Of a stretch of 64,000 nucleotides of DNA, positions 1 through 64,000 are shown piece after piece. The notes under the pieces are model-generated. The model did no database searches and had not been told where the DNA came from. It was given only the letters and a program-made list of their open reading frames with translations. Location of the stretch: NCBI GenBank assembly GCA_040217195.1, contig JAVJNR010000004.1:544001-608000 (forward strand), given 5' to 3'. The DNA is from Leptospiraceae bacterium (lineage in GTDB: Bacteria > Spirochaetota > Leptospiria > Leptospirales > Leptonemataceae). The position numbers and the translations under genes were made by a program. Position 1 is the stretch's first letter. Each line of letters opens with the position of its first letter.

Positions 1-2
1 TT

Positions 3-353
3 GCCCTGGCATTGATCTATTTCGCCTGGGCATTCTTTACCAGTGCCTGGCATCCTTTACTTCTCTGGGTGATTCCAGCCATGCTGTCCTTTATGGTACT
101 TGCCATCGTCTTTGACTGGCTTCCTCATTACCCGCACAGGTCCAGAGATAGGTTTCATAATACAAGGGTGATTCCAGGCAGGATCTTAAATGGAATGCTT
201 CTGGGACAGAACTACCATTTAATTCATCATCTTTATCCAACTGTGCCTTTCTACTCTTACAGGCCGGTGTTCGAACAAAGCAGGGAGTTTCTAGAGAAAA
301 AAGGAGCTCCCATAGGGTGGAAGACCGGAAGTGCAATCTGGCAGGAAGCCTAG
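3..353 (+). CDS. Fatty acid desaturase / carotenoid hydroxylase family protein, 5' truncated by the window edge
   Basis: Open frame from the window edge; hydrophobic segments and His motifs (DWLPHYPH, NYHLIHHLYP) typical of membrane di-iron desaturases/CrtR-like hydroxylases. Confidence 0.8.
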   Translation, partial: ALALIYFAWAFFTSAWHPLLLWVIPAMLSFMVLAIVFDWLPHYPHRSRDRFHNTRVIPGRILNGMLLGQNYHLIHHLYPTVPFYSYRPVFEQSREFLEKKGAPIGWKTGSAIWQEA

Positions 354-468
354 ATTGCTATCGTCCTTTTGTCTCTCAAGCCCTGCGGCCTGGCCAGGGC
401 GATGCAAAATTGAACGTCTGGTAACCTTCTAGCCCCATTGCTTCGCACAGCGCCTGATGCATGAGTAC

Positions 469-496
469 AAAAAAAAGGGGACCTTTTCAGGTCCCC
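469..496 (-). terminator. Rho-independent terminator (minus strand)
   Basis: Minus strand reads GGGGACC-TGAAAA-GGTCCCC followed by T8. Confidence 0.8.
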
Positions 497-795
497 TACG
501 GAGTTACACGAATGACATTATACTATTCGGGAAAGGTTTGAATTCCACTTAGTACTTTTCTATTCTTCACCCCTATTCCATTATCACAAACTCCAAAAGA
601 GCCGGATGCGCTCCATCATCCAGGGAAACGGCTCGGTAATGGTATCAGTAAGGCTCATTATGTCGCAACAAAAGGTAACGATTCGCGATCTCTGCCTTTC
701 GCATGAATTCATCCGGATCTTTTTGCAGGTCCGGGTCAGAGATGGCTGGATTGAATACGGAATGAAAGAAGAAAACTGCAGGGAGTCCGAGTGAA

Positions 796-1263
796 TCAGA
801 CCGGCTCATTCATGCAGATATTTACTTCAATTAGACCAAAAGGTGAGTATAGATTAAGGCCGAGAGTAACCCCATCGGACAGACTCAGATCCTGTTTTCG
901 CAGATCCACAACCCGGGGAACGGTTACATCCAGATCTTTGTCATTGTTTAGAAAAACGTTCAATGCATTACCGGTAATCATGTTTCCCACTTCGCCGATT
1001 ACATCTTTGTATTCCTTCTCTATGGCCTTGCTTTCTACATTGGGCATCAATTTTTGAACAATCTTTCTCACAGTATCCATATTCATGGAATATACAACTG
1101 TACCGGTTACTTCTCCAGTTATGCCCATCACGATGGCCACTTCATAGCCCGGAGCCGGAGTCTTTTTAATGGTGGTTTTTCCCCGTACAAGTTCCGTCTG
1201 CAGCATCTGGCGAAATACCAGCGCTGCAGCTTCAAGAAATGGATTTACTAGTTCGGCTTTCAC
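796..1263 (-). CDS. cheX: Chemotaxis phosphatase CheX
   Basis: 155 aa; NPFLEAA N-terminus, GITGEVTG, and the E-x-x-N phosphatase motif (IGEVGNMITGNA). Confidence 0.9.
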   Translation of the reverse strand: MKAELVNPFLEAAALVFRQMLQTELVRGKTTIKKTPAPGYEVAIVMGITGEVTGTVVYSMNMDTVRKIVQKLMPNVESKAIEKEYKDVIGEVGNMITGNALNVFLNNDKDLDVTVPRVVDLRKQDLSLSDGVTLGLNLYSPFGLIEVNICMNEPV

Positions 1264-2447
1264 TACTGTTGCAACGGAACTTGCTGCTCATTTTCTGAGA
1301 CCAGTTCCTGATACCGGAAATCACCCCTCTGGGCTTCGGTGCGAATCATATAACGATACACTTCCTGTCTTGCCCGGGATCCGGTTTCATTTTCCACGCT
1401 TTCTCTTTGAGTCTCGGTTGGAGTGCTGGAATTGACATTGAGAATTTCAACGTAGACCGTGGCCTCCCCATCCTGATAGGGACCATAAAAGCGTCCGGCC
1501 CCTTTATAGCCGGTCAAATCGCGGAAGAATTCGCCAGTAGCCAGATTGGCCGCTTTGTCTTCGCCGGTTCGAATCTGAGACAGTGCTTCCAGCGGAATGT
1601 TTTGCATTGTCTGGGCCTGAATGCCTGTAATTTGAGAAACGGATTGTAAGCCATCCTCTGGCTTTAGCTTTCCGAGGTTCTCTTTTGCCTGCGCCAGCAT
1701 TGATCGTTTTTTGCTGGTTCGAACTCGATCCATGACCTGCCCTCTCACTTTTTCCAGGGGTTCCAGATCAGGATTTTCCTGTTTCCAGTTCTTATATTCC
1801 TTTTCTAGATCTTCATCATTGATTTGCACCTGACTGTCAAAGGAAGCCAGCAGACTGGTTTGCGTATAACGAATCATTCTAAAGCTTACTGTGGTAGCTC
1901 GGGCTCTGGTGGCTGCATCGATTAGAGCCGGAGATGGTTCCATGGCAAGTATGGCCGAGCTGACACGGCGAGCGCTGGCTTCACGACTGCGAAGCTTTAC
2001 GGAGCCCTGCTGCACAATCTCTCTGTAGAAGTCCTGTACCGTACGCTTGTCTGCTTCAATTAAGACTTCCTGAGTCTGGTAGGCCTGACGCGCCATCTCC
2101 ACCAGCTCCTTCTCAATATCTTCATCCGGAACATCCAGTCCGAGACGCTTCGATATGCGTGGCAGAACATACAATTCCTGAAGAGTGCTTTCAAGACAGC
2201 CGTTTAGAAATATATCCGGCACTTCTCCGAACTGGGCAAAGCGCTGTTTGCAGGCTCGATAAGCAAAAGCGTAGTTTTCTTCGGAGATATCCTGGCCATC
2301 ATAGGAGCCGTATTTGGTCTGACCGGCGAATATCCCCAGGATTTCATCCATGGGCTGGCTGGAAAAAGTCACTCCCATCATCAGTACAAGAAAGATTACA
2401 ATGATACCGGCACCCAGGCGTTTGGCATATTCGATGATGTTTTTCAC
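1263..2447 (-). CDS. SurA N-terminal-domain / PpiD-like membrane-anchored periplasmic chaperone
   Basis: 394 aa; N-terminal TM helix; GQDIS...Y and LGLDVPDEDI segments resembling SurA_N/PpiD; stop overlaps the cheX start. Confidence 0.6.
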   Translation of the reverse strand: MKNIIEYAKRLGAGIIVIFLVLMMGVTFSSQPMDEILGIFAGQTKYGSYDGQDISEENYAFAYRACKQRFAQFGEVPDIFLNGCLESTLQELYVLPRISKRLGLDVPDEDIEKELVEMARQAYQTQEVLIEADKRTVQDFYREIVQQGSVKLRSREASARRVSSAILAMEPSPALIDAATRARATTVSFRMIRYTQTSLLASFDSQVQINDEDLEKEYKNWKQENPDLEPLEKVRGQVMDRVRTSKKRSMLAQAKENLGKLKPEDGLQSVSQITGIQAQTMQNIPLEALSQIRTGEDKAANLATGEFFRDLTGYKGAGRFYGPYQDGEATVYVEILNVNSSTPTETQRESVENETGSRARQEVYRYMIRTEAQRGDFRYQELVSENEQQVPLQQ

Positions 2448-2564
2448 GGGGCGATTTTGTCCCCCCCAGGCCTGCTGACCAGTCTAAAACGACCACAAAT
2501 CAAGTCTTGAACAGGCAAAAGAACCGTGCAGGGTTTCCGCGCAACGGCCGATATTTTCCAGGAG

Positions 2565-3236
2565 ATGTATTACCTTGCCATCACATTTATCTTCATTGGA
2601 CTGGGTTGCCTGCTATACCTTTTTGTGGTGCGAAGCTTCCAGGGAGTTCAGGCATCCAGCAGTTCCGAGCAAGGTAGCCCTGACCCGGAAAGGCGAGACG
2701 AGCGAGCCTCTGAGCTCCAACAGTACGGCTTCCAGGAAGCCGTGTCCGAGCCGCTGCCTCATGCGGCCAGCCGAGACCCCCGGCATGCCGGGTACAGTCC
2801 TGCCAGAGCATCTGAACAGCCCTGGATGGGAGCTCCGCCAATCCATGAGCCGGCCGGAAGCCCGGCCTGGTCCCGAAGCCAATCCCACTCCAGAACCGTC
2901 TCATCCAGCCCATCTCGCAATAGCCGCTTTGAAGGGATTCTTTTTCTGGATGAGTCCGGTCAGGCTGTGAGCGCCGCCGAACACTGGCAGCAGGTATCTC
3001 CCGATCTATTTAGCAAACTGAAACGAATGGGGCCCTGTCAGCTGCAGTATTCGGACCGTATGTTTCTGATCCATAGTGAAAGTATCCGACTTCAATACCG
3101 GGTAGACGATCTGACCCGGATTTTGTTTCTGGACAGTGGATTTGCCTTTATACCGGAACGCGGAGGTCCTTCTCCGTTGATTCTGACTAGAGAGGTGGAT
3201 CGATTTAAAAACTTTCTCAGAGACAATAGTTTGTAA
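2565..3236 (+). CDS. Hypothetical membrane-anchored protein
   Basis: ATG after AGGAG; N-terminal TM helix, P/S-rich linker, globular C-terminus; coupled to the next ORF (TAATG). Confidence 0.65.
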   Translation: MYYLAITFIFIGLGCLLYLFVVRSFQGVQASSSSEQGSPDPERRDERASELQQYGFQEAVSEPLPHAASRDPRHAGYSPARASEQPWMGAPPIHEPAGSPAWSRSQSHSRTVSSSPSRNSRFEGILFLDESGQAVSAAEHWQQVSPDLFSKLKRMGPCQLQYSDRMFLIHSESIRLQYRVDDLTRILFLDSGFAFIPERGGPSPLILTREVDRFKNFLRDNSL

Positions 3237-4330
3237 TGCTCAAAATGCCCGAACCCATGTCCCGGCGAAAGAAGAGCCGAGGACGAACCTGGATCTGGTT
3301 AATCCCTCTTTCCCTGTTAATTGCTGGCGGTGTCTTCTATGGACAGGACGTAATTCGCTTCTTTCAGGTCCGATTCGCTTCGGACAGCCTCCTTCGATTG
3401 CAGGGTAGGACCGATGCCTACCTGGCTTCCTATGCAAGATATTCGCAAATGGAACCTCCAGTTTCCACGGATGATCCCGGAGAAAATCCATATTTCAAGC
3501 TGCAGGATGCACTTTATCAGCAGATCGATGAGAACCGAAGAATCATCGAAATTATTGCCCGCACCGAAGAGGATCTGGGAACCATGGCTGCCTGGAGAGG
3601 GCGGTATGAGCTGTATGAACTGCTATTGCGAATCCAGTTGGATAGCCGAAACCTGATCGAATTTTCCGGTCGTGGTTATTTACCTCCGTTGCGACCCAGC
3701 CTTCTGGAGGAACGATCCATTCAGAGTATAGGATTCCAGCTTTCCCGATACATGCGCCGGGCCCTGGCCTATGATGCAGATGCCAGATATAAATCTCTGG
3801 CCCACTTTGGAGTGGCCCTGGGCGATCTAATGTATTTCGGTCGCACCGACCCTGCCATCCTCCAGCATTTGCATCAGGTGAATCCATCGGAATTACCCCC
3901 CGAGCTAAAGCGGGAATGGATGTGGGTAGCTACAGGACTTTACGCTCTTCTGGGAGATCATGAGAAGCTACAGGAAGTTCTGAATCCGCCAGCAGAAGAA
4001 GCCAGTGCCCTGGATCCCCAGGCCGATATGCCGGCCGTAGATATGGCTGAGGGCTTCCTGGAGCCCTATCAGAAGCAACTACTGCTCGGATATGCCAGGT
4101 TCCAATCCAGGAATTATATGCAGGCCCTGTATTCGGTGAGGCAGGTAAAATATGATGCATCGGTGCCCAACTTCTACAGAGCAGAAGCCGCCCGAATGGA
4201 AGGTGAAATCAATGCAAAACAGAACGGTCCCTACTTCGCAATTCCATACTTGCAAGAAGCCCTTCGAATTTCAGGCGATGATCCATTTTTACAGGATAGA
4301 TTATCTGCATTCATGCCGAAAAATAGGTAG
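3236..4330 (+). CDS. Hypothetical membrane-anchored helical (TPR-like) protein
   Basis: 364-aa ORF; basic N-terminus plus TM helix; TPR-like helices at the C-terminus. Confidence 0.65.
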   Translation: MLKMPEPMSRRKKSRGRTWIWLIPLSLLIAGGVFYGQDVIRFFQVRFASDSLLRLQGRTDAYLASYARYSQMEPPVSTDDPGENPYFKLQDALYQQIDENRRIIEIIARTEEDLGTMAAWRGRYELYELLLRIQLDSRNLIEFSGRGYLPPLRPSLLEERSIQSIGFQLSRYMRRALAYDADARYKSLAHFGVALGDLMYFGRTDPAILQHLHQVNPSELPPELKREWMWVATGLYALLGDHEKLQEVLNPPAEEASALDPQADMPAVDMAEGFLEPYQKQLLLGYARFQSRNYMQALYSVRQVKYDASVPNFYRAEAARMEGEINAKQNGPYFAIPYLQEALRISGDDPFLQDRLSAFMPKNR

Positions 4331-4415
4331 CTACGGCGATTAGTTGACACGGTTGCTGACTACCGGAGACCGGTAATTTGATCTTCTTGTACCCTGGCAA
4401 ATTTGGATAAATTAT

Positions 4416-5438
4416 ATGCTGCTTGATAACCTATACGGACTTTTTTCCAACGATATGGGAATTGACCTGGGAACGGCCAATACCCTGGTTTATGTAAAAG
4501 GACAGGGTATTGTCCTTTCTGAACCCTCAGTGGTGGCTGTTCAGTCATCCACTGGCAAGGTTCTGGCCGTGGGCCACGAGGCCAAACGGATGCTGGGCCG
4601 AACTCCCGGCGACATCGTTGCCATTCGGCCCATGAAGGATGGCGTGATCGCTGACTTCGAAACAGTGGAAAAAATGATCCGCTATTTCATTCAGAAGGTA
4701 CACAAGACCACCACACTTGTTAAACCTAGAATGGTAATCGGAGTACCTTCCGGTATTACGGAAGTGGAAAAACGGGCTGTCCGTGAATCCGCAGAACAGG
4801 CCGGAGCTAGAGAAATCTTTCTAATTGAAGAGGCCCTGGCAGCAGCGATCGGGGCAAACGTACCGATCCATGAGCCAGCAGGAACAATGATTGTGGATAT
4901 CGGGGGCGGTACCACTGAAATCGCTGTCATCTCCCTGGGCGGCATGGTCATCGCTGATTCTATCCGAATCGGTGGAGATGAATTCGATGAAGCTGTCATC
5001 CGGCATCTGAGAACCCAGTATAACCTGGTTATCGGGGAACGGATGGCTGAAGATGTTAAGCTTACCATCGGTAATGCCTACCCGGAGAAAAAACAGGAAG
5101 TTATGGAGCTCAGAGGACGGGATGCAATTTCCGGCCTGCCCCGAACCCTGGAAATCGATTCCAATGAAATGCGCAAGGCTCTGAAAGAGCCCATAGATGC
5201 CATTCTGGAGGCAGTGAAGAATTCCCTGGAAAGGACACCACCGGAACTGGCTGCAGACATTGTAGAACGAGGAATTGTAATGACCGGAGGCGGTTGCCTT
5301 CTGAAGGGTCTGGACAAATTCCTGAGCAAGGAAACCGGAGTTCCGGTATTTCGAGCCGAAAACCCGCTGATTTGTGTAGCCCTGGGAACTGGTCGCTACC
5401 TGGATGAGCTGAAGAATATTCGATCCGGAATGAAATAA
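4416..5438 (+). CDS. mreB: Rod shape-determining protein MreB
   Basis: [17 protein letters not shown] and TGGG actin-like motifs. Confidence 0.98.
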
Positions 5439-5441
5439 TCC

Positions 5442-6563
5442 ATGCTGTGGGAGATCCTCTGGAGAAAAAAGATTACCTTCAGCCTGGGGTTCTGCGTTTT
5501 ATTTTCTTTAACCTGTATCCTCTGGCAGCGTAACCCCTTTGCTGCCGGAGCCGCTTTATTCGGAAAACTGGCCGATGAAATAGGCGGAGCTATCAATTCT
5601 GGACTTTCCCTGCCGGGGGAGCTCTGGGTCCGGGTAGATCAATACCAGGACCTTCAAGAAAAATACGATCAGGCCCAGAAGCGCCTGGAAGAATACCGTC
5701 TGGAAAAAGATAAGTTCGATGCACTTCACAGGGAGAATCAAAAGCTTCGAGAAGCACTTGAATTCCCTGCGATGGAAGGCATGAAAGAACTTACAGCTGA
5801 GGTAATTGGAGTTCGTTTAAATTCCATCAGCCCCAGGATACTGATCCGTGTAGGTCGCAAGGACGGAGTTCGTCCCTTTATGCCGGTGATCTGCAAGGCC
5901 CACGATGAAAATAAGAATCTAATTCGGGCCGTAGTTGGTATAGTTGCCATTGCAGGGGATTCCACTTCCATAGTGCAGCCATTAATTCATCCGGGATTCA
6001 AAATGGGTGTTCGCATGCCTCATACCGATCAGTGGGCCATTTTCTCCGGTAATAGCGGCTCTGTAACTCGCGGATTACTCACCTATCTAAGTTCTGATTC
6101 CTATGAGCACCGAACAGTATTCAAAGACCCCAGTGTTGAAATTCTAAAAACCCCGGTGTATACTAGCGGCCAGGGCGGTCTATTTCCGCCTGACATCCCG
6201 GTGGGCATTATTACAGGCGAAGGCAATCCGGACGGTGAGTTTCGCACGGCCATGGTTAAGCCCTATGCGCCCATAGACAGACTGGATACAGTTGTTGTAC
6301 TACTGAGGACCCCATCCAACTGGGCGGATCAATTTGAACGTGAAAAAATCGAAGATAACCTGGTGACCGAGTTCGGACCGCCTGTATTCCCGGATCTTCC
6401 CGAGGTTGAGCGAAAGCTAAAGCAGCAGGAAGAGGAGCGAAAGCGTAGAGCTCAGCAGCAGGAGCAGACACAGGAAAACAACGAGGAAGAGACTGCGGAA
6501 CCTCAGGGTCCCGGTCCTCGTCGTCGCCTGGAAAATCTGAATATCCCGGGGGCCGGGCAGTAA
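5442..6563 (+). CDS. mreC: Rod shape-determining protein MreC
   Basis: TM helix, coiled coil (ENQKLREAL), TSGQGGLFPPDIPVG motif; follows mreB. Confidence 0.92.
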   Translation: MLWEILWRKKITFSLGFCVLFSLTCILWQRNPFAAGAALFGKLADEIGGAINSGLSLPGELWVRVDQYQDLQEKYDQAQKRLEEYRLEKDKFDALHRENQKLREALEFPAMEGMKELTAEVIGVRLNSISPRILIRVGRKDGVRPFMPVICKAHDENKNLIRAVVGIVAIAGDSTSIVQPLIHPGFKMGVRMPHTDQWAIFSGNSGSVTRGLLTYLSSDSYEHRTVFKDPSVEILKTPVYTSGQGGLFPPDIPVGIITGEGNPDGEFRTAMVKPYAPIDRLDTVVVLLRTPSNWADQFEREKIEDNLVTEFGPPVFPDLPEVERKLKQQEEERKRRAQQQEQTQENNEEETAEPQGPGPRRRLENLNIPGAGQ

Positions 6564-6564
6564 T

Positions 6565-7092
6565 ATGTTTCTTGAAGCTACCGTTGTTGCAGTAGGCTTA
6601 ATCGTTTCTTATTTCCTTAAAGGGATAAACTTTCTAAGCCTTAACTTTGAATTTCTTAATACAGGGGCCATCTATCCGGATTTCCTCCTCATTTTTGTCA
6701 TCTTCTTCAGCATTCGCAAAGGAGACTTCACGGGAATCTGGATTGGTTTTTTTGCCGGACTGCTGGAAGACTCCCAGCTTCTAGCATTTGATGAAGGGGC
6801 CCGGGAATTTGTTTCCATCATCGGAGTGCATTCCCTGGTTTACTGTCTGGCCGGTTACACCATTGGTAGACTCAACCGGTTACTGGACCGGGACAGCATT
6901 GCTTCTATTCTTGTTCTTGTATTTGCCACAACCTTCATTGTGCGAATTGCTATCTGGCTGATCATGGGAATTGTGGATCAATTTTCGGCAGCCTATCCAT
7001 TACTGGGACCGGCTGTATACACGGCCATAATTGCACCGGTATGGTTCTGGATTCTCACTACTGTTTACCGTCTGGATTCTGCTAATCGATGA
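6565..7092 (+). CDS. mreD: Rod shape-determining protein MreD
   Basis: Hydrophobic 175 aa with PDFLLI and GFFAGLLED motifs; operon position. Confidence 0.9.
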   Translation: MFLEATVVAVGLIVSYFLKGINFLSLNFEFLNTGAIYPDFLLIFVIFFSIRKGDFTGIWIGFFAGLLEDSQLLAFDEGAREFVSIIGVHSLVYCLAGYTIGRLNRLLDRDSIASILVLVFATTFIVRIAIWLIMGIVDQFSAAYPLLGPAVYTAIIAPVWFWILTTVYRLDSANR

Positions 7093-9014
7093 GTACTCGT
7101 TCCTCCACAGAATTTCGCCTGGAACGGCGATTCCACGTCAGGATCTATTTTTTTACGGCCCTGGTGCTTGTTCTATCTGTGATCTGTGTAATTCAGCTGG
7201 GTAACCTGCAGGTACTCCATGGGGCAGAAAACCATGTACTGTCTCGAAAATTCGTAAGCAAACAGGAATTCAAGGAAGCTCCCAGAGGATTCATATACGA
7301 TCGAAACATGGACCTGGAGAAACCTCTGGTTCAGAACATTCTATACATCGACTTTAACATGTATCCCGGGCGCTTTAAAACCAGAGAGGAAGGAGTGGCC
7401 TTCCTGAAGAAATTCTGCGCTATCATGGGTTATCCTCTTTCTCAGTACGCAGATATTCTGGAACCTGCAAAATGGAAGGAGCTCTCAAAAAAGAATGAAG
7501 AGGTAACCCTGGTCCATCGTTTGAGCCGAGCCCAGCAGGTTCGCCTGGCCAGTCTGCAACTGGAAGGCAACAAGACTCAGTTTGTTACCAGATTTCTGCG
7601 CTACTACACAATGGGGCCGGCCCTGGCGCACGTTACCGGCTATACGGGCGCCCCATCCAGAAGAGAGATTAAAGCAGGCCAGGCCCTTTCCTATCAGACC
7701 CTGGGTAAGGCGGGCGTGGAAGACTTCTATGATAGTGACCTTCGCGGAAAAGATGGAGTCCTGGTGCGGAACAAGGTCCTGGATAGCGAAGAGACCATTG
7801 AACGAAGCCAGCAGGGAAATCACCTGGTCTTAAATATAGATCGAGATGTACAGGCTGCAGCATATAAAGCTTTGATCAACAGCGGCAAGCGAGGAGCGGC
7901 TATTGCCATTCGACCGGCCACTGGAGAGGTAGTTGCTCTGGTTTCGGCTCCCACGTATGATCCTAATATCCTATCCAGCGGCACCGGTGATCTTCGAACC
8001 GAGCATATTCGCAAGGTCCGATTGTACAATGGATTTCTCAATCTTGCCATTCAAACTAAATTCCCTCCTGCATCCACTTTTAAGCCTCTGGTAGCTCTGG
8101 CCGGACTGGAATCTTTTCCAGGCGATTTTGTAAGCAAGAATACCAAGTTTCACTGCCCCGGGCGCTGGACCCTGGAGAGCTCTGTGGCCGGAGTTCCTGA
8201 TAGCGTTTACTATTGTCATAGAGCGTCCGGCCATGGCATGAACAACATGATTGGAGCCATCGCTCATAGCTGCAACGTGTACTTTTACCGTCTGGGCTAT
8301 AAGATTGGCCCAACACCTATCATTGAATTTTCCAAGGCCCTGGGGCTGGACAAAAAGTCTGGTATCGATTTGCCCGGCGAATCTCAAGGATTCGTGCCAG
8401 ATCAGAAATGGAAACAGATCACCTGGTCCAGTCGTTGGTACGATGGAGATACCATCAACCTTTCCATTGGCCAGGGCTTTCTACAGACCACGCCCATCGC
8501 GCTGGCCGTAATGTATTCAGCCATTCTAAACGGCGGCAAAGTTCTTCGCCCTCATGTTCTTAGAGAAGTTAGAGATTCCTACAATGGCAGAGTGGTTCGA
8601 AAGATTCGCCCAGAAAAACTGGCCGAGGTTCCACTATCCAGGTCCCATGTGGAGATCATAGAAAAAGGGATGCGAGCGGTGATTACGGCGGGGACGGCCA
8701 GCTATTTAAATCGCCGGGACATGGTACCCGTGGCAGGAAAAACAGGTACAGCACAAACCAGGAGTGAACGTAAAGGCCGAGACCACGCCTGGTTTGTGGG
8801 TTTCGCTCCTTACGGAGCGCCTGTTGAAGAACAGCTTGTTGTGGTAGTCTTTGTCGAGTACGGTATTGCAGGTTCCTACTCTGCTGCACCGGTGGCCATG
8901 AGCATGTTTGAAGCGGCCTATCCGAACTGGGACAGACCACTTCCTGAAGACCCAGCCAAAGAAATGGCGCTGCATCCAGAGCACGAACCAGACGCACAAC
9001 CCCAGGTGCAATAG
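7089..9014 (+). CDS. mrdA: Penicillin-binding protein 2 (class B transpeptidase)
   Basis: SxxK (PASTFK), SxN (HSCNVYF) and KTG (GKTGTAQ) motifs; APRGFIYDRN. Confidence 0.95.
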   Translation: MSTRSSTEFRLERRFHVRIYFFTALVLVLSVICVIQLGNLQVLHGAENHVLSRKFVSKQEFKEAPRGFIYDRNMDLEKPLVQNILYIDFNMYPGRFKTREEGVAFLKKFCAIMGYPLSQYADILEPAKWKELSKKNEEVTLVHRLSRAQQVRLASLQLEGNKTQFVTRFLRYYTMGPALAHVTGYTGAPSRREIKAGQALSYQTLGKAGVEDFYDSDLRGKDGVLVRNKVLDSEETIERSQQGNHLVLNIDRDVQAAAYKALINSGKRGAAIAIRPATGEVVALVSAPTYDPNILSSGTGDLRTEHIRKVRLYNGFLNLAIQTKFPPASTFKPLVALAGLESFPGDFVSKNTKFHCPGRWTLESSVAGVPDSVYYCHRASGHGMNNMIGAIAHSCNVYFYRLGYKIGPTPIIEFSKALGLDKKSGIDLPGESQGFVPDQKWKQITWSSRWYDGDTINLSIGQGFLQTTPIALAVMYSAILNGGKVLRPHVLREVRDSYNGRVVRKIRPEKLAEVPLSRSHVEIIEKGMRAVITAGTASYLNRRDMVPVAGKTGTAQTRSERKGRDHAWFVGFAPYGAPVEEQLVVVVFVEYGIAGSYSAAPVAMSMFEAAYPNWDRPLPEDPAKEMALHPEHEPDAQPQVQ

Positions 9015-9036
9015 AGCGTTAGACTAGAGATATCGA

Positions 9037-10569
9037 ATGTTCAGTAAATATCGCATAGATTTCGTACTTCTCTTTTCCGTCCTGTTTGCAGCCGGAGCCG
9101 GGATCTTCGTGCTTTATACTCAGGAAACAGACCCCGATGCCTCCTTTCCCTCCTGGGTAAAGCAAAGTATGTTTCTAGCACTGGGTCTGGTTTTGATGCT
9201 GGCTCTGCGAAAAACGAACTACCAGGTCATTGGCGGTGTGGCCCTTCCTCTGTACGGAATTGCTATATTTCTTCTATTGATTACGCTTATCCCTTTTATT
9301 GGATCCGAGCATAAAGGGGCGCGAAGCTGGATTCGCTTTGGCCCTGTTGGTTTTCAGACATCTGAAATTGCCAAGATTGCAACCATCATATTGCTGGCCA
9401 AATACCTGGAGTTGAAAGAAAGGGAACTGGAGCACATCTATTCACTCTTGATCCCTTTTGGCATAGCAGTGCTTCCCATGCTCCTTATCGTCGTCCAGCC
9501 AGACTTTGGAGGTGCGTTTGTCATCGCCCCCATTTTGCTTTCCATGTTGTACATGGCAGGCGCGGATATCTATCACATTGGATCCATTGTAATCTTTTTC
9601 GCTGTTTCCATTTTTGTACCCCTGTATATAGAATACCATAATATCATGCTTGTGGATTCAGTCATTACCCGGGTTAGCGAATTGGGTAAAGATTCTCTGT
9701 TACCGGCAGTGCGAATTCTAAAATCGGATATATGGGCTTTCCTGGAAAAGGCGAAGATCCCGGAAGGGATTACAGGTAGCGACCGGGAATATCTGGGAAA
9801 TATACTCACAAACCAGAGTCTGTTCATTGATTTGCAGGATGCAGCCGAAAGTATTCGAATTGAAGAAGGCGGAATGCTGCTTCGCCTTCTGGATAACGAC
9901 ATTCTATTACTTGTTGTAGCCCTGCTCTGCACGTTTCTGGCGCTCGGGCTTTTCATCTGGAGAATGACCCAGGGCATTAGTTTCAAACATCTGCGAAAGT
10001 ATTACATTCCTCTGGGAGTGATCGGCATTTCTATCCTTTCCGCTCTGGCCATACACTGGACCTTTTCATTTAAATACCATCAAGTAGTTCGCGTAACAGC
10101 GTTTATCAATCCAGACCGTTTTCCCAGGGGACATGCCTATCAGATCAGGGCCTCCAAAGCAGCCATTGGTTCCGGAGAATGGACTGGCCAGGGAATGTTT
10201 GAAGGCGAAATGACCATCGGCGATACTCCGGTGGTGCCAGAAGCGCATACAGACTTTATCTTTACCGCCTGGGCAGAGAGAACTGGTTTTCTGGGCAGTG
10301 TTATTCTATTGCTCATTTTAGCATCTATACCACTGAGAGCATTGCAGATGTCCTATGAGGCCCGGGATCGCTTTGGTTCCCTGCTTGCAGCAGGCCTGGG
10401 ATTCATGTTTTTTTACCATATCTTTTTTAATGTGGGGATTGCACTGGGACTGTTACCGGTTACGGGCCTACCTCTAAGCTTTGTTAGCTACGGGGGCTCC
10501 CATCTAATCACTTGTTTGATGGCTGCGGGCATTCTATTCAGTATCTTCCGCAGAAAATACGTAAACTGA
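9037..10569 (+). CDS. rodA: SEDS peptidoglycan glycosyltransferase RodA
   Basis: GARSWI, FQTSE, QPDFG, PEAHTDFIF and PLSFVSYGGS SEDS motifs; follows mrdA. Confidence 0.93.
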   Translation: MFSKYRIDFVLLFSVLFAAGAGIFVLYTQETDPDASFPSWVKQSMFLALGLVLMLALRKTNYQVIGGVALPLYGIAIFLLLITLIPFIGSEHKGARSWIRFGPVGFQTSEIAKIATIILLAKYLELKERELEHIYSLLIPFGIAVLPMLLIVVQPDFGGAFVIAPILLSMLYMAGADIYHIGSIVIFFAVSIFVPLYIEYHNIMLVDSVITRVSELGKDSLLPAVRILKSDIWAFLEKAKIPEGITGSDREYLGNILTNQSLFIDLQDAAESIRIEEGGMLLRLLDNDILLLVVALLCTFLALGLFIWRMTQGISFKHLRKYYIPLGVIGISILSALAIHWTFSFKYHQVVRVTAFINPDRFPRGHAYQIRASKAAIGSGEWTGQGMFEGEMTIGDTPVVPEAHTDFIFTAWAERTGFLGSVILLLILASIPLRALQMSYEARDRFGSLLAAGLGFMFFYHIFFNVGIALGLLPVTGLPLSFVSYGGSHLITCLMAAGILFSIFRRKYVN

Positions 10570-10596
10570 TTACCATCTCTCCGATAATAGGAGCAG

Positions 10597-11337
10597 ATGG
10601 TGAGCAAGAATAAAACGCAGATCGAAAATGGCCTGGCTCATGCCAGGAAGCTTCAGAATCAACTTCTGGAAATGGACTCCCATATTCAGAAAGGCAATGA
10701 AATCTTAAGAACCGTGCAGGAAAATGCGGCTGAGTTTCTACATACCTTTGAAGGTCCGGCCTATCTAAAATCCAGGCTACAGCGCTTCCTTTCCATCTCG
10801 AACAAGCTCTTGGAACAAGAAAAACAGCAATCCGTGCTGCATTCATCCCTTCGACGACAACTTGAAAAATTTTTGGACCCGGACCTTCTAATGTACTACA
10901 GCCCTGCAGTGAGTCGTAGATTGATATCTGCCTTTGGATCCAGATCGGAGTATTCGCCTGTAGCTCCCCGCCCGGATGAACATAGATGCTTTAGACTGGG
11001 AGACTTCTTCTTCGTAACCAGAGCAGAACCCTTAATGCGAATATCATCGGCAAGGCTGCGAAAGACCGGTCAGAAGCTTCCGCGCAGGGTGCGCACAACC
11101 GAGCATGGTACACTTTCTTTGTTTCCGGGACATCCAGATCATTATCATTCGGATGGACCTTCTTCTTTGATAGTTCTGCAAGGGGAAAAAAAGCTGGGAG
11201 TCTGGGTGGATGAGGAACTGACCCCAATCAACATTGAACCTTATGTAGAAGAAATGGAAGTGAGCCGGCGGGCGCCCTACCCGGTTCGAGGAAGGTTTCG
11301 TAAGCGCGGTCAGCAGTACTATCTTCTGGAGCCTTGA
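10597..11337 (+). CDS. Hypothetical protein (N-terminal coiled coil, possible CheW-like C-terminus)
   Basis: 246-aa ORF with AGGAG RBS; LIVLQGEKKLGVWVDEE resembles a CheW strand motif. Confidence 0.55.
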   Translation: MVSKNKTQIENGLAHARKLQNQLLEMDSHIQKGNEILRTVQENAAEFLHTFEGPAYLKSRLQRFLSISNKLLEQEKQQSVLHSSLRRQLEKFLDPDLLMYYSPAVSRRLISAFGSRSEYSPVAPRPDEHRCFRLGDFFFVTRAEPLMRISSARLRKTGQKLPRRVRTTEHGTLSLFPGHPDHYHSDGPSSLIVLQGEKKLGVWVDEELTPINIEPYVEEMEVSRRAPYPVRGRFRKRGQQYYLLEP

Positions 11338-11455
11338 TACGGCCCTGGCGCTCTCGTAACACCCTCGAGTATTCAGTATTCTACAACAATGGAGGAATCG
11401 GAGTGAACATTGGATTGGAATTCCGGTGCTCTCGAGTTACGGAGCCATAGCTCCA

Positions 11456-11487
11456 GAAAAAAATGGAAAGCGGGGCCCGAAGGCCCC
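11456..11487 (-). terminator. Rho-independent terminator after the MarR gene
   Basis: Minus strand reads GGGGCC-TTCG-GGCCCC then GCTTTCCATTTTTTT, a few nt after the stop codon. Confidence 0.7.
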
Positions 11488-11492
11488 AACTA

Positions 11493-11927
11493 TCAACCGG
11501 CAATCCGGGTTAGAAACTCGTTAAATTCGGTTACATCTTTGGAAAATTGCGAAACACGCGTTTTTCCCCATTCTCGGGCAAGATTGCTCAGCAGACGGTT
11601 TTCATTGTCCAGCAGGCTATCGCCCAGAGTTTTACCTTTCTTTGTAATGGTCAGACGCTTTACACGACGGTCTTCATTATCTGGAGCACTGGTAACCAGT
11701 CCTGCATTCTGAAGGGCTCGAACAGCCTGACTCATAGTCATAGGATCCCTACGGAGCATTTTCCCAAGCTCACCTTGCGAAATACCCTGTTGTTGATCTA
11801 CATGGATTAGGATGGACAGAGCAAGTGTAGATAGTTTTTCTTTTTTGCTCATGCCGTCCCGGATAATGTCCATGGCGCCGCGAAAGGCCGTACCCATCGA
11901 CAACACCAAATCATTAGAAGCACTCAT
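11493..11927 (-). CDS. MarR family transcriptional regulator
   Basis: wHTH signature ISQGELGKML...LQNAGLV...DNEDRRVKRLTITKKG; ATG at 11927 chosen over the upstream TTG. Confidence 0.9.
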   Translation of the reverse strand: MSASNDLVLSMGTAFRGAMDIIRDGMSKKEKLSTLALSILIHVDQQQGISQGELGKMLRRDPMTMSQAVRALQNAGLVTSAPDNEDRRVKRLTITKKGKTLGDSLLDNENRLLSNLAREWGKTRVSQFSKDVTEFNEFLTRIAG

Positions 11928-12089
11928 GTTTCGCAGGAAGAAGCAAAAACCGGGGCTCGTCAATTACAAAATTTATTTTACAAAATTTTCTGAACTTTTT
12001 TAATTCGGGCCCGTCGGGCCCTCTTCACAACTCTGTAACAGAATAGATAGCAAATTCCAACCTTTTGGTAGTTTATACCTTAGAACATG

Positions 12090-13256
12090 CTAACGTTCAC
12101 TGGACGAGATACTCTTCTCGCTTTCGTTCCAGCCCGGGGGAGCTTCTTCAAGCTCCTGCATCCGGCCAAGGAAGCACTTCCATTCCATGTCACACTGATT
12201 GTAAATATCCTGAAAGTATGTTGTCCCGGAATTATAGGCGAGGTAGGACAGAAAATGAGCATTGTTGTAATCTCTTTCGCTCAAAGCCTGCGCATCCAGA
12301 TATTGAAAACCGTGATCCCGGATCCGGGCACGCATACTATCAATTATTTCCCTCTTGCGCTCCAACTTTTCAGCGTCGGAACCATCTCCGGAGTATAGTT
12401 TTTCCAGATCCAGGGCTGTCCGGCGCATCAAATCCCTGAATGCAATTCGTTCCTGTTTGATTGCATTCAGTCGCACCATCCTGGAACCGTCTGTATCCCG
12501 GGACTGGATATATGCCCTGGAGCCCTCCTCCTCCACAAAGGAGGCCAGGGATTCGTTGAAACTCACCGATCCTGGAATCCACACTGTGGCATGCACAGCC
12601 TCATGAATGACCAGCCGGATCAATCCATAGTTGGAATAAGCAAGTTGAGATGAAAGTAAGGGATCATCAAACCAGCCCAGAGTAGAGTAACCGGCCACGT
12701 CCTGAACCACAACATCCAGACCCTGCTGCTCCAGGTTCCGTCCATGGGCTTCTGCCTCTTCTCGAGAAAAGAAACCCAGGTAGGGTACCGAGCCAACTAT
12801 GGGAAACCAGTAGGTATGGGCTTCAAGAGCCAGAGCCCGGGCAGCCACCACATTGTACGCAGCTGCATCCCGGCTTATCCGGGAGAAGTACTGAAAGGAT
12901 TCCCCGGTATTCAGAAACAGCTCCGACCGGGCAAAGGATTGGACTTCAAGAACCAGTTCCAGCTTCTTTCGGGTCTCCGAGTCCAGGTCAGGATCGGCCA
13001 GAACCTCGGAAATGGGCCGACGATTGCAGAGAATGTCCAGCTGACCGGAAGCTGCATTCCAGAGATAGAAGGGTGAGCCGGTGACACAGGAGGAAAAGCT
13101 GCCCAGAAGCAGCAAAGAACTCAGAAAAAGGCCAGCAAAGCCCCAGAAGAGCCACCGAAGGCACTTTTTTGCCTGGATTGGAGACCCTTTTGACAGTGAA
13201 TTCGACCGAGTTCCGGCTACCTGGCCCCTTCTTTCCATTGACAATGCATCCCCCAC
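12090..13256 (-). CDS. Putative zinc aminopeptidase lipoprotein (DUF2265-like)
   Basis: HExxH (IHEAVH), [35 protein letters not shown]; lipobox-like Cys. Confidence 0.85.
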
Positions 13257-13320
13257 CGAAAAAATAGGATATCAAGATAAATTGATGCCTTTTGCAGGCA
13301 CAACTCAACAGGGGTATTAC

Positions 13321-14487
13321 ATGTCATTGAAAAATTTTCAATTCACGTCCGAATCCGTATCGGAAGGTCACCCGGATAAGGTATCAGACCAGATTTCCGA
13401 CGCTATCCTGGACGCGTACCTGGCTGGAGATCCGAAAAGCCGTGTTGCTTGCGAGACTCTGACCACTACAGATTTCATCTGCGTTGCTGGCGAAGTAACT
13501 TCCAAGACCAATGTAGATGTGGAAAAGATTGCCCGGGAAGTAACCCGCGATATCGGCTATACACACGACGATATTGGCTTTAACAGCGCAACAGCCGAAG
13601 TTCTGGTAAAACTGCATGCTCAGTCTCCAGACATTTCCCAGGGTGTATCGGAAGGTGAAGGACTTCACCTGGACCAGGGAGCTGGCGACCAGGGACTGAT
13701 GTTCGGCTTTGCCTGTAAGGAAACTCCCAGCCTGATGCCTATGCCAATTGATCTGTCCCATAAACTGGTTCAGTATCTGGCCGAGCTACGGCACAACGGA
13801 ACTATCAAAGAAGTTCTACCGGACTCTAAAAGTCAGGTAACCATCGACTACCGAGATGGTAAGCCTCATCAGGTAAATACGGTAGTTATCTCTACTCAGC
13901 ACCTGGCGGACCTGGAGCACAAAAAACTGGAAGAAATGATGATCGAACTGGTCATCAAGAAGGTTATCCCCGCAGAAATGCTGACTAAAGATACCAAGTA
14001 TCTGATTAATCCCACCGGCCGATTTGTAATCGGTGGCCCCCACGGAGATTGTGGGCTAACAGGACGAAAGATCATCGTAGACACCTACGGCGGATATGGA
14101 CGTCACGGTGGTGGCGCTTTCTCGGGCAAAGACCCATCCAAAGTGGACCGCTCCGCAGCTTACATGGCCCGCTACGCAGCCAAGAATGTAGTGGCCGCAG
14201 GTCTGGCTGAGCGATGTGAAGTGCAGCTTTCCTATGCTATTGGATATCCGGAGCCTACTTCCGTTCTGGTGGACACCTTCGGTACAGGTACCATGGACGA
14301 TGATAAGATCGCGCAGAAAGTAAGAGACGCTTTTGATTTTCGACCCGGCGGCATTGTGAAGGAGCTGGAGCTTCTGGATCCTAAAGGTAGAACCTACCTG
14401 GATACAGCGGCCTATGGTCACTTCGGACGGGAAGGTAAAACCTTTACCTGGGAAAAAACTGACCGAGTGGATGCGCTGAAAGGTTAA
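13321..14487 (+). CDS. metK: S-adenosylmethionine synthetase
   Basis: [19 protein letters not shown] and GGGAFSGKD signatures; probable start MSLKNFQF at 13321. Confidence 0.98.
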
Positions 14488-14539
14488 TTCACGATTCAGA
14501 ACCCTGGATTTCGGTGTCTCTGTGGGACGAGAAATCCAG

Positions 14540-14586
14540 AAAAGAGCGCTCTTCTGCCAAAACGGTAGGGAGCGCTTTTTTGTTTT
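14540..14586 (+). terminator. Rho-independent terminator after metK (possibly bidirectional)
   Basis: AAAAGAGCGCTCTTCTGCC-AAAAC-GGTAGGGAGCGCTTTTTT hairpin with a U-tract; a second hairpin (CTGGATTTC...GAAATCCAG) lies just upstream. Confidence 0.75.
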
Positions 14587-14669
14587 GGACGCCAAAAGGG
14601 CCTCAGGAAGCTTAGCTATTGTATCCTGGTATCGCCTCCGGGATTAGTTCAGTCACAGGTATTCTAACA

Positions 14670-15605
14670 TTGGAAAAGAAAGCGACCAGAGATGGATATG
14701 GCCAGGCTCTAAAGGAGCTGGGAGAACAGAGAAAGGATGTTGTTGTTCTGGATGCGGACCTATCTGGTTCTACTAAAACCAACGTATTTGCCAAAGCCTT
14801 TCCAGAGAGATTCTATAACGTAGGCGTTGCAGAACAAAATCTGGTAGGAATGGCTGCAGGATTCGCATTAAGTGGTCTGATTCCTTTCGCATCCAGTTTT
14901 GCCATGTTTCTGGCCGGTAGAGCCTGGGAAATTGTTAGAAACTCCGTGGCCTACCCGGGCCTGAATGTAAAGCTGGTTGCCTCCCATGCAGGTATAACTG
15001 TAGGCGAGGACGGCGCAAGCCATCAGATAATCGAAGATATTGCACTGATGCGCGCCATTCCAGAAATGCAGGTATTCGTTCCGTCCGACTATAATGAAAC
15101 GATTGCTATCATCAAAGCTGTTGTGGAATTCAAAGGTCCCTGCTATGTGCGATGCGGACGAGCCGCAGTACCTCTTATTGAGCGAAAGGCCGATTATGCC
15201 TTTGAGCCCGGAAGAGGAGAACTTCGCAGAGACGGAAAGGATATCACAATCGTTGCCTGCGGTGTAATGGTGCAGGAAGCAGAAGAAGCGGCAGCACTTC
15301 TTGAAAAATCCGGTATCGATGCAGCTGTGATCAACATGGCATCTATTAAACCCCTGGATGAAGAGCTTCTTATTAAATATGCTAAAAAAACCGGGCTTGT
15401 AATTACCGCAGAGGAGCACAATATCCTTGGTGGCCTGGGCTCTGCAGTGGCAGAAACTCTATCGGAGAAGCATCCAGTTTCGGTGCATCGAATTGGCATC
15501 AAAGATAAGTTTGGTCAGAGTGGCGAAGCAGGCAAGTTAATGGATTATTATGAGCTTCGCGCAAAGAATATCGAATCGTTGGCCAAAAAACTTCTAAATA
15601 AATAG
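14670..15605 (+). CDS. Transketolase C-terminal (pyrimidine-binding) subunit
   Basis: [41 protein letters not shown]; probable TTG start at 14670. Confidence 0.92.
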
Positions 15606-15697
15606 ACTCCTGAAATATGTATACCGGAGGACTACTCCGAGTTATTGGTCGGAAAACCTGGAAGCTTACGTGACAGGTGATTCAAATAGACCGAAAT

Positions 15698-17539
15698 TCA
15701 CTTATCTTTGACTACGAAGTTATCATCTTCCAGACGAAACTCCATTCGATCGTTTCGATAATTTTCAAAGGTGCCACGGGCTTCATAAATGGCTTCTGTT
15801 TCTCCGGCTCCCATATAGGTCATCCGATCCAGAGGCCAGTAATTGCCCTGAAACTCCTGGAAAATCGTATAGGCCATCTCCTCGGTACGCTCCAGATTCT
15901 CCTCTTCGCGTCCGGCGATGGCACTGTGACATTCAACCCTTAAGAAGTATCTCTGATGGCGATCGATGCGGGACAGTACAGCGGCCACCACCTCCTCTCC
16001 ACGGGAATTGATAACACCTTCTTCATCGAAGTAATTTCTGTTCGGGAATCTGGCTACAAGCTCTACTCCACCCTCTTTGATGGGACGCAGAACGACTCCG
16101 GTGGTAATTGTGCTGCCTTCATAGGTACGAATAACTCCAGCTCCATTTCTTATACTGAGCACAGGTACGATGGTTTCATAGGATTCCAGTTCTCGCCCCT
16201 GATATCCGGTGCCATCCCACAGAATACTGGAAGGTAGTAGACCTTTTCCTTCGAAAGCCATAAACACTTCTTTGAGCTCCGGATGGGATTCAGATACAAT
16301 GACCAGAGACAGGGTCCAATCTTCCACAGGCACCGGACCGGAAAACGATGTCTCCATAGTCAATTCGTCATCGATAAAGTCCGAGTCCGGAGTGAAGGTG
16401 CTGCTGGATACAGAAAGTGAAGGTCTGGTACCGGATTGGTCTAGATAGAACTCAAACTCCGGCGATATTACACGACGACCGCCACGATCCATTACCACTC
16501 TGGCTCTATAGTAACCTTCCGAAAGATCATTGCTACCTTTCCAGGTGAATCTTGCAGGAATCCGTGAGCTGCCCCCTTCGCGAAAAACAACGTCTCCACC
16601 GGAATCGAGAATTTGAAATTCATAACCGCTCACGGACAATCCACCGCTTACTGATACAGTTTCCAGACCAAGGGTTGGTCCCTGAGGAGAATAGTAGCGA
16701 TTTCCTCGAAGCACAATGTCGGGGGCCCCGGCCGTTACATAGAGTCCATGCTCCTCTACCCTGCGAACATTTCCCGCTGCATCACGAACTATCAACCGGT
16801 AGCCATAATTTCCAGGATCCACAGCGGAGCCGCCCGGTTCTCTTCCGTTCCAGGAAATGGATGCGGGCAACCTGTCTTCCCATTCCCTTTGCTCAATTAT
16901 ATCTCCCTGCGGGGTCAGTATCTGCCCGGTGAATCGATAACCGGAACCGGCCGGCGATCGCTGTATTATAGTCATTTCCCCCCTGGGCTGAAGAATGCTT
17001 CCATCCGAGGCAATGGGGCGCACAAGCACAGGAGCCGTGGCGGCCAGGGTCACCCGTGGCTTGTCTGTACTCACACGAACTCTGTAGTCTTGATTGATAT
17101 AACCGCCGGACTTGAATTCTCCCTGAAGGGAAAGCCTGTAGTTGCCATCCCTCACCGGTTTTCCGTCCCGTCCCCGGCCATTCCAGTAGATGCGGGACGG
17201 CAGCACCGGCGACTGAAGGTCATATTTTCCTGGCAGAAATAGATTCCCCACCCCTCTGGATGGCCGAATCTTCCGCCGGTCCGCATTGATCTGTCGAACT
17301 ATAGTGCCATCCGAATCCCGAATTGTAAGTACCCAATCACTGGTATATAGAGGGGATTCACTGGACCGTACATTTATCCAGACATAGTCCTGAAAACCAT
17401 CGCCATCGGGAGAGAATTCTGCGTAACTGAGAGAAACATCCACCCTGGGTGCAGCCGGCAATGCGGTTACAGCCAGGAGAATGAGTCCCAGGGCCCGGCC
17501 CTTAATTGATTTGAAACCGGATGACTCTGTACTTCTCAT
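15698..17539 (-). CDS. Exported protein with repeated FlgD-Ig-like domains and a C-terminal OmpA-like domain
   Basis: Signal peptide; FSPDGDG / FTPDSD motifs; repeated W(N/D/K)G motifs; C-terminal VECHS...NLERTEE...GAGE...NDRMEF resembles degenerate OmpA_C. Confidence 0.7.
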   Translation of the reverse strand: MRSTESSGFKSIKGRALGLILLAVTALPAAPRVDVSLSYAEFSPDGDGFQDYVWINVRSSESPLYTSDWVLTIRDSDGTIVRQINADRRKIRPSRGVGNLFLPGKYDLQSPVLPSRIYWNGRGRDGKPVRDGNYRLSLQGEFKSGGYINQDYRVRVSTDKPRVTLAATAPVLVRPIASDGSILQPRGEMTIIQRSPAGSGYRFTGQILTPQGDIIEQREWEDRLPASISWNGREPGGSAVDPGNYGYRLIVRDAAGNVRRVEEHGLYVTAGAPDIVLRGNRYYSPQGPTLGLETVSVSGGLSVSGYEFQILDSGGDVVFREGGSSRIPARFTWKGSNDLSEGYYRARVVMDRGGRRVISPEFEFYLDQSGTRPSLSVSSSTFTPDSDFIDDELTMETSFSGPVPVEDWTLSLVIVSESHPELKEVFMAFEGKGLLPSSILWDGTGYQGRELESYETIVPVLSIRNGAGVIRTYEGSTITTGVVLRPIKEGGVELVARFPNRNYFDEEGVINSRGEEVVAAVLSRIDRHQRYFLRVECHSAIAGREEENLERTEEMAYTIFQEFQGNYWPLDRMTYMGAGETEAIYEARGTFENYRNDRMEFRLEDDNFVVKDK

Positions 17540-17600
17540 AATAATGCTGTCCCTGCGCTCAAGGATTGGGCGGCCCTAGATGCTGTAAAGCGATTGTGAT

Positions 17601-18878
17601 ATGGAAGCAACCAGGCCATTTATACAAACAGATATTCGAATTCTCGAAGATTATTCCCTCCCCGAATCGCAGAATCGTGCGCAATTATCCGGGGCTGCTG
17701 CGGGCAGTCCGCAACTTGCGGGCAAACTTCCATCCACGGATGAGAAGGTAGTAGTGGCCATGTCCGGAGGCGTGGACAGTGCAGTAGCCGCTCTTGCCTT
17801 GATGCAGGATGGCTACCAGGTCACCGGAGTAAACCTTAGAGTGTGGGAATATGAAGAGTCCTGCGATCCGCGTAAAAAATCATGCTGTAGCCCGGAGGAT
17901 ATTCGGGATGCCCGGGATGTGGGACTGCAGCTGGAAATGCCTTTTTACGTCATTCGAATGGAAGAGGTATTTAACGAAAAGGTCATGGATCGATTCGTAA
18001 AGGATTATGCTTCGGGTCGCACGCCCAATCCCTGCGTGGAATGCAATACCTTTGTTAAGTTTGGATCGTTATTTGAACAGGCCAGCGCTCTGGGTATAGA
18101 CTGGATAGCCACAGGCCACTATGCTCGTACCTTTCGCACAGCGGAGGGTCGATGGGCCATTCGAGAAGGAGTGGATGAAAAAAAGAACCAGGCCTACTAT
18201 TTATATGGCCTGGACCAATCTGCCATCGAGCATACAATTTTTCCACTTGGAGATAGAATCAAGCCAGATGTTCGAGCCTTTGCCAGTGAAGCCGGGCTTT
18301 CCATTGCAGAAAAGGAAGAGTCCCAGGAAATCTGCTTTGTGCCGGATAATGATTATCGCAATTTCCTGCGAAAAAGAGGATTGAGTTTCCAGCAAGGATA
18401 CTTCAAAGATACATCCGGGCGAATCCTGGGAAAGCATAAAGGCAAAGAAAACTTCACGGTAGGGCAACGCAGGGGACTGGGAATTTCCTGGAAAGAGCCC
18501 CTGTATGTGATTTCAATTGAGGAAAACGGAGATGTAATTCTGGGACCGGTATCGGAAACCAGAAGTCACCATTTTGTTGTAGAACAGATTAATTTCCAGG
18601 GCCTGAATCCGGAAAGATTCTTCAAAGATTATTCGAATCAGGACCTGGAAGTAAGAGTGCAGGTGCGCTACAGATCAGCGCCAGTGAAGGCCAGAATACG
18701 TTATCTGGATCAAAGGAATGAACTTGCAGCCAATGGTCAGCCTGTGGGTCATCGAATTTCTGTAGAATGCCTGGAAGATGTATTCAGCATCACTCCAGGG
18801 CAGAGCGCCGTAATCTATCCATCCCGGGAAAGTGCAATCTCAGACATAGTTCTGGCAGGCGGAATAATCGCACGTTAA
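17601..18878 (+). CDS. mnmA: tRNA-specific 2-thiouridylase MnmA
   Basis: AMSGGVDS, GRTPNPCVECN, ATGHYA, ESQEICF, TVGQRRGLG, TPGQSAV. Confidence 0.97.
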   Translation: MEATRPFIQTDIRILEDYSLPESQNRAQLSGAAAGSPQLAGKLPSTDEKVVVAMSGGVDSAVAALALMQDGYQVTGVNLRVWEYEESCDPRKKSCCSPEDIRDARDVGLQLEMPFYVIRMEEVFNEKVMDRFVKDYASGRTPNPCVECNTFVKFGSLFEQASALGIDWIATGHYARTFRTAEGRWAIREGVDEKKNQAYYLYGLDQSAIEHTIFPLGDRIKPDVRAFASEAGLSIAEKEESQEICFVPDNDYRNFLRKRGLSFQQGYFKDTSGRILGKHKGKENFTVGQRRGLGISWKEPLYVISIEENGDVILGPVSETRSHHFVVEQINFQGLNPERFFKDYSNQDLEVRVQVRYRSAPVKARIRYLDQRNELAANGQPVGHRISVECLEDVFSITPGQSAVIYPSRESAISDIVLAGGIIAR

Positions 18879-18923
18879 GCCCAAACACGGAATTAAGGAC
18901 TTTATTCGCTTACCGGTCTAACT

Positions 18924-19544
18924 TTACTTTTGCGCTTCCAGTTCTATTTCCATCAGTCGCGCCACTTCACCATCCATTTCGTTTCCTTTCTGTAATTGCT
19001 TGATTACTCTTCTTCGCCTCTCTTCGGAATGATTCTGACTGAGCTTGGCCTTTCCTTCCAGAAGATCAACCTTCAGGCGAAAGCATCGAACTCCGCTTAG
19101 CATTTTTTCCATGTACGGGTTTTCCCAGTCTATGCTCCAGGCAGATGGATCTAATTCGTATTTGCTTACAGTTGCATCCATTATCTCCTGCATAGAATTC
19201 GAATCTTCCACAGGCTCGAGAACTCCGGATGCATGAATGGCTATATAATTCCAGGTAGGTACCGAGTTGGACTGCTCATACCAGGATGGCGAAATATAGG
19301 CATGGGGTCCCTGAAATACAGCCATGGCCCTTCCAGCGCTCGGATGAGGGTTCGCACCGGCCACATGAAACAATAGCTCCAGTTCAGTTTCAGAAGATTT
19401 TTCTGGGTCCTTTATTATGAAGGGAATATGAGTTATTTCCGGTCCCGACTCCGAGCAAGAAATAAGCATTCCAAAACTATGCGAGCGGATGAATTCCAGC
19501 GCAATGGCTGGATTCTGAATCTTAAAATAAGATGGAATGTACAT
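18924..19544 (-). CDS. PaiB-like FMN-binding protein
   Basis: MYIPSYF start; GPHAYISPSWY, VPTWNY and KLSQN motifs. Confidence 0.9.
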   Translation of the reverse strand: MYIPSYFKIQNPAIALEFIRSHSFGMLISCSESGPEITHIPFIIKDPEKSSETELELLFHVAGANPHPSAGRAMAVFQGPHAYISPSWYEQSNSVPTWNYIAIHASGVLEPVEDSNSMQEIMDATVSKYELDPSAWSIDWENPYMEKMLSGVRCFRLKVDLLEGKAKLSQNHSEERRRRVIKQLQKGNEMDGEVARLMEIELEAQK

Positions 19545-19762
19545 TATTGTGTTTTCCTGCCGGTTCGATTGTCTGCCCGTTATTCTATGCCTGGAGGCTG
19601 CGACGCTGTGATTACCTGTCAATTATAGATGTAGCCCCGGAGTTTCAAAAATCATTTAGTTTTCGACATGGACTTTTTAGAATGAAAATATGCAACCGGA
19701 TGCGAATTAGACTTCATTGATTTAGACTTCATTAATATGGAACAATTAAGCCTGGATTCGAA

Positions 19763-22300
19763 TTAGACGCCGGGTAGATCCATCTGCTTTAGATCCCTGC
19801 GCTGAAAGTAACCCACAGGTGCAGCATATTCCCAGACCTCGCGAAAAGCATCCAGTAACAGCTGATTATAATAGGCAATACTATAAGGAGGTTGTTTTCG
19901 GGGATCCGTTCCAAAGGATTGAAAGGCTATTTCTTCAGACATATATTTGGAAGCCCCTGGCTGGCCTTTCTCAAGCACAATATACTTCACTTTTTCTCCT
20001 GCCTGAACCTGAATCCCATAGGGCTCCAGTTCACGCAATGCAGCCGGTGCAGGACCATCTACGGCATAATCCTCCAGGCCCTTGCTCACGGTTCGCCTGA
20101 GTAGCAAATCGGTCCAGGGAATGCTTCTGCTGCTTAGCTCTTCTTTGAATTTGTTATAGATTTCTTCCATCTCTGAATGCATGGACTTCAATTCTTCTGC
20201 ACTCCTGCAAAGGGCCATTTTATCCAGAAAAGCCTCCTGAACAGTCTTGATCCAGGAGGGTCTATCCTTCCTTCTAACTGAAATACCACGGATGCGCAAA
20301 CTGCCATCCCGGAATCTACCAAAATAGCGATTCACTACTTCCACTCCAGGCTTTGAGCGGGAAGGTAGAAAAATCACCCAGTCATAGATGCCCTCCACGC
20401 TCATCTCGATTTCAGTGGCTGCTCCAATCTCTTCGCATACCTTCTCCAGTTCCTGCAGTTCGGATGCCTCCCGCTTTTCTTTTGACTCGACGATCTGAGT
20501 CGGACGATTCGAGTCATTGTCCGGAAGTTTGAGAAATAGGCAGTCTGTAATTCCATGAACTACGCTGTAATTCCATTCCTCTGCAATCTCCTTGGCATTG
20601 AGTAACTTATCTCGCCCAAATGCAGTAACCGCCTCATGGCTTTCGATCTTACCAAATTTAGCATTCCTGTAGCCAAGGTATCCGAAGGAGGTCACCAGCA
20701 TCCACTTCAGGCTTGATTGACGATGATCGTACATCTCCTTCTCTTCTTCCAGAGATTTCAGCTTCTGATCTCTTTCAGTCTCAGAATTTACATGCGAATC
20801 ACCTGAGTCCGGAATCCACTTTTTTATTTTCTCTATGGACCGGTTTAACTCTTTAATTCTGAGTTTATAGTGCTTTCTTCGCTTTAGAATGTGAGCCAGA
20901 GCGTCGGATACAATACCGCGTCGCCTTTTGCAGATTCGAAAATTAATCTCCGGAACATGCTCGGTTTCTTCATCGGAACAACAGCGACAGTTGATTGTTT
21001 CAGGAGATACGTTGTGAATACTCATTATTGAAGGATACATCTGGGAAAAATCGATCTGAGCCACGTTCTCCAGAATTCGACCTGCACGTGGAACAAATAC
21101 CAGCCCTCCTTTATCTGCCTCCAGAAGATCCATCACCGTACGTGGCTCCTCCAGGGCACTTTTCTGCCAGGGAACCAGATAGTTTTTCCGTAGAGCCACT
21201 TCACATTCAATGGCCGTTAGCGCAGCCCCGGTGGAAGATCTGGATAATCTTTGCACTGGAATTCGACTCATTCTGGATAGTTCAACAATGCCCATGAGTT
21301 GCGCTTCTTTGTATACGAAGGAATTCGCACTGTCTATGTGCCAGCGCCCAAATAGCGGATAGGAAGGAGCGAGAAAGATCCAGTTTCCATAGGTATTGTA
21401 GCTGGTTCCTTCGGTAACTATCTTTCTGCTGGATCCAGGAGCGACGTCCCGGTCCAGAAACGATGGAATACCATACTTCTGATAGGCCTGAAAGAGCACC
21501 GGAAAAAGCACCTGGTCGCCGTAGGCAGAAAGAATTATATCCGGGTCCAGGGTGTTCAGGTAGTCATTCAATGCTTCCAGTTCCCCGGGTCCTGGAGGCA
21601 CCGGCAAATCCAGACGCCTGCCCTGACATTCCAGCTGGATGCGCTGATCCGGAACATGAAATCTTTTGTGGGCACCTCTGGATAATAATTGCTGATGCGT
21701 AAGTCGATGGCCATAGTTCAGCTGCATTCTTAGTATGCGAACCGAAGGTAGCTGAAAATTCAGATCAAAAATATCATCCAGTGCCTGAATCCACTCCAGA
21801 TTATGAACAACCGGTGCCTGGCCAGCATTTCGCGTACCGGAAGACGCAAAACTGAGGCAGGCCCTCAGTCTACAAAGAGGAAATATTCCCTTTTGCTGCA
21901 TATAGCCAGTGGGAACCTCAAAGTCTGTGTGAAAAAGGTCCATGCGACCGTACATTGCATACAGTCGGTTTCTGATTTTTCGAAGCAAAGAAGGCCTGCT
22001 AATGCGAAGCTCCAGAACATCCACCATACGGTTCTCATAGAAAAGCTTTCTTTGCACATACACTGGATCTGAATGCAGTCCATCCATTTCATGTAATCGT
22101 TGCACCAGTTTCTGAAGTGTCTTTTCCGGGGCTCGGGCATATATAACAGGATTGAAATGATCCCTGCAGAGATAAAACCTTCCCTGTTCATCCAGAATAC
22201 ATAGATAAATCTGATCTTCCAGGTGGTAGATATCGAAAAGCCATCCGCGAACTGCGATCTGCCCTTTTTCGGAAGCGGTTGAGTGAGGGGAGCTATCCAT
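19763..22300 (-). CDS. Family B DNA polymerase, PolB2-group-like
   Basis: Motif A IDFSQMYPSIM...HNVSPET, motif B LKWMLVTSFGYLG, motif C altered to HGITDC, NRYFG, RGISVRRKD; no intact ExoI DxE seen. Confidence 0.9.
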   Translation of the reverse strand: MDSSPHSTASEKGQIAVRGWLFDIYHLEDQIYLCILDEQGRFYLCRDHFNPVIYARAPEKTLQKLVQRLHEMDGLHSDPVYVQRKLFYENRMVDVLELRISRPSLLRKIRNRLYAMYGRMDLFHTDFEVPTGYMQQKGIFPLCRLRACLSFASSGTRNAGQAPVVHNLEWIQALDDIFDLNFQLPSVRILRMQLNYGHRLTHQQLLSRGAHKRFHVPDQRIQLECQGRRLDLPVPPGPGELEALNDYLNTLDPDIILSAYGDQVLFPVLFQAYQKYGIPSFLDRDVAPGSSRKIVTEGTSYNTYGNWIFLAPSYPLFGRWHIDSANSFVYKEAQLMGIVELSRMSRIPVQRLSRSSTGAALTAIECEVALRKNYLVPWQKSALEEPRTVMDLLEADKGGLVFVPRAGRILENVAQIDFSQMYPSIMSIHNVSPETINCRCCSDEETEHVPEINFRICKRRRGIVSDALAHILKRRKHYKLRIKELNRSIEKIKKWIPDSGDSHVNSETERDQKLKSLEEEKEMYDHRQSSLKWMLVTSFGYLGYRNAKFGKIESHEAVTAFGRDKLLNAKEIAEEWNYSVVHGITDCLFLKLPDNDSNRPTQIVESKEKREASELQELEKVCEEIGAATEIEMSVEGIYDWVIFLPSRSKPGVEVVNRYFGRFRDGSLRIRGISVRRKDRPSWIKTVQEAFLDKMALCRSAEELKSMHSEMEEIYNKFKEELSSRSIPWTDLLLRRTVSKGLEDYAVDGPAPAALRELEPYGIQVQAGEKVKYIVLEKGQPGASKYMSEEIAFQSFGTDPRKQPPYSIAYYNQLLLDAFREVWEYAAPVGYFQRRDLKQMDLPGV

Positions 22301-22404
22301 GATTCTTCTTGCCGCAATCTCTCTGCAATCGGAAGGCTTTGACTGCAGACCGGGACAGGGAAGGCCTAAAGACCTAAGTCTTAGTTTTTGCTCTTACGTG
22401 CATT

Positions 22405-22695
22405 TCAGGATCTACCCGCATCGGAAGAAGGGCTTTCTCTCTCTTTTTCCAGAGCTTCTACTCGACGCTGCAGAGAGACTATTTCTTTATGCATTTCAAT
22501 CATCATACACATGGCCATGGAATCAAATGGATTGGGCTGGGCTGCCATGACTCCCACCTGCAACTGTGATCTTGCAGAAATCATTAATGCGTCAAAAGAC
22601 ATCCGATCTTCTTTTCGCAGAGCCTTTCTAAATTTACTGAAACGTTCATAGACACTGTCCACCAGGTTTGAATATGGCTGTAGAGTTCTTCCCAT
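22405..22695 (-). CDS. Small alpha-helical PolB2-associated protein (PPB2/arCOG07300-like)
   Basis: 96 aa, MGRTLQPY...FRKALRKEDR..FDAL pattern; AGGAG RBS; sits between the RadA-like gene and polB. Confidence 0.75.
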   Translation of the reverse strand: MGRTLQPYSNLVDSVYERFSKFRKALRKEDRMSFDALMISARSQLQVGVMAAQPNPFDSMAMCMMIEMHKEIVSLQRRVEALEKERESPSSDAGRS

Positions 22696-22718
22696 AAGCT
22701 TCTCCTTTGCAAAAAAGG

Positions 22719-23459
22719 TTACACTGAAACAATCCTGGATCTCTCAATTTCGGATTCTGGCAGTACATCCTTCGCATAAAAAGGAATTGTACGATTTCGC
22801 TGCAAATTCATATCCCTAAGTACAAGTGGTCGGTCTTTTTTACGCTTCTGTTTTTCTCTCGTAGAAGGAAGAGCATCCAGTTGCCATTGATATTCGGTCA
22901 GAGTACTGAATGCAGAAATCGCTCCTCCAAACAGTTTGCTCTTATACGAACCTGTTTCCACAATCAGATAGGGAATGCCCGCCTCATTCCATAAAGAAAG
23001 TACTGAAGCCAGCTTCTTAAGTAAGAATCCAGCCTCTTCCTCCTGCACGTCTCCATCAAAGAACTGCTTACAGGGTGCGAAGATAAAATACAAAGAGGGA
23101 TTAGAGCTTCGCCTTTCTTTATGCCATACAGACCAGAACAGATCCAGGATCTGGTAAGGAGTAAAGGCACGTTGAACCATAATAGATTTTAGCATCTCTT
23201 CGCCAGGAATCTCTCTGCGAAGTGCTTCATCCATAAGCTGGAATGCATTGAATCGAATGGAACAGTCTATATTAAAGATGCGATAACCACTCTGCCAGAG
23301 ATGAACCTGCAATATATGACTGAGCGGGAAAATCGGCGATGCACCGTACAGAAGTGCAGGCGAACGACGATCCCAGAAATGGGTAGACTGAACCGATTCA
23401 ACCAGAAGGTGAGACTCCATACTGGGAATCTCGACAACATGCCGTCTTTTGTAAAGCAT
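22719..23459 (-). CDS. Inactivated RadA/RecA-like protein (iRadA)
   Basis: RadA-like segments FNIDCSIRFNAFQL and IMVQRAFTPYQ, but Walker A (LYGASPIF, no GKT) and Walker B are degenerate. Confidence 0.7.
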   Translation of the reverse strand: MLYKRRHVVEIPSMESHLLVESVQSTHFWDRRSPALLYGASPIFPLSHILQVHLWQSGYRIFNIDCSIRFNAFQLMDEALRREIPGEEMLKSIMVQRAFTPYQILDLFWSVWHKERRSSNPSLYFIFAPCKQFFDGDVQEEEAGFLLKKLASVLSLWNEAGIPYLIVETGSYKSKLFGGAISAFSTLTEYQWQLDALPSTREKQKRKKDRPLVLRDMNLQRNRTIPFYAKDVLPESEIERSRIVSV

Positions 23460-23536
23460 ATATATGACGGCATATCGGTTTTAATGCTCCGGATCGCCAC
23501 TTCCCCGGAAGAAGCCAGCCGCAACTGTCCAGCCAG

Positions 23537-23564
23537 GTGCTCTGGCACGATGTGCTAGAGCACA
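23537..23564. promoter_or_regulatory. Tandem palindromic operator candidates GTGC-N4-GCAC (two copies)
   Basis: GTGC-TCTG-GCAC (23537-23548) and T-GTGC-TAGA-GCAC-A (23551-23564), about 80-105 bp upstream of the iRadA start. Confidence 0.45.
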
Positions 23565-23638
23565 GAATTATGGCACATCGCCCTACCTGGCTTCCTCAAA
23601 TTGAAGTATTCTCGATAGAATGGAGGCTCCTCCGGCCG

Positions 23639-23895
23639 GATTAGCTCGTAACCGCCTTCCTGATGTGAAGCGAGGGTAGATTATGTCTCATTGAGGCTTC
23701 TAATGCGACAACCGGGAAGATTATGTCCCATTGTGCGGCCCCATCCGACATGGAGCCAGATTATGTCGCATTCGCTGACTCAATTTGAATTCCGGCTACA
23801 TTATGCCTCATCGAGCAGACCCTATGCGAAACAGCAACGAATTATGTCGCATTAGGCGGTCCCATGTATGACAGCGGCAAATCATGTCACAATTG
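23639..23895. repeat. Non-coding tandem array, ~40-bp period, conserved RATTATGTCNCATT core with variable intervening segments
   Basis: Unit starts at 23639 (degenerate), 23679, 23719, 23759, 23799, 23840, 23880; cores GATTATGTCTCATT, GATTATGTCCCATT, GATTATGTCGCATT, CATTATGCCTCATC, AATTATGTCGCATT, AATCATGTCACAAT. Confidence 0.9.
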
Positions 23896-23897
23896 TA

Positions 23898-23906
23898 TGC
23901 TATAAT
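23898..23906 (+). promoter_or_regulatory. Extended -10 sigma70 promoter candidate (TGnTATAAT)
   Basis: TG-C-TATAAT perfect match directly after the last array core. Confidence 0.5.
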
Positions 23907-24198
23907 ACTAATACCCTCTCGGACGATTAGCACAATCGTAAGGAACCCTTCGCTCAGGAGGCTTTATCGCAATCCCAAAATACAGCCAGCCCGGACAGGC
24001 CCTGCAATCGAGATCCACGATCGTATCCACAGGTCCCTTAAAAAATCCACCAATCACTACCAGAATGTAGAAACCCTGGCGGGCCTGCACACACTCCGTA
24101 CTACCGCCCGGAAATGCATGAAATTTATTGCATCTTTCAATTGACAACGCCCGATATCAGATTAAAGGTCCTCAAATCTATAGAACCGGTACCCCACC

Positions 24199-24861
24199 AT
24201 GCCCCAGTACATCACCTACGATCTTACCTCTTATGCACACCGAGAATTCCTGCTGGAATATACGAATGCACAGAGACCTGATGTTGAGCTAATCGCTGAT
24301 ATTCTTAGAACCAGCATTTCCACAGGAACGCCACTGGAGCCAGGAGATAAAGTCCAGATCGGATGCTATCTATGCCGAGTCATCGACCGGGGGGATTATC
24401 TGGGACTGGAAGAGCCCTCTTTTCCATCCGATCCTCTGGAATGGGTGGACTCCGTTGATGCCACAGCTCATTATTTAAGGCTGCAAAAGGCTGCTGCAGA
24501 GTCCTGCAATCTGGCAGATGATCTGAGCTTTCCTGCGATCACACATACTGCATTCGTCTGCAGCGCCATCGATTCCGCTGAAGGAATCTTCATGGATCGC
24601 GTAGGACCGGTGTCAGATCAAGACTCAGGCTGGTTTATCGCCTGTTCGGACCAGAACCACGATCACGACTCCAGGGATAACCTCCGGCAAGAATCCCTGT
24701 ATGTACTTTCAATCAAGAAGCCGGTGGTAATTCCTTTCCTGGGTTTTCCGGTAGGCACCACAGCCATGATCAAGCCCGATGAAAGACCTCGCGTACTCTT
24801 ACATGGAGCAATGATACGCCCGGAGCATGATAGCTACCTGGACCGAGCTTCCGAAACATGA
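24199..24861 (+). CDS. Imm33/DUF2185-like immunity-domain protein
   Basis: 220 aa; C-terminal DRVGPVSDQDSGWFI...FLGFPVG pattern characteristic of Imm33-type domains. Confidence 0.6.
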   Translation: MPQYITYDLTSYAHREFLLEYTNAQRPDVELIADILRTSISTGTPLEPGDKVQIGCYLCRVIDRGDYLGLEEPSFPSDPLEWVDSVDATAHYLRLQKAAAESCNLADDLSFPAITHTAFVCSAIDSAEGIFMDRVGPVSDQDSGWFIACSDQNHDHDSRDNLRQESLYVLSIKKPVVIPFLGFPVGTTAMIKPDERPRVLLHGAMIRPEHDSYLDRASET

Positions 24862-24914
24862 AGCACTGACAATAGAGCCAGCGCTCCAGCAGGTCCCTAC
24901 CCGGCAAGGGCCAG

Positions 24915-25271
24915 TCATCCACCAGATCGCCGGGAAGGTTTTCCGGACACCACTATGCATTTCTGATGAAAAATCAGATACCAGCGTTCTACCATTTCTA
25001 TCTCCACGTTGCTGAGCCCTCTGGTACCTGCAGGGGACTTGCTCATTGCCACCTGGAAGGCTGCGGCAGGAGAACCTTCATCCAGGGAAACAAAGAACAG
25101 GTAGCCATTCACACAGGCTTCCCCTTCTACGGTTTCCTGCGATAATACCTCTATTTCGCTAAATTTTCCCGATCCAATAAAGGGTCCCTGAGAGTCGAAA
25201 GTAAAGGTGCTGCAAGAAATGGAAGTCAGGGTGGCTAATATTCCGATGAATACTGGAATTCTAGATTTCAT
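24915..25271 (-). CDS. Small lipoprotein, TRL-like
   Basis: Lipobox (SISC); VEGEACVNGYLFF and C-terminal KCIVVSG pattern. Confidence 0.65.
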   Translation of the reverse strand: MKSRIPVFIGILATLTSISCSTFTFDSQGPFIGSGKFSEIEVLSQETVEGEACVNGYLFFVSLDEGSPAAAFQVAMSKSPAGTRGLSNVEIEMVERWYLIFHQKCIVVSGKPSRRSGG

Positions 25272-25582
25272 TTCTCTTCTCCCTCCAGAACAATGCAGGT
25301 AGCCAGGGCACCTTTTTCAGGAGCTGGCTGCAAGCTTACCTTGAAGTTCATTAGATAATCAATGTCCGACTCCACCATGTATTCGCGGATTTCAGAATAC
25401 ATTCCGTCCGGATCCAGAAGATTATCGCATTGCACTTCATATCTTTGCGATGCTTCTGAAGCCTGAAATGGTTCCGAAGACATCTCTACGTAGTGCAATT
25501 TGCCCATGGAATGATAGATACAATTTGGTAAGCCCAGGCCCAGCAGGATCAGGCTTATTCCAGAAAAAACCGACAATCTCAT
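25268..25582 (-). CDS. Small lipoprotein, distantly TRL-like
   Basis: Lipobox (LPNC); C-terminal TCIVLEG; ATGA overlap with the downstream lipoprotein gene. Confidence 0.6.
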   Translation of the reverse strand: MRLSVFSGISLILLGLGLPNCIYHSMGKLHYVEMSSEPFQASEASQRYEVQCDNLLDPDGMYSEIREYMVESDIDYLMNFKVSLQPAPEKGALATCIVLEGEEK

Positions 25583-25830
25583 CTTGATTTCACCTCAATC
25601 GCGATGGAGAGAAAAGCAAGGTCGGTTTCCAGGGTGTCAATCCCAATCCAATCTTCCAGGGACTATGCAACCCTCTGGCCCGAGTCAAATTATAATACGG
25701 GACTTCTGGATTCAGAGTTTCGCAAATCCAATCCCCGGATGCGATTCCATTTGCAGTAAGAATCGCCCACTGGTCTGAAATTCAAAACATGCAGCCAGAT
25801 CGAGTCTCATAGTACAGCGATACCGGTCGG

Positions 25831-26784
25831 CTACCGGCTCAGCTCAAAAAACTCCACGATACGCTTTGATGCATCGATTTCCTGGGACACTTTACCTATC
25901 ATGAATTCAAAAAGGTAAGGTCTACCGGATGGCCAGGTATGACCTCCCCCTTCAATTCGAATCAATTCCACAGGTACCGAGCAATTAAAGCGAAGTATTC
26001 GCACCACAGTGTCATCATCCTTTTCGTCGATGGACTCTTTAAGAGCCTGGTTCAAGTCCGGAGGGACGGGGCAGCCATTGGCGCTCAACCAGCGACGAAT
26101 ACTGTCATCTGTGGAGCGGATGGCACCCCTCTTTTTTCCCAGTACTTCTACAAAGCCACCATCATAAGGAACCAGTGGATCATCCGTACCATTTATGACC
26201 AGAAGAGGTACTCCTCTGGGATTGCACCGATCATACAGATAAAAGGAAAGATTGGCAGTTACTGGAGCGATTCCATCCACTCGATCTGGATGTTCGCAGC
26301 CCATACGAAAGGACATGAATCCACCGTTAGAAATACCGGTAAAGAAGGTACGTCGGATACCGTAGTCCGATTTTAGTCGATCCTGGATGGCCAGGAGAAA
26401 CTCAGCGTCATTGAGCTTTTCTGAATGGGCTCTGGACTCGGAGATCTCCCGACCGTCATTCCATTGATTGTCCACTCCAGCCGGATAAACCACAAGAAAG
26501 CCATGCTCGTCCGCCAGTTCATCGAAGGCTCCATAGGTAAGCCCCATCATTTTCCCCGGATCTCCTCCGCCGCCATGCAGAGCAAACAGCACGTCTGGAT
26601 TGGGTTTCAAATTGTCAGGAACGTAAAGCATGTAGCTCCGCTCCAGACCGTCGAAAATGAATTCAAATTCTCTGGTATTTTCCGTTCCCCGATATCTTCG
26701 GCCCCGGCAATCCAGCATTACCGGTAGTAGAATTAGTAGTCCAAGCAATATGGCCCATCGAGTGTGCTTTCTAACGCTGCCCAT
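25831..26784 (-). CDS. LpqC / PHB depolymerase family esterase, probable lipoprotein
   Basis: LHGGGG, GISNGG nucleophile elbow, NGTDDPLVP, GGGHTWP catalytic His. Confidence 0.88.
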   Translation of the reverse strand: MGSVRKHTRWAILLGLLILLPVMLDCRGRRYRGTENTREFEFIFDGLERSYMLYVPDNLKPNPDVLFALHGGGGDPGKMMGLTYGAFDELADEHGFLVVYPAGVDNQWNDGREISESRAHSEKLNDAEFLLAIQDRLKSDYGIRRTFFTGISNGGFMSFRMGCEHPDRVDGIAPVTANLSFYLYDRCNPRGVPLLVINGTDDPLVPYDGGFVEVLGKKRGAIRSTDDSIRRWLSANGCPVPPDLNQALKESIDEKDDDTVVRILRFNCSVPVELIRIEGGGHTWPSGRPYLFEFMIGKVSQEIDASKRIVEFFELSR

Positions 26785-26907
26785 GACTCAAGTAGATAGT
26801 CCGATCATACATTTGTAAAGCGCATTCAGGAAAGATCCTTATTCATATTTTTGCCAGATCCGAGAATTGGCTGCAGGCATTGTTTTCCCATCCCGATAAT
26901 TCTGAGG

Positions 26908-28434
26908 ATGACCGGTCCAAGCAAATGGCTACCCTCCAGCCTAGCATTCTTTCTCATTGCCACCGCTTTTTCCACGGTGCTAGTTTATTCAATTCCCGCC
27001 GAGGATCCCTTCGTACCCGCGCTGCCGGAGATTCCTCCACCGCGAGCTCAGAATCAGGATTCTCTTTATCGGGACATGATGCAGAACCGAAAGAAGTATC
27101 CAGAGCAGCAGAATCAAAAGCAGCGATCACAACCTACCTCCGCTTTTGAAGACAACTCCAAACCAGAAGGGCAGCAACAGATCAGATCCAGCCAGGGTGA
27201 AGAAGTCAAGGATACTGAAATAACAAAAAAGCAGAAACAGCCTGTAGCTGAGTCGGCGCCGGAACAGGAACCGACCCGCCAGGCCCAGAAAAAGGAAAGA
27301 ACCTGGGAAAAGCCGAATCAAGTAAACCAGCGAAATGATGAGAAACCAACCGGAAGTACAGAGACAAAGGATAACCCTGAAGCGAATTCGGACCACTCGC
27401 AGCCGAACTTTTTAAACCGGGAAAAGGAACAGGAAGATTTTCAGTCCCAAAAAGAGAACATAGCAAGCCTTCTATCCAGGGATATGCTGGAGAACACCAC
27501 CCGTGCGCTGAAAGGACTGGAAGACCAGCAGCCGAAGAAGAAGAGCAAAGATAGTAAAGAACAAAAGAATGTGGATCATTTGCTTCGCGGAATCGATCCT
27601 GTAATGCCGCGAAACTATAAGTACAATGCACCGGTGTACTATAAAGGGATCTACATGAGCAACTATGTGGCACGCACTCCATCCAGATATGGACCGCTAT
27701 TAAAGCAGGCAAAAGCCACAGGTATAAACACACTGGTTGTGGATGTACAGCCCAGAATACCCCCGGAGAAGTTCATTCAAGAAGCCAGATCCCAGGGTTT
27801 CTATCTGGTAAGTCGGGTGGTAGTTTTTGAAGGAGGCCTGAAGACTTTCCCTGCACCTGAGGCCCATCTCAACAAGGTTCGCAGCGTTGCTGTGGCTTCT
27901 GCCCAGGCCGGATTCATGGAGATTCAGTTAGATTATATTCGCTTCGCGGACAATCTTCATATTAAGGGACTGACCATGAATCAACGATACAGAACCATTG
28001 CCAGCGTGTTGCAGTCCTTCGAACAGAAGTTGCGACCACATGGTGTACGCATCGGTGCAGATATATTTGGCCGGATTCCATTCAACAATAATGATATTAT
28101 TGGCCAGAAGATGGAAGTATTCTCCAGGTACATGGATACTCTATATCCCATGCTGTACCCTTCCCACTTTTATGGAGATCCGTTCTATCAAAAGAATCCC
28201 TATCGCACCATCTATGATGGAAACACCAGGGCTATCAAGCGAGCGGGCACATCCAGGATCATTGCCTACATACAGGGATTTACAATGCTGGTTGGCAAGA
28301 GTGGACTGAGCTATAAAAACTACATAAAAAAGCAGATTGAAGCTTCCAGAGACTCGGGAGGAGCTGGTTTCATTGTCTGGAATCCCAAAAATGATTATCG
28401 AGTTTTTTTCCAGGCGCTCAAAGAAACCAATTGA
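26908..28434 (+). CDS. Putative glycoside hydrolase (DUF4015-like) with a long low-complexity linker
   Basis: N-terminal TM/signal, Q/E/K-rich linker, then KGIY, EIQLDYIRF, ADIFG, IGQKME and PMLYPSHF motifs. Confidence 0.75.
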   Translation: MTGPSKWLPSSLAFFLIATAFSTVLVYSIPAEDPFVPALPEIPPPRAQNQDSLYRDMMQNRKKYPEQQNQKQRSQPTSAFEDNSKPEGQQQIRSSQGEEVKDTEITKKQKQPVAESAPEQEPTRQAQKKERTWEKPNQVNQRNDEKPTGSTETKDNPEANSDHSQPNFLNREKEQEDFQSQKENIASLLSRDMLENTTRALKGLEDQQPKKKSKDSKEQKNVDHLLRGIDPVMPRNYKYNAPVYYKGIYMSNYVARTPSRYGPLLKQAKATGINTLVVDVQPRIPPEKFIQEARSQGFYLVSRVVVFEGGLKTFPAPEAHLNKVRSVAVASAQAGFMEIQLDYIRFADNLHIKGLTMNQRYRTIASVLQSFEQKLRPHGVRIGADIFGRIPFNNNDIIGQKMEVFSRYMDTLYPMLYPSHFYGDPFYQKNPYRTIYDGNTRAIKRAGTSRIIAYIQGFTMLVGKSGLSYKNYIKKQIEASRDSGGAGFIVWNPKNDYRVFFQALKETN

Positions 28435-28464
28435 GATAATCCACTGACGTAGCAAGGAGGTACA

Positions 28465-29334
28465 ATGGCCTACAATCGCTACATCACTGGAATCCTGCCG
28501 GACCAGAACTACCGGTTTATTCTTGGAAGCATAACCGACGTAGCTCTGGAAGTAGGACAGGTGCTCCATGCATCTGTGCCAATTACGGCTCTGCTGGGAG
28601 AAAGCATGCTGGCCGCATTCTTTCTGGCCGGCCACAATGAAAAATCCCGCCGATCCGTGGTGGGCATTGATTTGCAATGTAATGGCCCGGTGCGTAAATT
28701 ACTCTCCTTTGCATCTTCCGATGGAATTGTGCGCTCCTTTTGCTCCAGTCCGGATGCAACGTGGGACGGAAATCTATACGATGGCAAGAAAGATGGCCTA
28801 TTTACAGTAAATCGATTTGTGGAAGATAGTCGAAAGATATACTCCTCCAGCGTTGAAATGCATGATCTTCCTCTGGAAAAGAATGTTGAAGAATACCTGG
28901 GTCGATCGGATCAAAAACTGGGCTTCATTCGTATGGAAAGCACAATCGAGAAGGATTTACTTCTGGATGTATCTGGTTTTAGTTTCGAAGCACTGCCGGG
29001 CGCATCGGTGGAAAACTCAGAAGCAGTACTGGAAATGATTCGGAGCACTGCGCCGGCCGACATGGTACATGGATTACTTTCGGACGGTGACGGAGAACGA
29101 AGGGACTTCAGTTTCTCCCTGTCCAGTGTTAAGATTCTAACTACAGGCTCATTTGAATATCGCTGCGATTGCAGCAAAGAAAAGATTGAAAAGGTTCTTC
29201 TGGCAATGGGTCGACAATCGATTGAGGACCTTGTTGCAGAAAATGGTCATGTTGAAGTATTCTGTGAATTTTGCAGGAAACGATATGAATTCCAGCCGTC
29301 CGAAATCTACAATCTTTTCAATGCAGAGGATTGA
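28465..29334 (+). CDS. hslO: Redox-regulated chaperone Hsp33
   Basis: C-terminal CxC (CDCS) and CxxC (CEFC) zinc motif; YLGRSDQ; AGGAGG RBS. Confidence 0.9.
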   Translation: MAYNRYITGILPDQNYRFILGSITDVALEVGQVLHASVPITALLGESMLAAFFLAGHNEKSRRSVVGIDLQCNGPVRKLLSFASSDGIVRSFCSSPDATWDGNLYDGKKDGLFTVNRFVEDSRKIYSSSVEMHDLPLEKNVEEYLGRSDQKLGFIRMESTIEKDLLLDVSGFSFEALPGASVENSEAVLEMIRSTAPADMVHGLLSDGDGERRDFSFSLSSVKILTTGSFEYRCDCSKEKIEKVLLAMGRQSIEDLVAENGHVEVFCEFCRKRYEFQPSEIYNLFNAED

Positions 29335-29495
29335 TTGGTTCAGAGCTCCCGGTCCAACCTATAAAGACCGATACATAGGCCAGCACTGCCTGCCCGAATT
29401 GCATTGCTTTATTTGGTTGCCAATCTCGCAGATTTACACTGAATTTGATACAGAGGTTGCAAATTTCGCCGATGGCGAATGCATGGAGGGTCACA

Positions 29496-30359
29496 CTGGA
29501 ATATATACCCATCAACTCAATCGATGAGATAGATCCAAGACGAGTCTCTATTCGAGATCTGAATAAGAAGTACATCGATCGTGAAGGTAATCGTTATGCC
29601 ACTCGATTCAATATCAAGACTCGAGAGGTGGAGATTGTTCGTCTTGCCCGAACCATCGAAGAAGCACGTAGACTTCAGATAAAGATTCGAAATCAGAAGT
29701 CCGGCACCAGCCCTGTACCAAGCACTTCCAGTACCGAAGCGATTACCGAGCCCCGGCCGGCGGAAGGAATCGATCCGGGTGATTATTATCACACAGCGGA
29801 TGACATCGGTGGCCATGGAATTGTAGACAAAGATTTGCTGGATGACTGTGTCCAGGAAGTGACCAAGATTCGAGAAAGACAACAGGCCGTTCTGAATTCT
29901 TTGCGAAAGAATCAGATATTTGATCGGGATCAATACGATGGATTTTCCGAAATTACACGAAAAATCGATACCGAATCCTGGCAGGCGGGAGATGAGGCGA
30001 TCAACTATTATAAGGAGTTGTATTCCTATCCTAGACCGGTAACACATTATTTGAACCGACTAAACTCTAAGGATCGACAATGGGTGGAATCCCTGGGCGA
30101 TGAACAGAGCCGCCTGGAGCTAATTAAGAAGTTAGAAATGTACAATGGATTTCATAAAGCCTTCCAGTCCATCTACTCTGTGACCACTGATCTAAAGGGA
30201 ATGCTTGAAGAAATACCAGAAGAGATGCAATCCAAACTCACCGCCAGTCAGACCATGGCTGTGCGCGACGCTTTACCCAGTCTTGAAATCATTCAAGAAA
30301 ACAGTCTGGCCAAAATGGCAGCACTGGATGAATGGCACGAACAAACCCGGGGCAGCTGA
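29496..30359 (+). CDS. Hypothetical protein (start uncertain: CTG 29496 or ATG 29472)
   Basis: Long ORF; GGAGG at 29485-29489 spaced 6 nt from an in-frame CTG. Confidence 0.7.
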   Translation: MEYIPINSIDEIDPRRVSIRDLNKKYIDREGNRYATRFNIKTREVEIVRLARTIEEARRLQIKIRNQKSGTSPVPSTSSTEAITEPRPAEGIDPGDYYHTADDIGGHGIVDKDLLDDCVQEVTKIRERQQAVLNSLRKNQIFDRDQYDGFSEITRKIDTESWQAGDEAINYYKELYSYPRPVTHYLNRLNSKDRQWVESLGDEQSRLELIKKLEMYNGFHKAFQSIYSVTTDLKGMLEEIPEEMQSKLTASQTMAVRDALPSLEIIQENSLAKMAALDEWHEQTRGS

Positions 30360-30484
30360 TTCAGGAGCCTCTAAAGCCACTTAATAGCCAGGGGTACAAT
30401 CGCTGATATTCCCTAACTAAAAATGAAGTCCGGTGGGAAGCTGTTTCGGTTTGCTATTACATCCCGGGCCAGACGTATTAAGAC

Positions 30485-31081
30485 CTAACGTCCCAGAATA
30501 CGATTTTCAATAGCTGTACATTGTTCAGCGGAAAGTGGCTTGCCATTGAATTGCAAATGAAACTGATCCTGGGCTCTACCTGCATTGCTTGTACGAATGG
30601 TTGCAGTAACGATGTTTATATCGCTAAGGAAGAATAGACGGCTTAGATGTATCAACAGACCGGTTCGTCCGGTGGTTTCAATATAGAATCTTGTTTCCTG
30701 TTTCTCTGTATCGGTATCGAAAACGAGCTCAGGAGGCTTCTCAAAAAAGTAGGATGGATCTGGGATGGAACGATCGTGCTGCTTCAGTAATTTTTCCGGA
30801 TCAATGCGATCGGACATTAGGGTTTCCATCAAGACTCCCAGACTATGATAGATCTCTGCAGAATCCCTTTCTTTGCCTTCGACCGGGCGTAAGAAGAATC
30901 TGTCCTGCGAATATAATTCGCCTTCCTCTTTTAGCGTATCTACGTCTCCGGAATATATATCCAGATCCAGACAGTAAATTGCTGCTGCCAGGCGATACAG
31001 GGTACCCACTCGCACTATTGGGGTTCGAATCTCAAGAAGGGTTTGTTCCGGTCCTACCGGTGTCCAGGAAAAGTTGATCAC
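30485..31081 (-). CDS. Tandem ACT-domain protein resembling the GlnD C-terminus
   Basis: Two repeats: RVGTLYRLAAAI...LDIYSG...DRF and GRTGLLIHLSRLF...INIVTATIRT...DQF. Confidence 0.7.
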   Translation of the reverse strand: MINFSWTPVGPEQTLLEIRTPIVRVGTLYRLAAAIYCLDLDIYSGDVDTLKEEGELYSQDRFFLRPVEGKERDSAEIYHSLGVLMETLMSDRIDPEKLLKQHDRSIPDPSYFFEKPPELVFDTDTEKQETRFYIETTGRTGLLIHLSRLFFLSDINIVTATIRTSNAGRAQDQFHLQFNGKPLSAEQCTAIENRILGR

Positions 31082-31956
31082 GGCTCTGCTTTATGGGCCA
31101 TCACATCTTTGCACCATCGGCTAAACAGATCCGGATTTATTTCCGCCCCGGGCAGCCGATCATAATTTCTGCCCACATGAATGTCCATATCCTGTTCCAC
31201 CGTAAATCTGTCCGCAAAATCCTGCAATTCTCGACCCAGCAATGGATCCAGATCTCTCCAGGCCATCACCAGCTGACCGTTTTTTAACGCTCCAAAAATG
31301 CGAATTCCTCTGAAGCGAAGCTCCATCTCTGTTCCGTTCTCTTTGCAGAGCCAATCACCCTGCCCGTCCAGTTCCTGGAAAATCTTCCATAGATTCTTGG
31401 CTGATTGCTTCTTTTCTTTCTTGGCCCGACTCTCTTCTTCGATCCGGCCAATGAAGTCTTTGAGTTCATTTAGCTGAACAGTCAGGAAGTCCCCCACCCG
31501 ACGGTCATCCTGCCACCAGGGACGAAAGTCTTTTCCGGCCAGAACACATTCCAGTCCGGCCACCGCATCCTTCCATATTTCGGCCTGTCTGTCCCGTTCC
31601 TCACGATCGACCCATCCGTCATGAGAAATGCTCAGTAGTATTCCTTCTCCGGTGCGGCCCCGGCTAACGCCCTGGTCCTCAATTTCAAATGTGATAACGG
31701 TGGAGGGTTTATCATCGGGCCAATCCTTGCCACGCCAGGAGTATCGAACCAGGTGGTTTTTTTCCTTGGTTACGGCCTTCATCTCCATGTCTTTTCCGTC
31801 CAACTGGGTCACCAGGTTTCTGGACATAATCACACGAGGGGCCCACCATTTTCTCAACTCGGTCTGCGAAGTTAGTACACGAAATACCTGAGCCGGAGTA
31901 GTCATCATCTCCAGATGGTGTTCAATGGCCTCAATTTCATCCGAGTTGCGATTCAT
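31078..31956 (-). CDS. SRPBCC/Aha1 (START-like) domain protein with an extra C-terminal domain
   Basis: PAQVFRVLT...LRKWW, VRYSW, TVITFEIE, LSISHDGW. Confidence 0.75.
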   Translation of the reverse strand: MNRNSDEIEAIEHHLEMMTTPAQVFRVLTSQTELRKWWAPRVIMSRNLVTQLDGKDMEMKAVTKEKNHLVRYSWRGKDWPDDKPSTVITFEIEDQGVSRGRTGEGILLSISHDGWVDREERDRQAEIWKDAVAGLECVLAGKDFRPWWQDDRRVGDFLTVQLNELKDFIGRIEEESRAKKEKKQSAKNLWKIFQELDGQGDWLCKENGTEMELRFRGIRIFGALKNGQLVMAWRDLDPLLGRELQDFADRFTVEQDMDIHVGRNYDRLPGAEINPDLFSRWCKDVMAHKAEP

Positions 31957-32038
31957 GGTTTAGTACGGATTCTCCATCCCCCCCATCTATTTTTCAAACA
32001 GTATTTGCCTTTCTGGACAGCCAGGCTGTAATCCAGAA

Positions 32039-32998
32039 ATGAATACTATACGAGCGGGCATAATCTTGCCGATGATTCTCTTACTTTCCATTTTCCCCGG
32101 TTGCCAGCCGGAGGAACAGCAATATTCGCATGAAGACATTGACCGATGGTCCTTCCTGGACAATGCCCGGTTTCGGGGCAAGGCGGAGCTGGCAGAATAC
32201 AGCGGAACCATTATACGCTACGGACAACCGCGAGACGCAGAATTGGTGCTCATTACTGTCATGGAGCCCTTTATTCGAGATCAGATGGTCAAATCAGAGT
32301 CCCAGACCGGTTTCTATGCTATCAAGCAAAACCAGGTCCTGAGCTACCGAACTGGAGTGTATCCCTATCGTCAGATGAATTCTGTGTTCTGGCAGCGACA
32401 GTCCGGCCGTTTTCTGAAGGCCGTGATGACAACCCAGGAATGGTGTGGCCAGACCTATCGGGAACTACGGAGCCAGGGTAAGACTTTACAGCTTTTCTAC
32501 AGCTCCTACTGGGAAGATGAGTCCAGGGGCTATCATACACTTTCTTATCCTACCGAAGCCAATCATGTGCTAATGTACGATGAGTTGCCCCTCTATGTAA
32601 GAAAAGACAATCTGCAGTCCGGATCGGTGGCTCTTTATCCTATGCTCATGAGTTCCCAGATTCGGCGTCCGGACTGGGACATTGGCCATCCGGCTCGTAT
32701 GCCTGACTTTCGAAAGGGAACTCTAAAAGTAGAAACAGAGGAAGTTCTTCGCGGAGGTCAGAAACGACAGGTTCGGGTAGTTACAGTTACCCAGGATTCT
32801 TTCGAATCAGAAAATGGAACAGTACCGGAAAAGATCGATGTATTTTATGTTGATCTGCAGTCTTCGCTAAGACCCTTACTTCGATGGGAACGCAACGATG
32901 GAGGAGTTCTGGAACTGAATAGCATCAATTATACGGATTACTGGAGCCAGAATGATCCTGGAGATAGGTTGCCACAGAACTCTGTAATTCCAGAATAG
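32039..32998 (+). CDS. Hypothetical lipoprotein
   Basis: 319-aa ORF with lipobox (FPGC); QEWCGQ motif. Confidence 0.7.
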   Translation: MNTIRAGIILPMILLLSIFPGCQPEEQQYSHEDIDRWSFLDNARFRGKAELAEYSGTIIRYGQPRDAELVLITVMEPFIRDQMVKSESQTGFYAIKQNQVLSYRTGVYPYRQMNSVFWQRQSGRFLKAVMTTQEWCGQTYRELRSQGKTLQLFYSSYWEDESRGYHTLSYPTEANHVLMYDELPLYVRKDNLQSGSVALYPMLMSSQIRRPDWDIGHPARMPDFRKGTLKVETEEVLRGGQKRQVRVVTVTQDSFESENGTVPEKIDVFYVDLQSSLRPLLRWERNDGGVLELNSINYTDYWSQNDPGDRLPQNSVIPE

Positions 32999-33003
32999 TT
33001 TCT

Positions 33004-33606
33004 ATGTTTACCGGAATCATAGAGTCCAGAGGTAAAATTCAACGTATCAGTCCATCCAGAGGAAATCTAACCTTCCTGGTTGAGAGCCATATTTCAAAGG
33101 AATTAAAACCAGGGGACAGCGTTTCGCATAACGGAGTATGTCTAACAGTAGAAACCATTCCGTCCCAAAGTCAGTACACTGTGAGCGCAATCCAGGAGAC
33201 CCTGGCGAAAAGTAATCTGGGTGATCTAAGTGAGGGCAATGAAGTGAACCTGGAAAGATCCTTGCGAGGAGATGGACGCATTGATGGTCATTTTGTGCAG
33301 GGTCATGTAGATACCATGGGGAATATTCTGGAAATCTCCGAATTGGATGGAAGCCATGAATTCTGGATTTCCTTTCCAGAATCGGAAAGCGACCTGGTTG
33401 TTCCAAGAGGAAGCATCGCATTGGATGGAATAAGCCTTACCGTTGCAGAGCTGGAAAAGGAACGATTTAAGATAGCGATTATTCCTCATACCATCGAAAA
33501 CACAAACCTGGGAAGTCGAAAAACTGGCGATCGTATCAATCTTGAATTCGATATTCTGGGAAAGTATATCCGTCGCATGCTACAGAGCCGGGGATCCCTT
33601 TCTTGA
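33004..33606 (+). CDS. ribE: Riboflavin synthase (alpha chain)
   Basis: MFTGII N-terminus; NGVCLTV, VNLERSL, GHFVQGHVD, DGISLTV. Confidence 0.97.
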   Translation: MFTGIIESRGKIQRISPSRGNLTFLVESHISKELKPGDSVSHNGVCLTVETIPSQSQYTVSAIQETLAKSNLGDLSEGNEVNLERSLRGDGRIDGHFVQGHVDTMGNILEISELDGSHEFWISFPESESDLVVPRGSIALDGISLTVAELEKERFKIAIIPHTIENTNLGSRKTGDRINLEFDILGKYIRRMLQSRGSLS

Positions 33607-33748
33607 CCTGAATTTTAGCGCTATTACGAAGAAAAGATATTAGTGCTTTTAGCAATCAGGAAAACTATTAAATGCCTCAATTCTGATTTCGTACATTTTC
33701 TCTGCTACCTTGCTTGACGAATGGCAATTGCCCTGACGTTTCTGAGCA

Positions 33749-34738
33749 ATGGGCCATCATTCGCATACCGGGAACGATCAATCCAGTACCTCCGGACATA
33801 CTATGAGCAGTCCAAACCAGTCTGCCGAAGAATTGCAGCACTCACACAGCCATGGAGCCCATGACCATGGAATTGAAATCCGGGACAGTACATCAATTCG
33901 TCTCTGGATTGGTATTATCATTAACGTATTATTTGCAGGCGCTGAAGCGGTGGCCGGTTTCTGGACCGATTCCCTGGCACTTCTGGCCGATGCCGGCCAT
34001 AATTTCAGCGATGTAATGGGTCTAATTCTTGCGCTCATCGCAGTGCATCTGGGAAAGCAGGCAGCCACCGAACGATTTACCTATGGTAAAGGCCGGGCAT
34101 CCATACAGATTTCCCTACTGAACTCGGTACTGCTTCTGGGTGCTGCAGGAGCCATCGCTGTTGAGGCAGTCCAGAGACTCCAGGCCCCTGGTGAAGTACC
34201 AGGTATGACCATAGTTCTCATCGCAGCGCTGGGAGTTCTGGTAAATGGGATCTCAACTGCCCTCTACTGGAAAGACCGGAAAGAGGACCTAAATATGCGC
34301 GGTGCGTATCTGCATATGGCAGCGGATGCGCTGGTAAGTCTGTCCGTTGTGGTAGGAGGACTGATAATGCAATGGACCTCTGCTTTCTGGATCGATCCTT
34401 TGCTATCCATCGTTGTGGCCGGAGTAATTGTCTGGAGCACACTGCAACTACTCTGGAATGCACTAAAGCTTTCCCTGGATGCCGTACCGGAGGATATAGA
34501 AACTTCGCGGGTGCGAAAATACCTTGGTGAATTGCCGGGAGTACAGGATGTTCATGATCTGCATATCTGGGCCATGAGTACTAGAAAGTCTGCACTTAGT
34601 GCTCATCTGGTAGTGGATTCTCTGGAAAGGAGTCCGGAGCTTTTACGGAATATTAAGCACACCATGGACAGCAAATTTGGCATCTCACATCCCACCATTC
34701 AAATCGAGCAGGAGAAGGAGGGTTGCTCGGACTGTTAA
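33749..34738 (+). CDS. Cation diffusion facilitator (CzcD/ZitB-like Zn/Co/Cd exporter)
   Basis: His-rich N-terminus; SLALLADAGHNFSD, NMRGAYLHMAAD, VHDLHIW. Confidence 0.92.
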   Translation: MGHHSHTGNDQSSTSGHTMSSPNQSAEELQHSHSHGAHDHGIEIRDSTSIRLWIGIIINVLFAGAEAVAGFWTDSLALLADAGHNFSDVMGLILALIAVHLGKQAATERFTYGKGRASIQISLLNSVLLLGAAGAIAVEAVQRLQAPGEVPGMTIVLIAALGVLVNGISTALYWKDRKEDLNMRGAYLHMAADALVSLSVVVGGLIMQWTSAFWIDPLLSIVVAGVIVWSTLQLLWNALKLSLDAVPEDIETSRVRKYLGELPGVQDVHDLHIWAMSTRKSALSAHLVVDSLERSPELLRNIKHTMDSKFGISHPTIQIEQEKEGCSDC

Positions 34739-34740
34739 AC

Positions 34741-34932
34741 TCAGACTGTCAATACTTGTTGCAGATGCTTGCGAATCGATTGGCGGATCACATAGGTTAG
34801 ATTGTGACCGCAGGAAGGGCACTGAATGGGAATTTCCATATGAACCGGTTGCAGCATGATTGCCATGTTATAGTGACACTGACTGCATTCAATTTCCGCG
34901 CGAAATGGTGAAAATTCTTCAATGTGTTCCAC
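34741..34932 (-). CDS. Small Zn-ribbon protein
   Basis: 63 aa with CSQC...CPSCGH; AGGAG RBS before a GTG start; sigma28-like promoter upstream. Confidence 0.7.
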   Translation of the reverse strand: MEHIEEFSPFRAEIECSQCHYNMAIMLQPVHMEIPIQCPSCGHNLTYVIRQSIRKHLQQVLTV

Positions 34933-34966
34933 AGCAATCTCCTGGACGCAAGCCCTCTTGCTGGGT

Positions 34967-34993
34967 ACATCGGTGGAATAAGGTTTTCCTTTA
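34967..34993 (-). promoter_or_regulatory. Sigma28 (FliA)-like promoter
   Basis: Minus strand TAAA-N15-ACCGATGT, close to the consensus TAAA-N15-GCCGATAA. Confidence 0.55.
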
Positions 34994-35038
34994 GTGGAAT
35001 CGGCCTTTCGAGAAAGAATTCTTTATGTCTGACTGGAC

Positions 35039-35236
35039 TCAGGCGGGCGCCTTGAGCTCCTTTCCGTTCTGATCTCTGGCCACGAATCGGTCCGCGCCGG
35101 ATGGCTCGGATTGGCGAAGTCGTTCATTTAGAGCGCGCACCTTTTCCATAGCTCTTTCTTTGTTGGCAGTACTGCCCATGTTGGTAAGCTGAAAACTCTC
35201 GCCGTCCGGACTCACTCTCCAGATTGTATAGCTCAT
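35039..35236 (-). CDS. Small hypothetical protein
   Basis: 65-aa ORF (MSYTIWRVSPDG...) just downstream of the GHMP kinase; protein-like composition. Confidence 0.55.
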   Translation of the reverse strand: MSYTIWRVSPDGESFQLTNMGSTANKERAMEKVRALNERLRQSEPSGADRFVARDQNGKELKAPA

Positions 35237-35280
35237 GGCCGGGCAAGATATTTCGGACGGGCCCGCCGGCAACTCCAAAT

Positions 35281-36378
35281 TCAGGATTCTATACGAGCGC
35301 CGGGCTCACTTTGAACCGGGTAATACTGCAGATCTCTCTTTTTTAGATAGGCCTCCATCTCATCTGCTGGTTCACTTTGCACACAGAAAAAAGTGCCACC
35401 GCCTCCGGATCCATTGATCTTACCACCGGGAGAACCGGCCGCGCGAAGAGCTCCTAAATGAGCATCGATTTTAAGAGTGGATATACCCACGGTACCGGCC
35501 AGAATTTCATGCTCTTCGCGAAATAGAGTACCCAGAATCTCCGAATTCATTCCTCCCCGACGCAGTAACCGCAGGGCGTCCTGGCACAGATCTCTGTTTC
35601 GAATCTGATTTCGCACATGCATCCTGGCCCGGTCATTTCCAAGTTGCCCTCCGAACAGATCGAAGTATGTCAGAGTGCTCTGCGAAAGAGAGAATTGCGG
35701 GATACTCTCGGTGGCTTCTTGCATGTAACGTCTGGCCGTTTCGCTGGTTCTGGAAAGTACGCCCTGAGTGTCTTTGGGATCTCCAGAATCCACCAGGAGA
35801 ATTTCTCGGGGCTCATGCTCCAGTTTTTCCACTCCATAAGGCAACGGGCCCCCTGCATCCGGATAAACATGCAGAAGACCGCCAATGTAGCAGGTGTACT
35901 GATCCATCATTCCGCCTGCTCCCTGGAACATCTCCTTTTCTCCGCGATAAACTAACTGGGCGCAAAGTACCGGATCATTGATATATTTTTCCTTTTCCGG
36001 ATGATCCCCGATTTCCAGAAGTAGCCTCAGCCAGGCCGCCGACATGGCTGAAGAGCTGGAACAACCAGCGCGAACTGGAATTCTGGAATGAAATTTAAAC
36101 AATCCTCCATCCGGAAACGTAAAGCCCTCTTCCTTCAGTACCTGAGCGATTCCCCAGCAAAAATCCTCGGTACTGCCCGGTTTAGAGGCATTAATATCCA
36201 GATGTCTTTCCTTTTCCGGCAAATCCGGGGTCTGAATCCGGTAAATGCTACCCGCCGCCGGATTGTACTCTATATAGAACCTGAGGTTTACGGCCATGGC
36301 AATAACCGGTAAACCCAGATAATCCTGGTGTTCTCCAAATAAACAGATGCGCCCGGGTGCGCTGGAAATAACCTGCAT
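35281..36378 (-). CDS. GHMP kinase (galactokinase/mevalonate kinase-like)
   Basis: SAPGRICLFGEHQDY, IPVRAGCSSSSA, GGMMDQ, KINGSGGGG. Confidence 0.88.
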   Translation of the reverse strand: MQVISSAPGRICLFGEHQDYLGLPVIAMAVNLRFYIEYNPAAGSIYRIQTPDLPEKERHLDINASKPGSTEDFCWGIAQVLKEEGFTFPDGGLFKFHSRIPVRAGCSSSSAMSAAWLRLLLEIGDHPEKEKYINDPVLCAQLVYRGEKEMFQGAGGMMDQYTCYIGGLLHVYPDAGGPLPYGVEKLEHEPREILLVDSGDPKDTQGVLSRTSETARRYMQEATESIPQFSLSQSTLTYFDLFGGQLGNDRARMHVRNQIRNRDLCQDALRLLRRGGMNSEILGTLFREEHEILAGTVGISTLKIDAHLGALRAAGSPGGKINGSGGGGTFFCVQSEPADEMEAYLKKRDLQYYPVQSEPGARIES

Positions 36379-36462
36379 GGACACCAGGGGAAACTTTGTG
36401 TTTCCTGAATTAAAGCCATTTTCAACGCTGTACAAATAGTGGGTCCGGCCCCGGGAGAGAAT

Positions 36463-36780
36463 ATGAAGACAAAAAGCTCCACAAAGAAGTCATCACAAAG
36501 AAAAAGCTCCGGAACAGAAAGCCCTCCGGAAAAAGAGGCCTATGTTCGCAGGGCCCGAAGAATTGAAGGTCAGATCCAGGCTATTTCTCGAATGATCGAA
36601 GAGGAAAGAAACTGCGTTGATATACTGATGCAGGTCCGGGCTGCCCGATCCGCACTGAAATCCCTGTCCATTGAGTTGCTTGAAAGTCATACAAATCAAT
36701 GCGTCCGCGAAGCTTTCGAATCCAACAATGGCGAAAAAACCATCCAGGAATTGCTGGAAGTATTCAAGACCTATTCCTGA
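36463..36780 (+). CDS. csoR: CsoR/RcnR family metal-sensing repressor
   Basis: RRIEGQI, CVDILMQ, HTNQC (Cys-His-Cys Cu ligands); upstream of copA. Confidence 0.85.
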   Translation: MKTKSSTKKSSQRKSSGTESPPEKEAYVRRARRIEGQIQAISRMIEEERNCVDILMQVRAARSALKSLSIELLESHTNQCVREAFESNNGEKTIQELLEVFKTYS

Positions 36781-36797
36781 ACTCTGCAACTAGCGTC

Positions 36798-36814
36798 ATG
36801 CCTGGTAGGGGTAA
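36798..36814. promoter_or_regulatory. CsoR operator candidate upstream of copA
   Basis: ATGCCTGGTAGGGGTAA resembles the ATACC-N-GGGGTAT G-tract pseudo-palindromes bound by CsoR. Confidence 0.5.
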
Positions 36815-36868
36815 AGGGCATGCAATTTGAATGGCTTTCTCCGCTTAAAACGATTAACTTCACAATAT

Positions 36869-39088
36869 ATGAGCACCGAGGCGCCTGTAGAGGAATCTAA
36901 AAGACAGGGTTTTTCCGTTGATGGAATGACCTGTACAGCCTGTGCCAGTCGCATCCAGAAAGTGCTTTCCAGAACCGACGGAGTCCAGAGCGTCCGAGTA
37001 AATTTTGCCACCGAAACAGCCGGGATCAGCTACAATCCGAGTACAATTACTCAATCCGAGCTGGAGCAGCGGGTTCGCAAACTGGGATACGAAATCAAGC
37101 CAGCAGTCAATGAACTACTGGAGCGCAAAAAAGCAAACCTGGAAAAGGAACGTCGTAATAGGCTGAAGGATCGAATTCTATTCGCATTTAGTGCAGTACT
37201 TACATTACCCCTTGTTTTACCAATGATCTATGAGCCTTTGATGCTTTCGCCTTTCTGGCAATGGATTCTTGCAACCCCCGTACAGATTTTCGCGGGTTTC
37301 CGATTTTATAAAGGAGCCTATCATTCCTTAAAGTCCGGCGCCGGCAATATGGATGTTCTGGTAGCCCTGGGAACTACAGTGGCCTACGCTTTCAGTGTAG
37401 CCCAATTCTTTCTTACCGAGCCCGGACACGTGTATTTTGAGTCCTCGGCCGTGATTTTGACCCTGGTGCTTCTAGGAAAGATGATGGAAAGAAGTGCCAG
37501 GTCTCAGGCCACCAGGGCCATGGAAGAGTTATTGAGCCTGCAGCCGGAGCAAGCGCGAATCCTTTTGAGCGCTGAGTCAGACGAGTCGCAAACAGAAACT
37601 CTGGATGTAAGACTTGTAAATGCTGGAGATCGAATTGTAGTGTATCCCGGGGAAAGAATTCCTCTGGATGGAACCGTGGATTCCGGAGTAAGCGAAACGG
37701 ATGATTCCCTGGTCACTGGAGAATTTGCCCCTGTAACCAAATCTGCCGGCCACTCTGTGTTTTCTGGAAGTTTAAATTTGAACGGAAGACTGATTGTATT
37801 GGTCTCTCGCGAAGTAAATCGATCCAGTGTAGCCAGAATCATGCAGCTGGTAGAGGATGCACAGAATTCTCGCGCACCGGTTCAAAGCCTGGTTGATCGA
37901 GTTTCAGCTATATTCGTGCCAGGAGTTGTGGCCGTATCCATAATTGCATTTCTTGTTAGCTACTTTCTGGGACTGGGCATCAATGAATCCATAGTGCGAG
38001 GTGTTGCAGTTCTTGTAATTGCATGTCCTTGTGCCCTTGGATTGGCCAGCCCCATAGCCATAGTTATTGCCACCGGCATGAGTGCCCGGAATGGCATCCT
38101 GTTCAGAAATGCCATGGCCCTGGAAATATCCGGTCGCATTCGCACTGTATTTTTTGATAAGACCGGAACCCTGACCAGCGGTAAACCCCATGTGGTTTCC
38201 GTTCATGCCTCCGGCGATAGAGACGAGCTTCTGGATACGGCGTATTCTGTGGAATTGGGCTCCGAACATCCACTGTCTGCGGCAATTTTAGAATACTGCG
38301 AAAGCCAGGGAAATCAGCCCCGGCAGACAATCGTGGATTACTCCACAGTTGCAGGAGCGGGAATACAGGCCAGCGCCGAAGATGGCAGCGTGCTGATCGC
38401 GGGCACATCAGACTACTTAAATGATCTGGGCATTTCCACGGTAGATAGCACCGGGGCTGGATCTGTGGTGCATGTGGCCAGAAATGGAAACTACCTGGGT
38501 TATCTATTGCTTCAGGATACGGTAAGGCCAGACGCAGAAAACGCGATTGAAGCGCTTAGATCTCTGGGTATTCAACCTTTGATACTTACCGGGGATCGAC
38601 CGGAGGCAGCCCGGCCCATAGCTGAGAAACTGGGCATAGACTTTCGAGCGGGTCTGAAGCCAGAAGATAAACTGTCCGTAATTGGCGAATGGAAGCAAAG
38701 TCCCACTGGCATGGTGGGAGATGGCATCAATGATGCTCCTGCATTGCAGAGGGCGGATGCAGGCTTTGCCATGGGTTCAGGTACCGATGTCGCTGCTGAA
38801 TCGGCAGACGTAACACTGATGGGGGACAATCCCATGGAGGTGGTGGATGCCATCCGACTTTCAAGAGCTACGATCCGTAAGATCTATCAGAACCTATTCT
38901 TTGCCTTCATTTACAATATTACCGGAATTCCGCTGGCCGCCCTGGGATATCTGAGCCCCATGGTTGCCGGCGCCGCCATGGCATTGAGCAGCGTAAGCGT
39001 AGTTGTCTCTTCCCTGACTCTCTACCGGTTTCGATTTCTGATACACACATCTGCAAAGCCATCCGCAAAAAATAGCACTGAACCCTAA
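36869..39088 (+). CDS. copA: Copper-translocating P1B-type ATPase
   Basis: GMTCTAC HMA domain, TGE, CPCALG, DKTGTLT, SEHPL, GDGINDAP, YN and MALSS motifs. Confidence 0.96.
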   Translation: MSTEAPVEESKRQGFSVDGMTCTACASRIQKVLSRTDGVQSVRVNFATETAGISYNPSTITQSELEQRVRKLGYEIKPAVNELLERKKANLEKERRNRLKDRILFAFSAVLTLPLVLPMIYEPLMLSPFWQWILATPVQIFAGFRFYKGAYHSLKSGAGNMDVLVALGTTVAYAFSVAQFFLTEPGHVYFESSAVILTLVLLGKMMERSARSQATRAMEELLSLQPEQARILLSAESDESQTETLDVRLVNAGDRIVVYPGERIPLDGTVDSGVSETDDSLVTGEFAPVTKSAGHSVFSGSLNLNGRLIVLVSREVNRSSVARIMQLVEDAQNSRAPVQSLVDRVSAIFVPGVVAVSIIAFLVSYFLGLGINESIVRGVAVLVIACPCALGLASPIAIVIATGMSARNGILFRNAMALEISGRIRTVFFDKTGTLTSGKPHVVSVHASGDRDELLDTAYSVELGSEHPLSAAILEYCESQGNQPRQTIVDYSTVAGAGIQASAEDGSVLIAGTSDYLNDLGISTVDSTGAGSVVHVARNGNYLGYLLLQDTVRPDAENAIEALRSLGIQPLILTGDRPEAARPIAEKLGIDFRAGLKPEDKLSVIGEWKQSPTGMVGDGINDAPALQRADAGFAMGSGTDVAAESADVTLMGDNPMEVVDAIRLSRATIRKIYQNLFFAFIYNITGIPLAALGYLSPMVAGAAMALSSVSVVVSSLTLYRFRFLIHTSAKPSAKNSTEP

Positions 39089-39282
39089 CCAACGTTACCT
39101 ACAGTTAGCCGACTTATCCCGGCGAAAAATGATTGAATTGAATCCCTGAGGCCTCACTCTTACGGATAGGCCTCCAGCTCAGGATCAAAGATCTGTCTGG
39201 TCAAAGAAACTATGCTGAAAGGAGTCCTGCTCCCTGAGAATTCTCAGGACTCGCTTCTTATAGATAGAAGGACTGTCCAAGG

Positions 39283-39696
39283 ATGACCCAAAAAGCAATG
39301 AGCCGTACAACACGACTGATCACTCAAGCAGCATTCAGAAGATTGACTGCCATCCATCCAGTATACCTGCTGAGTCTGTTTATTGCATGCTCCGGCTCCT
39401 ACTACGGCATTGACGGCCCCAGTGTGATTTCCAGAGATGAAGCGCTTCAACGAATCAATGATGCAAGACTGGTCAAGGTGGCACAATGCGGCTTGAACGA
39501 AACGAACGGCGCTTATCTCTACATTCAATTCACGGAGAATCCCAGAAAGATACTGGATGGAGCCTACTACTCTACAAAGGACGTAGATTCCTGTACAAAT
39601 ATGATTCTATGGGGCTCATGCGAAGCGGCTGCCCAGCCCTGCGGACTGGCACCGGCCGAATTCTTTGACGGCTCCCTATTCCAGGGCGGATTCTAA
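39283..39696 (+). CDS. Cys-rich small lipoprotein
   Basis: Lipobox-like LFIAC; several further Cys (KDVDSC...C...C); start uncertain. Confidence 0.6.
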   Translation: MTQKAMSRTTRLITQAAFRRLTAIHPVYLLSLFIACSGSYYGIDGPSVISRDEALQRINDARLVKVAQCGLNETNGAYLYIQFTENPRKILDGAYYSTKDVDSCTNMILWGSCEAAAQPCGLAPAEFFDGSLFQGGF

Positions 39697-42530
39697 AAAC
39701 GGTACTTGAATGTTAACCAGTAGGTGGCCTCTTCCAGGGAGGCGGCGCCGTCGGAAAGATCTCGGCCGCCTGCATTTGCATTCATAGGAAATGGATTTGT
39801 ATAATCCAGAAGGTTCTTTCCTATGACTGCGATCTCCATGCTTTCGCTCAGATCATAGGCCAGGCCAGCGTTCAACAACTGACTTCCTTCCACCCTATTT
39901 CCGTTAGGACTGTACCAGTTAGGAAAAAATAGATAGTTCAGCGAAAGAGTCAATGGCTGAATGGGAGAATAGAATAAATGTAATCTGGTTACGTTTTCAG
40001 GATAGGCGCGATGATGTTTGTTCTCCGAATCAGTTGTCAGATACATTCCTCCAATATTCTGACTGGATGCTGAAACAACCCGGACAACGGAATGATTTAG
40101 CCCAAATTCCAGATTCCGAGAACGGTAATTGATTCCGAACTCAGCACCAACCTGTCTTAGTTCACCGTTATTATTTTTGTAAAACCAGAAACCGTTCCAA
40201 TCACCTGGCTCATCGTTTCCCACCTGAGGCATGGTAAATACGGCCGGATCCTGGAAAATCACTCCAACATCGATAATGTCTTTCAGGCGATTATAGAAGG
40301 TTACAATTTCAAAATTCCAGTTCTTGTTCAGTCCATAATTGGCGGCGAGCTCAAAACTTTTCATCTTTTCCGGTCTGGTCCTGGGTATGTTGCGATAGTT
40401 CTCGTTGCTATTCGGGTTTGGAATACCCGCCGCTTCAATGTCATCAAAGTTGTCTGTCCTGAGATGCCCATCTTTCTGAAATCCACCTGAATAAGCGACG
40501 CCAGGCGATCCGCGAAATCCCTCCTGGAAGGAAAGTCTGAATCTTAAATCTTCCCAGCTATATAGTAATCCCAGTCTAGGCGAAACGTTGGTTCCCCAGT
40601 AGCGCTGCTTGTCATACCGAAATGCCGCAAATATATCCAGGGAGTCTGTAATGCTGTAATAGTCTTCAAGAAAGAAGGATCCCACGTCAATCGTGTTGGA
40701 ATACACATACTGGTGACTGCGATTAACGTCTCCCAGTAAAGTACTGTTCGCCTGATTTACTATAAAGTTGTTACCATTTTTGTCCGGCAAGCCCATGTCG
40801 TACCGCCGATACTCGGCACCCAGAGCCATTCTGTTATTTCTTGAGGTCTGCAGTTTAAGAAGTGCTGACCCGCCGTACCTTTCCTCCCTGGTTCCTCCCA
40901 TAATGAATCCGCTATGCGAATGAAGTATAATATCGTCCTGAGTAAAGAAGGCCCCCAGCTCTAAAGAGGCTGAACTGCCCAATTCAAACGTATAGCCTCC
41001 GTTGGCATGCCGGATGATATTCTGGACCTCATTTCTATCCCGATAGAAGTTATAGATGTCTCTTTGCTGATCAGTGTAGAATAAATCCAGTTCAAAGTTC
41101 TGATAGGCCAGAGTGGTCATGGCTGTGGTATTATCCGTACGTTTGAGTCTGTTCCCGGATGTGTACACCGTTCTACGCTGCACCAGCGATAGTCCATTTT
41201 GCTGAAAGACAGGTCCCGATGCGTCGGTTACTACCTGCTCAAACCGGCTATCTATGCCAGAGGTGGGAACTATCTGGAAATCGTATACATTTTGTAATCG
41301 TAGATCGTCCACTCCTTCGTAGCCTTTGTCCCGAGCATAGGCCTCGTTTCGCATACCCTGACCGGGATAGTATGTTTTCCCCATATACGCATAGGCCCGG
41401 AGTTCTGGCAGATCCTTTCCCTCAATGCCTGATTGAAAGGAAACATGGCTGTATCCATCTTTTCCGGTGGACGCAGTGAGTGCGCTCCGAGGATGACTCT
41501 TTCCATTTCGAGTAACTATGTTAATTACACCTAGCAAGGCGCCCTGTCCCAGGGTTACCGATCCGGGGCCACGGATCACTTCTATTCGCTGAATAAACTC
41601 CAGATCGATTCCCTGCAGCAAGGAATCCGGCGGCCCCCAGAACCACTCTGTGTTTATATTCTGACCATTGAGAAGCATCAGAACCTTGGCATTGTTGTCC
41701 GGGGCCAGTCCGCGAAATGCAGCAATTACATCGTCCTGATCTTCAACCAGGAAGAATCCAGGAACGTATATCATAAGTAGTTCATTTACTGTGCGCGCAC
41801 CACTGAGCTTGATCTTTTTCCGGTCGATTACCGATACAGACACAGGTTGCTTTTCCAGAGTTCGCGCAAGATTTGACGCTACAGTGATCTCCTGTTCAGT
41901 AAGTACCTGAAATACATCGTCGGACTCCTCTCGACCGGAATTTCGAATGTGGAAGGTAATATCAGAACCAATGGGATGACCGAGAATGTTCTCATCAATA
42001 TTGAATCTCCGTTCTTTTTTCTGGGGATTTGACCGAATTCTAATTGCAATCTTTCGCGATAGCTCTTCCATCCGCTCTTCTACAGATTCCGAAAGCTCGG
42101 ACTCATCCAATTTCAGTCCTTCCAGACCCTCCAAATCATCCAGTCGTTCCAGGTTATCCGTTACATTTACCGCATCAATTACATAGCCAGTATCTGGATC
42201 GTAGATTTGTCCAAATAGTTCCAGATTGATCTTACCGGTTCGATAGTATCCAGATACCAGAAAGGCTGCATTTGACTGGCAAGCTTCAGCCATAGCTCCC
42301 TCCAGAGTTCTGGTACGTGCAAAGATGACTGTATATCCATCCTTTTCGAGACCAAGACGTATCTTTGTCCTCAGGTCTGTTTGCAATTGAAGATTCTTTC
42401 CGTTGCCATAGGGGGAAAAGGGTCCTATAAGCACCGTCTTATCCGGGGACACTTCGGCACTCAGGCCTTGCAGGCAGCAAACCAGACCAATAATTACAGA
42501 GTAGCGATGCCAATTCATTACGTTTCCCAT
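39693..42530 (-). CDS. TonB-dependent receptor with an N-terminal extension domain
   Basis: Signal peptide; plug motifs (PVSVSVI, IQRIEVIRGPGSVTLG..A..GVINI); beta-barrel; terminal F (FKYRF). Confidence 0.92.
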   Translation of the reverse strand: MGNVMNWHRYSVIIGLVCCLQGLSAEVSPDKTVLIGPFSPYGNGKNLQLQTDLRTKIRLGLEKDGYTVIFARTRTLEGAMAEACQSNAAFLVSGYYRTGKINLELFGQIYDPDTGYVIDAVNVTDNLERLDDLEGLEGLKLDESELSESVEERMEELSRKIAIRIRSNPQKKERRFNIDENILGHPIGSDITFHIRNSGREESDDVFQVLTEQEITVASNLARTLEKQPVSVSVIDRKKIKLSGARTVNELLMIYVPGFFLVEDQDDVIAAFRGLAPDNNAKVLMLLNGQNINTEWFWGPPDSLLQGIDLEFIQRIEVIRGPGSVTLGQGALLGVINIVTRNGKSHPRSALTASTGKDGYSHVSFQSGIEGKDLPELRAYAYMGKTYYPGQGMRNEAYARDKGYEGVDDLRLQNVYDFQIVPTSGIDSRFEQVVTDASGPVFQQNGLSLVQRRTVYTSGNRLKRTDNTTAMTTLAYQNFELDLFYTDQQRDIYNFYRDRNEVQNIIRHANGGYTFELGSSASLELGAFFTQDDIILHSHSGFIMGGTREERYGGSALLKLQTSRNNRMALGAEYRRYDMGLPDKNGNNFIVNQANSTLLGDVNRSHQYVYSNTIDVGSFFLEDYYSITDSLDIFAAFRYDKQRYWGTNVSPRLGLLYSWEDLRFRLSFQEGFRGSPGVAYSGGFQKDGHLRTDNFDDIEAAGIPNPNSNENYRNIPRTRPEKMKSFELAANYGLNKNWNFEIVTFYNRLKDIIDVGVIFQDPAVFTMPQVGNDEPGDWNGFWFYKNNNGELRQVGAEFGINYRSRNLEFGLNHSVVRVVSASSQNIGGMYLTTDSENKHHRAYPENVTRLHLFYSPIQPLTLSLNYLFFPNWYSPNGNRVEGSQLLNAGLAYDLSESMEIAVIGKNLLDYTNPFPMNANAGGRDLSDGAASLEEATYWLTFKYRF

Positions 42531-42743
42531 TGAACGTTAGTGATCTCTTCTAAACAACGGCTGGTATCAAAGCAAAACTGGAAAGTATAAGCAAGTATTT
42601 CCCGTATGGGGAAACAGGCTAACGAACATCAGTTACAATACACCTGAACCAAACATTCCCCTGCGAATGTTTAGACAGAACCAGAGCAGAGAGGCTCTGC
42701 CGGTAGTTTTACATATTAATTTTCGTTTTCCTGGGCCGAAAAA

Positions 42744-45700
42744 TCAGAATCTGTAACCGAAGGTCAGCCAGATATTTCGGTTTTCAAGTGGATGCCTGGT
42801 GGGATAATATCCGCCAGTGGCAGTCCTGATACCGGGATCCCAGAATTGTTCATTGGTCAGGTTGCGAACCATCAGCTGAACATACATGGATTCCACTCCA
42901 AATGGTTCATCCCAGCGAATGTTTCCAACCCAGAAATAGTAAGCGGGAATTGTGGATTCAGGATTGGTAGATATTGTCCGGCGCTCTGAGACATAGTTCA
43001 TTCTCAAGTTGAGGGATAGAGTTTTGATTGGATAGTAAGTAAGCCCCAGGTTTAACTTATGCCTGGCGATGTTTGGAATAGGACCTCTGGATGGAATGCC
43101 ATCTAAATCCAGTAATTGAGATGGAAGAGCGCTACGAATTTCGCGTAGAAATTCTGCATTATTCAGTAGTTCAGGATTAAATGCAGATACAGCATTCAAT
43201 ACGGATTGCTCCAGCTGTGCCAGAACCGCTGCCTCCTGGGTCCGGATGCTAGCAAGGACTGAGGAAGCGGCATCCTGAATTGGATCGTCTCCGGCTCTAC
43301 CTCTGGTGGTTGGAGAAACAGCCAGGGTATAGGGTAAATTCAGATAGTAGCCCTCTGAAAAGGTATGATTGAAGTTCAAGGAAAGGTTATCGAGTATCAG
43401 GAAGTCCGATCGAGACTCTACTCCGAATACCCGGGCATCACCAACGTTCTGGTTTTGATTCCAGTTCCCGCCGGCAGGGTTGTTCTGCGAAGTCTGAACC
43501 TCTAAAATGAGATTTTCAATCTCATTGCGATAGGCCTGTATTGAAAAATAGTATCTCTTTTTGAAGCGATAGCCAATGCCCACTTCAACGGAACGCATTC
43601 TTTCAGGCTCCAGAGATTCGTTTCTCAGACGCTGGGCGGTTTCATTGTAGAGCTCCCAGGCCGTGGGAGCCCTGAAGCCCGTTCCCAGAAGCAATTTAAA
43701 AGTAAGATCATCTGTAGCATTGAACACAGCTCCCAGGCGAGGCGTGTGCGATCGACCATAGTCAGTGCTGTAGTCGTACCGGTATCCACCGGTGAGCTGC
43801 ACACTGGAAACAGGTCTGTACATTTGCTGACCGTACAATGCATAGTTGGACGTGCGAATTCTCTTCTCAGAACCGTATGCTTCCGGCACTACTGTATGGT
43901 TTCCTTCCCATCCGACGACGGATGTAGCTTTGGCCCCGGGATTATACGTAATCCTCTGTTTGAAGTCGTAAGCTCGATCCGGCCGGTCATAGTTGTAGAT
44001 AACACTGGTATCTGCCGGATCTGCAAAGAAATACGGCCTAACACCTGCAGTATTCGGGTACTGTTCGCCTGAACTGGATAGTATTTCTGTGTGGCGAATA
44101 CCTGCTTCTGTATCAAGACTCAGAAAGGGACTGAACTCATGCAGATAGCCAAATGTAAAGCTATGGTTTTCGAAGTTCCAGGATGACCCCCTATACCCCA
44201 GCTTATGAGTGTCGATTTGTTGAGTTCCATTGGCGAATGTACCATCGCCCTGAAGGTACTGCCAGTTCACGGTCTGAAATCTAAAGTTTCCCATTTGAAA
44301 CTTACCGGTGATATTGTAAGTATCATTATCTGCCACATCGAAATACGGGGACCACCAGTAGCCTATAGAGCTGGAACCAGGATTACACTGCCCGCCGCAG
44401 ATCGCCGACTCCACTGCATAATTCGGATCGTTTTTGCCCATATCTGAGCGATCCAGTCGACCAACATGACTGAAGTCCGGACCTGCCGTCCTATACATGT
44501 AGCCACTCACGGAATAGGAAAATGGTTTTTCAGTCCCAGGGGTTGACCCTCGAAGCGAAATATTGGCTCCATATCCCGGTCGCTCCAGGTTGTTATAGCC
44601 GCCAGCAGTGACCTCCGCCTGATTATTGGGGTTTCCCGCATGATCCTGAGTAATAATATTTATTACTCCATTAAAAGCATTCGCACCGTAGAGAGCAGAA
44701 GCGGGGCCGGCAATCACTTCAATTCGCTTCACATTATGCAGAGGAAAGCGAATGCTTCCGGCCAGAATGGCCGCCTCTGTAAGGTTATTATCCAGAACCC
44801 CATCTACGTACAATAAGGTTTTCTGGTTGTTACCTACCAGTCCTCTTTGATGAATCAATTCAGGAAAAATTCCATAGGTATGGATAATGTCGAAACCCGG
44901 AAGGTCCTGCAATGCATCCACAAGGGTTCTATAACCTCTCTCTCGAATCTGCTGCTCCGTTATTACGTAGACTGCGGCCGGAGCATCTCGTAGTGTACTT
45001 CGTGTTCTGGTAGCAGTTATCACCTCCTGCTCTTCCAGAAGCTGAAACACTTCCTGAGTGGCCAGGTCCGGATCCTTTTCGGCCAGAGGAAGAGAGTATT
45101 GTCTGGCCAGATCATTCGTACGAATATATCTATCCAGGTTCTCTCGTTTTACTCTTCGACTTGCATTTACACGAACCTGTATGGCCACCCTGCGAGCCAC
45201 AGTATCAATTACTTCTGCATCCGGAACTTTGATTTCATCTGCAGGCAAATCTATATCGGCGTACTCATCCACACGCTCCGCCACATCCACTCGATTGAAA
45301 GCATCGATCACCTCACCGGATTCTGGATGATATATTTGAACGTAAACGTTCAGAACTCCATTTACACTTCTGGAATAATATCCAGACACAAACAGGTGAC
45401 TTCCTTCCAGGCTTTCCGCAGATATTGTGGAGGGTCTCATATCACCCAGCATCTTTACGGATAACCCGGCGCCCTCCATTTCCTGGCGAAGGGCAGAACG
45501 TATTGAGGACTCTATCTGAGGTTCATTGGTTGCCCTGGACTGAAAGCCCCCTATGATTATTGTTTCTGCCGAAAGTGATTCGGAAACAGGGACAATGGAA
45601 AATAGTATAGAGAATAGAAAAATCGGGCGAAAGGCCACGGAACGTGCAACACCCAGATGCTCGGCCGACTTCCGAATGGCCTGGTAGGCAATCTGTAAAC

Positions 45701-45764
45701 TGCTAATAGCATCGGCCTGCTCTGCACCGAACGTGGATGCCCCGATTTTTCTCATTGCATCCAT
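42744..45764 (-). CDS. TonB-dependent receptor with an N-terminal extension domain (start uncertain)
   Basis: PAAVYVIT, VKRIEVIAGPASALYGANAFNGVINII, GFRAPT, terminal FGYRF. Confidence 0.92.
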   Translation of the reverse strand: MDAMRKIGASTFGAEQADAISSLQIAYQAIRKSAEHLGVARSVAFRPIFLFSILFSIVPVSESLSAETIIIGGFQSRATNEPQIESSIRSALRQEMEGAGLSVKMLGDMRPSTISAESLEGSHLFVSGYYSRSVNGVLNVYVQIYHPESGEVIDAFNRVDVAERVDEYADIDLPADEIKVPDAEVIDTVARRVAIQVRVNASRRVKRENLDRYIRTNDLARQYSLPLAEKDPDLATQEVFQLLEEQEVITATRTRSTLRDAPAAVYVITEQQIRERGYRTLVDALQDLPGFDIIHTYGIFPELIHQRGLVGNNQKTLLYVDGVLDNNLTEAAILAGSIRFPLHNVKRIEVIAGPASALYGANAFNGVINIITQDHAGNPNNQAEVTAGGYNNLERPGYGANISLRGSTPGTEKPFSYSVSGYMYRTAGPDFSHVGRLDRSDMGKNDPNYAVESAICGGQCNPGSSSIGYWWSPYFDVADNDTYNITGKFQMGNFRFQTVNWQYLQGDGTFANGTQQIDTHKLGYRGSSWNFENHSFTFGYLHEFSPFLSLDTEAGIRHTEILSSSGEQYPNTAGVRPYFFADPADTSVIYNYDRPDRAYDFKQRITYNPGAKATSVVGWEGNHTVVPEAYGSEKRIRTSNYALYGQQMYRPVSSVQLTGGYRYDYSTDYGRSHTPRLGAVFNATDDLTFKLLLGTGFRAPTAWELYNETAQRLRNESLEPERMRSVEVGIGYRFKKRYYFSIQAYRNEIENLILEVQTSQNNPAGGNWNQNQNVGDARVFGVESRSDFLILDNLSLNFNHTFSEGYYLNLPYTLAVSPTTRGRAGDDPIQDAASSVLASIRTQEAAVLAQLEQSVLNAVSAFNPELLNNAEFLREIRSALPSQLLDLDGIPSRGPIPNIARHKLNLGLTYYPIKTLSLNLRMNYVSERRTISTNPESTIPAYYFWVGNIRWDEPFGVESMYVQLMVRNLTNEQFWDPGIRTATGGYYPTRHPLENRNIWLTFGYRF

Positions 45765-45927
45765 GGCCTTCGGTTTTTAGCGCCTGCTCCGCCACCGGGC
45801 AAGTATTAATTGAGACTGAATTCAATTACGCCGCTGTTTTGTGGCCGCGCCCTATACCATACTACATGGAGTAGCATGAAAGTTCAACGGCTGCGAAACC
45901 GGGAGCATGGAGAATTTAGAATGCCAT

Positions 45928-48147
45928 TCACGCTGTGCCGATCCGTGCCAGAATACGTTCTGCTCTTTCATCCTCCGGATCCAATTTCAACGCCCCTTCC
46001 GCATGGATTCTCGCTTGCATGAAGTCTCCCAGATCCATATAGACGCGGGCCAGCAACCGAAGCATGGCGGTATGGTGCTCCAGATCTTCCTGGGCTTGTG
46101 TTAAATAATCCAGCGCTTCTTCACTGCGATTCAATTTCCACAGGCACAGGCCTTTATGGTAGAGATCAATCGTGGAATCCGGTTCCGATTTTTGTTCCAG
46201 CAGGCTCAGCGCTTCCTGAAACTTCTTACTCTGCAGAAGCTCTTTTATGTCAGAGACCACAGGACGGGCCATTGGCACTGCAGAGAACTCCACGCGAATT
46301 AAAGAGAGATCGTCCGTAATGCCTCCGTACGCTTGAAGTGCATCCACAATTCCTTCTAACTGCCCGCCAGTAGATTCGCAAATCTTCAAGAAAAGCCCTT
46401 CATCTTGATTGATCTGCCGGCCTTCCGTGTTTGACGATATCTCAAGGTCATCCCTTCCGTCGGAACCAGCAATCAGCACATCTCCATCTTCTAACTGATA
46501 CTCGAAGATCTGCGGCTCTTCCACATCTGGCATTCCAAATTTCCGGGTGCTCATTTCCTCTTCCAGAAAGCTTGCATTACCTTTGCGAAACAGAACAGTA
46601 TGCGGATGCTCCGCATTCAAATAAAACATACGACCGCTACTTTCTTCGATAATTCCCAGAGCCCCGCTCACGTACATGCTGCCATCAAAGGTTTCAAAGA
46701 TTCTCTGAATCTCTGCATGCGTTTGTCGCATCCATTCCCTGGGATCAATCTGAAGGTCTCTATCATTGGCGGAAGATCGAACCATGATTGAATTTATTAG
46801 AGAGCCCATGACCAGAGCTCCTCCTGCTCCTTGCATGGATTTGCCCATGGCATCTCCGTTAAAGAACATTACCCAGCGGCTACCGTTAAACTTAATATTG
46901 CCGCTAACGCATAGATCACCACCAAGTTCGGCTTTCCATCGCCTAAAGGAAAATTGCTTCTTCTGGCGCAATAGAAAGTCTGTACTGATCCTATCGCTAT
47001 TATTCCGATTCTTGAACAACGGATTCGTGAGTAATGTCGATAGATAGTAGTCCCCGTCCTGCTGCAGCTTCAGACGTTGCACCTGGGCCAGGGTTTCCTC
47101 CAGTCGGGCCGTTCGATCGGCAACCATATCTTCTAATTGCTCCGAATGAATACGAATCTCTCGCACCATATCGTTGAATGCATCTGCCAGCAAACCCAGT
47201 TCATCGCCGCTTTTTACTTCTACGCGTGTATTAAAGTCCCGGTCCTGGACCTGCTCTGCACCCCGACGAAGACTTTCGATGGGAGCTGTAAGAAAACGAG
47301 CCAGGAAATAGGCAGCCGCGCCAGTAACAAAAAAGATCACAACAAGGCTGGTAACCGCTACCCAGAAAAACCAGTTCAAAAGATTTAAATCCGAGTCCAC
47401 ATCCATGTCCAGACCCAGAACGGCTATTACGTTTCCCTCCCTATCCTTTATAGGAACCATTGCGCTGTACCAGACGCCCCATGCATCTGCGAAAGCATCA
47501 TCGGTGTTGGTGACCTTACCGGTCTTGAAGGCTTCCTTCATGCGGGGCTGAGCCGAAATATTATAGAGCAGCCCTGCCGGAACTCCTACCTCATCGTCAT
47601 CTATTTCTCCATTTTCATTCATATCGATTTCTTCGTAATCCGCATCCCCCAGAAAACGGACTATGTTATAATCTGGATCCTCATCAATGGGCGCCAGAAG
47701 ATAGGTATACTTCAGGGTTGGACTTCCTTCAGGACGATTCAAATCTTGATCCAGCTTCTCCGGGTAGACCGGATCTTCCAGAGTGCCGGCCTTGATCAGA
47801 CGCAGGGACTGAGCCAGCGCCTGGAATTCGGGGCTGGCCTCAATTTCCAGGGATCTTTCTCGGGGGATGGCCTCTTCAAATTCATCTTCCGGTATAGAAG
47901 CAAGAAATTTACTATCTACGCCCCTCTGACTTTCCTGCATTTGCCTGCTTAGCACAATCATCGCCTGGCGCTGCTCCGCGGTAAAAAGGGCCTGACCGGT
48001 TTTCCCGATATCCCTTAACCGACGGCTCATTTCGGACCAGACCTTATCCTTTAGCTGCAGATAATAGTAGCTCATGGCGGATGTAGATGCTGCCAGAGAT
48101 ACAAATGCGATGGCAACGGCCACCTTCAGGCTGAATGAGATTCGCAT
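45928..48147 (-). CDS. Membrane sensor PP2C/SpoIIE phosphatase (periplasmic sensor, HAMP, SpoIIE, TPR)
   Basis: Two TM helices; HAMP (DELGLLADAFNDM); GGD, DAMGK, SDG and DD PP2C motifs; C-terminal TPRs. Confidence 0.9.
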   Translation of the reverse strand: MRISFSLKVAVAIAFVSLAASTSAMSYYYLQLKDKVWSEMSRRLRDIGKTGQALFTAEQRQAMIVLSRQMQESQRGVDSKFLASIPEDEFEEAIPRERSLEIEASPEFQALAQSLRLIKAGTLEDPVYPEKLDQDLNRPEGSPTLKYTYLLAPIDEDPDYNIVRFLGDADYEEIDMNENGEIDDDEVGVPAGLLYNISAQPRMKEAFKTGKVTNTDDAFADAWGVWYSAMVPIKDREGNVIAVLGLDMDVDSDLNLLNWFFWVAVTSLVVIFFVTGAAAYFLARFLTAPIESLRRGAEQVQDRDFNTRVEVKSGDELGLLADAFNDMVREIRIHSEQLEDMVADRTARLEETLAQVQRLKLQQDGDYYLSTLLTNPLFKNRNNSDRISTDFLLRQKKQFSFRRWKAELGGDLCVSGNIKFNGSRWVMFFNGDAMGKSMQGAGGALVMGSLINSIMVRSSANDRDLQIDPREWMRQTHAEIQRIFETFDGSMYVSGALGIIEESSGRMFYLNAEHPHTVLFRKGNASFLEEEMSTRKFGMPDVEEPQIFEYQLEDGDVLIAGSDGRDDLEISSNTEGRQINQDEGLFLKICESTGGQLEGIVDALQAYGGITDDLSLIRVEFSAVPMARPVVSDIKELLQSKKFQEALSLLEQKSEPDSTIDLYHKGLCLWKLNRSEEALDYLTQAQEDLEHHTAMLRLLARVYMDLGDFMQARIHAEGALKLDPEDERAERILARIGTA

Positions 48148-48228
48148 GATACCGATCCTTTTTTTGTTTCCCCTGGCATGGACATTTTTTCAATTAGAGT
48201 CAAGGGAAATAGAAACTAAAAATGAATA

Positions 48229-49119
48229 ATGGAAGTTAATCAGATGATCAGGATTGCAGGAATCGGAGATATCCATACCTCTTTCGATGAAGAGGACGTA
48301 CGCTTATTCAATGAAAGCGACTACGATCTGATCTTGATCTGCGGCGATCTGCCAGGTAGATCCCATAAGCAAACCACGGCCATGGGAAAAATTATAGCAG
48401 ACCTGGAAAAGCCGGCACTGATGATTCCCGGAAATCACGACGGCACTTCTGTATTACAGTTGCTGGGTGAGATTACTGGAAGCGAAAGACTGAAAAGACC
48501 GGACTCCAAAATGAAAGGCCGATTGGAGGATTTGAAGCAAGCTCTGGGGGCGGTTCGGCTGGGAGGCTACTCCAGGCATGGCTTTGATCCGTTGCGCGGC
48601 TGGGTTAGTGAGGACTCGGAACTGGACATAATCGTTGCAAGGCCACACAGTATGGGAGGAAAAAGCATCGGATTTCTTCCATTTATTCAAAGCGAATACG
48701 GAGTCCAGACACAGACCGAATCGGCCAATCGGATCTTTTCCCTTCTCGAAGCAAGCTCTTCACCGCTGCGGTTGGTGCTGGCGCATAATGGGCCCACAGG
48801 GCTTGGAAGCTTGCCATCATCCATCTGGGGATGCGATTTTGATCCGGAACGAGGAGATTTTGGAGATCCGGATCTGGAAGAGGCCATCAATGAGGCAAAG
48901 AAAGCCCGGCAACAGCCCACAGTGGTTCTGGCGGGCCATATGCATCATGCGCTCAAGACCGGTGGCCAGAGGGAATGGTATGAGTTCATCGATGGAATTC
49001 ATTACATTAATGCAGCCAGGGTTCCCCGGATATTCCGGGAAAACGGGGAAAAACAAAGACACCATGTTCGGATAGAACTGGACAGAACCGATGTACAGAT
49101 AGAACAGATATACTGGTAA
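48229..49119 (+). CDS. Calcineurin-like metallophosphoesterase
   Basis: GDIH, CGD, GNHD, AHNGP and GHMH motifs. Confidence 0.88.
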   Translation: MEVNQMIRIAGIGDIHTSFDEEDVRLFNESDYDLILICGDLPGRSHKQTTAMGKIIADLEKPALMIPGNHDGTSVLQLLGEITGSERLKRPDSKMKGRLEDLKQALGAVRLGGYSRHGFDPLRGWVSEDSELDIIVARPHSMGGKSIGFLPFIQSEYGVQTQTESANRIFSLLEASSSPLRLVLAHNGPTGLGSLPSSIWGCDFDPERGDFGDPDLEEAINEAKKARQQPTVVLAGHMHHALKTGGQREWYEFIDGIHYINAARVPRIFRENGEKQRHHVRIELDRTDVQIEQIYW

Positions 49120-49122
49120 TAC

Positions 49123-51123
49123 ATGGAACCTTTAGCAGGAGCAAATAGCCCTTCTCAGAGCCCGGATCTGATCTCCAGCACTGATTTAAAAAGCCTACTA
49201 CTATCTTTCAGCCCTGGAGCGGAAAGGGAGATCACCCAGGTCGAAAAAGGGGTGCAGAATTTCTTCATGTTCCATCAGTCTCCGCGAGCTCTGGTGAAGC
49301 TTCCGGACCTTAAGATCCTCTCAGAAAATGACCTGAAGAACCTGGAAGCCAGGGAAGTTCTGCGCATTGGACACTATCTGGAATACTCCGATGAAGAACA
49401 AAAGCTTCAGTTGCAGAAAGTTGCCATTCGACCTGCATCGTTAAAGGGAGACCAGGTGGATAAGATCATGCGAGCCTGCGTTCGCACAGGTCTGAGCAGT
49501 GTTATGCGATACATCCGGCACAGAGATTATCGCATACTGGAGCAAGAACGAAGTGGGCAACTTGGCCCTCAGTTGCGCGAGCATTTACTACTCAGCCCCG
49601 AAAGCCTCCAGGATCGCACCGCCTTTGTGCAGCAGCTTGGCCGTCTGGAAAGTGTTTCCTTTGAAAGTCTTCTGGAAGTGGAAACAGAAGCCCCCCGCTC
49701 CTATATAGATGAAATCGTTCGAATTCTTGCAAAACCGCAGGAAGAGCTTCGAGCAGAGCTGGAACTGGAAAAGGAGAAGTTTCAGGAATCCTTTGAGCTC
49801 ATGGACCAGAGGCCGGAAAGGCCGGTACTCTACTCTCTGCGAAGGGACTTTCATCTGGTCTATCCGCCGGGCATGGCCATGGTAGATTTTGGTGAGGACT
49901 CATTCACTGAAAGAGTTACGGAATCAGAGTGGATCCATAGAATTTTCGTAGAAACGGCAGGCAGGATTATTCATTTTCTAATGCCTGATATTGATGTCGA
50001 AAAAGGCGATATGGGGGCCGGATACCTGGCCGAGCTGTCCAGACATCCAAGTTTTACTGCAGGAGAATCCTGGCCCGGTGGCCTGGAATTTCTGGAAGCC
50101 CTGGATCGACTGATTCAGCTTTCGCAGGGACTTCGGACGGTTCGCGCTGAAGTGCTGCTGAGTTTTGTGTACCAGCAAGCTCTAAATATGCTGAATATGA
50201 AGTTCGAACCCATTCACTTTAATCAGGAAAGTTTTCAGCCCAATGAGCAGGTTGCTCAGAAGTTCTCGGACAAGAAAAAGATATACGATGCTGTAATGAG
50301 CCGATTCCGCAAAGATTCTGAGGTTCTGGTCAGTGTGGATCGCAGATCGGATTCTTCCGGTGCCTATTTGCTGTTTCGCTCCAATCTGGCTCGCGCATTT
50401 ATTCGAAATAAGGACCGCCGATCCTTTCTGCATTTAATGGCCAAAGAAGGTGGCATGGGAAGCGGAATATACGATGCGCTCCTGGACATGAACATGCCAG
50501 GTCTGGATACGGAAATATTGAGCGAACAGAGGGAGCTCACAGAGGCCATCAAGAAATGGGAAGATGAGCTGGAAAAAGAACGAAAGAAAAAGGAACGAAA
50601 GGGCCGAGGCTTCTTTGCTCGATTCCTGGACTGGTTGCTTTCCCTTTTTGGCATGATGCCATCTCCGGAGCGACGTCCAGAAAACGGAGGTCCAGCATCT
50701 ATCGAGGAACTGGCCGAAAGTCAGGAAGCGGAAAACGAAGCCAGGAAAAGAAAAAAGCAAAATGGTCGCTCCGGACCGAAAGCACGTACGCATCTGATTC
50801 CGCCCAATGTTTCCAGGGCTGCCTCTTACGTAGAACGGGCAAACCATGGCCTTATATGGCTGGATGATGTAGTAAAGGCCTTAAACTCTGTGAAGTTCGA
50901 CATGAACAATACCGGTGATCTTCTCTATTACGATCAACAGGACCGGTTCGATGAGATTCGACCTTTGATGAAACATCGAAGATTGTTCATTCGCAAAGAG
51001 AACCTGGATAATCCAGAATGGCTATCCAATACAGCCTCCTGGCTGGACAACCTGACCGAGGCCAAAGAAGAACATCGAATTCTGGCTCAGCATTTTCGCC
51101 ATCGATTGAATGACATTGAGTAA
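49123..51123 (+). CDS. Large hypothetical protein
   Basis: 666-aa ORF 3 nt after the phosphoesterase; helical with a coiled coil and an amphipathic GFFARFLDWLLSLFG segment. Confidence 0.75.
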   Translation: MEPLAGANSPSQSPDLISSTDLKSLLLSFSPGAEREITQVEKGVQNFFMFHQSPRALVKLPDLKILSENDLKNLEAREVLRIGHYLEYSDEEQKLQLQKVAIRPASLKGDQVDKIMRACVRTGLSSVMRYIRHRDYRILEQERSGQLGPQLREHLLLSPESLQDRTAFVQQLGRLESVSFESLLEVETEAPRSYIDEIVRILAKPQEELRAELELEKEKFQESFELMDQRPERPVLYSLRRDFHLVYPPGMAMVDFGEDSFTERVTESEWIHRIFVETAGRIIHFLMPDIDVEKGDMGAGYLAELSRHPSFTAGESWPGGLEFLEALDRLIQLSQGLRTVRAEVLLSFVYQQALNMLNMKFEPIHFNQESFQPNEQVAQKFSDKKKIYDAVMSRFRKDSEVLVSVDRRSDSSGAYLLFRSNLARAFIRNKDRRSFLHLMAKEGGMGSGIYDALLDMNMPGLDTEILSEQRELTEAIKKWEDELEKERKKKERKGRGFFARFLDWLLSLFGMMPSPERRPENGGPASIEELAESQEAENEARKRKKQNGRSGPKARTHLIPPNVSRAASYVERANHGLIWLDDVVKALNSVKFDMNNTGDLLYYDQQDRFDEIRPLMKHRRLFIRKENLDNPEWLSNTASWLDNLTEAKEEHRILAQHFRHRLNDIE

Positions 51124-51314
51124 ATCGCAACCGGTGAAGAGCCGGCAAATAGGCAGGCCCCTGTCCTGAATTTTCTCCTTTAAGTAACCATGCCCGGTCT
51201 TTCATGAATGAGCCTTACCAGGGTTTCTGCTGCAGCCTTCCTTCTCTACAAGGATAGAATTAGCGGCCCAGGTGCCCCCAGATACAGGACAGAATCAACT
51301 GTAAACAGGGCAGT

Positions 51315-52502
51315 TCAGTCTACCTCAATGTCCGCGATAAAGCCGGCGTCGTTCCATACTTCGCTAATATTTAGCAATTCGTAGCTTTGGCCGCCGTCTT
51401 GCGATATGAGCATAGATCCGTTGTTACCGGATGCGTTGCGGTAGCTGAATAGAATTCTGCTATCTATGCCTGCAAGAGCCGGAATGTTACCTATCTCTGT
51501 GACCTGTTCGCAGCCCGGAGCCGCGAAGGAAGCCGCGGAAGGATTCGAGGATGGGGACTTAAAAGAGTAAATACGACAGAGGTCATCGAATGTATCTACC
51601 ATCCCGATGTGGTAGCGCCCCTGGATGTAATCTGCACCTGCATGACGATCAGCACCCAATGGATGGAATGTATACGATACGGGGTACGAACCTGCGTTTT
51701 GCATATCCCCCGGCAAACCGGTAGAATAATTACTGTAATAATCCCCGTTCTGGTCGGCCATGCCTACCAATCCCTGGGCTCCGGCCACCAGACCGTAATA
51801 CTGATCGTAGAATGAGGAATGGGAAGAGGCAGTAGAAAATGAGTTCAGATTGCGAATCGGAGCCCACTGCAAATGATTCTGGTCTGCCGAAGCGATGTAC
51901 AGATAGCTTTCATTACAATCGATTCCATCGATGGTGATTTCATCCGCACCGGCAGCAGACCATGATTGGAATGTCCGGCCATTGTCATAGCTAACGTATC
52001 CTGGATGCCCATCCTCTTCATCTACAGAGATTGTATCATATGTGAGAATGAGAGCATTTCCGCATCCAAGGATATGGCTAATGTCCTCGGATTCATTATC
52101 ATCCGGTGCTTCGAAAATCTCCCAGTTCTGGCCCCTATCGCGACTGATCCAGAGCTCATCTTCGCTATCCTGGGACAGGACGAAAATAGTACCGTCCAAC
52201 ACTTCAGCCTTCCATGTATTGGCAGGACCGGCTGAGAAAGGTACCCACTCAGTGTTCATGGAATCCGGGCCAGGCTGTGCTTCAATCATTCCCAGACTTT
52301 CTCCCCCTGCATCAGACTCATCCGGGAACAGATAAAATGTCTGGGGACCATTTAATAGAGATAACAATACAGGCAGATCTGCGGTCGCAGAGGGCTTCAA
52401 CTCAAGACACTGAATCAGGGCCAGCGCCGGTAGAACTGTAAAAATGAAAGAGTATTTCCTGGGATTTGACGGGAGATTCCGTTGCTTCATCTCTTCAAGC
52501 AA
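51315..52502 (-). CDS. Asp-box (BNR) repeat lipoprotein, paralog 3
   Basis: Lipobox-like LIQC; Asp-boxes SRDRGQNW, SYDNGRTF, SQDGGQSY; start uncertain. Confidence 0.75.
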   Translation of the reverse strand: MLEEMKQRNLPSNPRKYSFIFTVLPALALIQCLELKPSATADLPVLLSLLNGPQTFYLFPDESDAGGESLGMIEAQPGPDSMNTEWVPFSAGPANTWKAEVLDGTIFVLSQDSEDELWISRDRGQNWEIFEAPDDNESEDISHILGCGNALILTYDTISVDEEDGHPGYVSYDNGRTFQSWSAAGADEITIDGIDCNESYLYIASADQNHLQWAPIRNLNSFSTASSHSSFYDQYYGLVAGAQGLVGMADQNGDYYSNYSTGLPGDMQNAGSYPVSYTFHPLGADRHAGADYIQGRYHIGMVDTFDDLCRIYSFKSPSSNPSAASFAAPGCEQVTEIGNIPALAGIDSRILFSYRNASGNNGSMLISQDGGQSYELLNISEVWNDAGFIADIEVD

Positions 52503-52694
52503 AGAAGGAACGGCTCATATTTGTAGAATTTTTTATACTTAATTTCAGTGCAATTAAACGTTCTACAAAACTCCGCGGGCAATCTGGATTAAGCTCATTT
52601 CTCCAGCGGGCTATCCAGTGGTCAGCCGACAGCATGGAATTCAATACTACGCTTCAGCGCTGCGAAAGGCATCAAATGAATAGTTTCCAGGATT

Positions 52695-53879
52695 TCAGGG
52701 ATACTGTTCCAGATCAATTATGTAACCACTATCGCTCCAGATGGAGCTCAGGTCGATGAGAGAGAAGCTTGCTCCTTCATCGATTGAGTAAAGCAAGCCG
52801 GTGGATGTGCTGGGTGCACTTGCGTACGATACAAAAATTCCCGAGCTACCGAAGACGATGGCAGGCATGATTCCCAGGTTTGTAACATCGCTGCAATCCC
52901 GGGTGAAGGGGGTAACGCTGGCCGGTGATGTTGCGAGGTTGGTTAAGACATAGATTCTACAGGTCTCGGTACCGGTATCGGGCTCTGTGACAACAACTCG
53001 GTCTGGCCCTAGGTAGTTGGATCGTATAGCTCCGTTACAGCCGAAGTTCATATTTGGCATAATCCCGGATTCATCCACTGACGCTCCACCATCGGAGGAA
53101 TAGTTAAGGGCACACTGGATTGTATTCAAGTCATCCTGAGCCAGGCCCGCAAAGCCAGTGGTGGTAGCCGTCAAGTCTGTATAATCGGAGTAGCTCACTC
53201 CTGCATTGGGCACACCGGTCCATGAAGCAAGATTCTGCAGGAATGCATACTGCACTCTATTGGAAGACTGAGAGGAAGCAACGTAGATTTTTGTATCTGT
53301 GCAATCGATGCCGTGAATAACAATATCGCCGGATCCTGTTGACGCAGGACCTATTCCAACGCGAAACTCCTGCCACGAGGCCCCTCCATCGCGACTGACG
53401 TAGCCGGGCTGACTTCCGGAACCATTGTACGCGATACTGGCCTGGGTAATGATCACCGCACTGCCGCATCCTACTACATAAGAAATGCCTGTAGATTCGT
53501 TACCCGAAGGAAGATCCATAGACTCCCAATTGGCTCCCTGGTCACGAGAAATCCAGAAATCATCCTGACTGGAAGTGTCTGCTGCAAAGATGACTCCGTT
53601 GACTATGGCTGCATCCCGAATCTGAGCCGGCCCTCCGGACCAATCGATCCTTTCTGGAATTCCGCTAGAGGAAATCCGAAAGAGCGTACGTGCCTGATTG
53701 TCTCCTGAAGAATCGTTCAAAAAGGCAAAGGTAGTATTGCTAAGGAAGATAGTAAATAGCGCGGGCAAAAGCCCCTCGGTGCCCTGGGATGCTGGTTCGC
53801 CAAGAATTAAGCAGCGGGATTGGCCAAAACCAAGGGTAACCAGAAAGGTAATAAGGGCTATTCTTCGCAGTAGTTTCAT
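52695..53879 (-). CDS. Asp-box (BNR) repeat lipoprotein, paralog 2
   Basis: Signal peptide with Cys; SRDQGANW, SRDGGASW, SSDGGAS, SIDEGASF. Confidence 0.8.
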   Translation of the reverse strand: MKLLRRIALITFLVTLGFGQSRCLILGEPASQGTEGLLPALFTIFLSNTTFAFLNDSSGDNQARTLFRISSSGIPERIDWSGGPAQIRDAAIVNGVIFAADTSSQDDFWISRDQGANWESMDLPSGNESTGISYVVGCGSAVIITQASIAYNGSGSQPGYVSRDGGASWQEFRVGIGPASTGSGDIVIHGIDCTDTKIYVASSQSSNRVQYAFLQNLASWTGVPNAGVSYSDYTDLTATTTGFAGLAQDDLNTIQCALNYSSDGGASVDESGIMPNMNFGCNGAIRSNYLGPDRVVVTEPDTGTETCRIYVLTNLATSPASVTPFTRDCSDVTNLGIMPAIVFGSSGIFVSYASAPSTSTGLLYSIDEGASFSLIDLSSIWSDSGYIIDLEQYP

Positions 53880-53966
53880 TGCTGATGCACTTCGCCATTA
53901 AAAGTAGTGAATTTCTATTCTGAACTTAGCCTTCATTTAGCGTATATCAGCACAGATGATTCCCGA

Positions 53967-55118
53967 TCACTGAGCATCATCTATGCTAGTTACGATTCCG
54001 TCGCCTGAAAAAACCGAATTAAGATCAATCTTAGTAAGCGTATTGCCCCCGTCCCCAGAAAAAACCGCACCCGTTTCCGTACCGGAAAAGGAAGAGTAGG
54101 ATGCGAATATACCAGAGCTAGACACCAGTAGAGCCGGCATCCTTTGAGGATTTCCGATGTCGGCGCAGGAGATGGCACCTACTGGACTACTGGAGGGACT
54201 CATGGCTCCGTTTCCCAGGTTATAAATTCGGCAAATATCGTTAGTCTGATCCAGTTCCGAAACGTAAAAGCTCCCTGCACCATATTCCACAACTCCTGTG
54301 AACTCCAGCCCCATGTGTGGCATGGCACCGGCCAGAGCCATTCCCTCCCCATTGTTCAGGGAATAGTTCACATCCGGGTTGTAAGGGCAATATCCGGGCG
54401 TAGTGCAGGCCAACCCGATCAGACTATTCCCTGACGTTGCAATCGAGGGATAGCCATTTTGCGACGCAGGATGAGAAGTGGCCACAGTCCAATTGTTTAA
54501 ATCTGCCAGCGAGGCCCATTGAAATACATTGGTCACATTATTTGAAGCAACAAAAATCTTTTCCGAATTACAATCGATGGCCGAAACGTTATAATCACCT
54601 GATCCAGAGGGTGAGGCAGGAGTGGCCCCCAGTCGAAATTCCTGCCAGCTGAGCCCACTGTCATAGCTAATGTACCCGGGCCTGGGGCTTGTTCCGTTAT
54701 AAGCAACGTTACTCTGTGTGATAATCACTGCAGTCCCACAGCCAATTACATTTGTGATATTCTCGGATTCATTATTGCTGGGTGCATCAAACAATTCCCA
54801 GGTAACGGCATCATCCCGGGAAATCCATACATCATCCTGATTGTTGTTTTCCAGAGCAAAGATAACACCATTTACAACGGCGCCCTTCCAGATATTGCCG
54901 GGCCCGCCACTCCAGGATAGCAGCCGCAAGCCGCCTGCAAAGTCCCGTTTAACTATGGCTCTTGACTCAGTAGAAGCACTCTGATCGCTAAAGAAAAAAT
55001 AGGTGGGATTGGAAAGCGCGGAAATCAGTAGAGGGCCATCGGAAAAAGAATCATCCAGAGCAAGACAGCCCGGAGCTACCAGTCCAGTAAGAATTATTGC
55101 TAAAACTCGCCGCTTCAT
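53967..55118 (-). CDS. Asp-box (BNR) repeat lipoprotein, paralog 1
   Basis: Lipobox VAPGC; SRDDAVTW, SYDSGLSW, SGDGGNTL. Confidence 0.8.
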   Translation of the reverse strand: MKRRVLAIILTGLVAPGCLALDDSFSDGPLLISALSNPTYFFFSDQSASTESRAIVKRDFAGGLRLLSWSGGPGNIWKGAVVNGVIFALENNNQDDVWISRDDAVTWELFDAPSNNESENITNVIGCGTAVIITQSNVAYNGTSPRPGYISYDSGLSWQEFRLGATPASPSGSGDYNVSAIDCNSEKIFVASNNVTNVFQWASLADLNNWTVATSHPASQNGYPSIATSGNSLIGLACTTPGYCPYNPDVNYSLNNGEGMALAGAMPHMGLEFTGVVEYGAGSFYVSELDQTNDICRIYNLGNGAMSPSSSPVGAISCADIGNPQRMPALLVSSSGIFASYSSFSGTETGAVFSGDGGNTLTKIDLNSVFSGDGIVTSIDDAQ

Positions 55119-55201
55119 GATGTACCCAACAACAAGATATTACCCAACGTTTGCATAAAAATCCCGGCCGGTTTCCGGAATTGGCAGCTCATGGATCCCT
55201 T

Positions 55202-56203
55202 TCAGAATCGGTAATGGTAGCCAAAAATCAGGCTGGTTTCCGGGTTTCTAGCGCCAGCCAATGGGGAATCTGCCGTGCCACCCGGCTGGGGAGAAAAAGC
55301 ACTGGGAGGCAGTCCCAGACCGGTATCCGAGGGCAAACGTCCGGGCCTTTGACCGTACAGTACATCCACAGTGAAACCATTGCCGTCGTCGGACGAATTT
55401 TCCACCACCAGGCCCTCTTCCCAGGCAAATCCGTTAAATACTATATGGGCCAGCTGCACTCCATAGAGAGTCAGTAGAGACATCACTGCATAATTATAGT
55501 CCTTTACTTTCTCTCTGTAGGCATTGGTGAAACGATTACTGGACTCAAGAAAGTAGGCTACTCTGACGTCGGGACTTAAACCTGGATTCTGGGCTGCAAT
55601 GATAGCCAGAGCTATATTGGTATTCACCTGTTCCTGGTTTTCCGCTTTCGCAGAATGCGCTGGACCCCAGGTTCTGCCAAGGTTATACAATGCCAGGCCC
55701 GTAAGAGCCATGTAAGTATAGCCAATGTACGGACGGTCCATCTCCAAATGCCCCCAGCCAGGGAGGACAGCAGATCTCCAGGCAAAATCGAAGTATGAAA
55801 TGGGTTCATCCGGCTTTTCTATGTTACCCTTTTCCACTTGCTGCCGCAGATACTGGGCCCGCTCCGCTCGAGCGATTGCTTGCTCAGATCGAAATTTCTG
55901 ACGGACTCGCTCCAGCTCCGCTTCTTCCTTGCGACGTTTTTCAGCCTCAATACGACGCTGCCTTTCTATGGCCAATCGACGCCGAATTTCCCGAATCTCT
56001 TCTTCGGTTTCAAAGGTGATTCTGGAGATCTGAGTTTTGGAGATGACTCGAGTCTTTCCGTCAATAATGGCTGTAACGGATTTCTCGGTTTGCTGGGTAA
56101 TCGTTCCTACTAGAATCTCCCCATTACGCATATAAATGGCTTCTGCCATTAATGAGCTACTCAGAACGGAAAGAATTATGATAAATGCTAGAAGCCTGCG
56201 CAT
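55202..56203 (-). CDS. LA_0442/LA_0875-like exported or outer-membrane protein
   Basis: Signal peptide; AIYMRNGEILVGTI N-terminal domain; coiled coil; WRSAVLPGWG motif; terminal GYHYRF. Confidence 0.7.
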   Translation of the reverse strand: MRRLLAFIIILSVLSSSLMAEAIYMRNGEILVGTITQQTEKSVTAIIDGKTRVISKTQISRITFETEEEIREIRRRLAIERQRRIEAEKRRKEEAELERVRQKFRSEQAIARAERAQYLRQQVEKGNIEKPDEPISYFDFAWRSAVLPGWGHLEMDRPYIGYTYMALTGLALYNLGRTWGPAHSAKAENQEQVNTNIALAIIAAQNPGLSPDVRVAYFLESSNRFTNAYREKVKDYNYAVMSLLTLYGVQLAHIVFNGFAWEEGLVVENSSDDGNGFTVDVLYGQRPGRLPSDTGLGLPPSAFSPQPGGTADSPLAGARNPETSLIFGYHYRF

Positions 56204-56205
56204 AG

Positions 56206-56589
56206 TCAATTATCCAGAATAAAGTCATAGACTTTAATTACTTCGAATTGCCAGTACACAGCGGTATCCACCGCCTGGCATCGAATGGTATCTACAGCAT
56301 TGGCCGCGGGTGGTAGCGGCAGGTAGACTGTGCATTCTTTTTGGGAATTTCCGTCCTGGATCACAATTTTTCCGTGCAAAGTACGCTCGATTGATTTGTT
56401 ATTAGTGGCTTCAATGCGAAACTCTTGAATACCAGGGGCATCCCCTTTCCGTCGCACGATGTTCACTTCTATGGCATTCTCTTTGTCGCTGACCTGAATG
56501 GAACCGGAGTTTCGCGGTGCAGCCAGAAGAAAGGAACTGGACAGAAGAAATAACAGCGCACCCAGACATTTAAGACGTTGGTGCATCAT
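56206..56589 (-). CDS. Small exported hypothetical protein
   Basis: 127 aa; signal peptide; beta-rich mature part with a Cys pair. Confidence 0.6.
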   Translation of the reverse strand: MMHQRLKCLGALLFLLSSSFLLAAPRNSGSIQVSDKENAIEVNIVRRKGDAPGIQEFRIEATNNKSIERTLHGKIVIQDGNSQKECTVYLPLPPAANAVDTIRCQAVDTAVYWQFEVIKVYDFILDN

Positions 56590-56622
56590 GGTATAGTCAG
56601 GTACACCAAAGGAAACAGATTT

Positions 56623-58170
56623 TCAATTCTTTTTTCTTTCCAGCAGCCGGCGCACCGCTTCCTGTTTTTGCTGCGAAAGTCGAAGATACTCGGTTGCTTC
56701 TTGGTGGGCTGGATTGACCAGAAGCACATTCTGGAAACGAGCTATGGCCAGATCATAATTCCTTCTGTTGTATTCCAGCAAGCCATCCTGCATATACTGT
56801 GTTATTCTTGCTGACTCTCTTCCTCGAAGATTTGCTAGCTCGGACCTGGCAATCCCATTCTGGGGCCAGATCCGCAATGCACTAATGTATGATCGAATAG
56901 CTTCAAAAGGTTGCCCGGCATTCGCCAATGCCCGAGCCTGATTGGTTTGAACTTCGCTTTGCAAACGAGAGGCCTCTGCAAGTCCTTTTCTGGCTGCACC
57001 GTAGTCAGGATTTAACCTGAGCACCTGGGCATATTCAGCCCTGGCCAGCAGATACTGACGATTCTTCATATGCCGTTCGGCCCGGACCATATATTTTTTG
57101 GTTTGATCTCCAGTGAGGCGCTCAACAATCAATGATCGATAACTCCTGGCTGCTCGATTCTCACTATCCTTTTTCAGAATGGCCTCAAAGATCTTGCGTG
57201 CAGAGTTAAGCTTATCTTCGCTGTAAAGATCCACGCCCAGTTTCATCAAGCCAGCCAGCCGAGCCCTTTCCTTTATCGCATCTGATAGCTCCAGGCCCTG
57301 AGCCTTCGCAAATTGCTCGTTCAGGGTAAATGTAGTTTGATTCGGTACATTTACCAGCTCCCGGGAACATTCGCTTCGCCCACTGAGGATACGATTCACC
57401 ATCTCTCCGGTTGCTATTCCCAGATTCGTATAATCGGGGCTAATGCCGAAAGTAGCACCAAGCTTCACAAGCGCCGGATAACCGGTCATCAGTGTAATTC
57501 CATTTTCTCGAGCGAATGAAGACAGGATGCGAAAGTTCTCTCGATCATATAATGGATCTGTAACCATATAAATGGCATCTGCTTTATTCTTGATCCTGCT
57601 CAGATTACTTTGAAGCGAATCCGCCGGCCCGATAGAAATTGCTTCCAGTAATAATCCATGCTGCAAATCCAGATACTCCCCGGCCACAGCTGCATCTCTG
57701 CCCTGATCGGTGGAGTAAAATGAGTAAACATAGCGAGCCTCCGGATCCACTTCCTTTAATGTTTTAAAGAAGCGTTCCGGACCTATGTCCATGCTTACTC
57801 CGCAAAGATTTCCTTTTTTCAAGTTTAGCTGCTTGGGAGAGTTCAGCATGGAAAATACAACATTGGTATTGTGTAAGTTCTCCGAGGCCAGCTGAGCTGC
57901 TGCTCTACCAAAGGCTACGTAAACTACCGTACCGGATGCTTCGATATCATTGAAATAGGCGTTCAGATCCGACTCTTCGGCCTGGAGCACTTCCAGATAC
58001 TTTACCCTGGTCTGTCCCTTCACTACAGACTGAAGTCCAGCCAGACCCTCTTCGTAAATGGAAGAGTCGGAGGACAACAACACTTCAATGACCGGCACAG
58101 ACTCCGCATTTGCAGATCCGAGGGAAAGGATTGCGCTAGAGATGAGAATCAGCCCGGATTTATTATGCAT
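56623..58170 (-). CDS. ABC-type substrate-binding-like periplasmic domain fused to TPR repeats
   Basis: Signal peptide; GVSMDI...LKEVDP, ADAIYMVTDP, GIATGEMVNRILSG and LNEQFAKAQGL resemble ABC_sub_bind; several TPRs. Confidence 0.75.
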   Translation of the reverse strand: MHNKSGLILISSAILSLGSANAESVPVIEVLLSSDSSIYEEGLAGLQSVVKGQTRVKYLEVLQAEESDLNAYFNDIEASGTVVYVAFGRAAAQLASENLHNTNVVFSMLNSPKQLNLKKGNLCGVSMDIGPERFFKTLKEVDPEARYVYSFYSTDQGRDAAVAGEYLDLQHGLLLEAISIGPADSLQSNLSRIKNKADAIYMVTDPLYDRENFRILSSFARENGITLMTGYPALVKLGATFGISPDYTNLGIATGEMVNRILSGRSECSRELVNVPNQTTFTLNEQFAKAQGLELSDAIKERARLAGLMKLGVDLYSEDKLNSARKIFEAILKKDSENRAARSYRSLIVERLTGDQTKKYMVRAERHMKNRQYLLARAEYAQVLRLNPDYGAARKGLAEASRLQSEVQTNQARALANAGQPFEAIRSYISALRIWPQNGIARSELANLRGRESARITQYMQDGLLEYNRRNYDLAIARFQNVLLVNPAHQEATEYLRLSQQKQEAVRRLLERKKN

Positions 58171-60709
58171 CCTTTTCCCCTCCTGAACGCGAGCTCACCG
58201 GTTTTCGATCCGCATAATTTTTTGAAGCTTCGGTGGCTCCTTCGCCGCGATTGCTGAGCATCTTCTCTACCTGCGCCATGTTACGCAGTGCGGGATCGAA
58301 CCGGGGATCAATTTTGAGAGAACGCTGCAAACTAAGCAAAGCCTGATTGTATTCTTTCTGCTCAAAGAATAGAACGGCCAGATTATTGTGAGCATGATGA
58401 TTCGAAGGATCCAGTACCAGCACCCGATTAAAGTATTCCATTGCCTGGGCCTGGTTCTTTAGAAAGGCATTACAGTTTGCAGCCCGATAAATGGCCTGTC
58501 GATTGTTCCGTTCCAGATCTAAAACCTTTTCGTATTGCTTTAAGGCGCGGCTGTATTGCTTTTTCTTGTAAAGATGGTTGGCCTTCTCCATTAATTCCAG
58601 GATTTCCAGGGTTTCGCTGGAGCTTGCCATCTTTTGAACAATACTATCTCGAAGCGTTGCGGCTTGATGGTTTTCGGGTTCCAGCTGCAACGCTTTGTCC
58701 ACCAGATTCAATGCCCTCCTGGTCTGTTCCATACTATAATAGATGTCTGAAAGATTTAGTAAATTCAGAATGTTGTTCGGTTCCCGCAGGAGCAACCGCT
58801 CGCCAAAATCAGCCGCTTCATCGTATCGTTGTGCCAGGCGGCAGCTGTTGGATACTGCGTAGAGATATTCCTGATCTTCTGGCGCCAGGCTCACATATTC
58901 TTTAAAGCATTCTACAGCCTGATTGTAGTCTCCCCGATTGAAATACAGCCTTCCCACTGTCTTCAAGAGCTCTGGCAAATCCTTTCCATGATGTAAGAAG
59001 TGCTCGATCTTTGCCAGAGCTTCTTCCTCTCTTCCTTCTGCGATCAGTTCCTGGCTTTGCTCCATTCCTTCTCGCACAGGCATGGGAACCTGGGGCTGGA
59101 CCGTTTCCGGTACATTTTCCTTATAAGATATTCGAAGGAGGGAAAAGTCGTCCATCAATGTGAAATTCTTGCGTGTATAGTCTAGAATGCGCTGAATATT
59201 TCCGTCGCATAGCTCCACGTGCCTTAAGAATAGAAACTCATCTTCGTTAATACTTTCTGTGCCATTCGGCTTAACTGTGATCAGATCATCACGACCATCC
59301 GAGCCACAGATTATAACGTCCGCCGGGCTTAACTGAAAACTCTTTATTGCAATCTTTTCTTCTTCTCCAGGAACTCCTAGTTTTCGCAGCTCCAGTTCTT
59401 CTTCCAGAAAGGATGCCTGTCCCTGGCGATAGAGTACAGTGAACGGATGCTCGCAATTTAGAAAATACATGAAGCCGGTCTCTTCATCCACCAGACCCAT
59501 AACGATGGACATGTACATGGTACCATCAAAGGAAACGAAAATGTTCTGCAGATCTCTGTAGGTATCCCGTAGCCAGATTTCTGGATACTGGATGGACGAT
59601 TTGCCGAGCTTGGCCTGAATCAGAGTAGCGTTGAATGCCGCACCCAGCACCAGGGCACCGCCAGCGCCCTGAATGGACTTCCCCATGGCATCTGCATTTA
59701 GAAATACAGTATAGTTGCGCCCATCCAGGCGAATTGTATCGGTTATACAATAATCTCCACCGATTTCTGAATTCCATTTTCTAAAACTAAACTTCTTTTT
59801 CTGCTCAATAACGAATTCGCTGGAAATGAAGTTGCTGCGATTTTTATTTGTCTGCAACGGATGTGCCAGAAGCGAAGTGAGAAAATAATCCCCATCCTGC
59901 TGCACTTTCAGCGCACGTACTTGCTCCAGCGTTTCGTTCAACTCTTGAGTTCTTTGCTCTACCTTCTCTTCCAGATTGTTGGTAAAGTCCTGAATTCTAG
60001 CTGTCATAGTGTTAAAGGAAGAAGCAAGCTGGCCTATCTCATCTTTGCTTTCGATTTTGATGCGATGACTCAGGTCCCCACCGCCAATGATTGTAGCGCC
60101 TTCGCTGAGCGAAAGGATGGGCCTGGTGATAAGGATTGCGGTGGCTATGGCAATAACAATGGCTATAATAAAAATAACTCCTGCAACAATGAAGATGGTT
60201 CTGCGAGTTTGTTCGATTGGTTCGTAAACGCTGGCTTCGTCGAATTCGAACACTGCCTCCCCAACTCGAAGCTTCTGTCCCTTGTACTCAATAAAGATAG
60301 GATACACAAAGCGAAGCAAATCCGGATCTCCGTCAATTCGCTCCATCCTTAGTTCGTCGATTTGACGAAATTCTTCGAGCAGTTCCTGTTGTGCAGTCTG
60401 TCCTAGATGCTCTTTATGAAGATCCGCTACGAATTCACCATCCAGATTCAATACGTATGCATTGAGCAATCCGTTGACTCCGGCCTCGGATAAGCCCTGA
60501 ACGGCGGAACGGGTTCCATCGTAAGTAACATCAATCAACAACTCCTCGGTTGCAGAGGAGGCAATGTTGTGCGACAAATTTCGGCAAACCTCGAAAGTCT
60601 TATCAGTGACAACCTCCTGGTTTCGCAGAAGAACAATAAAAGAAAGGGGAAATACACTGAGGACTACAACCCCTGAAATCAGGAGAATCATCTTCATCTT
60701 TATTTTCAT
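58163..60709 (-). CDS. Membrane sensor PP2C/SpoIIE phosphatase (HAMP, SpoIIE, many TPRs)
   Basis: Two TMs; HAMP (DEIGQLASSFNTM); GGD, DAMGK, SDG and DD motifs; long TPR tail. Confidence 0.9.
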   Translation of the reverse strand: MKIKMKMILLISGVVVLSVFPLSFIVLLRNQEVVTDKTFEVCRNLSHNIASSATEELLIDVTYDGTRSAVQGLSEAGVNGLLNAYVLNLDGEFVADLHKEHLGQTAQQELLEEFRQIDELRMERIDGDPDLLRFVYPIFIEYKGQKLRVGEAVFEFDEASVYEPIEQTRRTIFIVAGVIFIIAIVIAIATAILITRPILSLSEGATIIGGGDLSHRIKIESKDEIGQLASSFNTMTARIQDFTNNLEEKVEQRTQELNETLEQVRALKVQQDGDYFLTSLLAHPLQTNKNRSNFISSEFVIEQKKKFSFRKWNSEIGGDYCITDTIRLDGRNYTVFLNADAMGKSIQGAGGALVLGAAFNATLIQAKLGKSSIQYPEIWLRDTYRDLQNIFVSFDGTMYMSIVMGLVDEETGFMYFLNCEHPFTVLYRQGQASFLEEELELRKLGVPGEEEKIAIKSFQLSPADVIICGSDGRDDLITVKPNGTESINEDEFLFLRHVELCDGNIQRILDYTRKNFTLMDDFSLLRISYKENVPETVQPQVPMPVREGMEQSQELIAEGREEEALAKIEHFLHHGKDLPELLKTVGRLYFNRGDYNQAVECFKEYVSLAPEDQEYLYAVSNSCRLAQRYDEAADFGERLLLREPNNILNLLNLSDIYYSMEQTRRALNLVDKALQLEPENHQAATLRDSIVQKMASSSETLEILELMEKANHLYKKKQYSRALKQYEKVLDLERNNRQAIYRAANCNAFLKNQAQAMEYFNRVLVLDPSNHHAHNNLAVLFFEQKEYNQALLSLQRSLKIDPRFDPALRNMAQVEKMLSNRGEGATEASKNYADRKPVSSRSGGEKDA

Positions 60710-60871
60710 GCACTCACACTCCTGACCCGGTTCATTCTATTTGTATAGGTCGGGCCCCGCCATTCGAAACCTGATAACGGGCTTTTTTATAGGACGTGCT
60801 GAATGTGTTGCAAGAGTAATTTTAAAAGCCAGGAAGGCGACCAGGCACCTCTTTGCCAGAATTAGAAGTGA

Positions 60872-61522
60872 TTATGTAGCGGCAGGCTCTTCGTCTATCA
60901 TGTTGCCTTCAGGAATTCCGCCTCTGAGAAAGTTCGGATAAAACTCACGAAAGCCTTGCATGATTGTATCGAGTGGTAGGTCGGCATGCACTCCCCTGTC
61001 TTTCACGTATTCCATGAAGCGATTTCCTTTTTCGTCGTAGGACTGAAACATGGCATCGCTGGTTCCATCGAACTCAAGAGGGGCAACTCCATACTTTTTA
61101 CAGAGCTTTTTATCGAAGGTTGGTGTAGCCTTGATCCATTCATCCAGGTAGACCTCTGCAAATCCATGAAAGGCAAATACCTTGCTACCTAACTTCTCAA
61201 TAAAGCGCTGACTGGATAGATGATTCACTACATCGGCCAGACCAATTCTGGAAGGAACGCCTACAGCTCTTGCCAGGGAAGCGAACAGTACAGCTTTTGG
61301 GATACAGTAATTCTGTTTCCTTCCCAGAATATAGCTGGATTTGTACTGCTCTGGCTTCAAGCCAACACGGTAGGGATTGTACCCGATTTCATCCCGAACG
61401 TAATAATACGCGCGAATTACCGCTTCCCGGGGTTCCAGACCTTTCAAATTCTCCTCAACAAAGGACTGAATATCTGGATGATCGTAATCTAGAAAGTATG
61501 TGGATTGCAGGTACTCTTCCAT
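60872..61522 (-). CDS. Transglutaminase-like (TGc) protein
   Basis: YCIPKAVLFASLARAVGVPSR, HGFAEVY, WIKATPTFD. Confidence 0.88.
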   Translation of the reverse strand: MEEYLQSTYFLDYDHPDIQSFVEENLKGLEPREAVIRAYYYVRDEIGYNPYRVGLKPEQYKSSYILGRKQNYCIPKAVLFASLARAVGVPSRIGLADVVNHLSSQRFIEKLGSKVFAFHGFAEVYLDEWIKATPTFDKKLCKKYGVAPLEFDGTSDAMFQSYDEKGNRFMEYVKDRGVHADLPLDTIMQGFREFYPNFLRGGIPEGNMIDEEPAAT

Positions 61523-61585
61523 AATGCAAGGTTCTGGCATGAAAGCCGCTTGTCAACCGGCTAATTCCTCTCAATTTGCTCCTGC

Positions 61586-62020
61586 ATGAAATGGAATGGC
61601 TCGCTCTTATTTTGCCTGGTGCTAGCATTTTACGGCTGCGATTCGCAGGATTCACTATCCATAGAATCCTATATGCCCGTGCCTGTGAATCAACGAGTAG
61701 GTGCTGTGTATCTCACTCTTCAGAACAATACAGACCAGGATCTGCTTCTCCAGGGAGCCCGTACTCCAGCCGCTAAGAAAACGGAAATACACCAGACCAG
61801 TGTTTCAGAAGGCATAATGAAAATGGAGAAGATAAATCAGATTTCCGTTGATCCCGGCCAGTCTCTTGTTATGAAACCCGGAGGACTACATATTATGCTT
61901 TTGGATTTAAAGGAAGTACCGGAGCCAGGAAGTGAAATTGAATTGACTCTAATGTTTTCTGGCATGCCGGATAAGAGAATCCGAGTTCCCGTTGTTTCTC
62001 CGTCAGACATTGTGGAGTAA
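61586..62020 (+). CDS. Copper chaperone PCu(A)C lipoprotein
   Basis: Lipobox FYGC; GAVYLTLQN, EIH...MKM, PGGLHIML. Confidence 0.9.
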   Translation: MKWNGSLLFCLVLAFYGCDSQDSLSIESYMPVPVNQRVGAVYLTLQNNTDQDLLLQGARTPAAKKTEIHQTSVSEGIMKMEKINQISVDPGQSLVMKPGGLHIMLLDLKEVPEPGSEIELTLMFSGMPDKRIRVPVVSPSDIVE

Positions 62021-62086
62021 TACGGCCGGTTCGATAAAACTCAAAAAAAAGTATTCGCAACGGTAAGCGAATAAAGAGGCAGTTTC

Positions 62087-63073
62087 GTGGCAGAAAAGAA
62101 AAACAAAAAACTAAGAATCCTGTATGCGGCTGTAGCCCTGGGCCTCCTCTATTCTGGTATCGCCTGGTATTTTTCCAGTGTACTCATTGATTTTAGAACC
62201 AGGCCACTGGACGAAGATAGAACCAACCTCAAGATCTCCAGTCCGGAAGAATTCGGGCTTCGAAATGAGAAAGATTTTGAACTGGAATCCCAGGGAATTA
62301 TCTTGAAGGGCTGGTTCTATCCTGCTGGCGAAACCTCTCGGTGCGCTATCGTATATCATCATGGCTTTACCGGAACCCGCTACGGCGGAATGAAATATGC
62401 TCCTATGTTTGCTCAATTCGGCTGCGACCAGCTCTTCTATGATGCTAGAAAGCATGGAGAGAGTGGCGGTGAATATGGCACTTTCGGCTATCATGAAAAA
62501 CAAGATCTACTTAATGTTATCGATTGGTTAAAAAGGGAGCGCGGTCTAAGCGATCTGAATATCGCAATCATGGGAGAATCATTCGGGGCAGCCACTTCAT
62601 TGATGGCTGCTGGATTCTCCGGTAGAGAGTTTGCATTCCTTATTGCAGAATCTCCTTACAGCGATCTTCCGGGAATCGTAGCACAAAGAGGCCGCTCGGA
62701 TTATGGACCAGTCATAGAAATATTTATACCCGCAGCTTTCGCCCTGGCCAGGATTCGAGCAGACTTTGAGCCGGAACAAACGTCCGTTCTTCTAAAGGCT
62801 TCTGACATAAAAACTCCGGTTTTTCTGCTTCATTCCAGGCAGGATACATATACCGATTCCTCTAATTCCGCAGCAGTCCTTGATGCACTTACGGGTCTGT
62901 CCGAATCAGAGAAAGGTCTTTATTTTACGGACTGGGGTGCGAAGCATGCTCGATCCATTGACACCAACCGTGAGGAATTTACAAAACAGGTACAGGGATT
63001 CCTGGATAGAATCCAGGCAGGCAAGCGGCTGTCAGGAATTGATACAACGACGGATGCCATCAGTGATCACTAG
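62087..63073 (+). CDS. Alpha/beta hydrolase, membrane-anchored
   Basis: HHGF, DARKHGES, GESFG nucleophile, HSRQD, AKHA. Confidence 0.88.
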   Translation: MAEKKNKKLRILYAAVALGLLYSGIAWYFSSVLIDFRTRPLDEDRTNLKISSPEEFGLRNEKDFELESQGIILKGWFYPAGETSRCAIVYHHGFTGTRYGGMKYAPMFAQFGCDQLFYDARKHGESGGEYGTFGYHEKQDLLNVIDWLKRERGLSDLNIAIMGESFGAATSLMAAGFSGREFAFLIAESPYSDLPGIVAQRGRSDYGPVIEIFIPAAFALARIRADFEPEQTSVLLKASDIKTPVFLLHSRQDTYTDSSNSAAVLDALTGLSESEKGLYFTDWGAKHARSIDTNREEFTKQVQGFLDRIQAGKRLSGIDTTTDAISDH

Positions 63074-63647
63074 ATATAAAAAAGAGAGAATTGGCCAAAC
63101 TGCCATGCTAGTTCTGACTGCAATTCTTATGAGTAGTTTGCTTCTGGTTTCAAACTGTAAACCATCTCCATTGAAGGAACTGGGCACTGTAGAATCATTT
63201 TCGCTTCAGGATACAAAGGGCAATCAGATCGAATGGAAACAATTTCGCGGAGAACCGGTGCTCGTTTTCTTCGGATACACCTATTGCCCGGATTTTTGTC
63301 CAATGACCATGCACAAGGTTCAGAAAGCCTATGAGTCCATGGGATCACCTCAGGATTGGCCCAGACTGATATTCATTAGCGTGGATCCCCGGCGGGATAC
63401 ACCTGCTTTGCTGGCTGACTATATGGGAAAATTCAGCTTTCCATCAATAGCACTTACCGGACCTGAAGAAAAACTCAGAGTAGCAGCCCGGAGGTTTGGA
63501 GTTACATTCTATGAGGATCCGGAAAATCCGGAGCTAATGCAACATTCCCCGGTTCTATTCGTGATTGATGAGCAGGCACAAATTCGTTATCTTTTCAAAT
63601 TCTCCCAGACCTCTGAAGAGTTAGAAAAGATTGTCGACGCACTATAA
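63054..63647 (+). CDS. SCO1/SenC family copper-binding protein
   Basis: FFGYTYCPDFCP (CxxxC), ISVDPRRDT, conserved His (MQHS); start uncertain (63054 or 63105). Confidence 0.9.
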   Translation: MPSVITRYKKERIGQTAMLVLTAILMSSLLLVSNCKPSPLKELGTVESFSLQDTKGNQIEWKQFRGEPVLVFFGYTYCPDFCPMTMHKVQKAYESMGSPQDWPRLIFISVDPRRDTPALLADYMGKFSFPSIALTGPEEKLRVAARRFGVTFYEDPENPELMQHSPVLFVIDEQAQIRYLFKFSQTSEELEKIVDAL

Positions 63648-63736
63648 GTCTTCAGAGGCTATCTAGCCCTGAATCGCATATTCGCCCGGGTTCGATTTCG
63701 CTTTTTGAGCGCACATTCATGGAGAGCTTCATTGGT

Positions 63737-64000
63737 CTAATCGCTACCCATCCTGGCCAGGTACATCTCTGCAACACTGTCGGCCGGATTTTCGCGTAAC
63801 ACCTCCTGCATATGCTGGCGACACTCCAGGACTTTACCTTCCAGAGCAGCCTGTACGCCCATTTCAAAGGATTGTCTGGTGCGAAAAAAGAGATCCAGAA
63901 TCCATTGAGGCTGACCGTCCAGCACCTCATAGACTCTCAGGGGCGCTTCCTTTCCCTTCACTTCCATCTTATCCAGGAGTCTGGTATGATAGTTTTCCGG
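63737..64000 (-). CDS. Adenylate/guanylate cyclase family protein, C-terminal fragment (cut by the window edge)
   Basis: RLLDKMEVKGKEAPLRVYEVLD is the class III cyclase C-terminal motif, followed by a TPR-like helix pair. Confidence 0.75.
   Translation of the reverse strand, partial: PENYHTRLLDKMEVKGKEAPLRVYEVLDGQPQWILDLFFRTRQSFEMGVQAALEGKVLECRQHMQEVLRENPADSVAEMYLARMGSD

Follow-up and report, generated by a model that had tools for sequence, protein, structure and literature searches.

A tandem array of lone XerD-arm boxes, a candidate XerD landing pad, beside a predicted LexA-controlled PolB2 operon in a Leptospiraceae genome

What is a 40-bp tandem array doing upstream of a DNA polymerase operon? 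The window analysed here, a stretch of 64,000 nucleotides from contig JAVJNR010000004.1 of a Leptospiraceae bacterium (G000, the genome under study), contains three co-oriented minus-strand genes preceded by two palindromes and by such an array, which lies 180–435 bp from the first ATG of the operon. An earlier note had proposed that the array might be a functional part of the polymerase module. The homologous loci do not bear this out, as the array is mostly missing from them, and in this genome the same box forms arrays beside unrelated genes. We think it probable, on sequence grounds, that the array is a tandem-duplicated, non-recombining landing pad to which XerD would bind, situated beside an independent LexA-controlled PolB2 operon.

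The three open reading frames are present as described (Table 1), and their assignment to a PolB2-group polymerase, its small partner PPB2 and an inactivated RadA is correct, as judged from domain matches, the MGRT start, the RadA-like fold and gene order. A model of the PolB2 complex is already in print. The polymerase has NF004416 as its best NCBIfam match (E 9e-104, below that model's cut-off), a DK motif ahead of motif A, ITD at residues 584–586 within motif C (residues 582–589), which replaces the first Asp of DxD with Ile, and a clamp-like QMDLP at residue 839. PPB2 forms three helices in a single-sequence structure model of low confidence (pLDDT 63) and belongs with ESM Atlas clusters of DUF8156 (0.94) that include archaeal members. 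The AlphaFold2 model of iRadA (pLDDT 84) matches RAD51/RadA/DMC1 cores (E 2e-11, 13–18% identity); a GxxGxGKT Walker A was looked for in the alignment and is absent, and the protein has the RadA/Rad51 core fold without the N-terminal domain or ATPase motifs. Its true start is probably at 23420 rather than 23459, because the same Met is the first residue of the G003 open reading frame and the alignment to distant relatives begins near it. The best reading of these genes is a predicted, ordinary bacterial iRadA-PPB2-PolB2 translesion-polymerase operon. It shares with the bacterial mutasome operon of Timinskas et al. 2025 (PMC11791011) the gene order, the MGRT arm given there as a PPB2 hallmark, Ile for the first DxD Asp, the C-terminal clamp-like motif, the RadA fold without ATPase motifs and the link to LexA, and nothing substantial differs from the available part of that account, in whose main text the word Leptospira does not occur. 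The divergent Imm33-like gene adjoins the operon in only three (G000, G002 and G006) of six genomes of the genus.

Table 1 Features of the PolB2 locus, in window coordinates
Feature	Position	Strand	Basis or detail
PolB2-group B-family DNA polymerase, 845 aa	19763..22300	-	Pfam DNA_pol_B E 1e-32
PPB2, small helical partner, 96 aa	22405..22695	-	MGRT start
iRadA, inactivated RadA/Rad51 homolog, 246 aa	22719..23459	-	AlphaFold2 model and structure matches
LexA1-type operator (putative), CTTTAC-N4-GACGGC, overlapping a -35-like hexamer	23441..23456	-	conserved half-box
Two GTGC-N4-GCAC palindromes, 15 bp apart	23537..23563	.	two 15-nt units share 10/15 letters
Degenerate isolated box copy	23567..23579	+	1 mismatch in 11-mer
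Array of 40–41-bp units with a lone XerD arm (A-TTATGTCnCAT-T) at the head of each	23640..23894	+	
29-bp inverted pair, in which a 7-nt centre separates the outer part of an inverted XerD arm from a full XerD arm	23703..23731	.	
TGTCAC-N10-TATAAT, PafBC-type promoter geometry (putative), last array unit, pointing away from operon	23885..23906	+	
Imm33-like gene, divergent from operon	24199..24861	+	Pfam PF24719 E 3e-9

Control of the operon was evaluated against 70 other iRadA loci, which remained after three with less than 250 nt upstream were dropped from 73 fetched, all 73 being Leptospirales-like or from other spirochaetes. Most likely the operon is repressed by LexA1 at the putative operator at 23441–23456. 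The left half of this site fits CTnnAC whereas the right half does not fit GTnnAG, the LexA1 consensus being CTnnACnnnnGTnnAG in the available part of PMC4756842; the half-box CTWDACR occurs between -130 and +30 of iRadA in 54 of 70 loci, compared with 8 expected from shuffles. The two palindromes that the earlier note took for operators do exist (23537–23548 and 23552–23563), yet none of the 70 homologous loci carries them. They contain no match to the LexA1 consensus within two mismatches, and GTGC-N4-GCAC is not enriched genome-wide (31 copies versus 27–38 for spacers of 0–8). Their sequence suggests that they are probably a local 15-bp duplication and not conserved operators.

The array itself is not chance. 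Its boxes begin at 23680, 23720, 23760, 23800, 23841 and 23881, with a decayed one at 23640 (spacing 40/40/40/40/41/40); four are exact, one has a single mismatch and two are decayed. The 739-bp intergenic region holds six boxes within one mismatch, whereas 20,000 shuffles gave at most three. Among the five core units identity is 88% within the box and 32–38% outside it, and Tandem Repeats Finder did not detect the array because the units are too diverged. The variable parts are nevertheless related to each other (z 5.9) and have no match elsewhere in the genome above 21/27. Other arrays contain near-identical units, and a test of 12 arrays gave six in which the similarity of the variable parts did not exceed that of shuffles (z<2). 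The inverted pair is probably the ancestral unit: its 29-bp geometry is the same in 12 of 12 matches from the genus, and G005 has it as a single copy upstream of iRadA. The array would have grown by local tandem duplication of one unit followed by drift of all but the box. Box copy number changes between close relatives and ranges from one to five upstream of lexA at seven loci of the genus.

What the box resembles is the chromosome dimer resolution site. The conserved TTATGTCnCAT is identical to the right (XerD) arm of this genome's dif. Full 11-6-11 sites number three, one each on contigs C5, C8 and C9, and the first of these (G000:C5:423391-423418) has the conservation and setting of dif: it lies 25 kb from the GC-skew maximum, KOPS polarity flips across it (24:6 to the left, 0:22 to the right) and dnaA sits at the opposite skew switch. 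The same pattern was found in 40 of 41 genomes (control 0–1), with the wobble base variable in dif arms and lone boxes alike. Among the genes of the genome under study are xerD (G000:C10:700542-701432; TIGR02225, above its cut-off), smc and one that resembles xerC. The array units are not dif sites themselves, as the position of the XerC arm has 7–10 mismatches of 10 in all six units. Relative to dif as presented in the available parts of PMC2731167 and PMC5357621, the boxes keep the 11-bp XerD arm but lack the XerC arm, occur in many copies away from the terminus and, where an inverted partner is present, pair with a partial XerD arm across a 7-nt centre.

Lone boxes are not peculiar to this locus. 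The genome has 48 of them, compared with 3.5 expected, and each position is selected (44 copies versus 0–6 for single-letter changes); 34 of the 48 lie outside called open reading frames in a genome that is 89% coding. Five further multi-copy clusters, with periods of 28–73 bp, lie beside groES, dnaX, rpsD, gcvP and parA. All 41 related Leptospirales genomes carry the lone box, in 3–69 copies and above control in 40, the upper figure (G040) being inflated because most of 30 inspected boxes there fall within one dispersed repeat. Polarity relative to the replication strand is weak (25 versus 16 clusters, loose matches included), and a KOPS-like role was rejected on this account. A wider collection scan found at least 120 stretches with tandem boxes, at three viral and at least 80 metagenome loci; none of the 83 loci had an iRadA, PPB2 or PolB2 match among the matches listed. 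The majority are satellites whose units are nearly identical and which probably have no relation to the array, while L362, L374 and L381, among the matches listed, resemble arrays of this genus.

Because normal dif recombination would not be possible without an XerC arm and a 6-bp centre, we read the array as a landing pad. XerD would bind each box alone or, at the 29-bp units, as an inverted pair, and once bound might unload or block SMC, or anchor the locus, along the whole chromosome and at the origins of secondary replicons. There is a precedent for such sites. An XDS is a match to the XerD half of a genome's dif without an XerC arm, and the array boxes have exactly this composition. Karaboja et al. 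in 2021 reportedly described these XerD-only sites as unloading SMC in the terminus region of Bacillus subtilis. As far as that description extends, both cases combine SMC with half-sites of XerD type that lie outside dif; in contrast, the boxes here occur along the whole chromosome, often as tandem arrays whose period varies, and near promoters and secondary-replicon origins. In G005, whose dif is at 308 kb, they range from 1 kb to 4.85 Mb and are not concentrated at the terminus. Given XerD binding, an architectural XDS-like role is, by analogy, the one that we think likeliest, at odds somewhat short of even, and SMC unloading is a guess, since the sites are chromosome-wide, unlike the terminus-restricted XDS. 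The pdif modules of Acinetobacter and IMEX attachment sites, as partly described, are likewise cases in which dif-related sequences occur several times away from the terminus. They consist of complete C/D sites on either side of genes, whereas here half-sites are separated by 16–60 nt of non-coding DNA. An order-wide feature is indicated for which a literature search found no published account: genomes hold dozens of lone XerD arms at a distance from the terminus, and some of these form tandem arrays that change quickly. If XerD binds them, its non-recombining role, known as SMC unloading at the terminus, would reach across the entire chromosome or into the control of genes. A more speculative extension, which we think rather improbable, gives XerD a further job outside recombination along the chromosome of Leptospirales and related spirochaete lineages: it would bind dozens of orphan half-sites near promoters of DNA-maintenance and cell-cycle genes and at secondary origins, and expandable arrays would set the dose by which the mutagenic PolB2 operon and lexA are tied to chromosome segregation.

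Does the box instead regulate nearby promoters, whether bound by XerD or by another protein, with array copy number tuning the PolB2 operon and other DNA-maintenance genes? Within the genus an exact box precedes iRadA in all six genomes that have the operon and lexA at all seven loci; among 29 metK control loci none has an exact box. Among the other iRadA loci the exact box is found at 10 of 70, against 25 of 1659 genes of the genome under study (1.5%), so there may be some tie of box to operon. Other boxes adjoin recX, nrdJ, dnaX, a dnaA paralog and ftsQ. Outside the genus, however, only five of 64 iRadA loci, from about three lineages, have an exact box; 52 of the 70 iRadA loci have none within one mismatch in the 400 bp upstream, nor do any of 23 lexA loci outside the genus, and two or more exact boxes were found upstream of iRadA at only two loci, both of the same genus. 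The array is also 180 bp or more upstream of the site at which LexA probably binds, many boxes adjoin ribosomal, flagellar or metabolic genes, the box is oriented differently to iRadA from one lineage to another, and the related genomes are not independent. In the genome under study the box, whose reverse ends CATAAT, often faces a gene start when read as a sigma-70 -10 element, yet co-directional intergenic regions of three other genomes gave 12 cases versus 10, and the element was rejected as a general rule. We therefore regard promoter control as unlikely. Of the regulatory platform suggested by the earlier note a weak form survives, a single box kept in the genus and a few other lineages, while the array itself is not conserved; the best explanation is that the polymerase module does not need it, and a tempting but false link to PolB2 is removed.

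The landing-pad reading also requires that XerD be the binder. Some other protein, for example one derived from a recombinase, might recognise a site of the same sequence as the XerD arm: the box is near-palindromic (TTATG-N3-CATWA), the genome has two further integrase-family genes, and lone boxes favour GGA at -3 to -1 whatever the genome's dif centre, a preference that dif does not explain. In G010 both dif-like sites end TTATGTTCCGT and depart from the lone-box consensus, yet the genome has 35 boxes; G011, G015, G017 and G019 show a milder departure. We nevertheless doubt this alternative, as the identity to the XerD arm extends over 11–12 bp, wobble position included, perfect arm-N6-arm sites with dif geometry occur on second replicons of five Leptospiraceae genomes, and the box covaries with dif arms across families. 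Three box-enriched genomes outside the order with an identified dif have the same arm (G041, G111, G117), and the box is not enriched in genomes with other dif arms (G052, G065, G142, G069, G042); the alternative arm, searched in five genomes, gave only 1–2 copies. Outside the order, eight of 11 box-enriched genomes gave no dif among the matches listed for the patterns used, and a loose dif pattern in 32 spirochaete genomes stayed at control level among the matches listed. Were the boxes instead -26 elements of a PafBC-like activator, the array would be a stack of damage-inducible promoters. PafB/PafC homologs are encoded in the genome, the box contains tGTC and the last unit has the full geometry, tGTCgg(N10)tA(N3)T in the available part of PMC8635444. 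That unit is the only one in the array with tGTC followed 10 nt later by TAnnnT, it points away from the operon, and TAnnnT at the required distance accompanies one of the 48 exact boxes. With one query, none of 10 box-enriched genomes outside the order gave a PafC match, and an eleventh gave one weak match; PafB was rejected as the box binder, and we hold this explanation to be very improbable. Hardest of all to credit is an array that yields short RNAs, a priming or loading structure for the PolB2 complex, or a store of captured spacers, as its regular period, variable parts and inverted half-arms able to form hairpins might suggest. Folding was no better than shuffles on either strand (z = -0.37 and -1.25), and an Rfam search gave two chance-level matches, none better than E 2.4. 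Among 43 distinct matches the wobble bases of the inverted pair are complementary in just 17 (hand count), and hairpin selection was rejected; the variable parts are alike, and 68 of 70 homologous operons lack a multi-copy exact array. CRISPR- or TIGR-like arrays have unrelated spacers, structured or processed RNA and associated effector genes; here the variable parts are related, with neither a fold signal nor an Rfam match. The RNA, priming and spacer readings are thus largely refuted.

Separately from the array, Leptospirales encode PafB and PafC homologs in tandem, and in 25 of 30 upstream regions of recA the promoter geometry is of the PafBC type. The TGTC geometry, at recA and at the last array unit, and the tandem PafB and PafC homologs recall the PafBC/sigma-adaptation promoters of Actinobacteria as covered in the available parts of PMC8635444 and PMC6789036; the differences are that the host is a spirochaete order and that the array fit is one unit directed away from the operon. 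These homologs and promoters could explain LexA-independent DNA-damage induction in Leptospira, for which a literature search found no published account of PafBC-type control. Matches to the box with 1–2 mismatches upstream of recA are explained by the PafBC-type element.

Three minus-strand ORFs make up the operon, and their assignment in the earlier note to PolB2, a small partner and an inactivated RadA agrees with the protein features given in the accessible part of PMC11791011, where bacterial operons have no other gene order than iRadA-PPB2-PolB2. The 845-aa product belongs to the B-family polymerases, with the first Asp of DxD replaced by Ile and a clamp-like motif at its C-terminus; the 96-aa protein begins with MGRT and is predicted to form three helices, and the 246-aa protein has a predicted RAD51/RadA core fold (E 2e-11) with Walker A absent. 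The operon is thus of an already known kind, the iRadA-PPB2-PolB2 mutasome. The polymerase was detected in 30 of 41 genomes searched. Because the nearest iRadA relatives come from Leptonemataceae, Leptospiraceae or Spirochaetaceae bacteria, we place the host in Leptospirales.

The upstream array, whose units are headed by the box TTATGTCnCAT, is far from chance: the intergenic region holds six boxes within one mismatch, against a maximum of 3 in 20,000 shuffles. The proposal that it forms part of the PolB2 module is not supported by comparison with 70 further iRadA loci, those left of 73 once three with too little flanking sequence had been set aside. In the 400 bp upstream of iRadA, 10 of the 70 carry an exact box, 8 more a box with one mismatch and 52 none (shuffle counts 0.1 and 2.7); two or more exact copies occur at only 2, both from the host genus. 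Outside the genus an exact box precedes iRadA at 5/64 loci, from about three lineages, compared with 25/1659 host genes, a modest excess among non-independent genomes. Box arrays also adjoin unrelated genes in the host genome.

There the box is present in 48 copies, with 3.5 expected under a fifth-order Markov model, and is not specific to the operon locus. The copies form 31 clusters, six of them multi-copy (the window array and five others, see table); single boxes adjoin lexA, recX, ftsQ, fliF, flhF, rpsL, rpsB, nrdJ, a dnaA paralog and others. Although the genome is 89% coding, 34 of the 48 lie outside called ORFs. The sites are spread chromosome-wide and include the skew minimum of contig C8 and the vicinity of that of C9, both probable origins.

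In sequence the box is the XerD arm of dif. The host has three sites of the form CTTCCGATAA-N6-TTATGTCTCA; the one on contig C5 lies 25 kb from the GC-skew maximum, KOPS polarity switches across it (24:6 vs 0:22), and dnaA sits at the opposite skew switch. The dif pattern recurs in 40 of 41 related genomes (controls 0-1), and its right arm and the lone boxes vary at one common wobble position. The host encodes xerD, a xerC-like gene and smc. Lone arms number 3-69 per genome in 41/41 genomes, above control in 40, and among 150 genomes of the phylum only those of the order and of a few other families have them in excess. Among the matches listed, the three enriched outsiders with an identified dif all have the same arm, and five non-enriched genomes have differing dif arms; a search of five genomes for one of the alternative arms gave only 1-2 copies each. 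The host also encodes a second DnaA, a full-length paralog (TIGR00362 E 1e-43) ~100 kb away from dif; a lone XerD arm precedes it by 178 bp. In G040 (loci L107-L136) most inspected boxes belong to a single dispersed repeat, in which the GTGGGAACT motif is found too; boxes abut this motif in G014, G024, G025 and G030 as well, an arrangement reminiscent of REP-IHF mosaics.

Within the array drift spares the box alone: across five core units it is 88% identical and the remaining sequence 32-38%. Since only the box withstands drift, a protein that binds it as double-stranded DNA is suggested. The array most likely arose by tandem duplication of units, because its variable parts are mutually related (z 5.9) and near-identical units occur in other arrays; in 6 of 12 arrays tested the variable parts are by now no more alike than shuffles. 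A XerC arm is absent from the array units. Several of them follow the outer part of an inverted XerD arm, and the resulting pair is 29 bp long in 12/12 such matches within the genus.

Probably, then, the array binds XerD and has no essential tie to PolB2; it would serve XerD alone, unpartnered by XerC, as a landing pad. Against the XerD-arm reading, dif was not identified in 8 of 11 enriched genomes outside the order, among the matches listed, and G010 has 35 consensus lone boxes despite a deviant dif arm. Because of these two observations we infer rather than assert XerD binding, and a different binder has a small chance of being correct. A regulatory effect on the operon has the same small chance. 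At least one box precedes iRadA in all six genus genomes with the operon: G003, G004 and G005 have one copy each, G006 and G002 two or three exact ones and the host four exact ones. Copy number rises and falls likewise upstream of lexA, where 7 loci of the genus carry 1-5 copies and 23 loci from elsewhere carry none. The suggestion that the array yields short RNAs is highly implausible, as an Rfam search and folding gave no support for RNA structure and wobble bases of the inverted pairs are complementary in only 17/43 by hand count. The likelihoods we attach to these readings overlap. The closest precedent is XDS, the XerD-only sites at which XerD reportedly unloads SMC at the Bacillus subtilis terminus; the lone arms here, in contrast, are distributed along the whole chromosome, probable origins included. 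The operon itself is of a described kind. A literature search covering mainly the main texts of open-access papers found no account of tandem arrays of orphan XerD arms spread over a whole chromosome.

The two GTGC palindromes, present as the earlier note described, do not look like conserved operators: they occur at 0/70 other iRadA loci and show no genome-wide enrichment in the host. A LexA1-type half-box, CTWDACR, lies near the iRadA start at 54/70 loci (8 expected), often doubled 15 bp apart (LexA1 consensus CTnnACnnnnGTnnAG, from the accessible part of PMC4756842). Family knowledge and this conserved half-box make a translesion mutasome under LexA repression the most likely reading of the operon.

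Immediately upstream of xerC stand two WYL genes in tandem, one similar to PafB (E 1e-6) and the other to PafC (E 3e-27) of mycobacteria, and PafC homologs occur in 13/15 Leptospirales genomes searched. The element TGTC-nS-N10-YAnnnT precedes recA at 25/30 loci (other spacings at most 1), fits the PafBC promoter geometry in the accessible part of PMC8635444, and is found at 0/30 lexA and 0/29 metK loci; Leptospirales may therefore have a DNA-damage regulon of the PafBC type. The host has 16 intergenic matches, among them sites before recA, recX, recJ, ogt, dps and dcm, a genome-wide count that alone is not significant, spacer 15 giving 17. One match is the last array unit, and the element occurs at 1/25 iRadA loci; PafB as the array's binder is very improbable, and the PafBC-type finding does not account for the array.

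Coordinates and periods of features (plain numbers, window positions; G000, host genome; other G numbers, related genomes)
Feature	Position	Strand	Remarks
Array boxes	23640, 23680, 23720, 23760, 23800, 23841, 23881		seven
GTGC palindromes	23537-23548, 23552-23563		both present
Putative LexA1-type site	23441-23456		right half poor
TGTCAC-N10-TATAAT	23885-23906	+	last array unit, toward Imm33-like gene
Imm33-like gene, two small divergent/convergent ORFs (one TRL-like)	24199-25582		between array and esterase gene
Dif-shaped 28-mer	641-668		XerD arm near consensus, XerC arm poor
Multi-copy cluster			adjoins groES, period 32-33
Multi-copy cluster			before dnaX, period 29-33
Multi-copy cluster			between rpsD and phosphatase gene, period 36
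Multi-copy cluster			between gcvH and gcvP, period 65-73
Multi-copy cluster			before plasmid-type parA, period 28
DnaA paralog	G000:C5:323647-324966		
Tandem WYL genes	G000:C4:338921-341975 (= L341:2922-5976)		
Dif-like sites	G010:C80:84-111, C85:9429-9456		XerD arm deviant in both
Perfect XerD arm-N6-XerD arm, dif geometry	G029:C2:292871, G030:C2:64867, G036:C2:2057, G025:C22:272922, G033:C2:1907		second replicons of five Leptospiraceae genomes
G000 counterpart, 29-bp pair	C8:201466		beside rep/parB, at skew minimum
Two iRadA-PPB2-PolB2 operons	G027:C10:120631-122895, 679882-682131		Leptospiraceae

The end of the esterase gene apparently lies within about 300 bp of iRadA in G003 and G004, and the interval with the Imm33-like gene is therefore a variable insertion site. 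By eye, G003, G004 and G005 have similar PafBC-type elements directed away from iRadA, which in G003 and G004 face the end of the esterase gene.
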